Below are positions 1 through 40,048 of a stretch of DNA of 40,048 bases, one piece after another; positions within the stretch are counted from its first letter, which is position 1; each line of letters opens with the position of its first letter. The stretch comes from Trichomonas gallinae (lineage: Eukaryota). Both the position numbers and the translations under genes were made by a program. The DNA is taken from the NCBI GenBank assembly GCA_008369845.1, contig MRSU01003882.1:1-40048 (forward strand). Reading direction: 5' to 3'. The notes under the pieces were generated by a model. It was not told the origin of the DNA. It did not search any database and saw only the letters and a list, made by a program, of their open reading frames with translations.

Positions 1-214
1 AATATAGAATGAGCACATAGTGACCATTAAAATGCTAGATTCCCATCAAAAAAATCCCGGTGGAGTTTTCTTGGGCTCTAGTGTAGCGTCGAACCTGACA
101 CGTTTTATAAGCAGGTGCCATTTTTGACAATTTTAAAAAATCTGCCGGACTACCTTTAAATATCATTGGTGTTATATTTTGTCGACTTTTTGTTCTAAAA
201 TGTCACTTTTGAAT

Positions 215-300
215 GACCGTTTTAAATTACCGACACTTTTCATGAAATGTAATAAAAGTGACAATATTTTTTGTACGTTTTTTAATTCGGAAAACCGTTT
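215..300 (+). promoter_or_regulatory. Myb-recognition (M3-like) core promoter elements upstream of WDR92
   Basis: GACCGTTT at 215-222 and AACCGTTT at 293-300 match the Trichomonas M3 consensus as I recall it (DRCSGTTD). AAAAGTGAC lies at 254-262. Confidence 0.4.
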
Positions 301-325
301 TTGTGACCACTTATAGTATTTTCTC

Positions 326-1360
326 ATGACGGACAAGAAGACTGGCTTGTCTAAGACTCACATAGTTGAGTTACACTCCGAAAACATGCCATACACGGTG
401 TACGACACTCGCTGGGTCCCTTCTTCAAGGAGATTTGTTGTTTGCGGATCTCGTCCGCGTGCAACAGGTGCTCTTCAAGTTTACAAAATGCAAACACAAG
501 AAAAAGACTTCTTAATGAAGTTACAAGACATTGAGACAGAAAATGCGATTCGCTGCGCTACATTTGCTTCATCAGATCCAATTCAGAGACATGTTGCCGT
601 TGGTGACTTCAAAGGCAACATTATGACATACGACCTCAACGTAGACAAGAAAACACCAGTTTTCTCTCACAATGTTCATAAAGATATAATTAATTGCATC
701 GATGGAGGCGCTGCACCAGGTCCATGCGAGCTTGTTACTGGTTCCAGAGACGGTCGCGTCTGCATTGTCGACATTCGCGCAGAAGATCCAGTTGTTGCAT
801 CTCTCGAGCCAGAAGGAGACCACAGAGACTGCTGGACAGTATCTATGGGTGGCACAAATGGTCCATCTGAGCGTTCCGTCATCTGCGGTTACGATAATGG
901 CGACTTAAAGTTATGGGATCTGAAATCAAACCAAGTTGTATGGGAAACAAACCTTCGTAACGGTGTAGCTTCACTCCAGTTCTCAGACAGAATCGGCCCG
1001 CTTAAGCGCGTCACTGCTGGATGCTTAACTGGCCAATTAGTTACATTCGACCTCACAGACAAGCCAACCGACAAGGGATACAGATCTAATGTCCTCAAGA
1101 TTAAAGATTCCGCCACAATTTGGGTAATTCAACATTGCCCACAAAAACGTGACATTATTGCGACAACAGGTGGCAGTGGTGAGCTATTAGTATGGAGAAA
1201 GAGCAAGAAAGATATCCAATACGAGAAGATTTCATCAACCCAATTATCTACACAGCCAATCTGCTCATTTGACTGGCATCCAGATAAGGAAGGCTTAGCT
1301 GTTATGGGTGCTTTCGACCAAACTGTTCGTGTTGCACTTGTTACTCACCTTCAGAAATAA
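326..1360 (+). CDS. WDR92: WD40-repeat protein WDR92/DNAAF10 (dynein assembly factor) homolog
   Basis: 344-aa ORF with family-typical segments: YTVYDTRWVPSSRRFVVCGSRPRATG, DIINCIDG, ELVTGSRDG, RDCWTV, GYDNGDLKLWDL, FDWHPDKEGLAVMGAFDQTVRV. Confidence 0.9.
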   Translation: MTDKKTGLSKTHIVELHSENMPYTVYDTRWVPSSRRFVVCGSRPRATGALQVYKMQTQEKDFLMKLQDIETENAIRCATFASSDPIQRHVAVGDFKGNIMTYDLNVDKKTPVFSHNVHKDIINCIDGGAAPGPCELVTGSRDGRVCIVDIRAEDPVVASLEPEGDHRDCWTVSMGGTNGPSERSVICGYDNGDLKLWDLKSNQVVWETNLRNGVASLQFSDRIGPLKRVTAGCLTGQLVTFDLTDKPTDKGYRSNVLKIKDSATIWVIQHCPQKRDIIATTGGSGELLVWRKSKKDIQYEKISSTQLSTQPICSFDWHPDKEGLAVMGAFDQTVRVALVTHLQK

Positions 1361-1714
1361 TTTTGTTATAATATTCATAAATTATTAATATTAAATATTA
1401 CTGTATTGAAAAACAACCTGTTTATCTCATTCATAACTTCTTTTTCAAACAAATAACAATTCAAGCTATTGCTAGCTGTGTAGCCTAGAAAAGTGGATAA
1501 AACGTAATATTTAGGAAATGTGAAACGTCTTGTTAATATTTACTGGACCTACAAGCTAAGAACATAAGAATTGTATCTTGATCGACTGTAGCTGATTTAA
1601 ATTTAGTAAAAATCAGAATTGTTGAGATGATTTGTAAATATAAACGAACTTTGATTCTTTATATTCTCTAAATATATACAAAACAAACAAAATTTATATA
1701 AAAAAATATTATAA

Positions 1715-4483
1715 TTAAAGATGTAACTCTGAAACTGTCGGCAGGAATGGCTTGAGGGCCTGTCTTGACGGATTCCAGCCCTTTGGCAAAACTTTAGAAG
1801 GCCTCGAATTCGTCACTTTTGGTATGATAATATTTTTCGGAGTTTTGTTGTCCACCGCTGAGACAGACTGAGCAGTAGATGGCACAGAGCTGACAGGGAA
1901 GCCACCACCGATGAATTTAGCTGTATTTGGAGATAACTCCTCTGTCTTTGATTGTGCAGAAGCCCTGATTTTGTTGACTTTCTTCTTTTCGTAGAAATAT
2001 GATGATTTTGTAGAATTAAGTTCTCCTCTTAATTCTTCGACGCTTTTCTTGAGTTCTTCCATGTTTTGTCCTCTTGAAGCCAGCTCCGTTTGTATCTCGT
2101 TCAGCTGCTTAGTTTTCGCTTCTAGCTGTTCTTCTAATTCCTTTATTTCTTCCTCGCCGTCGTCTTGTGTTTGTGAGCCGACTTTTCTCATCTCTCTTTC
2201 TAATAATTTCTTTTTGTCTTCTCTCACAGCCTTGAGCTTGCTGATCCGATATAGACGCTCCATGAGTTTATTCCTAAGCTCCTGGGTCATCTTGAGCAAG
2301 TTAAGAAGCTCCGGATTGGAAGCCTCCAAAAATCTCCAGCGGTGGATGTTCATAGGTGTCTCGAGTTCATCTTCTAAAGCTCTGACTCTTCCCTGCTGGA
2401 ATAAGATGCCTTTCTCGAGGTTGCGGCACTCTGTGCGGAGGTAGTTAGAGTGCTTGGACCTATCCATTAAGTCCGCTTTCTTGTTGACTTCGTTTTTCAG
2501 CTCTTTCTTTAAATATTCGACTTGGCGACATTTTTGAGCATATGTTGCGGCCTCTGCTTTCAGTCTACCTTCAATCAAAACTATTTTCTCTTTGAGGAGG
2601 TCTAAAGAGTAAATTCTGTCGTGGACTTGTTTCTCTAATAGGTTGTATTGGGTTTTAGATTCTTGATTTACACATTTGAGTTTGAAAATGTCTTTTTCTG
2701 CGACATCAAGTAAATATCTTGATCTCATATTGGTATTTAACAGTGTAGTTGATTCTAATTGCAGCTGTCTAATATCATCATTCATTTTTTCAATATCACG
2801 CTTTAATTGTTGGCTCTGCTCGCCATATTCCATGCGCTGAATATGGCTAGTTATGCATTGCTCGTCTTTTTCCTTGATTGTTTTTTTCGAATCTGCAATA
2901 TCGCGTTCAACGAGTGAATATTCACTGGAAGCTGTCGAACTCGACTGATTGAGTTCTTCTACTTGTCTTCTGATGACGTTTCTCTGCTGTATCAGTTGAT
3001 CATTCGTTGCAACTTGTTTTTGTATTTGATCATTGATTCCGTTGATAACCAAAAGGTTTTCTTGAGCAACTTTATTGTTTGACTCAGCAATTTGCTTGAT
3101 TTGTTCAGTGTTTGAGTTAGTTGTTGTTGCTTCAACAATTAAATCTTCGATTTCTATCTTTAAACTGTTGATTATTCTATCCATCTTTAAAATATCTGTC
3201 TTTTGGCCAAGCATGTCATTATAAACTGCTTCAATTTTCATAGATATGTCTTCAACTTTTTGTTTTTCTTGGGCAACATCACCTCTTACAACGATAATCT
3301 GCATCTGGCTGACGTCAATATCATTCTGGCGCATTATATTTTGGCTATCTGTAGCTAGAAGTTGATGTCTTTTAATATATAACTCTTTTCTTTTCGCATC
3401 GAGCTCGTTTTTTGTCTGTAGGTATAACTGCTGGATGCTCTTTCTAAATTTGAGCAAGTCTTGGTACTCTTGGTTTGTATTTTTATAAGTTTCTTCTAAA
3501 ACTTTTATTTCTTTCTTTAAATCATCATACATTGGCTGCGATTCTTTGTCTCTTTCCTCACGCTTTTGTACCATCTCTACGAGTTTATCTTGTTCATCCA
3601 ATCTCTTGTTTAACAAGCTGCGAACGAGATTTAATGAATCAATTTGATTCTGTTTGGAATCATTAACTAATTTTAGTTCCTTTCTAACTTTTACGAGGTC
3701 ATCTGATAGTTTCATTAAGCTGCTTTTCTCTTGGCCTTTGTTTTCACGATTTTTTGTAATATTTTCTCGATTATCGACAATTCTATCTTTTACGTCTTTC
3801 TGTTGTTGCATTATGTTGATGATCTCTTTCTCGATGCCTATATTTTCTGTTGATGCCGATTCGATATTTTTTTCTAAATTTGATTTTTCGTCTTTAAGCT
3901 TAAAAAGCTCTGATTCATATGCTGCCTTTTCCTTGGCGAGTGTTTCTAAATCACCATTTAATTGTTTTAGCATAGAATCTTGAACTTTTATTTCCATTTT
4001 AAGAGCATTGATGTCTGTGTGTAAAGCATCGAGCGAAACATCTTCCTGGAACGCAAGTGCTCCGTTCTGTTCGACGATTTTGCTAAGTCTCGTTGATTCT
4101 GATTTTAATTCATCGATAACATCTCGACTTTTTTGCTCTCTTTCCTGCGACATTTCTACCATTTTCCATGCTTTCTCGAATTCGAATTTCAAACTCGCAA
4201 TTGTCCTTTGATCATCCTCAGATAATTTTAAAACTGAGTTAATTTTCGTAGCATTTGCAAGAATTTCTGAGTTTAACTCGCGACATTTCTGTACAAGAAG
4301 CTCATTGTTCTTTTGTGAGTTCACGAAAGCGTTGTAAATTGCTTCATATTGTCCACGGAAGCCATCGAACGCGTGATCGCTAATTAGGCCAGCAATAGTG
4401 ACTTGGAAGTTCTTCTCCAGGTCTTCCAGCTGAATTGACTGGTCATCATCAATGCCGTCCTTCAGTTTTTCATCTTCCGTCAT
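1715..4483 (-). CDS. CFAP58: Cilia/flagella-associated coiled-coil protein, CFAP58-like
   Basis: Long coiled coil containing LVQKCRELNSEILANATKINSVLKLSEDDQRTIASLKFEFEKAWKMVE and RALEDELETPMNIHRWRFLEASNP, which are CFAP58-type motifs. The start is placed at ATG 4483 (MTEDEK), just after TCATCAA. The ORF-track start at 4543 lies inside a promoter repeat. Confidence 0.85.
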   Translation of the reverse strand: MTEDEKLKDGIDDDQSIQLEDLEKNFQVTIAGLISDHAFDGFRGQYEAIYNAFVNSQKNNELLVQKCRELNSEILANATKINSVLKLSEDDQRTIASLKFEFEKAWKMVEMSQEREQKSRDVIDELKSESTRLSKIVEQNGALAFQEDVSLDALHTDINALKMEIKVQDSMLKQLNGDLETLAKEKAAYESELFKLKDEKSNLEKNIESASTENIGIEKEIINIMQQQKDVKDRIVDNRENITKNRENKGQEKSSLMKLSDDLVKVRKELKLVNDSKQNQIDSLNLVRSLLNKRLDEQDKLVEMVQKREERDKESQPMYDDLKKEIKVLEETYKNTNQEYQDLLKFRKSIQQLYLQTKNELDAKRKELYIKRHQLLATDSQNIMRQNDIDVSQMQIIVVRGDVAQEKQKVEDISMKIEAVYNDMLGQKTDILKMDRIINSLKIEIEDLIVEATTTNSNTEQIKQIAESNNKVAQENLLVINGINDQIQKQVATNDQLIQQRNVIRRQVEELNQSSSTASSEYSLVERDIADSKKTIKEKDEQCITSHIQRMEYGEQSQQLKRDIEKMNDDIRQLQLESTTLLNTNMRSRYLLDVAEKDIFKLKCVNQESKTQYNLLEKQVHDRIYSLDLLKEKIVLIEGRLKAEAATYAQKCRQVEYLKKELKNEVNKKADLMDRSKHSNYLRTECRNLEKGILFQQGRVRALEDELETPMNIHRWRFLEASNPELLNLLKMTQELRNKLMERLYRISKLKAVREDKKKLLEREMRKVGSQTQDDGEEEIKELEEQLEAKTKQLNEIQTELASRGQNMEELKKSVEELRGELNSTKSSYFYEKKKVNKIRASAQSKTEELSPNTAKFIGGGFPVSSVPSTAQSVSAVDNKTPKNIIIPKVTNSRPSKVLPKGWNPSRQALKPFLPTVSELHL

Positions 4484-4529
4484 TTGATGATAAAAAAACG
4501 TGTTTTTTGACAAATAAAATTTTGTCATT

Positions 4530-4672
4530 TGATTTTTTGTCATGTAAATATTGACAATTCAATTTTTTGTTATTTGACGTTTACAATAATTTTTGTCATG
4601 TAAATATTATTAGTTCAATTTTTGACGTTTGATGTTTACATTATTTTTTGTCATGTAAACATATGCAATTCA
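4530..4672. repeat. About 55-bp tandem repeat (2.5-3 copies), each copy carrying TGTCATGTAAA
   Basis: TGTCATGTAAA at 4538, 4594 and 4649 (spacing 56 and 55), with shared flanks TTCAATTTTT and GTTTACA. Confidence 0.85.
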
Positions 4673-5092
4673 AAAATGATGTGTTTGGATTTCTTGTTTA
4701 TGATATTTATAGCATTTTTCACAGTGGAGTTATATAGTTTATCGGTTTGATAACAAATATTTTAGTGTGAAACATAACTATCTCAATGAAATATCGTATG
4801 AAAAATCACAATATAATTTTTTAAATGCGATGAGATATAGTAAATATATTATTTTATCCTATTGAATTGTTTAAATTCGTTTGTTCATGAGCTAGATAAT
4901 TTTTTTGAATTTTAAAATTTTTATTCTTTTGAAATATAAATATCTCTCAAGTGAATACATATAATGTTCAATTTCATTATACATATAATCGATTTAAAGA
5001 GATAAGTATATCTTATTTCATTAATTATTATGTGTTTCGAGATTAAAATACATGGTAATTTATTTAATAAATAAACAATGATAATATAAGGG

Positions 5093-6763
5093 TTATGCTT
5101 CGTAAAAATCGTGTTTCTTCTTGGATATCGACCAAATGCGCCACTTCTTGATAACTTTAGGATAAAATGCTAAATGTATTATGTAAATTATAGAAATGGT
5201 TATAACAATTATCACTCCTTCTGGCGTGTTATTGTTGCTAATGAAAGTTATCGATGGAATTCTTCTTGAATAAATTGATATTGATTGAATCTGTTTTGTT
5301 TTTGCTTTAATATGTTGAAAAACTGGCTGACATCTACCAAGACATTTAAAATAAGCATTTTCAAGATCAACTTCGACGTTTTCACCACAAAAAACAGCAT
5401 TTTCATATGAATCATCAATTCTCACTGAATTAATCGTCAATGAAGTGTTTCCTGCTGCATATATAAATGTGAAGTGTCCATTATTGAATTTCGATTCAGT
5501 TCTCTTGATAAAAACGTTCTGGGAATTTTCAATAAAAATTGATGGAGCAAAAGCGGCCGAATTATGCTTAAATGTACACATATCAGTTGAAAGAGAAGAA
5601 TTGCTTATAAAAGCAACAGCTGCTGCTTCTGTTGCCGAACAGAAATAAGCAGAAACATCAATCATAGAAATTGTTGAGTAATTCTTGGCTAAAACTGCAG
5701 ATCCATGTTTGGCTGATGAACGAATAAACTTACATGTATCTAAGGTTAGTGATGAGTTTGTTGAATCAATTGTATTGTTTTCCGTGCAATTTTCAAAATT
5801 ACACTTTGATAGAGAACCTATTGATTTGTAAGCAGAAATGATACAATTTGCAATAGAAAAGTTCGATTTTTCTATTGAAAACTTTGAATTATTAAACAAA
5901 GCAAAGATATTATTCTGTTTTTCTACAAATATTTGTGAAAACACGATATTTTTGGTATTTTTGATATCAAATATCGTGGAATAATCATGTGGTCCAAATA
6001 CTTTCGTAAAATTACAATCAGATATTATAATCTCAGAATATGATTGAGAATTAATGAGGCAAATATTTGATTTGTATAAAATTCGATTAAATGTAGTTGA
6101 TTCTATTCTAACATTTCCTGATTGGCCAATAATCAATGGAGATAAGAAGATATTTTTGATAAATTGACAATTTTTAATTATGCAATTGTTACTTTGTGAT
6201 ATTAATATATTGTCAATTGTGGAGTTGATTATACTTGAATCAATAATAGTTAAATTGATATTCTCGAACAATGGATTTGAAATATTTGTAGAAATTGTTG
6301 AATTCTGTATAAATAAATATACATGTGATGTAAACAAGAAGTTATATATGTTATTGATATTTATTGTTGAATTTGCAATTGTTATTTGTATATTTTGATC
6401 AACATCGAAAGAATTGTGAATATTTGAGATATTTAAAGCACAATACTCGAATATTGTGTCTGTGTTGATTGCATTTTGAAAGTCTATTGATGCTATGTCG
6501 ATTGAAAAATTTTTCCATATAATTTTCTTTAGATTGTTAATAGATTTGTTTAAAGATATATCATTTGTATCAAGTTTTTCGCCATTTCCTTTAACAATGA
6601 TTTCGCTGTATTCATTCTTTAAGATTTTTGTTAATTCAATTTTGATTTCCTTAGCATTAGTTATAGAAAATGACTCAGAGTCGCCATTTTTATGTCCAAT
6701 TACATTGATATTTGATGTTTCAAGACAATTCGCTTTGACAGCAAATATCAACGAAATCAACAA
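5093..6763 (-). CDS. Putative surface beta-helix (pectin-lyase/Pmp-like) type I membrane protein; lacks an ATG start
   Basis: 556-codon open frame with a hydrophobic N-terminus, I/N/S-rich repeats (CxFxxN motifs such as CNFENC, CKFIRSSA, CTFKHNSA) and a C-terminal TM segment followed by a basic tail. It begins at TTG. Confidence 0.65.
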   Translation of the reverse strand: MLISLIFAVKANCLETSNINVIGHKNGDSESFSITNAKEIKIELTKILKNEYSEIIVKGNGEKLDTNDISLNKSINNLKKIIWKNFSIDIASIDFQNAINTDTIFEYCALNISNIHNSFDVDQNIQITIANSTININNIYNFLFTSHVYLFIQNSTISTNISNPLFENINLTIIDSSIINSTIDNILISQSNNCIIKNCQFIKNIFLSPLIIGQSGNVRIESTTFNRILYKSNICLINSQSYSEIIISDCNFTKVFGPHDYSTIFDIKNTKNIVFSQIFVEKQNNIFALFNNSKFSIEKSNFSIANCIISAYKSIGSLSKCNFENCTENNTIDSTNSSLTLDTCKFIRSSAKHGSAVLAKNYSTISMIDVSAYFCSATEAAAVAFISNSSLSTDMCTFKHNSAAFAPSIFIENSQNVFIKRTESKFNNGHFTFIYAAGNTSLTINSVRIDDSYENAVFCGENVEVDLENAYFKCLGRCQPVFQHIKAKTKQIQSISIYSRRIPSITFISNNNTPEGVIIVITISIIYIIHLAFYPKVIKKWRIWSISKKKHDFYEA

Positions 6764-6767
6764 AACT

Positions 6768-7042
6768 AAAAGTGACAGGTTTATATTTCATATTTGACAG
6801 AATGCATTTTTTGAAACATATCCTCATAAGGCCTTTGATTTTTATATATATCATTAAAGTGACACTATTTCGAAAAGTGACAAAATTACCAAAAAGTAAT
6901 CAAATTATTATAAAAATGACGAATTTAATCTAAAAGCGATAATAGTCAATAAAAATGACAAAGTTTTCAATAAAAGTGACGAATAATCGTCAAAAGTGTC
7001 ATCATAAATTTTAAAAAGTGACAGAACATTTTTAAAAGTGAC
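6768..7042. promoter_or_regulatory. Array of AAAAGTGAC motifs in a divergent promoter
   Basis: AAA(A)GTGAC at 6768, 6856, 6873, 6972, 7014 and 7034, plus variants AAAAATGAC and AAAAGTGTC, between the surface-protein gene and thioredoxin. Confidence 0.7.
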
Positions 7043-7056
7043 AGCGCAAATTTTTA

Positions 7057-7407
7057 ATGGAGCATCCAGTAAATCTTTCATTATTTAATGGAACATTCGA
7101 TGATCTTAGCGCTGTTGTTTCAGGTGCAAATGGACTTGTCGTTGCTGTATTTGGAGCTCACTGGTGCCCTCCTTGCAAGAGATATGCCGAAATGTTGCCA
7201 AACATCGCTGCTGAATATCCAAAAGTTACTTTTCTTCAAATCAACACAGATGAGTCCGTAGAACTCGTTCAACATTATGCAATTTTCTCTATCCCACATA
7301 CAAAATTCTTAAAGGCTGGACAAGGAAACCAGATCCAGGAGCTCGCCGCCCTCACTGGATTCGACCTTTCTCAGATTAAGACGAAGATACAGCAATTCGG
7401 AAATTAA
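7057..7407 (+). CDS. trx: Thioredoxin
   Basis: 116 aa with a WCPPC active site, FGAHW before it, and the cis-Pro loop SIPHT. The stop codon overlaps TAAA. Confidence 0.92.
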   Translation: MEHPVNLSLFNGTFDDLSAVVSGANGLVVAVFGAHWCPPCKRYAEMLPNIAAEYPKVTFLQINTDESVELVQHYAIFSIPHTKFLKAGQGNQIQELAALTGFDLSQIKTKIQQFGN

Positions 7408-7594
7408 AATTATCTTTATTTTTGTGTGATTTATTCGTTGGATGCATTAACTCCTATCTAAGACTCCATCCAATGGGTAATCTTTTTATAAAGTTTTATT
7501 CATTATTATTAATATTAATTTTTGTCTTTGAAAAGAAATGATTGGTTGAGACATAATAAAGAAAATAGGCTGTTTAACGTAAATAATAAGCAAA

Positions 7595-8323
7595 TTATTG
7601 AGAAACAAGTATAATTGGTTTTTGAACAATAATCTTTGTGTAATTCACAGAGACTTGGCGTTCTTCTGTCTGCGGGACGAAATCATGAGCTGTTTCGAAT
7701 GAGTTCGTGACCTCAATTGCAAGTTTTGGCTTTGGAGAAACATTAAAGTTCAAATTCTGGCGAATTGAGTTTAATGTCTTGCGCAATTTGAGGTTTAGCT
7801 TCTCATAGTCTGATAATTGACGGATAGAATTCCAGTTTACGATCATTCCATGGAATTTGATCTTTGAATTATCAATTTCTTCTGTGTTCTGTGGTTTGTA
7901 CAGAGAAACATCGTTCATTGTTTCCTTGATATGAGCACGAAGATCATCTAATTGCTGATGATAATTATTGATTGTGCTCTGACGTTCCTGGTCCTTCTTA
8001 TTCCTGACATCACTAATCTGAAAGTTCATCTTCTGTCTTTCCAACAAGATCTGTGTCTCAAGCTCGTCACGGAATTCTTTTTCGCGAATTGATGCCAAAT
8101 TCTGCTCATTGCGAATGGCATGTGTTAAGGAACTCTTGTTCTTCTTGAGTTCACTTGCCTTGGCCTCGTACTTAAGGTTTTCTTCTTTCATGTTCATAAT
8201 TTCTTGCTTGTTAAGCTCATGCTCTTTTCTAAGCAATGCTCTTTTGGTGGATTCTTGGTCCTTGAAGTGTGGGGACTTGATTGGTGTCCTCATTGGAGAC
8301 TTAGCTGTTGTTTCTGTGCTCAT
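7595..8323 (-). CDS. Hypothetical coiled-coil protein
   Basis: 242-aa charged helical ORF. TCATT initiator lies a few nt upstream of the ATG. Confidence 0.8.
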   Translation of the reverse strand: MSTETTAKSPMRTPIKSPHFKDQESTKRALLRKEHELNKQEIMNMKEENLKYEAKASELKKNKSSLTHAIRNEQNLASIREKEFRDELETQILLERQKMNFQISDVRNKKDQERQSTINNYHQQLDDLRAHIKETMNDVSLYKPQNTEEIDNSKIKFHGMIVNWNSIRQLSDYEKLNLKLRKTLNSIRQNLNFNVSPKPKLAIEVTNSFETAHDFVPQTEERQVSVNYTKIIVQKPIILVSQ

Positions 8324-8493
8324 AATAATGATTTAATAAAAATATGTACGTTTAGCAATTTTCGAAAATTCTTTTTTGTTTGGATAAATCACTGTATTTT
8401 CCTGTATACATCTAAATTATCAATTAAAATCGAATTTATATTTTTCTTTAACGTACATATTTGTCAAAAATCATATTTTACATGTCAAATATC

Positions 8494-8572
8494 GAACAAT
8501 AATCTTTGTGTAATTCACAGAGACTTGGCGTTCTTCTGTCTGTGGGGCGAAATCATGTACAGCTTCAAATGA
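8494..8572 (-). repeat. Diverged copy of the 3' coding end (7624-7702) of the 242-aa gene
   Basis: 8494-8542 is identical to 7624-7672 (49 bp). Similarity continues with mismatches to about 8572/7702. Confidence 0.9.
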
Positions 8573-8642
8573 TGATTTTATTTGGAGATTTTTTTTTTAT
8601 TTTATTTTTCGCATCCATTTTAGATGTTTCCTGTCTTCATGA

Positions 8643-8786
8643 GCAGGTCATTATGAAATTGTCAAACTCCTTCTCATAGATAATGGAATATATGTCAACA
8701 CCAAAGACAAAAGATTGTTGACAGCTTTGATTATTGCTTTAGAAAAAGGTCATCATGAAATCGTAAAAGTATTGAAACGTTGCTAA
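8643..8786 (+). pseudogene. Ankyrin-repeat gene fragment
   Basis: Translates as AGHYEIVKLLLIDNGIYVNTKDKRLLTALIIALEKGHHEIVKVLKRC*. It is preceded in frame by TGA and has no ATG. Confidence 0.8.
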
Positions 8787-8905
8787 ATCATGGATATCAT
8801 CATTGTTTTGCGAAAGCATGGGCCACCACAGATGTTAGATCGTTAGAAACATATAATAAAACATAAATTTGTGCAAGACGATAAAATAAAGACATTTTTT
8901 ATTAA

Positions 8906-10705
8906 ATGTTGAAAAAACCATTATTGCGGGATGTTGTTGTTCCAGAAGACTTAAAGAATGACGTTGAAGTCATGAATACAATACTCAACCTAACATCAGA
9001 AACATTCGAGACAGCAGTTGAAAAAATTACAAATATAGTTAATAACGGATTCAATCCAAAAAAGCTAATGAAATACTGCGATTCTGCTGTTGAAGTTAGA
9101 AGGTGCAAATGGAAAATATATAAAAAGCTAATTTTACTATTTTCCAAAAAATACAACGTTGAATCCCTTTTGTTCAATGATGATATTGAAACATCATTCG
9201 ACAAATACATCCCAGGAACTGTCTGCTATTGTTGTATGTACGATGATATAGGAAAACTCACAGAAATAGCGAAAAATCCACATTTTAATTACAATATGAC
9301 TGATAATGATGATAAACATCTTCTTGATATTTGTGCTTCTTATGGATCAATTAATTGCTTCAACTTTTTGAGGACCAATAATGCAGACCTTACTGACAAG
9401 ACAATAGAACTAGCTGCTGAAGGCGGAAATCTCGAAATAATTAATCAGGCTCGAACAAATGTTAATGAATTTCATGATGAGATAAACATTGCAATAAGAT
9501 ATCATCATAATCATGTCGCTGATTATTTCATCGAGAAATATGGCAACAATCAATTCAATCTCACATCTGCAACGAGGTACAATAACATTATTGCAATCAC
9601 ATACTACAATCAGTATTTGAAACATTATTATTCCATTGATGCAACTCCAAATCCAAATCAATGGCACAACAGTTATTTGAGCAACCAGCTTAATAGCGCC
9701 ATAGTTGGAGGAAACATTAATCAAATTGATAGACTTGTTGAACATGGAGCTGATCCGAATTTTGTTGAAGAGGAAGAAGATGAGGATGATAGTGACTTTG
9801 TTCATTATACATTTATTATCCTGATGACGATGAGTTTGACTATGTCATTAAGAAGTCCAAACTTTCTCCTTTATTGAGTGCCGTCGTAAGTGGAAATCAT
9901 AAAGTTGTTGAAACTCTCCTCAAAAGCGGTGCAAATCCAAACAAAATTTCAGTTCATATTTTATGAATGGAATTCATTTTTAAAACTTATAAGACGAATC
10001 CTGTGCTTTATGCAGTTCAAGCGAAAAATAAGAAAATGATTGAGCTTCTTGTTAAATATGGTGGAAGTCTTGATAGAGAAATCGAAACATCATCAAGAAC
10101 AGTTAATTTTTCATTTATAATAGAGATGGATCTCAAGTTTATTTTTAGATTTATGAAATGAGCTCAACTTCTCCTTTTATTACTGCGGTCTCAACAGGAA
10201 ACATAGAGTTTGTCGAATATCTTCTCAAACTTGGTGCTGATATTGATGCTGAAGTTACAGTTGAAGTTCATTTTTCGTTTTATTCAGTTCAATTATTAAT
10301 TTATAGTGGAATTCATTTTTAGATTTATTATGCACACATTTATTTTCTTCGAATGAAACTCATCATAATATAAAGATATTCACAGAGAAATGACACCACT
10401 AATGGTTGCAGTCAGCTACAATAACATGGATATGGTAAAGTTTTTGGTTGAGCATGGCGCAGATATTCATAAAGGAACTGAAATCCATTATTTTTCTCAT
10501 TGTATTCATTATAATTAGATTACGTTCAATATTTTAAGTTATAAGATTCATCATAATAATATGACGAAGGAATTCAACATATATTTTTGAAGTATCATAT
10601 ACATCAACGCCAGTTTCAATTGCAAAAAGAGATGCTGATCGAAAGATGGTTAAATACCTTCTTGATCTTGGTGCTACGGATAATGATGAGGATTCAGATT
10701 ATTAA
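8906..10705 (+). CDS. DUF3447-type ankyrin-repeat protein interrupted by 15 tiny inserts (about 525 aa after their removal)
   Basis: The N-terminal ORF has ICASYGSINCFNFL and AIRYHHNHVADYF. Five further intact ankyrin repeats follow in shifting frames: SPLLSAVVSGNHKVVETLLKSGANPN, NPVLYAVQAKNKKMIELLVKYGG, SPFITAVSTGNIEFVEYLLKLGADID, TPLMVAVSYNNMDMVKFLVEHGADIH, TPVSIAKRDADRKMVKYLLDLGA. The frame ends at TAA(A) 10703-10705. Coding identity is clear; functionality and junctions are inferred. Confidence 0.75.
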
Positions 10706-11838
10706 AATCATTCAAATAAATCATTTTATTTTCACAATCAAATTATTATTTTTGATTGAAGTGTCTATTTCAAGTCTATGTAATGAAACGATAATATATT
10801 TATCCAATTATTAGTGAAAATTATATAACAAGACATCAATAACAATTAATTTATTTTGATTAAAAAAAATGCAAGGAAAAATGGATATAGCCATCAGTTA
10901 TTTGGAAATACATCCTCAATAGTGTTCAAATGTAATCAATAAAGTTAGATTTAGACAACTTTTAAAAAGCTAAAATATGATGGTTACAGTTTATTCTATT
11001 ATTCTATTTCATTTGATCAAAACCAAAACTGTTAAATTTAGAGCGGTCGTGTGTCAAATAGTGAGATGTTGAAAAATGAATTACAACATTTGCAAATCAG
11101 AGCTTATCGATATGAACTCTACATGACAAAAATATATCTGATTTCAAATTAATGAATTGTTATGAGTCATCCAATACTATTACTTCGATAGTTATATATT
11201 AAAAAAAATAAATAATAAAAAACATCTTTGATTATTGCTTCAGTTAATGAACATTAGTAAAAAGTCATGTTATGTTATACTATTCCTTGCTAATGACAGA
11301 ATATAAGAGTCCGTATCTGTATATTATGTCCATTGGACTTGATTTTTTATAATTCTGCCTTTATTTCATTTGATATATTTATGACACTTTACATAAAAAC
11401 GTTGCGCGGAATTGTTGGTTCCTTTGTTTTTTAATCCTATTATACTACTAAAGTCTATGGCTCACGTATAGAATCGCCCGAGTTGAATAAATGTAAAAAA
11501 TAAAATATTGCGGTGGAAAATGGATGCTTTAACTCGTAATTATTGTTCCAAATTTAAATTAAATTGTCGTTTTCCAAATTAAACTTTCAATGATACAATT
11601 TTGAAAATTGAATATCAATTTAAAATGAAAGTAATAATAAACTTAATAGTGATAGATTCCCTGCAATTTTACGATATGCTATTGCGCCCGTAAAACACTT
11701 GAAAATTTGAAGAAATATTTGTTTACAATCTCTTCATTAGAATGTGCGCAAATTTTGAGTCAATTTTTTTTGAATCCAACTCATTTTGTTTACGTGACAG
11801 TTTTCACATCTTTGTTGAACTTTGCATATCTACATCCA

Positions 11839-13095
11839 ATGAGCATATTTTTCTGCGATCTTTTTGAATACTTCTCACAAAAAATTGAATGGGATAAATT
11901 TTATTTTTATTTAATGGTTGAGTATGTTTGTATCAATAAGGAAACATTGATTCACAAGTCCATCAAAGAGTTCCGTGTTCCTCAATGTTTGGAACAGTTC
12001 GATTACGTTGACAGATTATTTTTTGATTTAAATATCGATAATGCTACAGCTCTTAACTTGATATTTCATGCGTTTCAAATAAATCGTAATGTTATTAGTT
12101 TTTTACTTAAAAAAGACACACAAAACACAAAATTGGAATCAAGAAAATCATATTTCAATATTTTCATGTCTGCTCATGGTTTTTCACCACATTTTCCCAT
12201 AATTTACAATACATTTTGTGGAAGTATAAATTCTGCAATTGCCCAAGATAATCTTGATTTTGTCATAGAAAATTTTGCCCTAGATTTAACTAGAATGAAT
12301 GAACATTTAGGACCCCACTTTTTTGATATCGCTTGTAAGTTTGGCTCAATGAAATGTTACAGGTTTTTAAAAATTAATGGAGTGAAATGTACCGAAAATT
12401 CTGCAAAATATTCCATTGCATCAGGAAACCCTGAGATGGTTATGGACTTTTATAACAACGGTTTCGATCTAAGTAACTTCTTTCAGTATGCAATTAACTG
12501 CAGACAGTATGATATTGCTGATTGGCTGCTCGACAATTATTCAAAAGTTTACATTTCTTCCAATGAATGCCTAAAAGAAGGAAATTTGCGAGGTGCTTGT
12601 TTTTGTTTAGAAAACAAAATCCCTTTTTCGGTAGAAAACTTTCATGAGCTTTATCATGATATAGAAGAAAAGTCTACGTTAGAATATTTGCTGGATAATT
12701 CACCAGAAGAATTGATTGATGAAGTTTATGTAAAGTCATTAATTGATGCAGATTTTAATGTGCTCTCAGCATTGGCAGAACGCGGATATAATATGAACAG
12801 AATCATTGAGCATAGATGGAAATATAACTGTAAACAAATTTGCCCTCTTCTAGCTGCTGCATTTCATTGTAATGATGAGTTGTATCAGTTCTTAATAGAT
12901 CATGGTGCTGATGAAAATCTTGAATTAGTTAATAACAGATATTCCATCATAGATTGCAAAAATAATACTTTCAAATATAAATTATTTAAATTAGACTTGT
13001 GTGTCTGTTGTAATACAACAGCTCGTATGATTGGATGTTTTATTATCTTCGCGATGCTTATAACCTTATTTGTTTGCATAGGAATCTATCATTAA
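11839..13095 (+). CDS. DUF3447-type ankyrin-repeat protein with C-terminal transmembrane segment
   Basis: Contains IACKFGSMKCYRFL, AINCRQYDIADWLL, CPLLAAAFHCNDELYQFLIDHGAD and a hydrophobic C-terminus. The start is ATG 11839 or 11914; the ORF-track start at 11707 is TTG. The frame is uninterrupted. Confidence 0.8.
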   Translation: MSIFFCDLFEYFSQKIEWDKFYFYLMVEYVCINKETLIHKSIKEFRVPQCLEQFDYVDRLFFDLNIDNATALNLIFHAFQINRNVISFLLKKDTQNTKLESRKSYFNIFMSAHGFSPHFPIIYNTFCGSINSAIAQDNLDFVIENFALDLTRMNEHLGPHFFDIACKFGSMKCYRFLKINGVKCTENSAKYSIASGNPEMVMDFYNNGFDLSNFFQYAINCRQYDIADWLLDNYSKVYISSNECLKEGNLRGACFCLENKIPFSVENFHELYHDIEEKSTLEYLLDNSPEELIDEVYVKSLIDADFNVLSALAERGYNMNRIIEHRWKYNCKQICPLLAAAFHCNDELYQFLIDHGADENLELVNNRYSIIDCKNNTFKYKLFKLDLCVCCNTTARMIGCFIIFAMLITLFVCIGIYH

Positions 13096-13766
13096 TATGC
13101 AGACTTTATTTTGGTAACCCACAAACTTATAGAATTACTACAACTATTATAGTAATATAGATTATTTATTATTTTATATATGGTAAAATGTTTTATTATA
13201 TGTTGTTTATTAACTATGAATCCGAGAGAAAGTTTTGAAAAATACGCAAATAACTGATATATTCAAGAATGCAATAACAATGAACCAAAGTATTTGATAT
13301 GCATATATATGGAGGTAAATATTATGATTATATGAATTATAAGATTATCAATTCAAGCATTATCTATTATCATATTAGATTTTCATGCACGTAGATTTTC
13401 TTCTATTAAATATTAATTGATAACAGATGCTTAAGTGTTGGAAATAAACTGTTGATATTAAATAAATTTATCATTTTAAAGTGCAAAAATGAATTATGTT
13501 ATTGAAAATTAATTAATCGTTTTATTGCGAACATTTCACATTGCTGCAGAGTCATTTGATAATAATGAATATAGAATTACCAGATTATTAGCACATTTTG
13601 AAAGTAATAAATTTTAATAATACAATTGAAAAAATTTACAACTGTAATCCTCGATTATATAAGAAACAAGAATATTAAACAAATTCTGAAAACTATTTTC
13701 ATGAATTACAAGTAATTATATAATATTGTCGAATTTGTATACTAAAATCTAATTTTAACCAATCAT

Positions 13767-14189
13767 TTAGAAAACGGCAGGAGCTACTGAAGCAACCTTA
13801 GGCCATAATTCTGCTGCTTCCTTAGCTACTGGTCCAGTGATAGCTGAACCCTTCATTTCACCCTTTTCGTTAATGATAACACCAGCATTATCCTGGAAAC
13901 CAATTACAACACCATCCTTGCGGCGCCAAATAGCGCGCTGGCGGACAACGACTCCCATTGAGACTTTCTTGCGGAGAGCTGGTTTACCCTTTTTGCATGT
14001 AACGACGATGAGGTCAGAAACTGAAGCAGCTGGAAGACGGTTAAGACGACCCTTATGTCCGCGAACTGAAATGATAAACATGTTCTTAGCGCCTGAGTTG
14101 TCGCAGCAGTTGATAACAGCACCAACTGGAAGACCCTCTGTCATTGCAAACTTTGTACCCTGCTGACCTGTGCGACCGCGCTTTGTAAT
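13767..14189 (-). CDS. RPL23: 60S ribosomal protein L23 (uL14); ATT at the expected start position
   Basis: Contains KRGR...[42 protein letters not shown] and [15 protein letters not shown]. It is 140 aa counted from ATT 14189. Confidence 0.95.
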
Positions 14190-14466
14190 TATGAAATTAA
14201 GGTTATAAAAACTGACGTTATATTTACATGTCAAATCAATAATATTTATTATTTTAATTAGCCAATTTATCAATTAAACTTCAAAAATTTTATGACATTA
14301 TTTGACATGTAAAATATTAAAAATTGACTTGAAAATAATCGTTTAATATCAAATGAGTTTTAACTTGATATTTCAATATATTTGTAAATTATTAATTTAT
14401 CACAGAAAAAGAAATTTGTTGCAAGTAATATATTTTTTCTTGTAAAATTTCTAATAATTTTTATTA

Positions 14467-15438
14467 ATGTTGCTTTTATTCATATTACATTATTTAATGT
14501 CATTGCCAACTGACTGGCAGAGTTATATAAACAGCAATCCAACAGCCTTTATAAACTTTTATTCTTCGTCGTGCAAAAGTTCAAGAAAATCAAAACCTGA
14601 ATTCGAAAAAGCTGCCCAATACTTCAACAATGTTCCATTCATAAGTGTTAACTGTTTCAATATTTTCAACAAGCCTGTTTGCAATTACTTTCATATTGCT
14701 TCTACACCAACATTTATCATTATACCGAGAAACTCGTCAAATGTAAGAGAATTCTATTTAAAACGAACAAAACATAACTTTATATACGCATTAGAACGAA
14801 TTCTCAACATATCAAGTACATATTCACTGAATCAAATTAAATATTTGAATTATGACGATTTAAATTCTATAATACAAAGCGAAAAGTGTTCAGTGGTATT
14901 ATATAGGTATACCTTTGAGGTATCAATGATTTTAACAAAGAAATTAAGAATTTTATCAAAAATATACGAAAATGATGCCGACAAATTAAATTTTGTGTTT
15001 CATTACTATTATCCTGACATTAACTCCGAAGATTTTATTCCCTTTCTTCCTGGAATGGCAATTTATAAAAAAGGTAGCAGAATTTACGAATTCGATTCTC
15101 TGGATCTTAAAACCATGGTAAACCAAATTAATAGTATGTGTGGAACAAATCGAGATCTAAATGGAATTCCTATCTATAATATTTCAGATCATATTAAAAA
15201 TGAAATACAAAATTACATTGAAACAGGAAATACAACAGATCACTTCCTAAGTAATACTCTAAGAAAGATAAAATCAAATTCGAATGTCACAATTTCTTCA
15301 TTAATAAAATCAATGGATAAATATATCAAAGGCGGCACCACAGCACTTAATATCAGAGATGAGTTGGTCTATAAAAAACAAATATTGGAATATTTAAAAT
15401 CTCAAATAAACAAATTAAAAATTAATGCATTAGTTTGA
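14467..15438 (+). CDS. Secreted PDI/thioredoxin-fold protein with degenerate active site
   Basis: Signal-like N-terminus. FINFYSSSCKSS aligns with FY(A)PWCGHC, followed by PEFEKAA, VNC and TPTF. A second Trx-like domain ends in NSMCGTNRDLNG, then a helical C-terminus. Confidence 0.7.
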   Translation: MLLLFILHYLMSLPTDWQSYINSNPTAFINFYSSSCKSSRKSKPEFEKAAQYFNNVPFISVNCFNIFNKPVCNYFHIASTPTFIIIPRNSSNVREFYLKRTKHNFIYALERILNISSTYSLNQIKYLNYDDLNSIIQSEKCSVVLYRYTFEVSMILTKKLRILSKIYENDADKLNFVFHYYYPDINSEDFIPFLPGMAIYKKGSRIYEFDSLDLKTMVNQINSMCGTNRDLNGIPIYNISDHIKNEIQNYIETGNTTDHFLSNTLRKIKSNSNVTISSLIKSMDKYIKGGTTALNIRDELVYKKQILEYLKSQINKLKINALV

Positions 15439-15720
15439 TTTGATAATTAAATATTAAATTCAGTTGTTATAAATATGAATAAATATTAATTGATTATATA
15501 TTGGTATCAATAAATTCAAAATATAAAATTTACATTTAAAAATTGGTACATCAATTTGCGATATATATAAGATATTAAATTCAGTGGTTATAAATATAAA
15601 CTTATAAAAATTAGTTTTTTATTATAATCTATATGTTCAAAATATCTAAATCGAAATTTTATATTGGTGCATTAGTTTGCTATAAAAATTAAATCCCAAT
15701 TTTAGTGATATTAAATATAA
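15421..15720. repeat. Degenerate tandem repeat of about 120 bp (2.5 copies)
   Basis: TGCATTAGTTTG/TACATCAATTTG-type segments near 15426, 15547 and 15668. ATATTAAATTCAGT(T/G)GTTATAAATAT near 15451 and 15572. Confidence 0.65.
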
Positions 15721-15825
15721 TGATTTATAGATTTATTATGCTAAAATAATTGTTAGTTTTTGTGATTTTTGATTTTAAATTAGTTTTCCTGACACTTTTT
15801 TGTCACTTTTATTAATTTGAAAAAA

Positions 15826-16506
15826 ATGAGTATGAGTTATCAAGAAGTCACGCAATGTCTGCAGATATACAACAATGTGATTGGGTCGCCAATAGGTCAG
15901 CACGTTGCGAAATTTTTTAGTATGGCTCCTCCCACTTCGAAATATTCTACTTTTTTTGATGATTTAGGCGATGCTTTAAAACGAGGAGAATACAAGTCAA
16001 TACAGAACTGGATGGAGTCAATTACGATATCTTTTAACGATTGCATTCGAGCTATCGGCGAAAATACGGAAATTGGGCTTTGTCTTGCAACAATACTACA
16101 ACTAATTGAAGATAAAGTTCAAACGATGCGAAAATTGTCAAACAAACTTATTCTCGATACTATAATTAGTACAAGTGAAAAGCTTCATGAATTGCTTCCT
16201 TTATTCCCAGATAATTTAGAAGAACTGAATAAAGTTATTGCAGATGATAAAGCACAACAAATAAAACCAAAGCCAAATATTCCAAAGATAGAAAGACCAG
16301 TAGTTACCCAAGAAGATTTAGATTTACTTGTTTCTCGTCTGCAAAGCTTAAATTCAGACAAGATGGTTGCAGATATAATGGATATACTTCAACAATACGA
16401 GCTACATATTTGCCAAGATCAAGATGAAAAAATTATTGTAGATTTCGATACTGTAGATCCGCTTACAACTGTTAAAATTCGAAATTATCTGGATTCTAAT
16501 ATCTAA
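15826..16506 (+). CDS. Degenerate bromodomain + ET/NET-domain-like protein
   Basis: LKRGEYKSIQNWMESITISFNDC resembles the bromodomain alphaA-alphaB region. The C-terminal LVSRLQSL...IMDILQQYE...IIVDFDTVDPLTTVKIRNYL resembles an ET domain. Confidence 0.6.
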   Translation: MSMSYQEVTQCLQIYNNVIGSPIGQHVAKFFSMAPPTSKYSTFFDDLGDALKRGEYKSIQNWMESITISFNDCIRAIGENTEIGLCLATILQLIEDKVQTMRKLSNKLILDTIISTSEKLHELLPLFPDNLEELNKVIADDKAQQIKPKPNIPKIERPVVTQEDLDLLVSRLQSLNSDKMVADIMDILQQYELHICQDQDEKIIVDFDTVDPLTTVKIRNYLDSNI

Positions 16507-16785
16507 TATTAGTATTTTTGTTAAATTTGTTTTTTATATAAAATCTGTGTTTCGATTTATTGTAAATACACTCTTCTAATATGTTTATATAAAGTTATTG
16601 ATTCTCAATATAAAATATTTTTAAAAATTTGCAAATTTAATTTGAAAAATAAAAATATTAAAAATTATAACGAACACACGATATATATTAATAGTTTTGC
16701 TTGTATATATTTGAAATATAGTGTTAAATTTGTTCAAAATTAGGAATATAACAATTTTAAAGAGGATGAAAAAAAAATTATATAA

Positions 16786-16906
16786 TTTACATGTCAGAAA
16801 TTATTTTACATGACATAATTTATAAAAGAAATATAATTTACATGTCAAGTATTGCTTTACATGACATTTTTATATCGTTACATGACAAGAATTATTTTAC
16901 ATGACA
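16786..16906. promoter_or_regulatory. Six-copy cluster of (T)TTACATGWCA directly upstream of the HYPK-like gene
   Basis: Copies at 16786, 16805, 16837, 16856, 16877 and 16896. Confidence 0.75.
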
Positions 16907-16928
16907 TAACTGGCCAACCATTAAAAAA

Positions 16929-17165
16929 ATGTCAAGAGCGACAACTCATGATGTATCAGAAAGTCAAGAGTCAGAGGCAACAAATTCTGCTGGCCTCAAA
17001 GATTTATCGACAAAACAGCCAGAAAAGCAGGCACTACAGATTAAAGGATCAGATTTAAATTTAGTTATGGAATCAACCAAACTTTCTCGCCAAGAAGTAT
17101 TAGACTTATTCCAGAAAACTAATGGAGATGTTAAAGTAGCCCTTGAATTGTATGTAACTCAATAA
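16929..17165 (+). CDS. Small HYPK-like protein (NAC-type UBA domain)
   Basis: The C-terminus IKGSDLNLVMESTKLSRQEVLDLFQKTNGDVKVAL matches the HYPK/NAC UBA-like pattern. Confidence 0.7.
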   Translation: MSRATTHDVSESQESEATNSAGLKDLSTKQPEKQALQIKGSDLNLVMESTKLSRQEVLDLFQKTNGDVKVALELYVTQ

Positions 17166-17690
17166 AATCAAATCTAGAACTATAAAAATATCAAGAAATT
17201 GTAATTAAATACGATATACTAAATGTAATTTACATAATAAAAAGATTTACCAGTAAAATCTTTCTTTTAGCAAATTTTCATTAAATCTTTTACATTAAAT
17301 TGTCAACATATTTTGAAGGATAGGCCCATATATGTCAATATCACCGATTTAAACGCGTCTAAATTTTAATTTTCAATAATTTTGTATTTGATCCAAATTC
17401 CAAAATTTTGAAATATATTTTAAATAAACAAAGAATAGATATGAATTTTCATATATTATATATTTTTGACCTTTTTAACTTTACATGTCAAATCAAAATT
17501 TAAATAATTTTTTTTATCTCAATGGATATAAATTATTTTCACAATTAGCTTTTGCATATATTGATATATTCTAATGATTGATTTAATAGTGTCATCGGAT
17601 CTCTTTTATGATGAACAATTTTCATGATTTTTGAAGTTTTGTGTTTTTACTTTACGTGACAAAATTTTCGTCAAATTTTCAAAAAATTTA

Positions 17691-18422
17691 ATGAATTATA
17701 TTATCAGTCATAATGAAGACTTTTTTGGAAGATTAGAAGCAGATGGATACATTGACGGCAAAATCATCCTAAAAGACAAAGAAATGAACAAAAGTTACAA
17801 TCTTTTCAAGCACACCGAATCTGTCTACGCATTATCTCTCACATTACTCGATTTATATCCAATTTTAGTATCTGCCAGCTACGACAAACTCGTGTGCATT
17901 TGGAAATGCATCGATGGTGAATGGAATTGCGTTTATACTTTTGTTGCCGAAAAACCAATCGTTTCTATGGCCACATCACACAAAAAAGAGCTTGCTCTAG
18001 TCTACAAAGATGGAACAGTCTCAACATTTTCATTTACAGACTCTTTAATTCTTCACATCAAAGATTATTCAATAAATAACGCGACATATGTAACATATCA
18101 TCCAATGGATTGCTCTCTTATTGCATCCACGAAGGATGGAAAGATAATAGATCTCGATAAGCACCACACAATTCAAATCTCGGATAAAAAGGTCAATTTC
18201 ATTGCATACGGCGATTTCGGCGTTGCAGCGATATGTGATGACTCTACTGTTAAAGTGTGCATAAATGGAGTTGTCCAGGACATTCCAATAACTACAGAAA
18301 AACCAGTTCGTCTTAAATGGACGCCAATGACGAATCAGCTTGTTATTTACTGGCAGAATTCCTCAGAAGTTTGGGGAACACTCGATGGAAAAACATGGAA
18401 ACGTTCAAATAATAGAGTTTAA
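17691..18422 (+). CDS. WD40-repeat protein
   Basis: HTESVYAL...LVSASYDKLVCIWK is a WD repeat; the remainder is beta-rich. First ATG at 17691. Confidence 0.75.
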   Translation: MNYIISHNEDFFGRLEADGYIDGKIILKDKEMNKSYNLFKHTESVYALSLTLLDLYPILVSASYDKLVCIWKCIDGEWNCVYTFVAEKPIVSMATSHKKELALVYKDGTVSTFSFTDSLILHIKDYSINNATYVTYHPMDCSLIASTKDGKIIDLDKHHTIQISDKKVNFIAYGDFGVAAICDDSTVKVCINGVVQDIPITTEKPVRLKWTPMTNQLVIYWQNSSEVWGTLDGKTWKRSNNRV

Positions 18423-19027
18423 TAATATTTATATTTTCTGATTTATTCAAAAATTACCACATAAACCATTGAAATTATTAGCAATATTCATGATATGAAT
18501 AGCTAATCTCAACAAAATTAATAATTTACAAAAAATAAATTTTGATATTTGTATTACTACATTTCTAATACTTGTAATAATATTTAAATGGCTTCCTATT
18601 GTTGAAAAACTTTTAAAAATCATAGATTAGCTATAGCTATATGAAAGATGATTGCAAAAGATCACCATTCTATTTCCAGCAACATAACTCGAAATAGAAA
18701 GCATTTCAACATAAATCACCATAGACTTATATATAATATACTTATATATGTACACATATATCTACGCTATCGAGGCTCAGCTAAATTATCAGATGAAGAA
18801 AATAATGAAAATATTCGAGAATCATATATTACGTAATAAGGATATGATATGATCCTTATTTCATTTTTCTCGTTCTCAGGACATGAGTGAACTAGTTGAT
18901 TTATTACAAGGTTATAAATTTTGATTTTTTAATAATCAATATTTTTATTTATAATTTATTTCACTAGCATCATGCAAAAATATAAAAAATCAAAAATTTA
19001 TGACAATAAATAATATTCATGAACATA

Positions 19028-22000
19028 TTAGAATGGGAATTTTGAACTATTTTTTCCGAAATCAGGGTCATCTTTGAATTCAAGCAGGGTCTTTTCCCTG
19101 ATTGCATTTGAGAGTTTCTCCCTCAAAAGTTTGTTCAATTCAGTGAGTTCCTCGTTTTTCTTCTTCAATGAATCGATTTGCTTGTTTGCTTGATCCAGTG
19201 AAACTTGCAGAGACTCAACATTCCTGTCAACAGGTGATTGTTGTGTAGTAGGGACTTGTCCATCGAATGATTTAATTGCATGCTGCTGCAAAATTTGGAC
19301 TCGTTCAGCAAGTTTCTTGTTTTCTTGGATCAATCTTTCATCAATTCTGCCTCCACCCAACCAAATATCGTCCAGTTGCGTCTGCAATTGATCTCTCTCC
19401 TTAGAGAGCTGCGCGCATTTAGATTTAAGCGCATCAACAGATGACTGAGCGAATTTGAGCTTCTCAGCTAAATCTTTGTAATTTTCGTTTGATGAATCTC
19501 TTTCGCGCTTGATATCATCAAGTTCTTCATTCAAACAATCGTTTTGATGGCCTAAATCTTCAATTGAAACTTGGTCTTCTGCGATCGTTCTCTGTGCCTC
19601 TTGTAACTGCTTCTTTACAAGGTTAAGTTCATCTTTTGCTTCCTGGCATTGTCTCCATTTGATGCTTGCTTCTTCTTTAGCATCATTCGCCATTTTTTCG
19701 AAATCTTTGATTTTATCTTTGAGTGAATCCTTTTCTTTTTGGGTTGTTTCGTGAATTCTCTGCAAATCATTCAGCTGCAAACACAGATCTTTGTTCTTTT
19801 CATTTAAGGCATCTCTCTGCTTGTTTGCATCTTTGCATTGATCAGCTGCAAACAAATACTGCTCGTTTAACAAAGTATTCTTTCTTTCCAATGCCTCGAT
19901 TTTGTCGTCCTGTGCATAGGAAACATCCAAAGCTTTTTGTAGGTCTTCTGCGTGTCTGATTGCTTCATCTCTTTCGCGTTTGACTTCTGCTCTTTCTCTC
20001 TTAAACGCTGATAATTCATCCAATGCAATTTCGCATTTCTTTTGAGCTTCTTTGACTTCATTGTTGAGTTTAGAAATTTTATCTTCGTTTTCTTTGATTT
20101 CCTTTTGAAGATCTAAAATTTTCGCTTCTTTTGATGCAATTTCTTTGTTCAAGTTTTGGTTTGCAATAAGAAGATTGTCGTATTTATCAGATGAAACTGT
20201 TTCATTGGAAACTTGTTCATTTGTTGTTGATGACATTTCGTCAATTTCTTGACGAAGCTGGGAAATTTTCTGTATCAATTCTTTGTTCTTTGATTCAAGG
20301 CTCGATGACTTTTGGATATAGAAATCTCTCTGCTCTTCAAGCTCTGTAACTTGGCCTTCCAAATCCTTGATTTTCTCGTCTTTGTCTTCTTCATCATTGC
20401 CATTGAATGATGTGTTTGCAGAGTTTGTAGGAGTCTTTGCTGTTTCGAGTTTGTCAAGAGCATATTTAAGATCTTCCTGTGCTTCTTTCAATTCATCTTC
20501 GACCTTCTTCTTCTGTTCTTTGAGATTATCGATTTCCTCATTCTTCTCTTTCAGTTCGTTCTGCAGCTTTTCTTGTGCTTCACTGAAATCTCTTGGCGTT
20601 GAAGGCTGTGAAGAAACTTTTTGCTGCAGCTTGTTGTTTTCGTATTCTAACATTTCTATTTTTCCTTTCATTTCATCTAAAGACTCAATGTCTTCCTTGT
20701 TTCCATCTGTTTCTATTTTATGCCTCATCAACGTGTTTTCTTCTTCGAGTTTGTGGACTCTTTCCATTGCTTCTATAAATGCAATGTCTGCATTTTCTTT
20801 ATCTTTTTCAAGTTCACTTTGATGTCTCAACAACTTCGAAATTTCTCTTCGCTTTTCATCCAACTCATACATCAATTGAACAACTTCTTCACTCATCTCT
20901 TGTTCTTCTTCTTTATCTTCTTCTTCATTTTCTTTTTCTGATTTGTTTTGTGATGAAGAAAGTTCTTCAATTTTTGCTTCGAGATCGATTTTTTCTGTTT
21001 CGAGTTGGTTGATTCGTTCAAGGAGTTCTTCATGTTGTGAGTTGAGTGATTTGATTGTGCCTTGTGCAGATTCGACTGTTTCTTTGAGCTGATCAATTAA
21101 ATGGGTCAAATCTTCGACATCTTTTTCGTGTGATGCTTTTTCTTCGTCTAAATCTTGCTGTGACTGGTCATATTTTTGCTCTAGATCAGTTATTTGTGCT
21201 TCTAATCCATTGATTATGTCTTCAGCATCATCCGAATTTTCTCTGTTTTGTTTGAGCCTTTCAATTTGTTTTTCTAAATCATTGACTTTCTTTTCCAATT
21301 GTTGATTTTCTCTTGCCATGTCATTTGCTGCTGCTGTGTTTGCTCTCTGATACATAACAATCTCTTCTTCTCTGTTTTCAAGAACTTTCTGAAGCTTTGC
21401 ATTTTCTCTCTTAAGACCATCAACCAAATTATTATCAATATCATGGCTGCTGAATTTAATTTCATTTTGTGTCTTTGTTAATTCATTTGCCATTATTTGC
21501 CATTCTTGATTTTCATTATTTAATTTCTCCTGTAATTCTTGTTCCTTCTTAGCAAAATCATTGATTAGTGTTTGCTTTTCTTGGGTTTCGTTGTTGATTT
21601 TTTCTAGTAATTCTTGTTCTTTCTTTGAGAATTCTTGATTTTGTCTTTGCAAACGTTTCATTTGCTCATCAAGAAGCATGTATTTGCTTCTCATTCTTTC
21701 CACTTCTTCATGGGCCATTCTGACGTTATCACTGTCATCCATGAATTTCTTTTCGAGTTTTGATGCGTATTCCTTGCTTTCTTGTAATGCCTCATCTGCT
21801 TGAGAAATCTTGTGTTTGAGGTCTTCATTTTCATATTTTAATGAATCGATCTGCTTCTTAAGCTCTTCTGTTTCTTTTGTATTATCTTCACGTTTCTTTG
21901 ATATTTCTTCAAACTGTTCTGTGAGTTTTCTGTTCTTTTCCATTAGATCGTTCAGCTGCTGTTCTAATGATTCCAAGTTTTCTTCTTCGTGGTTGTTATT

Positions 22001-24277
22001 CAAACTCTCTGCGAGCATCTTATTCTCTTCTTCGAGATCTTTAATCTTTTGCTCCAGCATTATCTTTTCATTCCTGTGCATGATTTCAATAGCCATGTTT
22101 TTGAGGCTGCTTAATTCATCATTTTCGTCAGATTTTTGCAGTTCTTTGTTTTCTTTCTCTTCATCGTTTTTAGTCTTCAATTCTTTAATTGTTTTGTCTT
22201 TCTGATTGTTGTCTGCAATGATTTTCTGGTTTTCAGCATTGAGTGTCTCTAACTGTTGCTTTAAGACATTTAATTCTTCAGATAATTTGCTGTTCTTGTT
22301 AATTATTTCTCCGTTTTCAGTATTCAAAATCTTATTTTGTTCATTTTGAGCTTCCATGCTTTTAGTTAATGTATAGACCTGCTTCTCTAAGTCAGCAATC
22401 TTCTTAACATAGCCTTCTCTTTCTTCTTCAAATGCTGTCAGATTCTCAGAACCAGTCAAATTCTGGACTTTTGTCAGATTTTCTTCTTCTTCGTTTTCTT
22501 CTTCAGAGTTTGACCCATGCGTGTGGATGCTTGATTCTGATGACTCTGAGTCACGAGTGTATCTTCTTCCTTTGTTATATGATACTTTTATTGGAATTTC
22601 TTTTTGTTCATCATCATCAACTTCATTTTCAGTATTTGGTTCAACTTCTGGATAATTCTCGTAATTTTCTTCTTCATCGTTTAATAGGACTTCAGGGAAA
22701 TCTTCTTCGAATTGCAATGAGCTGTTTTCATCGCTTTTGAGTGTAGACGAAGAAAGCTTCAGCTGTGTGTTTTCTTCTTTCATTTCAGCAAGTTGACGCT
22801 TTAGTTCTATGTTTTCTAGTTCGATTAATTCATCATTTTTGAGTTTGTTGTCGTATTGTGCCTTAGCAAGCTGTATAGATATATCTTTGAGGTGCTTGCT
22901 GAGTTTCTCGTTGTCTCGCCTGAGATTTTCGTTCTCTGTGTAGTACTCTCTGATCGCATCTAAAAGATTTTCGTGAATTGTGTCATTTTCCTCTTCTTCT
23001 TCAGCTGCTTTCAGTTCATCCTTGAGCTCTTTGCTGAGTTGCCTGAGTTCTTCGAATTTGACGATGCTTAAATATTTCTTTGGATTTAATTCTAATTTCG
23101 ATTTTAATTCCTTGTTTTGTGATTTGAGAGTGAACACATCCTTCTGAAGCTGTTCTTTTTGCTCATGTTCAAGTTTCAAATCATTTTGGACGTTTTTAAG
23201 ATTTAAATTTTCTTTCGTAACGTTTTCGAGATCATTGGTTATCTGAGAAAGCTGTGCCTTCAAATTCTCGAGCTCGTCATCAGCTGCAATTCCTTTTGTT
23301 TCGAGTTTAATTTTTTCTTTTTCTAATTCGCGAATTTGGCTGTGAAGGTCCTTGATTTCATCAGTATAGGCTTGTCTAGTGTCTTCCATCCTTTCTTGCA
23401 TGGTGTTTATCGCTGCATTAAGCCTTGAAATTTGATATTCTTGTGAACTGCTGATTGAAGTGGCTGCTTTGATGTTTTTAATAACACCACGAAGATCCTG
23501 GTTTTCTTGTGTCATCTTCTTTAACTGAAGATTTAATTCTTTATTTTGAGTTTCTGAATTCTTCATTTTTGCGTAAGATTTGTCAAGTAAAACAGAGAAT
23601 TCTTCGATTTGCTGTGTCATTGTATTCTTTTCTTCTGTTATTTGTGCAAGTAAATCTGATTGTTCTTTTATCGTTGTTTGTGCTTCAGCTAATTTCTTTT
23701 CAGAACGAGTATGAAGTCTGATGACCTTAATCAAATTTGCTTTAAGTGTCTCGATGGCTGAACTGTCTTGATGCGATTTTTCGTTATTTTCATTTGTCGC
23801 TTCTGTAAGTTCTTGATGCTGTTTCTTGAGGATTTGGAAACCTCTAGAACAAACAATGTATTTAGATTCAAGTTCTTTATTCTGTGAAATTAAATTTTGA
23901 TTAATTTGCTCAAGATTTTGTAATTTCGTCTTTAAATCGGTATTTTCTTTTTTAATTTTGTGATTTTCATCATTTAATGCTGATTGTTGCTTCAAAATCT
24001 CAATATTACGAACATCATCATCTTTCTTTGACTCCAAAAGCTTCTTAAAGTTTTCAGTTGTTTGCTCATATGATGAACGGAGATCACGGAATTTCTGTGA
24101 TGCAGTCTGATAGTTTTCGATAAGTTGTTTTTCTCGATTTTTCTTATTTTGTAATGATTGCGTCAATTTCTCTATTTTCTGTGTCAGTAATTTATTCTGA
24201 TGAACAAGTGACTCGTTTTCGAGCTTCAATCTGCTTGTTTCAGCATCTTGTGAAGCTCGAAAATCAATTTCAGACAT
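19028..24277 (-). CDS. Giant E/K/Q/N-rich coiled-coil protein (viral A-type-inclusion-like annotation class)
   Basis: 1749-aa ORF that is heptad-rich throughout, with acidic linkers. Confidence 0.9.
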   Translation of the reverse strand: MSEIDFRASQDAETSRLKLENESLVHQNKLLTQKIEKLTQSLQNKKNREKQLIENYQTASQKFRDLRSSYEQTTENFKKLLESKKDDDVRNIEILKQQSALNDENHKIKKENTDLKTKLQNLEQINQNLISQNKELESKYIVCSRGFQILKKQHQELTEATNENNEKSHQDSSAIETLKANLIKVIRLHTRSEKKLAEAQTTIKEQSDLLAQITEEKNTMTQQIEEFSVLLDKSYAKMKNSETQNKELNLQLKKMTQENQDLRGVIKNIKAATSISSSQEYQISRLNAAINTMQERMEDTRQAYTDEIKDLHSQIRELEKEKIKLETKGIAADDELENLKAQLSQITNDLENVTKENLNLKNVQNDLKLEHEQKEQLQKDVFTLKSQNKELKSKLELNPKKYLSIVKFEELRQLSKELKDELKAAEEEEENDTIHENLLDAIREYYTENENLRRDNEKLSKHLKDISIQLAKAQYDNKLKNDELIELENIELKRQLAEMKEENTQLKLSSSTLKSDENSSLQFEEDFPEVLLNDEEENYENYPEVEPNTENEVDDDEQKEIPIKVSYNKGRRYTRDSESSESSIHTHGSNSEEENEEEENLTKVQNLTGSENLTAFEEEREGYVKKIADLEKQVYTLTKSMEAQNEQNKILNTENGEIINKNSKLSEELNVLKQQLETLNAENQKIIADNNQKDKTIKELKTKNDEEKENKELQKSDENDELSSLKNMAIEIMHRNEKIMLEQKIKDLEEENKMLAESLNNNHEEENLESLEQQLNDLMEKNRKLTEQFEEISKKREDNTKETEELKKQIDSLKYENEDLKHKISQADEALQESKEYASKLEKKFMDDSDNVRMAHEEVERMRSKYMLLDEQMKRLQRQNQEFSKKEQELLEKINNETQEKQTLINDFAKKEQELQEKLNNENQEWQIMANELTKTQNEIKFSSHDIDNNLVDGLKRENAKLQKVLENREEEIVMYQRANTAAANDMARENQQLEKKVNDLEKQIERLKQNRENSDDAEDIINGLEAQITDLEQKYDQSQQDLDEEKASHEKDVEDLTHLIDQLKETVESAQGTIKSLNSQHEELLERINQLETEKIDLEAKIEELSSSQNKSEKENEEEDKEEEQEMSEEVVQLMYELDEKRREISKLLRHQSELEKDKENADIAFIEAMERVHKLEEENTLMRHKIETDGNKEDIESLDEMKGKIEMLEYENNKLQQKVSSQPSTPRDFSEAQEKLQNELKEKNEEIDNLKEQKKKVEDELKEAQEDLKYALDKLETAKTPTNSANTSFNGNDEEDKDEKIKDLEGQVTELEEQRDFYIQKSSSLESKNKELIQKISQLRQEIDEMSSTTNEQVSNETVSSDKYDNLLIANQNLNKEIASKEAKILDLQKEIKENEDKISKLNNEVKEAQKKCEIALDELSAFKRERAEVKRERDEAIRHAEDLQKALDVSYAQDDKIEALERKNTLLNEQYLFAADQCKDANKQRDALNEKNKDLCLQLNDLQRIHETTQKEKDSLKDKIKDFEKMANDAKEEASIKWRQCQEAKDELNLVKKQLQEAQRTIAEDQVSIEDLGHQNDCLNEELDDIKRERDSSNENYKDLAEKLKFAQSSVDALKSKCAQLSKERDQLQTQLDDIWLGGGRIDERLIQENKKLAERVQILQQHAIKSFDGQVPTTQQSPVDRNVESLQVSLDQANKQIDSLKKKNEELTELNKLLREKLSNAIREKTLLEFKDDPDFGKNSSKFPF

Positions 24278-25100
24278 TTGTCAGATTTCATAATTTACGT
24301 GCCAAAAATATGTACTTTACATCTTTACATGGCAAAAATATTGAAATATTGACATCACAGTCAATATAACTCTCAAAGAATGCGCTGCATTTTATAAAAA
24401 TATGATGCCATTTTCGTTCTTAATGTCACTTTTCAATGTCATTTCCAACATTCCTCGTTTCACACGGTTGACAAATGATATCCTATGCTTGGTCATCTAA
24501 ACTTCATGAAGTGAACTAAAAGGCAAAACTGATGAAAAATTATAACCTTAATATTTTCTTTTGTTTACTTATCGTCGATGTGACCCTCATGGAGGCAATA
24601 TGTCAAATAATAAAACTCGTTTGTAAACGGATAATAATGATTATAATTAGACCACAACCCTAATTGCACACATATGTCTTGAAGTACCCTTACAAATTGA
24701 ATTTCAATTGCAATTTAGCGATTGAATAAAGCTGTCAACACTCGTCAAAAAGTTATTTTTTCAGAATAAAAATATCATAGTATGTTTCCTTATGTCCACA
24801 TGGATTTGCTATATTAATATGACGCGAATTCACATACAATACATATATATTTATAGCGCCATTTTTATCGTCGTTACAACTTTTTATTCATTTGCAAATG
24901 AAAGTTATGACTGTTAGTGAGTACCACATTTATTTTGATGTCAATCATATGTATTGATTTTTAAAATTTCATACAGTTAGAATCATAAGAAGACATTCAA
25001 AACTAGAATAGAATTAAATTATGATTTGAATGAATATATTTTTTCGAGATGTAAATCCATTTGTTGGCATTGAATATTATTAAAAAACATAAGTTTTAGA

Positions 25101-25556
25101 TTAAACGATGATAGATTGCTCCTGAATAGATGTTTTCTCTTCCTTCTCGAATAACTTCTTGTATATAATGAATCCCGTATATGAGAGTTTGCAAATAATA
25201 ACAATAGCAAGTATTACGGTGCCTGTGATGAATCCAGAATTTGTCTTCTTATCAAGAGGGTTGAGGATGTTGACTTGCAATGACTTAGATACTTGGGCAA
25301 AACTTTCAACAGTGTTCAACTTTGTCTCAAGTGTTGGGATATAAAAACCGACAAGTAAATTATTAATAAATCTTTTGATGTATCCTGAGTTTTCGTGGAT
25401 AAAATCGATGAGTAGCTTGTCGAATATTGATTGATTGAGCTCCTCCAGGAATGGAGCCAATGCATGATCATCAAATGCTGTTGTATTATGGAATAATCCT
25501 TTATTTTTGCCATAATATTGAAATTTCATTGATATAAAATTAAACAAATCAAACAT
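25101..25556 (-). CDS. Small C-terminally membrane-anchored protein or 3' fragment of a membrane-protein gene
   Basis: TM segment GFITGTVILAIVIICKLSYTGFIIY followed by a KK tail. The ATG at 25556 (or 25529) lies only about 30 nt past the upstream gene's stop. Confidence 0.45.
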   Translation of the reverse strand: MFDLFNFISMKFQYYGKNKGLFHNTTAFDDHALAPFLEELNQSIFDKLLIDFIHENSGYIKRFINNLLVGFYIPTLETKLNTVESFAQVSKSLQVNILNPLDKKTNSGFITGTVILAIVIICKLSYTGFIIYKKLFEKEEKTSIQEQSIIV

Positions 25557-25587
25557 GTTTACAAACACAAATGTTAGCAGGTATTGA

Positions 25588-26343
25588 TCAGTTAAGTGAT
25601 TTAAGACGATCTTCGAGCAATTTAATTCGAGCATCTTGTTCTTCATGCAATCTTTTGATTTCTTGCTTAATTTTCTCAGTTGCATCCTCTTCGTCTTTGA
25701 TTTTTCTGTCAATATCGTTAATAGCGTTTAATATAACTCTAACTCTTTCATCTGGTTGATCTTTTGCAATTTCTCGTTTTTGTACTTTCTCTGCTATGAT
25801 ATCATTACGTGATTTTTGTAGTGCAATTTCTTTTTGCAAAGAATTTATTTCTTTCTTTTGCTTTGTGAGGACATCTCTTGAATATTCAACTTGTTTCTCA
25901 GCGAGAAGTTTAGACAATTCCTTATTCTGTTTATCACACTTCGATTTCATGCTCTTCATTCTGATTAATTCCATATGAAGCATTAAGCATTCTTCTTGAA
26001 GCTCATCAATAAGTGCTGCTCTATCTGATTGTTTTATCAATGCTATTTCTGATCTGTAATTTGCTGTTGTCTGTTCAATTTGACGAAGTTCTTTTTCTAA
26101 CGAGTTTTGTACTGCTGAATTTGTTGCCAAACTCTGTGGTTTCTTAACTCTATTTGTAAGTCGAGCAATTTTTGCTTTTAACAAGCTTTTTTCTTGTATT
26201 AAATTTTGTTTTTCTCGTTTTAAAACGCCAATCTCATCTGCTAATTTCATTGGGATGTTGCATTCATGGTTTCCACGCTTATAACCACGTGATATCAACT
26301 GTCTTGTTCCCGGAGTGTACGGTCTGTATCCACCAGTAATCAT
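25588..26343 (-). CDS. Hypothetical coiled-coil protein
   Basis: Charged heptad ORF. First ATG at 26343 (MITGGYRP). Confidence 0.8.
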   Translation of the reverse strand: MITGGYRPYTPGTRQLISRGYKRGNHECNIPMKLADEIGVLKREKQNLIQEKSLLKAKIARLTNRVKKPQSLATNSAVQNSLEKELRQIEQTTANYRSEIALIKQSDRAALIDELQEECLMLHMELIRMKSMKSKCDKQNKELSKLLAEKQVEYSRDVLTKQKKEINSLQKEIALQKSRNDIIAEKVQKREIAKDQPDERVRVILNAINDIDRKIKDEEDATEKIKQEIKRLHEEQDARIKLLEDRLKSLN

Positions 26344-26877
26344 TGTAATTTTACTTGACAAATTTTTAGATATTGAATAATTTATATGTCATTTACTGCT
26401 TTTGTTTGTCAGAAATGGTTAAAAATTTGAATAAATTATGTGACAAAAATATGAAATTTGAATTATTTATTTGTCAAATGTATTTGGTAAATTTTATTTA
26501 CGTGTCAAATAATTGAAGAAAAATTGCCAAAAAGATAAAATTTCAAAAACTCAAGAAGATCTCAAAATTTCTTGTCATAAAAAGTTAATACCAAATTACA
26601 TATAAATATTTATCAAAATTATTTTAAACGTATTTACGTGACAAATATTACTTATTAAAATCATTGCAAAACATTGTTATAATATATTTGTAGAATTTTC
26701 TTGAAAACAATTTGTCATGTAAATATTTTTATGATTCTCGTGGTCATTCAAATAAAAAATAAAGAATTGAAAAAAGTTGGTCTGCCCGATTAATATATAT
26801 AAAGCTCCATGATTATTTATTTAAATAAAATTCATAACAATGCAGTGAAGATATTATTATTGTTGGTGAAATTTTGA

Positions 26878-27333
26878 TTAGATTATGCACAAGTGTTGTA
26901 AATGATTAACTGTGCTAGATAACGGGTTGAATGGCTTGATATCCTTATATGTTTCATCAGGAACTATAGGAGGCAATGAATTCATCGACCTAAAAACCGG
27001 ATCATCGGTAGCTTTGTCAGCCATTATCTCTTTAATAGCCTTCGAATAGACGTCAGTAGCGACAACACTCTTGCTTTTTCGAATTTGAGGATCTCTTGAG
27101 CTCCTTAGACGACAAGGAGGCATGCATCTCGTACTGAATGGCGATATCGTCGCTTGCATCGATGGTAATAGATTTACCGAGTATCTATTGTTATTTGAGT
27201 AAATTAATTTATGTGTTGCATTGAGTGATTTCTCCCATTTCTGTGCTTCTTGCTTTCTCATCTGCTCAGCTTCAGCGTCATTCTTTCTCTTGAGCGAACC
27301 CAAATATAGGTCATTAATCCTTCGCCTTGACAT
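26878..27333 (-). CDS. Hypothetical basic protein
   Basis: 151-aa ATG ORF with higher GC than its flanks. No family recognised. Confidence 0.7.
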   Translation of the reverse strand: MSRRRINDLYLGSLKRKNDAEAEQMRKQEAQKWEKSLNATHKLIYSNNNRYSVNLLPSMQATISPFSTRCMPPCRLRSSRDPQIRKSKSVVATDVYSKAIKEIMADKATDDPVFRSMNSLPPIVPDETYKDIKPFNPLSSTVNHLQHLCII

Positions 27334-28233
27334 TTAATATAATTATAAAAATATCTCTATCAAAATTGTAAAGAGAAAATTTAAACAGACTTTTTCAATT
27401 AATTTTAAAATCGAATCCATTGATAGGATCTATTATATAGTTTAAAAATACTAGTTTTAATTTTAGCGGTTAGATATCTTCTGAAAAATCTAATTTTGTA
27501 ATTTTACTAATATACAATATTTCTATTATATTGATTTTTCATAAAATTTTTGAGACTAAAAGTGCCAAAATGCCTTCAAATAATTGAATAGATTTTTAAC
27601 GTAAACTAAAGAAAATCTAACCGTTAAAAATTTAATTTCGCGCATGATATTATCGACAAGTAATGTGTAACAATTTTATTTAATAATCGTGTGTTAAAAG
27701 TGGTTCTTCATCAAACGAAAATAAATTTTCCCTAAATATTGTGCAAATTAATCCGTTGTCATGAGATTACCTCAATGGTGTAATCCTAAACGATTTTACA
27801 ACCTAGTAAAAATGCGAAAATTCTCCATTTTGTAAATATAGTTGATTTGACATTTCCAAAATTTATTATATCTATAATATTTTCTGATTTATTATTTATA
27901 ATTTCAAAAGACGCACTATTTAAACTGAAAATCAATAATTTTCAAAAAAAATGTTTATTTTACAATTAATAATATGGCGATTATTTTTATAATATTGTAA
28001 TTCATTTTTTTTACATACTTATTAATTATTTAAATATTCATTCATTGGCTTATATATCAGCTATGCACCTTAATTTCAAAAGCGTGCAAAGTTTTGAGAG
28101 AATTTCATATTTTTGTTTTGAATATTTTTTAATAATTTCCATAAAAATATCAAGATAATTGTTATATATGTTTTTGTTATGCTATTGTGATTATAAAAAT
28201 AGTTAGTTTTAGATGTAATAAAAACAAATTTAT

Positions 28234-31164
28234 TTACTCTATAAAACGATTAAGCTCTGGATCATGAATAAGCTCGAAAATTGGATAGAAATCAGTATGA
28301 TATGAAGTTAATAGCTCTTGTTGAATGAAATAAGGAACAATTTTTGGACTTCCATCATTAATAAGTAACAGCACAAATTTATCATCAACTTTGCATAATC
28401 TTAGTTTTGTCTCCAGTGCAATGGCTCTTGTAATCAAATGCTGAATTCCTGTTCTAAAAAGAATATTTTCTGCAGGCGAGTAGATGTAAAGAGCTTCGCA
28501 CATCATTGGAGTAACTGATACAACCGATGAACAAGCCATGGATTCTAAGTAATCGATTGAAACGAATCTGATTTTGAGAGTTTCTTCAATTTCTACTGTT
28601 TGTGTTTCTGGAGCATTATCTGTATCCATATAGATAGTAATATATCCATCTTTACATTCCATTTCTAATATATCTTCTTCAATTGTTATAATCACATCTG
28701 ATCTCTTCATTTGAACTGTAGAATAATAATATAAAGACGAATTATCGATTAAATAGACATATTTGTACCATGGCTGGAACAATTCAACAGATTCGGCAAT
28801 AATTAAAAATCCAATATCATTAACGTGAATTAATTTTGATCCACATAGAACAAAGAAGCCATCTGTTTCCTTTGTGTTATCAACACGTATGATTTCTTCG
28901 CCAAATCCGTTATCTTTTCTGTAAATTAATTTCTTTTGCTCATATTCTTCATCATAGACATATATTGTGTTTTCTGTTACAATAACAACCTGGTCACAAT
29001 CTTTTCCGTGAATGATAAATGCATTTACTACAAATTCTTCATCGAAATCCCAAATATATTCCAAAGAAATAGAATTGTTGCATTCATACATCTTATTGAC
29101 AATCAAACAACCATCAGATAATATTAAGAGGAGGTCTGATGTATCTTTCGTAATAATCTTTCTATTCTTCTTATAAAGTGTTTCATTGAGTTTGATTTCT
29201 TTTCCTACAAAATAACCATCAAATGATTCAACAGTTATTTCTTCTGGTTCTGGGATTCCTTCTTCATCTTCAACTATATCTTCGTCATCAACTATATCTT
29301 CTTCTTCGTTTTCTTCTTTTGGCTTTGATGCTTCATGTGCATGTATATGTATATCTTCTTCCTCCTCTTCTTCTATGTTAACTTCTTGTGGTAATTCTTC
29401 TTCATATTCTTCAATGATATTTTCTTGATTTTGTGTTTGTATTGTTTCTTCTTTTTCCTCATTTAGCATTTCTTCGGTTTTGTTCTCTGCTTCTGCTGTT
29501 TCTATATTAAATAATGAATCAAAGTCATCCATATGAATGTCTTCTTCAGATTTATATATTTTTGGTTCAATTTGCTGATCATTTATTTCTGCTTGATTAT
29601 TTGATTCTTCTTTTGGTTCAGGTTCTTCAGGCTTCAAATAATTATATAAAGAATCGAAATCATCGATAACAAAGTCTTCGTGTGTTTCTTCTTGAGTAAT
29701 TTTTTCTTTTTGAGAAAGTTCTTGATTTGTTTGTTCAGGTTTCAAGTTAAATAGAGAATCAAAGTCATCAATAGCAAAATCTTCATGTGCTTCTTCTTTC
29801 TCAACATTTTCTTCGATTTGATTATCTATGACATCGTGTGTTTCATCAATTTCATCTTCTTCTTCGTTTTGATTTTCTATGATCTCATCTTCGACTTTTG
29901 GTTTTGGTATATTGAAGAATGATGAGTCATCGAATTTTACGTTGCCCATTGATATTTCTTCATCAGAAGAAAGCAAAGCATTAATCAGAATTTCATTCGC
30001 TGATTTTTCGACTTTCGTTATTGGTTCTTCTTGTTCGACTGAGTCGGATAATATTTCATCAGATTTTACAATTATTTGAACTCCATTTTCGTTTATTTGC
30101 TTCTTTTCTTTATGTTTAATTTCGTCAGTTTTATCTTTTATTACTATTTGGACTTCGTTTTCGTTTATTTGCTCTTCTTCTTCATGGTTAATTTCTATGA
30201 TTTCATCTTTGACTTTTGGTTTTGGTTTATTGAAGAATAATGAGTCATCAAATTTAATGTTGCCCATTGATATTTCTTCATCAGAAGAAAGAAAAGCATT
30301 TATAGGAATTTCATTTGTGAGTTGTTCTTCTTTCTGTGTTGGTTGTTCCTGATCATCTGTATCAGATAATAACTCATCATCTTTTACTATTATTTGGACT
30401 TCATTTTCTTTTATTGGCTTCTTTTCTTCATGATTGATTTCGTCAATTTTTTCGTTAGCTTTTGGCTTTGTTTTGTTAAAGTTGAAGAAAGATGAATCAT
30501 CAAATTTAATGTCACCCATTGGAATCTCTTCGTCTGAAGACAACATAATATTTATTGGAATTTCATTTAGTTCTAGATTTTCTTGGGATTCTTTTTTATC
30601 AGTTTTTTCGGCTTTATAATCATTTTGAGACATAAGATGTATATCCATATTATCAAATCTTATAATGGTTTTGCCGTTTTCATGAACAACTTTGTATGTA
30701 GCTTTTTTTTCTTCGTTTTTTGAACTAGATTTGCTGAAATCGAAGAAAGATGAGTCATCAAATTTCATATCATCCATTGAAACCTCTTCATCTGAAGAAT
30801 ATAAAATTCTTGATGGAAGATTGTTGGCTGTTTGTTGTAATTGGTCCGTTTTTTCACGTTTTATAATTTCTAGCTTGCCTTGCTTTGATATTTCGATTGA
30901 ATGCGCAGGAGATTGAATTGTTGGTTTCGGAATTTCGGGGATATTTAGGAGATTGTCGAATCCTGAATGAGTTTTTGTCGGTTTTTCAACACTAATTTGT
31001 GACATTTGTGCAGTTGGTGGCGATTCTGATTCTTTTGGCGCATTTTCAGTCTTTGGATGGTTAATAGATAGACCAAATAAGCTTAATGTGTCTGTCTGCT
31101 TCCTCTTTTCAACTTTAAATGGATAATTTTTATTTTGGTTGTCTGATACTTTTTCATCAGACAT
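28234..31164 (-). CDS. Acidic repeat-rich protein with C-terminal beta-rich (propeller-like) domain
   Basis: 976 aa containing 4x SSDEE[IV]xMxxxKFDDSxFF and 3x EDxxxDDFDSL[FY]N, followed by a globular C-terminal region of about 330 aa. Confidence 0.85.
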   Translation of the reverse strand: MSDEKVSDNQNKNYPFKVEKRKQTDTLSLFGLSINHPKTENAPKESESPPTAQMSQISVEKPTKTHSGFDNLLNIPEIPKPTIQSPAHSIEISKQGKLEIIKREKTDQLQQTANNLPSRILYSSDEEVSMDDMKFDDSSFFDFSKSSSKNEEKKATYKVVHENGKTIIRFDNMDIHLMSQNDYKAEKTDKKESQENLELNEIPINIMLSSDEEIPMGDIKFDDSSFFNFNKTKPKANEKIDEINHEEKKPIKENEVQIIVKDDELLSDTDDQEQPTQKEEQLTNEIPINAFLSSDEEISMGNIKFDDSLFFNKPKPKVKDEIIEINHEEEEQINENEVQIVIKDKTDEIKHKEKKQINENGVQIIVKSDEILSDSVEQEEPITKVEKSANEILINALLSSDEEISMGNVKFDDSSFFNIPKPKVEDEIIENQNEEEDEIDETHDVIDNQIEENVEKEEAHEDFAIDDFDSLFNLKPEQTNQELSQKEKITQEETHEDFVIDDFDSLYNYLKPEEPEPKEESNNQAEINDQQIEPKIYKSEEDIHMDDFDSLFNIETAEAENKTEEMLNEEKEETIQTQNQENIIEEYEEELPQEVNIEEEEEEDIHIHAHEASKPKEENEEEDIVDDEDIVEDEEGIPEPEEITVESFDGYFVGKEIKLNETLYKKNRKIITKDTSDLLLILSDGCLIVNKMYECNNSISLEYIWDFDEEFVVNAFIIHGKDCDQVVIVTENTIYVYDEEYEQKKLIYRKDNGFGEEIIRVDNTKETDGFFVLCGSKLIHVNDIGFLIIAESVELFQPWYKYVYLIDNSSLYYYSTVQMKRSDVIITIEEDILEMECKDGYITIYMDTDNAPETQTVEIEETLKIRFVSIDYLESMACSSVVSVTPMMCEALYIYSPAENILFRTGIQHLITRAIALETKLRLCKVDDKFVLLLINDGSPKIVPYFIQQELLTSYHTDFYPIFELIHDPELNRFIE

Positions 31165-31280
31165 CCAAAATATAAATGATTAAAATTTTTACAAATTCAT
31201 CAACTAAAGATCTAACCCATACCAAATACAACCAAAAGTCCAATTTTAGATCAAATTTTTCAAAAACTCAAAGTTATCCT

Positions 31281-31582
31281 TTCTAATTTTAAAATTAGAT
31301 ATAATTATGATGATATATTCCATATCTATAATTATTGTAATGTAAAAATGTCAAATATTTGATTTTCGCTAATTCTAATCATTATTTTAGATTATTATCA
31401 TGATTATTATAAAATATATTCATATCTTGACATATCTATGATATTACATTCTTGATTAATTATTTTGACAAGTAAAATATTTGTAAAGTAAAATGTCAAA
31501 TATCATATTTTCGCTAATTCTTATTGTAATGTTGGATTATTATAATGATAATCATAATTAATATTCATGTCTTGACATATAG
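31281..31582. repeat. Duplication of about 146 bp in a divergent promoter
   Basis: AAAATGTCAAATAT...TTTTCGCTAATTCT...GATTATTAT...ATATTCAT(A/G)TCTTGACATAT occurs from about 31345 and from about 31490, with a partial earlier copy. Confidence 0.75.
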
Positions 31583-31710
31583 GATCTATATTTATAGTTT
31601 GATTAAATATAAGACATGTAGTCAGAGGGAGACAGAAAAATTTTTGACAGCTGTAAAATATTTTTTGACAAAGGGCAATTTTTACCAGTTATATTTGACA
31701 TTTTAATTTC

Positions 31711-32751
31711 ATGCAATTCTTTCAGTGGGCAGATAAAACATTGTCTCAAAACAAAGTTATTCCATTTCCAGAAGAGGGACTAGCGTATTTGGAGCGCGAT
31801 CCGCCGCAAGATCCCGTTTTAAATCAGTTCCATGAAAAATTAGTGTCTTTTATCAAACAGTTAATACCAAACAAAGGAGATGTTATCATTCGTCAGCACA
31901 TAGTCGACCAAATTTGCACACAGATAAGAACTACGATTGCTGTCCCGCCGAAAGAAAATTTAATCATTTTGCCATGCGGCAGCTGCATGAGCGGCACATT
32001 TTTACCAAACGCAGATATTGATTTTGCCATTTTCTTTTACCCATCTCCTTGCAATCCCGTTAATGTTATGAATGAATTACAAATAGCTTTAGGAGATTTT
32101 GCGATCGATGGTTTTAATCCTCTCCCTCAAGCGAAAGTTCCTGTCCTGAAATTTTTAGCTCAGCCCGGCATTTCTATCGATATATCTTTCGATGAATTAC
32201 ACGGGCCACTTTGTGTCCCAACAGTAAGGGAAATATTCAAAAACATACCATGCATTCTTCCAGCGCAGATATTTTTGAAGGCAATGCTTCGTAAAAGCAA
32301 GCTAGACCAACCATTCCTTGGAGGAATCAGTTCTTATACTTTACAGCTCATGATTTTAGCATATGTACAGTACGCAGGCGAGCCTGCCAATATTACAGAT
32401 TTAATAGTCGGATTTTGCAATTTCTATGGAAATATATTTAACTTTACTTTAACTGGAATAGATGTTAGTGAGGGTGGTAGATTCTTCTCGCGCGCAAAAG
32501 AGGGCAAACTATCGCCAGATACTCCAACAGCTATGTATATTCAAGATCCATTGAATAATAAGAACGTTTTAGGCCATAACGCTTTCAAAATGAATGAAAT
32601 TCGAGAAGAGTTAAAGGTTGCTCACCAACTGATAACATCGGGCAAAGGAGAAGAATTGATTAATGGCTTGTTAGGCGAAATTATTGAAATACACTCAATT
32701 CACGATGCAATTAAGGACTATGCGCATAGTCTAAATATAGATATTGAATAA
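31711..32751 (+). CDS. Non-canonical poly(A) polymerase / terminal nucleotidyltransferase, Trf4/TENT4-like
   Basis: Contains GSCMSGTFLPNADID (Pol-beta GS..DxD), AKVPVLKF, IDISF, GGISSY and a PAP-associated IQDP motif. Confidence 0.9.
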   Translation: MQFFQWADKTLSQNKVIPFPEEGLAYLERDPPQDPVLNQFHEKLVSFIKQLIPNKGDVIIRQHIVDQICTQIRTTIAVPPKENLIILPCGSCMSGTFLPNADIDFAIFFYPSPCNPVNVMNELQIALGDFAIDGFNPLPQAKVPVLKFLAQPGISIDISFDELHGPLCVPTVREIFKNIPCILPAQIFLKAMLRKSKLDQPFLGGISSYTLQLMILAYVQYAGEPANITDLIVGFCNFYGNIFNFTLTGIDVSEGGRFFSRAKEGKLSPDTPTAMYIQDPLNNKNVLGHNAFKMNEIREELKVAHQLITSGKGEELINGLLGEIIEIHSIHDAIKDYAHSLNIDIE

Positions 32752-33006
32752 ACTCCTATATTATGTTTTTTATGAAATAAAATCGAATTTTAATGACTTT
32801 AAATACTAGATTCTTCATTTCTACAAAAATTATTTTATTGATAGATCATTGTAAATGAATTTAATACAAAATTTATTTTATCAAAAAAATGTATTTTACA
32901 AAATATCAAAATAGTTAAATATATGATATAAATAGATCAAGTTATAATACATAACAAGGTTTATTTTATCTAAAATGTATAACAAAAATTAATATAAAAT
33001 AAAAAA

Positions 33007-36000
33007 TTAATGAGGAGTTCTTCTTCTGTGAGTGTCTGCTCCAACACTTGAATTCCTCTGTGCAATTTCATTCCTGCTGCCAACTACTGAATGTCCTCTC
33101 TTTCTCTTTCTTAGTGGTTCTTCATTTTGAATTCCAGCTTGCGAATTTCTTTGAGAAATTTCTTGTTTATCACCTACAGCTGATTGTGCTGGTCTTTTTA
33201 CTCTTCTTGGCTGATCATCTTGAGGAGTTTTTCTCAGTCTTTGTACGGTTTCTTCACCTTGAACACCAGCCTGCGAGTTTCTTCTCTGTATTTCACTTTT
33301 GTCGCCTACAGCTGACTGAGCAACAACTTTCCTCTTCTTCTTCGGTCTTTGTTCTTCAACAATCATCTCATTTCTCTTTTCTATCTCCTGTTTATCACCG
33401 ACAGCAGACTGCGCCGTGACTCTTCTCTTCTTTGGTTTTTCTTCTGGAACAATCATTTGATTTCTTTGTTCTATTTCTTTTTTGTCGCCGACAGCTGACT
33501 GTGCTGGAACTCTTCTCTTCTTCTTCGGCTTCACTTCGATTATGAACTCGTTTCTCTTCGCGATGTCGTTCTTGTCGCCGACATTTGATTGCGCATAGTT
33601 TCTCCTTTCGGGAGTCTTCCTTAACAAATGTGGAGGCTGCAGATGAATGATTTCTGGGTCAGCACCCATCTGCTGGTTGACTTGCTGAGCAACTTTGACA
33701 ACAGGAACATTATCGTCTTCATTAGGAATAACTTTCTTCTTTCTCCTTCTTGTTTGTGGCTGAACAAATTCTGGTTGTTTTTGCTGGGGAACAACTTCTT
33801 CGTCTGAATATTCATCTATTTCTTGCTTGCGTGGTTGTATTTTTAACTGCTGTTGAGGTGGATGACGAGGAGTTGGGATTCTTTGCGCAATTCTTGCTTT
33901 AGGCGGTGAACTTTGTTCTACTGGTTCTAAATCTAACCAAGCTGGTCTCGATTGTTCTCTCTTTGATACTGGTTTAAGAATCTCTTCGTTTTGCCTCTGC
34001 GATCTTCCCTGTTTAAGAATTGGCCTTGGTTGTGGATCAATTTCAACGTCATCAGAATATTCGTTATTTCTTTTATCATCATTGATTAAGTTTTTAGCCT
34101 TTATTAGGTTTCTTTGTGGAGAATATTGAGGTCTTTGTGGAGAAAGCCTATGAATGTTTTCGTCATCTGAATATTCATCGAGTTTGTTGTTGATTGCATT
34201 GATAATCTTTTGATTTCTTTTTGGCTGAACATTTTGCTGAGGAATTTCTTCGTCTGAATATTCATCGACATTTTGGTTGATTCTGCTTGGTGATACTCTC
34301 TTTGGCTGTGGGTTGTATTGAGCTCTTTGCATTCTGCTTTGTGGAATTTCTACATCAACATTTTGTCTGACTTTATGATGAACTCTTCTTGTGTTTTGCT
34401 GAATTTGTTGTTTTGGTGGATCAATTTCAACATCATCTGAGTATTCATAAATACTTTGTGGAACTTTTTGAGGAGCTCTTCTTTGAGGCTGATACTGAAC
34501 CTTTTGGATTTGCAGCTGTTGTTTTGGAGGTGGATCAATTTCTTCATCAGAATATTCATCAATATTCTGAGGAATATTTTTAGCAACTCTTCTTGAATTT
34601 TGTAGTTTTGGTGGATAATTATTTTCATCTGAATATTCATCAGGATTTTGTATAACTTTTGGAGCAGCTCTTCTTGAATTTTGTGGCTTTGACTTTTCGA
34701 TTTCTTCATCTGAATATTCGTCAACATTTTGTTGAATTACTTTTGGAGCTGTTCTTCTTGTGTTTGGCTGCTGCATTATTTGCTGTCTTTGAGGTGGTTC
34801 AATTTCTTCATCTGAATATTCATCAATGTTTTGGTTAAATTGTTGATGAGGGACTCTTCTTTGGTTTTGCATTTGTTGTCTTGGTGGCTCGATTTCTTCA
34901 TCTGAGTATTCATCAGGATTTGGAATTTGTTTTCTCATTGACGCTCTTTGTATTTCTTCATTCTTACTTGATGAAATTCTTCTTTGATGCTGAACTCTAA
35001 CATTTTGCTGCTGTCTTTGTGGAATTCTTTGATTAACATTTTCATCAACATTCTGTCTTTGATTTCTATTTGATGGAATTTGTTGTTGTGGAACTTCATC
35101 TGAGTATTCATCAGGATTTTCATCTGAATGATCATCAAGGTTTTGATTTCTTTGCAGTTGCTGTCTGACAGGCTGAGGAGAAGGAGGGACATCACCATCA
35201 TCAATAGACCATTTCCTTCGTTGGCTGTTTGGCTGAGGAATTTCTTCTTCTGACTCTTCTTTCTTTTGTATTCTCGTTCTGACTTTTCTTGCCGGCTTCT
35301 GCTGAACTTGTGGAGCTTCTTTTGGCTGTGGTTTAGGCTTCCCAAATGAAACTTCGACTTGTGCTTCATCCAATGTTTTAGTTTCTTCCGAATCATCGAA
35401 AGGAAGTTGTTGTTTTTTGCCAAAAGAAATTTGCGGTTGATTATTATTATTATCAGTGTTTGATTCATAGCTTAAATCGACGTCAGAATTTAATTTCTGT
35501 GGTTTCTTCCTTCTTTTGCCTCCTCCGAAAGAAACATTTATATTTGCAAAATTGTCATTCATGACATCTGAATAAGTACTTTCTGAGTCAAAAGCACCAA
35601 GTCCACCAATTTGATTTTCAAGGCCTTGCAAAAAGAAAGGAACCTCAACTTGCTCTGCTTTCGGTGATGCAGGCTGTCTTTGCGGTGGCTGCAGTTGCTG
35701 TGAGCTTCCAATTTTTGTGATATTCGGGGAAAATTGCTGCTGTGGAGTTCTTGTGACTTTTGGTGATAATGGTGCTTTTGTTGTTCTATTAATTGGCATT
35801 CTTTTGACTGACTCCGCTCTCCTCTGCATCTGTGGGCGTGGAGGGAGTTGTGGATTCGGTGGTGGGTTTAATACAAGCTCAAACTGTTCGTCCGTCAAAA
35901 CTATCGGGAAAGGATCCTGCTGTACATGCCTGAAAACAGAAAATGGCTCCAAAAATATCGAATTTTGTGGAGTTTCGAATAAACAGCCGCGCTTTGACTG

Positions 36001-37836
36001 CTTGAGTGTTGGCTTCCTCTTGAATGCGTTTAGCAAGTTATTTGCCTGCTCTTGAGTGATTTTGTTATGTTCGAGCAAATAATTCACGTCATCAACTGGA
36101 TAAGAGATATTCAGTCTCGGCTGCTGCTGCGCTGCAAAGTTCATAGTCTCTAAGAACTGTTGGCCATTATCAGGATTTCCTCCATCGATTACAACAACTT
36201 GAATTACTCGATTTGTCTGCAATAAAGTTCTGAGGGCTGAGATTCCAGCATCACCAATGAGGTTCGATGAAATGTCCAAATGCAGTATAGATGGGGATCT
36301 ACTCACGCATCTTAATAATGCTCCAGTCAAACCTCCGAGTTTGTTCCTCTCTGTGCCTCTAATCGTCAAGAATTTGAGAGAATTCGTGGAATCGATGAAA
36401 GCGCACAGGTCATTTACAGAATCTTTAATTTCATGATGAAAACATTCGCTCATCGAAAGATAATCGAGGAAAGAGTTTGCATGCAAGAAGGAGAATATGG
36501 ATTTGTGTATAGGATTTCCATCCCACGTGAAAGCAGTCAAAGATCTATAATTAGTTGAAGCAAAAGCCTTGAACACATTTGGCCAAGCATCACTAGGTGC
36601 ATGCGCTCTTGCTATTGACAATTTGAAAGGCTCAAGTCCTCTTCTGAAAATAATTTGAAGTGTATCAGGTAAACTGTTTCCCATCCATTCTATGTCATTC
36701 AGCATAAGAGAGTAAAGCTGTGGCGGTATACTAATACTCTGATCAGGGCTGACACTCGATGAATTCGAAGATAAGTTCAAGAACCTTAAATTCGGGAACC
36801 TGGCGGTTGAAAATTTTGACAAAGCGTCAGATATCTGTAGATTACAATTTGCCAGTGACAGAAGTGTGACATTTTGTGCGACTTCTAAAACTTTCTGCAG
36901 ATTTATGTTCCTTGTCTTGTCTAGATTTAAAATTCTCAGGTTTTGGCAGATTTGTGGCGTTAATATATTCGTGAATAATAAAGATTCAGCGCTATGATCG
37001 AGAGCATTGTGGAATCCGATAGAGTTTGCGCCTGTTTCTTGAATGAACTTGGTTAAAACTGGTAAATCATCTGGTTCGAATTCGGAGTGAGAAAATGAAA
37101 CTGCAGAGAGCTTAGATACTTCATTTGATTTAAAAATTGACATAAATTCCATGAATTTTGGCTCTTTACGGCCGAAGAACTCAACAGATCGAAGTTTAAT
37201 GATTGAATTCGGATTTTCGCATAATTCATTTTGAACATCGATAATAGGAATAGTAAGATGTGATAGAGACTGTATAAGTGGCAGAATGCTGAAGAATACG
37301 TATGATAAACGTCGATATTCTGGGAAATCAGAATAATTATATTTTAAAGGCGAAAATCTGAGAAATGATTCAAACGAATTTAAAACTTGTGGCTGTATTA
37401 CTATATTTCTATCCGTGAGTAATTGCTTCATTCTTACGAGAGCACCAAAATTTGATCCTTTCACCTTAAAAAAGCCATAAGTATTGAATCCAATTGCTCT
37501 GTATATAATCGATGGTAGAGTTTGACGAAAAATATGTCCGAGAATTCCTGTTATTTGTCTACCATCCTGAAATTCTGTTGTGAATTTTCGTTTTTCGAAT
37601 ATAAATTTAGCAATATTCCCTTGGAAATTTACTCCCTTGAGTGTAGACCAAGTGAATATCTTTTTAACATCGCCGTTTGTTTTACTATAAACTTGATAGC
37701 CGAATTCTGTTATAGCGACGATGCGAAGTTTCTTGAATACTGATAAACTGGTGTCCTTAACAAGACCTAACGAGAACACTGCATGGTGTTCAATCTGTAA
37801 TTTTGCCTGAATTGCAGATCGAATCGTTTCATTCAT
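33007..37836 (-). CDS. CARMIL-like leucine-rich-repeat protein with long repetitive disordered tail
   Basis: PH-like N-terminus, RI-type LRRs (LRFLNLSSN, LHLDISSNLIGDAG, VVIDGGN) and a Q/P/R-rich tail with repeats. Confidence 0.8.
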   Translation of the reverse strand: MNETIRSAIQAKLQIEHHAVFSLGLVKDTSLSVFKKLRIVAITEFGYQVYSKTNGDVKKIFTWSTLKGVNFQGNIAKFIFEKRKFTTEFQDGRQITGILGHIFRQTLPSIIYRAIGFNTYGFFKVKGSNFGALVRMKQLLTDRNIVIQPQVLNSFESFLRFSPLKYNYSDFPEYRRLSYVFFSILPLIQSLSHLTIPIIDVQNELCENPNSIIKLRSVEFFGRKEPKFMEFMSIFKSNEVSKLSAVSFSHSEFEPDDLPVLTKFIQETGANSIGFHNALDHSAESLLFTNILTPQICQNLRILNLDKTRNINLQKVLEVAQNVTLLSLANCNLQISDALSKFSTARFPNLRFLNLSSNSSSVSPDQSISIPPQLYSLMLNDIEWMGNSLPDTLQIIFRRGLEPFKLSIARAHAPSDAWPNVFKAFASTNYRSLTAFTWDGNPIHKSIFSFLHANSFLDYLSMSECFHHEIKDSVNDLCAFIDSTNSLKFLTIRGTERNKLGGLTGALLRCVSRSPSILHLDISSNLIGDAGISALRTLLQTNRVIQVVVIDGGNPDNGQQFLETMNFAAQQQPRLNISYPVDDVNYLLEHNKITQEQANNLLNAFKRKPTLKQSKRGCLFETPQNSIFLEPFSVFRHVQQDPFPIVLTDEQFELVLNPPPNPQLPPRPQMQRRAESVKRMPINRTTKAPLSPKVTRTPQQQFSPNITKIGSSQQLQPPQRQPASPKAEQVEVPFFLQGLENQIGGLGAFDSESTYSDVMNDNFANINVSFGGGKRRKKPQKLNSDVDLSYESNTDNNNNQPQISFGKKQQLPFDDSEETKTLDEAQVEVSFGKPKPQPKEAPQVQQKPARKVRTRIQKKEESEEEIPQPNSQRRKWSIDDGDVPPSPQPVRQQLQRNQNLDDHSDENPDEYSDEVPQQQIPSNRNQRQNVDENVNQRIPQRQQQNVRVQHQRRISSSKNEEIQRASMRKQIPNPDEYSDEEIEPPRQQMQNQRRVPHQQFNQNIDEYSDEEIEPPQRQQIMQQPNTRRTAPKVIQQNVDEYSDEEIEKSKPQNSRRAAPKVIQNPDEYSDENNYPPKLQNSRRVAKNIPQNIDEYSDEEIDPPPKQQLQIQKVQYQPQRRAPQKVPQSIYEYSDDVEIDPPKQQIQQNTRRVHHKVRQNVDVEIPQSRMQRAQYNPQPKRVSPSRINQNVDEYSDEEIPQQNVQPKRNQKIINAINNKLDEYSDDENIHRLSPQRPQYSPQRNLIKAKNLINDDKRNNEYSDDVEIDPQPRPILKQGRSQRQNEEILKPVSKREQSRPAWLDLEPVEQSSPPKARIAQRIPTPRHPPQQQLKIQPRKQEIDEYSDEEVVPQQKQPEFVQPQTRRRKKKVIPNEDDNVPVVKVAQQVNQQMGADPEIIHLQPPHLLRKTPERRNYAQSNVGDKNDIAKRNEFIIEVKPKKKRRVPAQSAVGDKKEIEQRNQMIVPEEKPKKRRVTAQSAVGDKQEIEKRNEMIVEEQRPKKKRKVVAQSAVGDKSEIQRRNSQAGVQGEETVQRLRKTPQDDQPRRVKRPAQSAVGDKQEISQRNSQAGIQNEEPLRKRKRGHSVVGSRNEIAQRNSSVGADTHRRRTPH

Positions 37837-38343
37837 GCAAAATTTTGATTGATTTTTAGTATCAGCAGCATCCTTATAACCAAAATATGCTATTTATTGA
37901 TGTTGAAAATATATTACATCAAAATGTACGTTTAATTTTTCATTATCATAGTGTCACTCCCTGCATTTTTAATTTTGACACAATTCATTCTTATATTTGT
38001 AATATTGAAAGCATAAATATAATACATCATATGTTAATATATACACTTAAACACGCTAGACAAACAGTAAAACGGCAGTAAACTCTGACTGTTAAAAATA
38101 AAAAAATTCGAGGAATGATTTGATGCCAATAAACCCGCATATTCACATCTTTTCATTATTCATGTTGTTAATCCATGTGGCTCACTTAAAAACCCTTAAA
38201 AATTAAATGTAATGAGATCGCACTTTTTAATTTTTTTAGAGAACTCATAGAATTTTTACTAAGTATACAATGTATAATTTGTTTGGAATTCAAAAGAATT
38301 TGTTTCAGTTATGTTTTAGACAATACAGGATCTTTATTAATAT

Positions 38344-39738
38344 TTATAACAATTCTGATATGATTTCATTTGCAGCTTCAAACAAAGCTGGCAACTCTTC
38401 TATTTCAGGACAGTCATTTTCTTGGATTTCGTTGATTTTTTCTTTAATATCATGAACGAAAGATTCGAATGGATCTTGTGTTTCTATATCCATCTGCGCG
38501 AGTTTTGATAAGAATGGAAGAATTTTGTCCTTAAATAGTCCATAAATGACAGATTGATCGAAATCGAGGGCCTCAACAAGTAAATCTTCGCAAGAGTGAA
38601 AATCGAAGAATGCCAAAGGTTCAGAAAAGGCCAATTGAATGTAGATATCCCATAAAATCGGTGCTGCTAGCTGTTTTATTGTTGCGTTTGCGACACGTAA
38701 CTGCTTTACGAAGTTTTTGAGATCAAGATTATAAATTATTTTCATAATGTTGCCTGGATTTATCATTATATTAACAAACTGCAATACTATTGGAATATAA
38801 TCAGCATCACGATCTAAATCCACTCTTATAATTCTCAAAAACTCTAATAATGGAAGTGAATCTAAATCAATTATTTGTTCTTCTAAGGCAACCTTCATCA
38901 TTTCTAGTATTTTCTTATAGGATACATTGAATCTTGAGTCACCCAACGAATGAATCATGAAATCCCAGATTGCTTGGTTCTCTATAATAGTTTTAATTCC
39001 GAATTTCTGGTAAATAATGTATTCTAGTGTGGCAAGTCTGTCTGCTAAGAGTTGATTAATTGGACAATCAATAACATGATAAATAACCTCAATTGTTAGC
39101 TCAATATCGATGTTTTCTTTAGGAAGAATATTTATCATTGCATTAAATAAGTCAAATGCAAGTTCAACTCTGTAGTTATATGCTGTATCTGGAATATATT
39201 CATTTACACCCTGTAGCATCTCGATAAACAAAGCAGGATATTCATCCAATATTTTTTTCTTTAGAATCACTTCCAAACCACTTGGATTCATGATACAGTT
39301 TTTAAAGAATCTGTATGCGCAGTTAAACAATGTCGAATCTTGCAAACGTAAACTTTCGTTAAAAAGAAATAAAGTTGGATCTATTTTGAAGTATTGTTCT
39401 AAAAACTCGTCGGATTTAGAAGAGAGAACAATGAATATTTCTAAAGCAGCCCTAAATCTTGGGTCATTTCGTGGTAATTGTACGATATATCTGAAATTTT
39501 CCAAAAACTCTGTTAATTCGAAGAATCTATCAGGAAAGACAGGTATATTTTCGCATAAAACTTCAATTCCTCGTATATAATTGATGATATTTTGAGCTGG
39601 AATTTTGAGAAAAATATTTAGTTGATGCACAAGCTCTCTAATGAGTTCTTCATGTGTCATATCATTAATTTTTTCGAATTCTACAACCTTAGACTCTTCT
39701 TTGTCGCGAGAAAGATCCATGGCCAAATTCGATTTCAT
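38344..39738 (-). CDS. Hypothetical alpha-helical (ARM/HEAT-like) protein
   Basis: 464-aa L/I/F/E-rich amphipathic ORF. TCATT initiator lies just upstream of the ATG. Confidence 0.8.
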   Translation of the reverse strand: MKSNLAMDLSRDKEESKVVEFEKINDMTHEELIRELVHQLNIFLKIPAQNIINYIRGIEVLCENIPVFPDRFFELTEFLENFRYIVQLPRNDPRFRAALEIFIVLSSKSDEFLEQYFKIDPTLFLFNESLRLQDSTLFNCAYRFFKNCIMNPSGLEVILKKKILDEYPALFIEMLQGVNEYIPDTAYNYRVELAFDLFNAMINILPKENIDIELTIEVIYHVIDCPINQLLADRLATLEYIIYQKFGIKTIIENQAIWDFMIHSLGDSRFNVSYKKILEMMKVALEEQIIDLDSLPLLEFLRIIRVDLDRDADYIPIVLQFVNIMINPGNIMKIIYNLDLKNFVKQLRVANATIKQLAAPILWDIYIQLAFSEPLAFFDFHSCEDLLVEALDFDQSVIYGLFKDKILPFLSKLAQMDIETQDPFESFVHDIKEKINEIQENDCPEIEELPALFEAANEIISELL

Positions 39739-39937
39739 TAAAATGACAAGTTTTACTATTTTCTGTCATAAAATTGTTCATTTTATCCCATAATATGTTA
39801 TCAAATCATTAAAAAATCAATTTTTTTATAATAATCAAATAACATTATTTCAAAATCTTGTTAAAATTCCAATGTAGATAGAATGATCACCATGTAAATA
39901 TTATTATTTGAGTAAATGAAAATATATAATAGCAAAT

Positions 39938-40048
39938 TTATTCGTCATCACCAGGAGCCTTTGCGGATTGGTATGTTGGGATCATATACTGAATGTTGAT
40001 GAAAGCTTCTGGGCCGCCATTGAGTTCAAGGACTTCAAGAGTTTCCTG
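39938..40048 (-). CDS. PACRG: 3' end of parkin co-regulated gene protein (axonemal); truncated by the window edge
   Basis: The reverse strand reads [36 protein letters not shown], matching the conserved PACRG C-terminus (QETLE..E..GG..AFINIKY..PTY.S). It is not in the ORF track. Confidence 0.9.

What the first reader, a model, noticed from the sequence alone, without database searches (positions are those of the whole stretch)
9800..10588. Fifteen tiny (14-17 nt) non-GT-AG inserts whose removal rebuilds one 525-aa ankyrin protein: candidate undescribed micro-intron/editing/bypass system
Seen in sequence: every frameshift and stop in this gene disappears when these segments are removed: 9801-9814 TTCATTATACATTT; 9953-9966 TTCATATTTTATGA; 9973-9988 TTCATTTTTAAAACTT; 10103-10116 TTAATTTTTCATTT; 10138-10152 TTTATTTTTAGATTT; 10267-10281 TTCATTTTTCGTTTT; 10288-10302 TTCAATTATTAATTT; 10312-10326 TTCATTTTTAGATTT; 10339-10352 TTTATTTTCTTCGA; 10359-10375 CTCATCATAATATAAAG (least certain); 10484-10498 TCCATTATTTTTCTC; 10505-10518 TTCATTATAATTAG; 10525-10540 TTCAATATTTTAAGTT; 10547-10560 TTCATCATAATAAT; 10573-10586 TTCAACATATATTT. 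All 15 follow a purine at codon position 1. Ten begin TTCA and the other five differ by one base. Fourteen are followed by AT, so the junction codon is GAT or AAT (Asp/Asn). Total removed is 222 nt, leaving 1578 nt of open frame from ATG 8906 to TAA 10705. The ankyrin helices between the insert clusters carry no lesions, which is unlike random pseudogene decay. Established: known trichomonad introns are spliceosomal GT-AG with a conserved branch point/3' motif, and the smallest known spliceosomal introns (15-16 nt, heterotrich ciliates) are GT-AG; these elements fit neither. Inference: they may be removed by non-canonical splicing, RNA deletion editing or ribosomal hopping. I chose the boundaries by hand, they could shift by 1-2 nt, and I cannot confirm the pattern is unpublished.
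Basis: partly seen in the sequence, partly recalled or inferred. Interest (0 to 1): 0.95.

Follow-up and report, generated by a model that had tools for sequence, protein, structure and literature searches.

The report
Tiny non-standard introns in Trichomonas ankyrins
A Trichomonas ankyrin gene is interrupted by fifteen 17-19-base inserts without the usual GT-AG intron ends; a close relative's DNA keeps all of them while contigs of a probable RNA sample lack every one they cover, so they are likely an undescribed class of tiny introns that may explain some broken-looking genes in these parasites.

Summary
A relative's DNA contig (X1, about 92% identical) keeps all 15 with no indel. Contigs of run X2 (RNA by the tool's guess; same lineage as X1) lack all 12 they cover, one contig lacking nine at once. 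X2 fixes the elements as 17-19 nt, all phase 0, mostly GT..AT or AT..AT, consensus RTTCATTWT...TAT, 264 nt in all, leaving a 511-aa DUF3447-ankyrin protein with six single-codon exons in the repeat loops. None ends in AG or has the trichomonad branch motif; no structure, almost no junction repeats. Shuffles never restore the frame (0 of 1000, twice). Annotated T. vaginalis ankyrin proteins break at the same loop with the predicted read-through residues. Best reading: a third, ultra-short intron class, likely spliceosomal, which motif-filtered Trichomonas intron surveys would discard. Main gap: X2's RNA status rests on the tool's guess; the control could not be run, and the machinery is untested.

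The parts
8906..10705 (+). Whole gene, ATG to TAA; 16 exons, 1536 nt coding, 511 aa after removal of 15 elements (DUF3447 + ankyrin repeats)
8906..9799 (+). Exon 1; holds DUF3447 (residues 159-234) and ankyrin matches; unspliced frame runs into element 1 and stops at 9877
9800..9816 (+). Element 1, 17 nt, GT..AT; X2 lacks 17 nt here, placed by the aligner at 9801 (this register needs one substitution at 9817)
9817..9951 (+). Exon, 135 nt, one ankyrin repeat
9952..9968 (+). Element 2, 17 nt, GT..AT; absent in X2
9969..9971 (+). Single-codon exon, kept in X2
9972..9990 (+). Element 3, 19 nt, AT..AT; absent in X2
9991..10101 (+). Exon, 111 nt, one ankyrin repeat (weak Pfam match); X2 record 14 stops aligning exactly at 10101 with 46 letters left over
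10102..10118 (+). Element 4, 17 nt, GT..AT; borders by analogy, 3' border not seen in X2
10137..10154 (+). Element 5, 18 nt, GT..AT; by analogy, untested (18-nt exon 10119-10136 before it)
10155..10265 (+). Exon, 111 nt, one ankyrin repeat
10266..10283 (+). Element 6, 18 nt, GT..AT; absent in X2; followed by single-codon exon 10284-10286
10287..10304 (+). Element 7, 18 nt, GT..AT; absent in X2; followed by 6-nt exon
10311..10328 (+). Element 8, 18 nt, AT..AT; absent in X2; followed by 9-nt exon
10338..10354 (+). Element 9, 17 nt, AT..AT; absent in X2; followed by single-codon exon 10355-10357
10358..10374 (+). Element 10, 17 nt, AC..AA (can slide 2 nt left); absent in X2; poorest motif match
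10375..10482 (+). Exon, 108 nt, one ankyrin repeat (Pfam Ank E 2e-9)
10483..10500 (+). Element 11, 18 nt, AT..AT; absent in X2; followed by single-codon exon 10501-10503
10504..10520 (+). Element 12, 17 nt, AT..AT; absent in X2; followed by single-codon exon 10521-10523; a GT..AG register 2 nt left exists but fits X2 worse
10524..10542 (+). Element 13, 19 nt, GT..AT; absent in X2; followed by single-codon exon 10543-10545
10546..10562 (+). Element 14, 17 nt, AT..AT; absent in X2; followed by 9-nt exon
10572..10588 (+). Element 15, 17 nt, AT..TT; by analogy, untested
10589..10705 (+). Last exon, capping repeat-like segment and stop (no Pfam match)

Best explanation
The fifteen 17-19-nt segments are likely introns of an undescribed, ultra-short class that are cut out of the transcript, most likely by the trichomonad spliceosome working with relaxed terminal bases, to give a predicted 511-aa DUF3447-ankyrin protein whose repeat loops are spelled by exons of one to six codons. 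Shown: the segments, their motif (RTTCATTWT...TAT), phase 0, their presence in a relative's DNA and their exact absence from contigs of run X2. Inferred: that X2 is RNA; that the spliceosome does it, recognising a type-B-like 5' end, keeping the inner U(+2) and A(-2) of GU..AG, measuring 17-19 nt and using an unidentified branch A; that introns are removed one after another, since 3-nt exons leave no room for two machines; that the arrays grew by duplication of intron-plus-codon units and of whole ankyrin repeats, which explains the single phase. Speculative: skipping of the in-frame micro-exons could vary the loop sequence.
For: X2 contigs lack 12 of the 12 elements they cover: 17 nt left out at 9801 (depth 3.7 of 3.7), joint 9952 to 9991 with 2 letters between, and record 15 (151 nt) whose loose ends spell the exons between elements 6-10 and 11-14; X1 DNA record 7 spans 9767-10757 with one gap, at 10703, and shows neither joined form. 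X1 and X2 share 8 listed substitutions in 9107-9291, where X2 has 10 differences from the window, so loss in X2's lineage would have to be very recent. One uniform shift of the borders explains 25/25, 15/16 and 14/14 letters. Length is constrained: 0 indels in 264 element bases against 4 in 116 upstream non-coding bases (P 0.009 conditional). Motif: R 15/15 at +1, T 14/15 at +2 and +3, A 15/15 at +5, T 14/15 at +9, A 14/15 at -2, T 14/15 at -1. 6 of 7 G-starting elements match the type B 5' motif GTWYWD, 12 of 15 match RTWYWD (motif from PMC6260720). GT-AT and AT-AN ends are known to be spliceable by a spliceosome (U12-type; PMC1557818). No fold (z -1.35 to +0.65 in 6 stretches), no junction repeat in 9 of 15 and at most 2 nt, no Rfam match of note. 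Homologues break at the same loop: signature [VI][HQYN][YFIHLN*] after 11 of 39 terminal loops against 29 of 355 internal loops, P 0.0006; T. vaginalis G3 TVAG_445390 and TVAG_004680 are among them.
Against: X2 is RNA only by the tool's guess, is held as contigs at depth 3-4, comes from another lineage than the window, and the RNA-versus-DNA control could not be run; the two runs on record as RNA (X3, X4) laid nothing. The register was fitted after seeing X2. Elements 4, 5 and 15 are untested; element 1 was placed one base right of my register; elements 10 and 15 end AC..AA and AT..TT. 0 of 15 hold CTAA or end in AG, the signals that all 63 curated T. vaginalis introns carry, and the same paper reports no U12-type introns (PMC12316389). 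The loose rule also matches 106 sites (35 in phase 0) in 24,195 nt of intact coding sequence, so the motif alone does not explain specificity. The position-free tail test was not significant (41 of 150 against 546 of 2393, P 0.23). No spliced full-length form of TVAG_445390 was found among proteins.
Confidence: 0.6

Rival explanations
1. The segments are removed from RNA, but by a spliceosome-independent cut-and-ligate system (a sequence-guided or guide-RNA-guided nuclease plus an RNA ligase such as RtcB), possibly in the cytoplasm and tied to the reading frame.
For: No branch motif, no AG end; shorter than any known trichomonad intron (23 nt); all 15 in phase 0 and 3-nt exons. XBP1/HAC1 splicing shows that short introns can be removed this way (listing; mechanism recalled).
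Against: No hairpins or bulge-helix-bulge-like fold and no inverted repeats at the ends; U(+2)/A(-2) and the type-B-like 5' end point to spliceosomal signals; single phase is explained by common descent.
Confidence: 0.22
2. X2 is DNA, or the transcript of an intron-less copy, from a lineage that has lost the segments at DNA level; the window's and X1's genes may be silent.
For: X2's library is not on record and depth 3-4 with patchy cover (15 of 30 bins) fits low-cover DNA as well as a weak transcript. An intron-less paralogue of an intron-bearing gene is known in T. vaginalis (PMC12316389).
Against: X1 DNA at depth about 24 shows no joined form; X1 and X2 share substitutions; exact loss of 12 segments around 3-nt spacers would itself need a spliced template; lengths are conserved between window and X1. 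X2's gene pieces lie only in coding parts.
Confidence: 0.1
3. The joined contigs are artefacts (reverse-transcriptase slippage or assembly) and the gene is a decayed pseudogene with AT-rich insertions.
For: Low depth, contigs only; many Trichomonas genes look split (bioRxiv 10.64898/2026.08.31.748405).
Against: Nine exact, frame-keeping deletions in one 151-nt contig; no junction repeats or hairpins; shared motif and narrow length; shuffles never restore the frame; no indels across about 8% divergence.
Confidence: 0.05
4. The mRNA keeps the segments and ribosomes hop over or read through them.
For: All in phase 0; stop read-through has been proposed for Trichomonas multi-ORF transcripts, ankyrin genes among them.
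Against: X2 lacks the segments; 10 of 15 are not multiples of three, so read-through alone cannot keep the frame.
Confidence: 0.03

Closest known systems
Trichomonas type B spliceosomal introns (GTWYWD-N7-TCTAACH1-2-AACAG, 23-26 nt; PMC6260720, PMC12316389)
   Same: Same genus; short, T-rich, fixed length; 5' hexamer matches in 6 of 7 G-starting elements.
   Different: 17-19 nt, 8 of 15 start with A, none has TCTAAC or ends AG; 15 in one gene, whereas almost all known ones are single.
Tiny introns of Stentor coeruleus (15-16 nt; PMC9505925) and Bigelowiella natans (18 nt; cited in PMC12316389)
   Same: Size range, AU-richness, weak branch consensus, length-defined.
   Different: Stentor introns mostly begin GU and end AG with a branch A fixed 6 nt from the end; here ends are RT..AT and A at -6 is only 9 of 15.
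Non-canonical U12-type introns with AT-AT, AT-AA, GT-AT ends (PMC1557818)
   Same: The same terminal pairs.
   Different: No U12 5' motif (position +3 is never A), no U12 branch, far shorter than U12 introns (recalled); Trichomonas reported to lack U12 introns.
Non-canonical introns and introners of Amoebophrya (PMC7789003), euglenid nonconventional introns (abstract listing)
   Same: Introns without GT-AG in a protist nucleus.
   Different: Those carry end-pairing structure or inverted/direct repeats and variable ends; these have one motif, one size and no structure.
Single-codon micro-exons, e.g. Drosophila sowah (3-nt FlyBase exons, PMC8042270 supplement)
   Same: One-codon exons; an earlier AI note places them in ankyrin hairpins.
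   Different: There the flanking introns are about a kilobase (two listed exons lie 1.1 kb apart); here 3-nt exons sit between 17-19-nt non-GT-AG introns.
Trichomonas split and 'readthrough' genes (bioRxiv 10.64898/2026.08.31.748405)
   Same: Adjacent ORF fragments of one protein on one transcript; ankyrin genes among them.
   Different: Explained there as stop read-through; here the stops and frameshifts lie inside segments that X2 lacks.

Membership tests
Trichomonas type A/B U2 spliceosomal introns | GT at 5' end and AG at 3' end | tested here: not met
   GT start 7 of 15, AG end 0 of 15; one shifted GT..AG register at element 12 fits X2 worse
Trichomonas type A/B U2 spliceosomal introns | Branch motif (R/T)CTAAC fused to the 3' end | tested here: not met
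   CTAA in 0 of 15
Trichomonas type A/B U2 spliceosomal introns | Type B 5' motif GTWYWD | tested here: inconclusive
   6 of 15 exact, 12 of 15 with A allowed at +1; the motif is loose in AT-rich DNA
Trichomonas type A/B U2 spliceosomal introns | Length 23-26 or 50-196 nt | tested here: not met
   17 nt x8, 18 nt x5, 19 nt x2
Spliceosomal introns in general | Absent from mature mRNA, present in DNA | tested here: inconclusive
   12 of 12 absent in X2, 15 of 15 present in X1, but X2's RNA status is a guess and the runs are different samples
Spliceosomal introns in general | Lariat intermediate and snRNP dependence | not testable with these tools
   needs bench work
U12-type introns | Terminal pairs GT-AG, AT-AC or rare AT-AN / GT-AT | tested here: met
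   GT..AT 7, AT..AT 6 of 15 (rare pairs in PMC1557818)
U12-type introns | 5' motif RTATCC and CCTTAAC-type branch (motifs recalled) | tested here: not met
   +3 is T 14, C 1, A 0; no CTAA
tRNA-endonuclease or IRE1-type introns | Conserved bulge-helix-bulge or twin stem-loops at the junctions (recalled) | tested here: not met
   6 stretches fold no better than shuffles, no shared structure
Introners / transposon-derived introns | Terminal inverted and flanking direct repeats, near-identical copies | tested here: not met
   junction repeats 0-2 nt, mean pairwise identity 56%; no end-to-end inverted repeats
DUF3447 + ankyrin repeat proteins | PF11929 followed by ankyrin repeats | tested here: met
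   DUF3447 34.9 bits over cut-off 26.9; Ank over cut-off in 3 of 5 downstream exon pieces

The most novel reading that the evidence does not exclude
Parabasalids run a second, dedicated splicing activity (a remodelled spliceosome or a spliceosome-independent nuclease-ligase) that removes hundreds or more 17-19-nt RT..AT introns, mainly from ankyrin loops; many 'split' or pseudogene-like Trichomonas genes are intact, and skipping of single-codon exons diversifies ankyrin binding loops.
Probability: 0.3. Interest if true: 0.98.

Novelty: new variant of a known kind. Interest (0 to 1): 0.92.

Why it matters
Trichomonas is held to be intron-poor (48-63 introns, all GT-AG, shortest 23 nt, almost never two per gene). 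One gene here carries 15 shorter introns of another signal type. It fails the defining tests of every intron class I compared, so it is at least a new intron class, and categorically new if the spliceosome is not involved. Both recent surveys kept only junctions with the known motifs, so this class would have been filtered out. It offers a directly testable answer to part of an old puzzle, the 1,465 split genes of T. vaginalis, 923 by frameshift, using RNA data that already exist. It also bears on the lower size limit and terminal-base rules of splicing and on how 3-nt exons between 17-nt introns can be processed.

Tried and rejected
No whole genome is held, so no genome-wide count. No run on record as RNA holds the stretch ('no RNA holder listed'); X3 and X4 laid nothing: no evidence either way. 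The planned control of X2 on a ribosomal-protein gene and two intergenic stretches, which would also have shown elements 4, 5, 15 and X1's letters inside the elements, was not obtained; X2's nature stays open. Word-index protein searches found no relative of exon 1 (0 of 638 candidates) and no spliced or longer form of TVAG_445390; weak negatives. tblastn-confirmed loci for two T. vaginalis proteins: none. RNA structure, tandem repeats in 9800-10588 (none listed), Rfam: nothing. A matrix scan of the window at score 9 gave 84 hits, 14 of them the elements themselves (element 10 missed), with no second cluster. Initiator-like TCAYTW occurs in 5 of 15 but cannot explain joined contigs. Position-free tail test not significant. 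PMC2491460 (snRNAs) is not held, so snRNA pairing was not examined. Supplements of PMC12316389 and PMC13548475 were not read and bioRxiv supplements are closed; discarded junction lists there may bear on novelty.

Full report
Setting. The window is from a Trichomonas species: its thioredoxin (7057-7404) falls in one 90% cluster with a T. vaginalis G3 protein; no genome is held. The gene at 8906-10705 begins with a 323-codon ORF holding DUF3447 and ankyrin matches; four of five downstream exon pieces match Pfam ankyrin models.

Observation. The test came from public runs. Four were listed and laid on 8700-10900. X1 (DNA by the tool's guess, bird metagenome) has one contig over 9767-10757 with 76 other letters and a single gap, at 10703: all 15 segments are present at unchanged length. 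X2 (RNA by the tool's guess) shares 8 listed substitutions with X1 in 9107-9291, where it has 10 differences from the window, and a 12-nt insertion at 9766. It lacks every segment it covers: 17 nt left out at 9801; a joint from 9952 to 9991 with two letters between; and record 15, whose 110 aligned bases (10373-10482) are flanked by 25 and 16 loose letters. X3 and X4 laid nothing. They fit at 25/25, 15/16 and 14/14 if each element includes the purine before and two bases after (element 10 fitted singly). This register was chosen after seeing X2, but one shift explains all three. Twelve elements (1-3, 6-14) are thus tested; 4, 5 and 15 rest on analogy, though record 14 stops aligning exactly at 10101, the base before element 4, with 46 letters left that the tool did not list.

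Anatomy. Elements are 17 (8), 18 (5) or 19 (2) nt, 264 nt in all, 85% AT against 63% in the exons between them, all phase 0; product 511 aa; inner exons 135, 3, 111, 18, 111, 3, 6, 9, 3, 108, 3, 3, 3 and 9 nt. They sit only in the loops between ankyrin repeats. Ends are GT..AT (7), AT..AT (6), AC..AA and AT..TT; nine cannot slide at all. Consensus RTTCATTWT...TAT, with A at +5 invariant. None holds CTAA or ends AG; 6 match the type B 5' motif GTWYWD and 12 RTWYWD. No fold beyond shuffles, no end repeats, no Rfam match of note.

Chance and constraint. A loose rule that accepts all 15 carries the frame through 903 of 903 nt; 0 of 1000 dinucleotide shuffles and 0 of 1000 in-place element shuffles do, and intergenic stretches reach at most 366 nt (one exception was a plain open frame). 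Between window and X1 there are 0 indels in 264 element bases and 4 in 116 upstream non-coding bases (conditional P 0.009). Against: the same loose rule matches 106 sites, 35 in phase 0, in 24,195 nt of intact genes, so further determinants must exist.

Spread. A HMMER search with exon 1 gave 653 proteins at E 0.001; the best 150 were examined. Many end a few residues after an ankyrin loop in F/I/Y/L/H-rich tails (34 of 150 tails at 50% or more, against 14% of internal windows). The signature fixed from the window's elements read in phase 0 follows 11 of 39 terminal loops and 29 of 355 internal loops (P 0.0006), though some hits are doubtful and a position-free version was not significant (41 of 150 against 546 of 2393, P 0.23). 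Of 20 proteins picked for such tails and looked up, five cluster with named T. vaginalis G3 proteins and one is from Tritrichomonas foetus. TVAG_004680 carries between two repeats IQYCSH, one residue, then VHFKFI, which is what an 18-nt element, a single codon and a 17-nt element would give by the window's pattern; TVAG_445390 ends IQYYF-stop. This is protein-level inference: no parabasalid DNA could be fetched and no spliced protein form was found.

Mechanism. Removal at RNA level I put at about 0.82. X1's DNA shows no joined form at depth 24, and exact loss of twelve segments around 3-nt spacers would need a spliced template anyway. The weak point is that X2 is RNA only by guess, at depth 3-4, from another lineage, and the control on expressed and silent stretches was not obtained. 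For the machinery I favour the spliceosome (0.6): the inner U(+2) and A(-2) of GU..AG are kept, the 5' end is type-B-like, length is narrow as in Stentor's 15-16-nt introns (PMC9505925 passages), and GT-AT and AT-AN ends can be spliced by a spliceosome (PMC1557818 passages). Against it stand the missing branch motif and AG, which all curated trichomonad introns have, and the reported absence of U12 introns (PMC12316389). A nuclease-ligase route stays open (0.22). Sequential removal, growth by duplication of intron-plus-codon units, and loop variation by micro-exon skipping are inferences; X2 shows one isoform only.

Literature. Seen: PMC12316389 abstract, Results part 1 of 2, Discussion part 1 of 2, passages; PMC13548475 abstract, passages, one Methods section; bioRxiv 10.64898/2026.08.31.748405 parts 1-3 of 4 (27, 29, 30); passages of PMC6260720, PMC6679479, PMC10711314, PMC9505925, PMC13735942, PMC11978803, PMC7789003, PMC13149111, PMC1557818, PMC8042270 with a supplement search. 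Ten full-text searches showed no description of 17-19-nt non-GT-AG introns in parabasalids; subscription papers and unread supplements are outside this. Both recent intron surveys required the known motifs. The 2026 preprint recalls 1,465 split genes, 923 by frameshift, and explains multi-ORF transcripts, ankyrin genes among them, by read-through. Earlier AI notes on single-codon exons in ankyrin hairpins of other eukaryotes are leads only; I confirmed just that two 3-nt sowah exons are FlyBase-annotated.

Verdict. Real feature, borders corrected, RNA-level removal well supported but not proven, machinery untested. It works like an intron and is a member of no class tested: a new variant of introns at least, categorically new if the spliceosome is not involved. 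Interest 0.92.

Noticed in passing
window 5093-6790 (-): A frame open for about 560 codons with a signal-peptide-like start and a hydrophobic C-terminal segment has no in-frame ATG at its 5' end; an ATG at 6791 lies one base out of frame. Assembly error or a young lesion; not explained by an element.
   Followed up: partly
window 14187-14189 (-): The ribosomal-protein-like ORF 13767-14144 (L23-like, recalled) continues upstream to an ATT where an ATG would be expected; possible single-base error in the window or a non-ATG start.
   Followed up: no
window 8600-8790 (+): Degenerate ankyrin fragment with a stop, matching a high-copy family (X1 summed depth 3010), preceded in phase by an element-like 17-mer at 8613-8629.
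   Followed up: no
window 11839-13095 (+): Second DUF3447-ankyrin gene, unbroken, ending after one ankyrin loop in a long hydrophobic tail; no high-scoring element at that loop.
   Followed up: partly
proteins P0055, P0089, P0159: A second tail type: the protein stops soon after the repeat loop in V-L/F-F and an F/I-rich tail (P0055 is Tritrichomonas foetus). May mark another or a broader intron class in parabasalid ankyrin genes.
   Followed up: no
proteins P0138 and P0162 (TVAG_284010): Near-identical proteins differ by a frameshift just after the loop; one ends VH-stop, the other reads the same DNA in another frame, compatible with a GTTCAT-type 5' end there.
   Followed up: no
window 9800-10588 (+): 5 of 15 elements contain TCAYTW at +3, the same as the Trichomonas initiator motif (motif recalled).
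   Followed up: no

Follow-up and report, generated by a model that had tools for sequence, protein, structure and literature searches.

The gene at positions 8906-10705 (+ strand, as all coordinates below) of the window, i.e., the whole 40048-nt stretch of DNA analyzed here, encodes an ankyrin repeat protein interrupted at five inter-repeat positions (linkers 1-5) by 15 T-rich inserts of 14-17 nt each (1, 2, 2, 5, and 5 per linker). As reconstructed, it extends from an ATG at 8906 to a TAA at 10703-10705, and removal of all 15 inserts (222 nt in total) leaves a frame of 1578 nt and 525 amino acids that ends with this codon. The frame must be restored somehow, and our preferred reading, to which we give somewhat less than an even chance, is that the inserts are predicted very short introns of the spliceosomal type with micro-exons between them. 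The 15 T-rich pieces would leave the pre-mRNA one by one, and the purine-rich pieces of 6-21 nt would stay in the message. The removal from RNA, its machinery, its register, and the retention of each micro-exon are what we infer from the sequence. Among approximately 25 genes of the window, only this one presents the insert pattern.

The first long exon, E1 (8906-9800), is an open frame with the N-terminal domain, DUF3447, the first ankyrin repeats and an acidic tract. In Pfam, DUF3447 scored 35.1 bits over 8906-9799 (cut-off 26.9), and Ank families were found there too. DUF3447 is nearly restricted to Trichomonas; together with the short leaders before start codons and the long, intron-poor ORFs, it is the basis on which the window is taken as parabasalid-like, since an Atlas look-up of its poly(A)-polymerase-like ORF gave only Eukaryota. 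Three of the following exons hold one ankyrin repeat each and pass the Pfam Ank cut-off of 21.1 bits alone, namely E2 (9815-9952; 24.1 bits, profile positions 4-30), E4 (10153-10266; 23.1 bits), and E5 (10376-10483; 37.6 bits, profile positions 3-30). The single repeat of E3 (9989-10102) is weak and stays under this cut-off with 13.6 bits. E6 (10587-10705), open in frame 2, carries the last repeat and the stop codon; a Pfam search with E6 alone gave no match, and we read its pattern TSTPVSIAK...KYLLDLGA as probably ankyrin-like. The product is an ankyrin repeat protein with DUF3447 (PF00023, PF12796, PF11929). All C-terminal repeats are broken at one and the same site, which falls between positions 30 and 3 of the Pfam Ank profile. 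Just upstream of the gene, at 8482-8786, there is another ankyrin sequence, a small and broken fragment.

The inserts are given here with the preceding base and the two following bases set off by slashes. Linker 1 contains insert 1 (9801-9814, 14 nt, G/TTCATTATACATTT/AT), whose removal brings the reading from frame 2 into frame 1, as required, and produces the acidic run DSDFDYPDDDEFDY. In linker 2, insert 2 (9953-9966, 14 nt, G/TTCATATTTTATGA/AT) is followed by the micro-piece ATGGAA (9967-9972, 6 nt), which would read (D)G(N) in the parse of the initial annotation, and by insert 3 (9973-9988, 16 nt, A/TTCATTTTTAAAACTT/AT). Linker 3 consists of insert 4 (10103-10116, 14 nt, G/TTAATTTTTCATTT/AT), the 21-nt piece ATAATAGAGATGGATCTCAAG (10117-10137), and insert 5 (10138-10152, 15 nt, G/TTTATTTTTAGATTT/AT). 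Linker 4 is made of insert 6 (10267-10281, 15 nt, G/TTCATTTTTCGTTTT/AT), ATTCAG (10282-10287, 6 nt), insert 7 (10288-10302, 15 nt, G/TTCAATTATTAATTT/AT), ATAGTGGAA (10303-10311, 9 nt), insert 8 (10312-10326, 15 nt, A/TTCATTTTTAGATTT/AT), ATTATGCACACA (10327-10338, 12 nt), insert 9 (10339-10352, 14 nt, A/TTTATTTTCTTCGA/AT), ATGAAA (10353-10358, 6 nt), and insert 10 (10359-10375, 17 nt, A/CTCATCATAATATAAAG/AT), which has AG at its end. Linker 5 is composed of insert 11 (10484-10498, 15 nt, A/TCCATTATTTTTCTC/AT), ATTGTA (10499-10504, 6 nt), insert 12 (10505-10518, 14 nt, A/TTCATTATAATTAG/AT, with a terminal AG), ATTACG (10519-10524, 6 nt), insert 13 (10525-10540, 16 nt, G/TTCAATATTTTAAGTT/AT), ATAAGA (10541-10546, 6 nt), insert 14 (10547-10560, 14 nt, A/TTCATCATAATAAT/AT), ATGACGAAGGAA (10561-10572, 12 nt), and insert 15 (10573-10586, 14 nt, A/TTCAACATATATTT/TT). 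The boundaries of the latter are uncertain, as other cuts also reach the frame of E6.

Every insert is preceded by a purine and has a TTCAT-like start, and 14 of the 15 are followed by AT, the exception being insert 15 with TT. The start deviates from TTCA(T/A) in five inserts (TTAAT, TTTAT twice, CTCAT, TCCAT). Seven inserts measure 14 nt, five 15 nt, two 16 nt, and one 17 nt. The ten micro-pieces comprise six of 6 nt and others of 9, 12, 12, and 21 nt. The initial annotation had described them as multiples of 3 that begin with AT and end in a purine; this was correct for all ten, as were the coordinates and letters of the six shortest and the lengths of the four others. When its parse was rebuilt, the strings DGNK, DNRDGSQDE, DSDSGNYAHNEN, and NCNYDKNDEG were recovered in the 525-aa reconstruction.

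In the linkers (312 nt), we counted 10 occurrences of the strict motif (purine, TTCA, T or A), where 1.0 would be expected given its 127 occurrences on the + strand of the 40048-nt window (Poisson p 1e-7). The same 5-mer occurs 117 times elsewhere on the + strand, intact ORFs included, and thus the motif by itself cannot direct removal. The inserts also resemble a pattern of TCATTT plus short leader seen upstream of the start codons of genes in the window. With ends set by a frame-blind rule (AT 14-17 nt after the insert start), itself devised after seeing the data, the intervening pieces are multiples of 3 in 10 cases out of 10 (3^-10 = 1.7e-5). Composition alternates along the linkers, with 58% T and 4% G in the inserts and 46% A, 22% G, and 23% T in the micro-pieces. 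Among 2000 shuffles per linker, an equally complete full-removal parse, by an insert rule fitted to these same data, was obtained 395 times for linker 1 and 72, 90, 38, and 106 times for linkers 2, 3, 4, and 5, respectively. With a loose 3′ end, the parses that keep the frame in both the window and its relative number 8, 381, and 108 for linkers 3, 4, and 5, respectively. The lengths in multiples of 3 and the purine-rich make-up fit retained micro-exons better than the other readings tested.

The relative consists of DNA-like contigs of one sequencing run (X1), the sole run matching 8800-10800, for which no RNA run was listed. It is approximately 92% identical, and every insert and micro-piece is present in it at the same length. 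No indel separates the two genomes in 9767-10702, compared with 4 in 125 nt of flanking non-coding DNA, a deficit that holds for the 312 nt of linkers (Fisher p 0.006) and for the 222 nt of inserts (p 0.016). The sole coding indel is a 12-nt in-frame insertion at 9766, in E1. In E4, 6 synonymous and 2 non-synonymous differences were counted (ratio 0.10), and in E5, 1 and 3; taken together, 7 of the 12 differences are synonymous (ratio 0.19, binomial p 0.006-0.014). In E3, four conservative residues separate the window from ORFs P0230 and P0272 of the relative. The counts for E4 and E5 indicate that, past the first in-frame stop, the ankyrin exons continue to evolve in the manner of coding sequence, under purifying selection. 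An architecture conserved in this way, combined with purifying selection, argues that we are dealing neither with a dead gene nor with chance. The architecture proposed by the initial annotation is real, and the removal of the inserts and the retention of the micro-exons in it have the status of predictions.

It could be argued that the window copy is a decaying gene whose inserts are not, or no longer, correctly removed and whose C-terminal repeats are relics, the architecture perhaps still working only in the relative. We consider this improbable. Purifying selection on E4 and E5 (p about 0.01), the absence of indels over approximately 940 nt next to flanks that have 4 in 125 nt, and the in-frame length of the sole coding indel all speak against it, and decay gives no origin for so regular an architecture. 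On its side are the relaxed ratio of E1 (11 synonymous and 22 non-synonymous differences over 8906-9541, ratio 0.49), the broken ankyrin fragment at 8482-8786, and the fact that large ankyrin families usually contain many pseudogenes. The window also has 5 more frame-1 stops than the relative. Wherever the two genomes disagree over TTCAT, which happens in four inserts, it is the window that deviates, and its copy may be decaying even under our preferred reading.

Over the 11 inserts surveyed in the relative (10096-10570), 4 of 33 sites at insert positions 1-3 have changed, 0 of 66 at positions 4-9 (Fisher p 0.014), and 8 of 65 in the insert tails. All four changes at the start turn a deviant window sequence (TTAAT, TTTAT, CTCAT, TCCAT) into TTCAT, and apart from them the first nine bases of the inserts are conserved. 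They concern insert 4 (H in P0230 and P0272 for N in the window, from which 10105 A>C is deduced), insert 5 (10140 T>C), insert 10 (10359 C>T), and insert 11 (10485 C>T), where 10500 T>C also makes the next AT an AC. Before insert 6, A replaces the G of 10266 in the relative, and 10276-10277 CG>AT destroys the GT of the window's only single GT-AG solution for linker 4. Insert 7 differs at 10297 and 10299, insert 8 loses its AG by 10322 G>T, and both flanks of insert 9 have changed, by 10354 T>C and by 10338 A>G, the latter at the last purine of the micro-piece 10327-10338. At the end of insert 12, the relative has AC where the window has AG (10516 T>C, 10518 G>C), and the list of differences has none in insert 13 (10525-10540). 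The change 10523 C>T in the micro-piece ATTACG does not alter the encoded residue (TAC>TAT) in the frame of the initial annotation. Outside linker 3, 4 of 61 micro-exon positions have changed, two of them synonymously and the others as Asp/Asn swaps in our reading of the predicted frame. The 21-nt piece differs at 3 of its 21 positions (10118, deduced, 10132, and 10137), a rate near that of the insert tails, and its retention is therefore doubtful.

Between 10095 and 10600, the relative has 2 frame-1 stops and the window 7; a drop of that size over 10096-10570 was seen in 2 of 20000 random-substitution trials. Our preferred reading does not account for this scarcity. It would be accounted for, together with the absence of indels, if the T-rich linkers were wholly or partly translated and the ribosome shifted frame, for instance by +1 at the first stop met. 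A ribosomal +1 shift at stop codons is known in Euplotes. Frame 1 of the relative stays open over 10207-10588, and in our reading two +1 shifts, one at 10296 (the first stop in frame 0) and the next at 10588 (a stop in frame 1), would join E4, E5, and E6. However, in the window, shifts of +1 at 10320, 10354, and 10391 miss the frame of E5 by the same reading, and linkers 1 and 3 need the opposite shift. Such recoding would also insert Phe/Ile-rich peptides of 30-40 residues between the ankyrin repeats, and it leaves the micro-pieces in multiples of 3 and the conserved TTCAT starts unexplained. We regard it as extremely unlikely.

Under the intron reading that we prefer, the cuts could be placed in two registers, both of which keep the frame. 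In the first one, the cut would be purine/TTCAT.../A(T/C/G), with introns of 14-17 nt and a split Asp, Asn, or Glu codon at each joint. In the second one, the intron would also include the preceding purine and the two bases that follow the insert, giving introns of 17-20 nt, with each micro-exon 3 nt shorter and devoid of the junction codon. Against this reading, the inserts as drawn have no GT-AG ends and start with TT, CT, or TC. With intron base 1 placed at the purine, 7 of the 15 start with GT and 8 with A, and the drawn 3′ boundary directly follows AG in 2 of 15. No spliceosome is known to use such ends as a rule.

A more ordinary solution, which we hold to be rather unlikely, would be one or two larger introns per linker, of approximately 20-110 nt, removed by the usual parabasalid spliceosome; TTCAT units inside the linkers would represent duplicates of motifs resembling 5′ splice sites or branch sites, the supposed micro-exons would be intron sequence, and parts of the T-rich linkers might be translated. 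The window offers in-frame GT-AG pairs in all linkers (9800-9834, 9952-9993, 10102-10148, 10277-10385, and 10502-10592), and sizes of 35-110 nt are ordinary for introns. Such paths also arise by chance in 551, 753, 269, 899, and 503 of 1000 shuffles for linkers 1-5, and they are thus weak evidence. The initial annotation had named 9952-9993 and 10102-10148 as blocks whose removal would speak against micro-exons: both are indeed in frame in the window, and the second, the one at which the relative was surveyed, is well formed in both genomes. The pair 10502-10592 holds in the relative too. In linker 3, TT(T/C)ATTTTTAG of insert 5 fits the branch and 3′ end of a GT-AG intron 10102-10148, and the change of 3 in 21 positions in the piece between the inserts points the same way. 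We read the relative's version, GTTCAT...TTCATTTTTAG, as having an A 7 nt before the 3′ end, a spacing also given for the branch adenosine of T. vaginalis in excerpts of PMC6260720. On the other hand, linker 4 has no GT-AG solution common to both genomes, the shared ones requiring A at intron base 1 in one of them, and the relative loses AG at 10321-10322 and at 10517-10518; ordinary GT-AG introns therefore cannot explain everything. Larger introns would put translated VHFSFYS or IHYFSH into ankyrin loops, and they leave unexplained the 10 of 10 pieces in multiples of 3, the TTCAT starts kept or restored, the unchanged positions 4-9, and the lack of any indel in 312 nt of T-rich linker.

The micro-exons had been proposed to encode the ankyrin beta-hairpin and to recover a canonical D-G-x-T-P. 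This idea holds for linker 2, where the repeat is near canonical length (34 versus 33 residues), and fails for linkers 3-5. Even in linker 2, the string DGNKTNP is D-G-x-x-T-x-P, so that the word canonical applies only loosely and to one linker. At linkers 3-5, Pfam Ank aligns single long exons from profile positions 3, 4, or 5 to 29 or 30, and by our reading of these alignments the long exons already hold full 33-residue repeats. The micro-exons are thus not needed for the fold, which also fits the larger introns just described; if retained in these three linkers, they would add 9-12 extra loop residues (repeat periods of 47-49). As for the combinatorial skipping suggested by the initial annotation, it is an arithmetic consequence of phase-1 exons in multiples of 3, not evidence of skipping. 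The full proposal, that introns of 14-20 nt without GT-AG lie in tandem arrays and that same-phase micro-exons of 3-21 nt would be skipped or kept to give many loop variants, seems to us very unlikely.

Searches for related sequences were carried out with several queries. A protein word search with the N-terminal 298 aa gave no match among longer or near-length proteins. The same query retrieved one locus in metagenome_contigs (L001, a bacterial contig with an 18-residue chance match) and no related locus in viral_contigs and genome_contigs; a uL14 query gave nothing in the latter two sets. HMMER with E2-linker-E3, read through the TGA, returned 10002 generic ankyrin matches and one close relative (P0230, 91%). 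Rfam and tRNA scans of the window yielded nothing. No description of such inserts was found in listings of the literature on parabasalid non-canonical introns and DUF3447 or in passages of PMC12428144. Four other processes were considered and dropped: ciliate germline-type eliminated DNA (the long ORFs use the standard code, and the insert ends showed no repeated pointer), translational hopping (codons matched for take-off and landing were not seen), IRE1 or tRNA-type splicing (no such motif by eye), and internal promoters (6-nt pieces being senseless as genes).

If removed as drawn, the inserts would be among the shortest intervening sequences known (the smallest introns reported measure 15-16 nt for Stentor and 23 nt for Trichomonas vaginalis), would not have the GT-AG ends common to nearly all spliceosomal introns, and would form arrays with two-codon exons between them. 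Current ideas of how introns are located and measured by the spliceosome would be stretched, and this in a group considered nearly devoid of introns; a route of loop variation for a large family of surface-binding proteins would also be indicated. Should the linkers instead be ordinary introns in which internal motifs recur, what remains is a smaller finding, an intron architecture that is conserved to an odd degree; it would still document that A is accepted as the first base by introns of this lineage.

Excerpts of PMC6260720 and PMC12316389 describe the type B introns of Trichomonas vaginalis and T. stableri as 23-28 nt long and of the form GTWYWD N7 TCTAAC H1-2 AACAG; their branch A lies 7-8 nt before the intron end. 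The inserts resemble them by their very short length, their T-richness, their parabasalid-like host and their location in repeat-protein genes, ankyrin genes included. Taken with the purine, their 5′ end (G/A)TTCATTTTT may correspond to GTWYWD, with T at +8 and +9: after the purine, the starts fit TWYWD in 12 of 15 inserts (full GTWYWD in 6), and in our reading all 11 starts surveyed in the relative do so. They differ by A instead of G at the first base (8 of 15), by the absence of a regular AG end, by a length of 14-17 nt (17-20 nt in the wider register) under the reported minimum of 23 nt, and by their arrangement in tandem arrays with 6-nt pieces between. The 3′ motif TCTAAC...AACAG had no match in the window, nor did the type A and B patterns on either strand.

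AT-AC introns, whether U12-type or U2-type, tolerate a purine other than G at intron base 1, and the U12-type consensus is (A/G)TATCCTT at the 5′ end with the branch TCCTTAAC. Insert 11 would be AT...AC in the relative if the purine is counted as base 1. In contrast, most 3′ ends here would be AT, and both the U12-type 5′ motif ATATCCTT and the branch TCCTTAAC are absent from all 15 inserts.

The introns of Stentor coeruleus are GT-AG introns of 15-16 nt with the branch A at position 10-11, according to excerpts of PMC9505925. The inserts share their size class, narrow length range, and A/T-richness, and we read many of them as having A at positions 10-12, to be compared with the Stentor branch A at position 10. 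Those of Stentor occur with GT-AG ends in thousands of genes, whereas we observed non-GT-AG arrays in one gene in 40 kb, with 15 or 16 nt in 7 of 15 inserts. Finally, animal and plant micro-exons are 3-27 nt long, lie between long introns and depend on dedicated enhancers. For those predicted here, the intervening introns would fall below the size of all introns known from this group. The predicted micro-exons would share with animal and plant micro-exons lengths in multiples of 3, a position in short surface loops, and the possibility of being skipped without a frame shift.

The window is A/T-rich (G+C 27-39%), with long, uninterrupted standard-code ORFs (up to 1749 aa) and very short A/T-rich leaders upstream of start codons; tRNA and Rfam scans gave no hits in it. 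Pfam DUF3447 with ankyrin repeats, a family presumably linked with Trichomonas, was found in two of its ORFs, and in the Atlas a further ORF resembles eukaryotic sequence in general. We presume the organism to be a parabasalid-like gut protist. The ankyrin gene studied here (+ strand) starts at ATG 8906 and its simple ORF ends at a stop at 9877, past which ankyrin repeats go on in shifting frames up to TAA 10703-10705. Words resembling TCATT or ACATTTT lie 6-20 nt ahead of start codons (upstream regions of 8906, 7595-8323, 28234-31164 and 38344-39738); they are similar to the first bases of the inserts described below, and to the Trichomonas initiator element. Just upstream of the gene, there is a small ankyrin-like fragment (8482-8786, +) whose reading from ATG 8482 stops after 6 codons. 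It contains some 35 nt of T-rich sequence (about 8590-8625, ending CATCCATTTTAG) and, within a repeat, a frame break of one base; it represents a broken copy or else another interrupted gene.

Six long exons, E1 to E6 (8906-9800, 9815-9952, 9989-10102, 10153-10266, 10376-10483, 10587-10705), are separated by five linkers totalling 312 nt, which hold 15 inserts: 9801-9814 in linker 1; 9953-9966 and 9973-9988 in linker 2; 10103-10116 and 10138-10152 in linker 3; 10267-10281, 10288-10302, 10312-10326, 10339-10352 and 10359-10375 in linker 4; 10484-10498, 10505-10518, 10525-10540, 10547-10560 and 10573-10586 in linker 5 (all +). The inserts are 14-17 nt long and always preceded by a purine (G 7, A 8); AT follows in 14 of 15 cases, and the starts read T(14)T(14)C(12)A(15)T(12). 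T makes up 58% of their bases and G 4%; in the intervening micro-pieces A accounts for 46% and G for 22%. The initial annotation had described these ten micro-pieces as candidate micro-exons encoding ankyrin hairpin linkers; its coordinates and letters agree with the sequence, and its linker peptides are present in the 525-aa frame obtained by excising all 15 inserts. Its canonical hairpin is approached in spacing by linker 2 (period of 34 versus 33 residues); the motif itself, DGNKTNP, reads D-G-x-x-T-x-P, and linkers 3-5 give periods of 47-49. The uniform phase 1 that it reported applies to 14 of the 15 junctions as drawn, and the putative combinatorial diversification by skipping would be an arithmetic consequence of the phases.

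The motif purine-TTCA-(T/A) occurs 127 times on the + strand and 124 times on the - strand of the window, and 10 times within the linkers against 1.0 expected. Under a frame-blind rule ending each insert at an AT 14-17 nt after its start, this AT was unique in 12 inserts, offered two choices 3 nt apart in two and was absent in one (hand count); all ten micro-pieces were then multiples of 3, with insert lengths varying by single bases. For shuffled linkers 1-5, parses that took out as much sequence as the actual one turned up in 395, 72, 90, 38 and 106 of 2000 trials. All of these figures, from the motif count onwards, overstate the case because the end rule came from the same data. Independent support for the architecture is provided by a relative.

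This relative comes from one public run (X1, a bird metagenome, contigs, marked 'DNA?'), in which two contigs span the gene at ~92% identity. The sole metagenome_contigs locus for a query with the gene's N-terminus (L001, 1-2950) was rejected: it is bacterial-looking, and its 18-residue string around EKYGNNQFNLT is a chance match. Over 9767-10757, the relative shows 76 substitutions against the window; the only gap there is an A in the run of A's at the stop codon. The remaining gaps are indels at 8863, 8865 and 8876 in the 5' flank and a 12-nt in-frame insertion at 9766, which adds four acidic codons to the Glu/Asp tract of E1; both X1 contigs end in this same tract. Thus no indel falls in the 312 nt of T-rich linkers, while 125 nt of flanking sequence has 4 (Fisher p 0.006). 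Each of E2, E4 and E5 passes the Pfam Ank cut-off singly, at profile positions 3/4 to 30, so the breaks all fall at the same place between repeats. E4 and E5, beyond several breaks, have 7 synonymous differences of 12 (ratio 0.19, p 0.006-0.014), and part of E1 (8906-9541) has a ratio of 0.49; the frame therefore needs restoring across the breaks. Taken together at sequence level, the insert architecture is real, conserved and selected.

A second comparison (10095-10600) lists 30 of 33 differences. Over 10096-10570, with two further differences that we infer, changes affect 4 of 33 insert positions 1-3, 0 of 66 positions 4-9, 8 of 65 tail positions, 7 of 82 micro-piece positions and 13 of 229 long-exon positions. 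The 3' halves change near the synonymous rate, with length kept. All four changes at positions 1-3 are deviant in the window (TTAAT, TTTAT, CTCAT, TCCAT) and read TTCAT in the relative. At 3 of 11 junctions the preceding purine swaps G/A (10137, 10266, 10338), and at 3 of 11 the second base past the insert goes from T to C or G (10118, 10354, 10500); the A between these switching bases is constant among the differences listed. The two further differences, A>C at 10105 and T>G at 10118, come from the relative's ORFs P0230 and P0272 (two Logan contigs), which read through linker 3.

Frame-1 stops (codons at 8851+3k) number 7 in the window and 2 in the relative over 10095-10600, with 12 versus 12 in frame 0 and 13 versus 11 in frame 2. 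In a simulation over 10096-10570, random substitution of the window cost it five frame-1 stops in 2 of 20000 trials; run the other way, the simulation gave 0.018. None of the explanations considered accounts well for this deficit in the relative. The excess in the window, together with its one-sided motif deviations, hints that its copy may be degenerating, although decay seems to us improbable. Recoding by a ribosomal change of frame is more improbable still: in the relative, shifting by +1 at the first stop encountered would link E4, E5 and E6, but the scheme fails in the window and for linkers 1 and 3.

Removal by larger introns is a stronger contender, if still an unlikely one. In-frame GT-AG solutions exist for all linkers in the window (9800-9834, 9952-9993, 10102-10148, 10277-10385, 10502-10592), but such solutions appear in 27-90% of shuffles. 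In linker 3 a single intron works well in both genomes, and its 21-nt piece has changed at 3 of 21 positions; by our own reading of the Pfam Ank alignments the long exons around linkers 3-5 already contain complete 33-residue repeats. Linker 4, however, has no GT-AG solution common to both: the relative lacks GT at 10266 and 10277 and AG at 10322. Solutions that the two genomes share depend on an intron whose first base is A in one or other of them. Separate tiny introns are favoured by the 3n micro-piece lengths, composition, conserved internal starts and absence of indels. Under a loose 3' rule, 8, 381 and 108 parses of linkers 3, 4 and 5 are in frame in both genomes, so frame alone cannot give the number of pieces removed.

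The likeliest reading, which we advance tentatively and just short of calling it probable, is that ultrashort spliceosome-type introns lie here in an array, separated by micro-exons. These introns could run from just after the purine to just before A(T/C/G), at 14-17 nt, with every joint splitting an Asp, Asn or Glu codon; the changes seen in the flanks would then be D/N/E swaps or silent. Alternatively, the purine plus the two bases after the insert would belong to introns of 17-20 nt; so counted, insert 4 of the relative is GT...AG, insert 11 is AT...AC, and both ends of insert 9 change together (A...T to G...C).

The gene for ribosomal protein uL14 (L23e; 13770-14308, -) has no in-frame ATG ahead of its conserved N-terminus. 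Ten residues at the start are uninterrupted in 7 of 10 relatives compared; in the window ATGTCA stands at 14308 and 14298 and AAG CGC not until 14183, so that ~110 nt need removal. A GT-AG reading (14296-14181) would give MSNN/RGR; the homology-guided MSK/RGR would need other ends, possibly in an AT...AC register. The 3' end of this candidate intron, TTTCATAATTACAAAG, is similar to ankyrin inserts 10 and 12.

According to PMC12316389 and PMC6260720, introns of T. vaginalis have GT-AG ends and a branch motif fused to the 3' one (GYAYGY...RCTAACACAYAG), and 23-28-nt type B introns carry T at +8 and +9 and follow GTWYWD N7 TCTAAC H1-2 AACAG; neither pattern matched anywhere in the window. The architecture is outside the known intron rules of the nearest studied relatives. 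With its purine, the conserved insert start, (G/A)TTCATTTTT, fits the type B GTWYWD and T's described there fully in 6 of 15 inserts and after the first base in 12 of 15. From this fit we think that the inserts may derive from the 5' splice sites of short parabasalid introns and be recognised as these are. Many also carry an A at positions 10-12, and the 15-16-nt introns of Stentor have their branch A at position 10 (PMC9505925).
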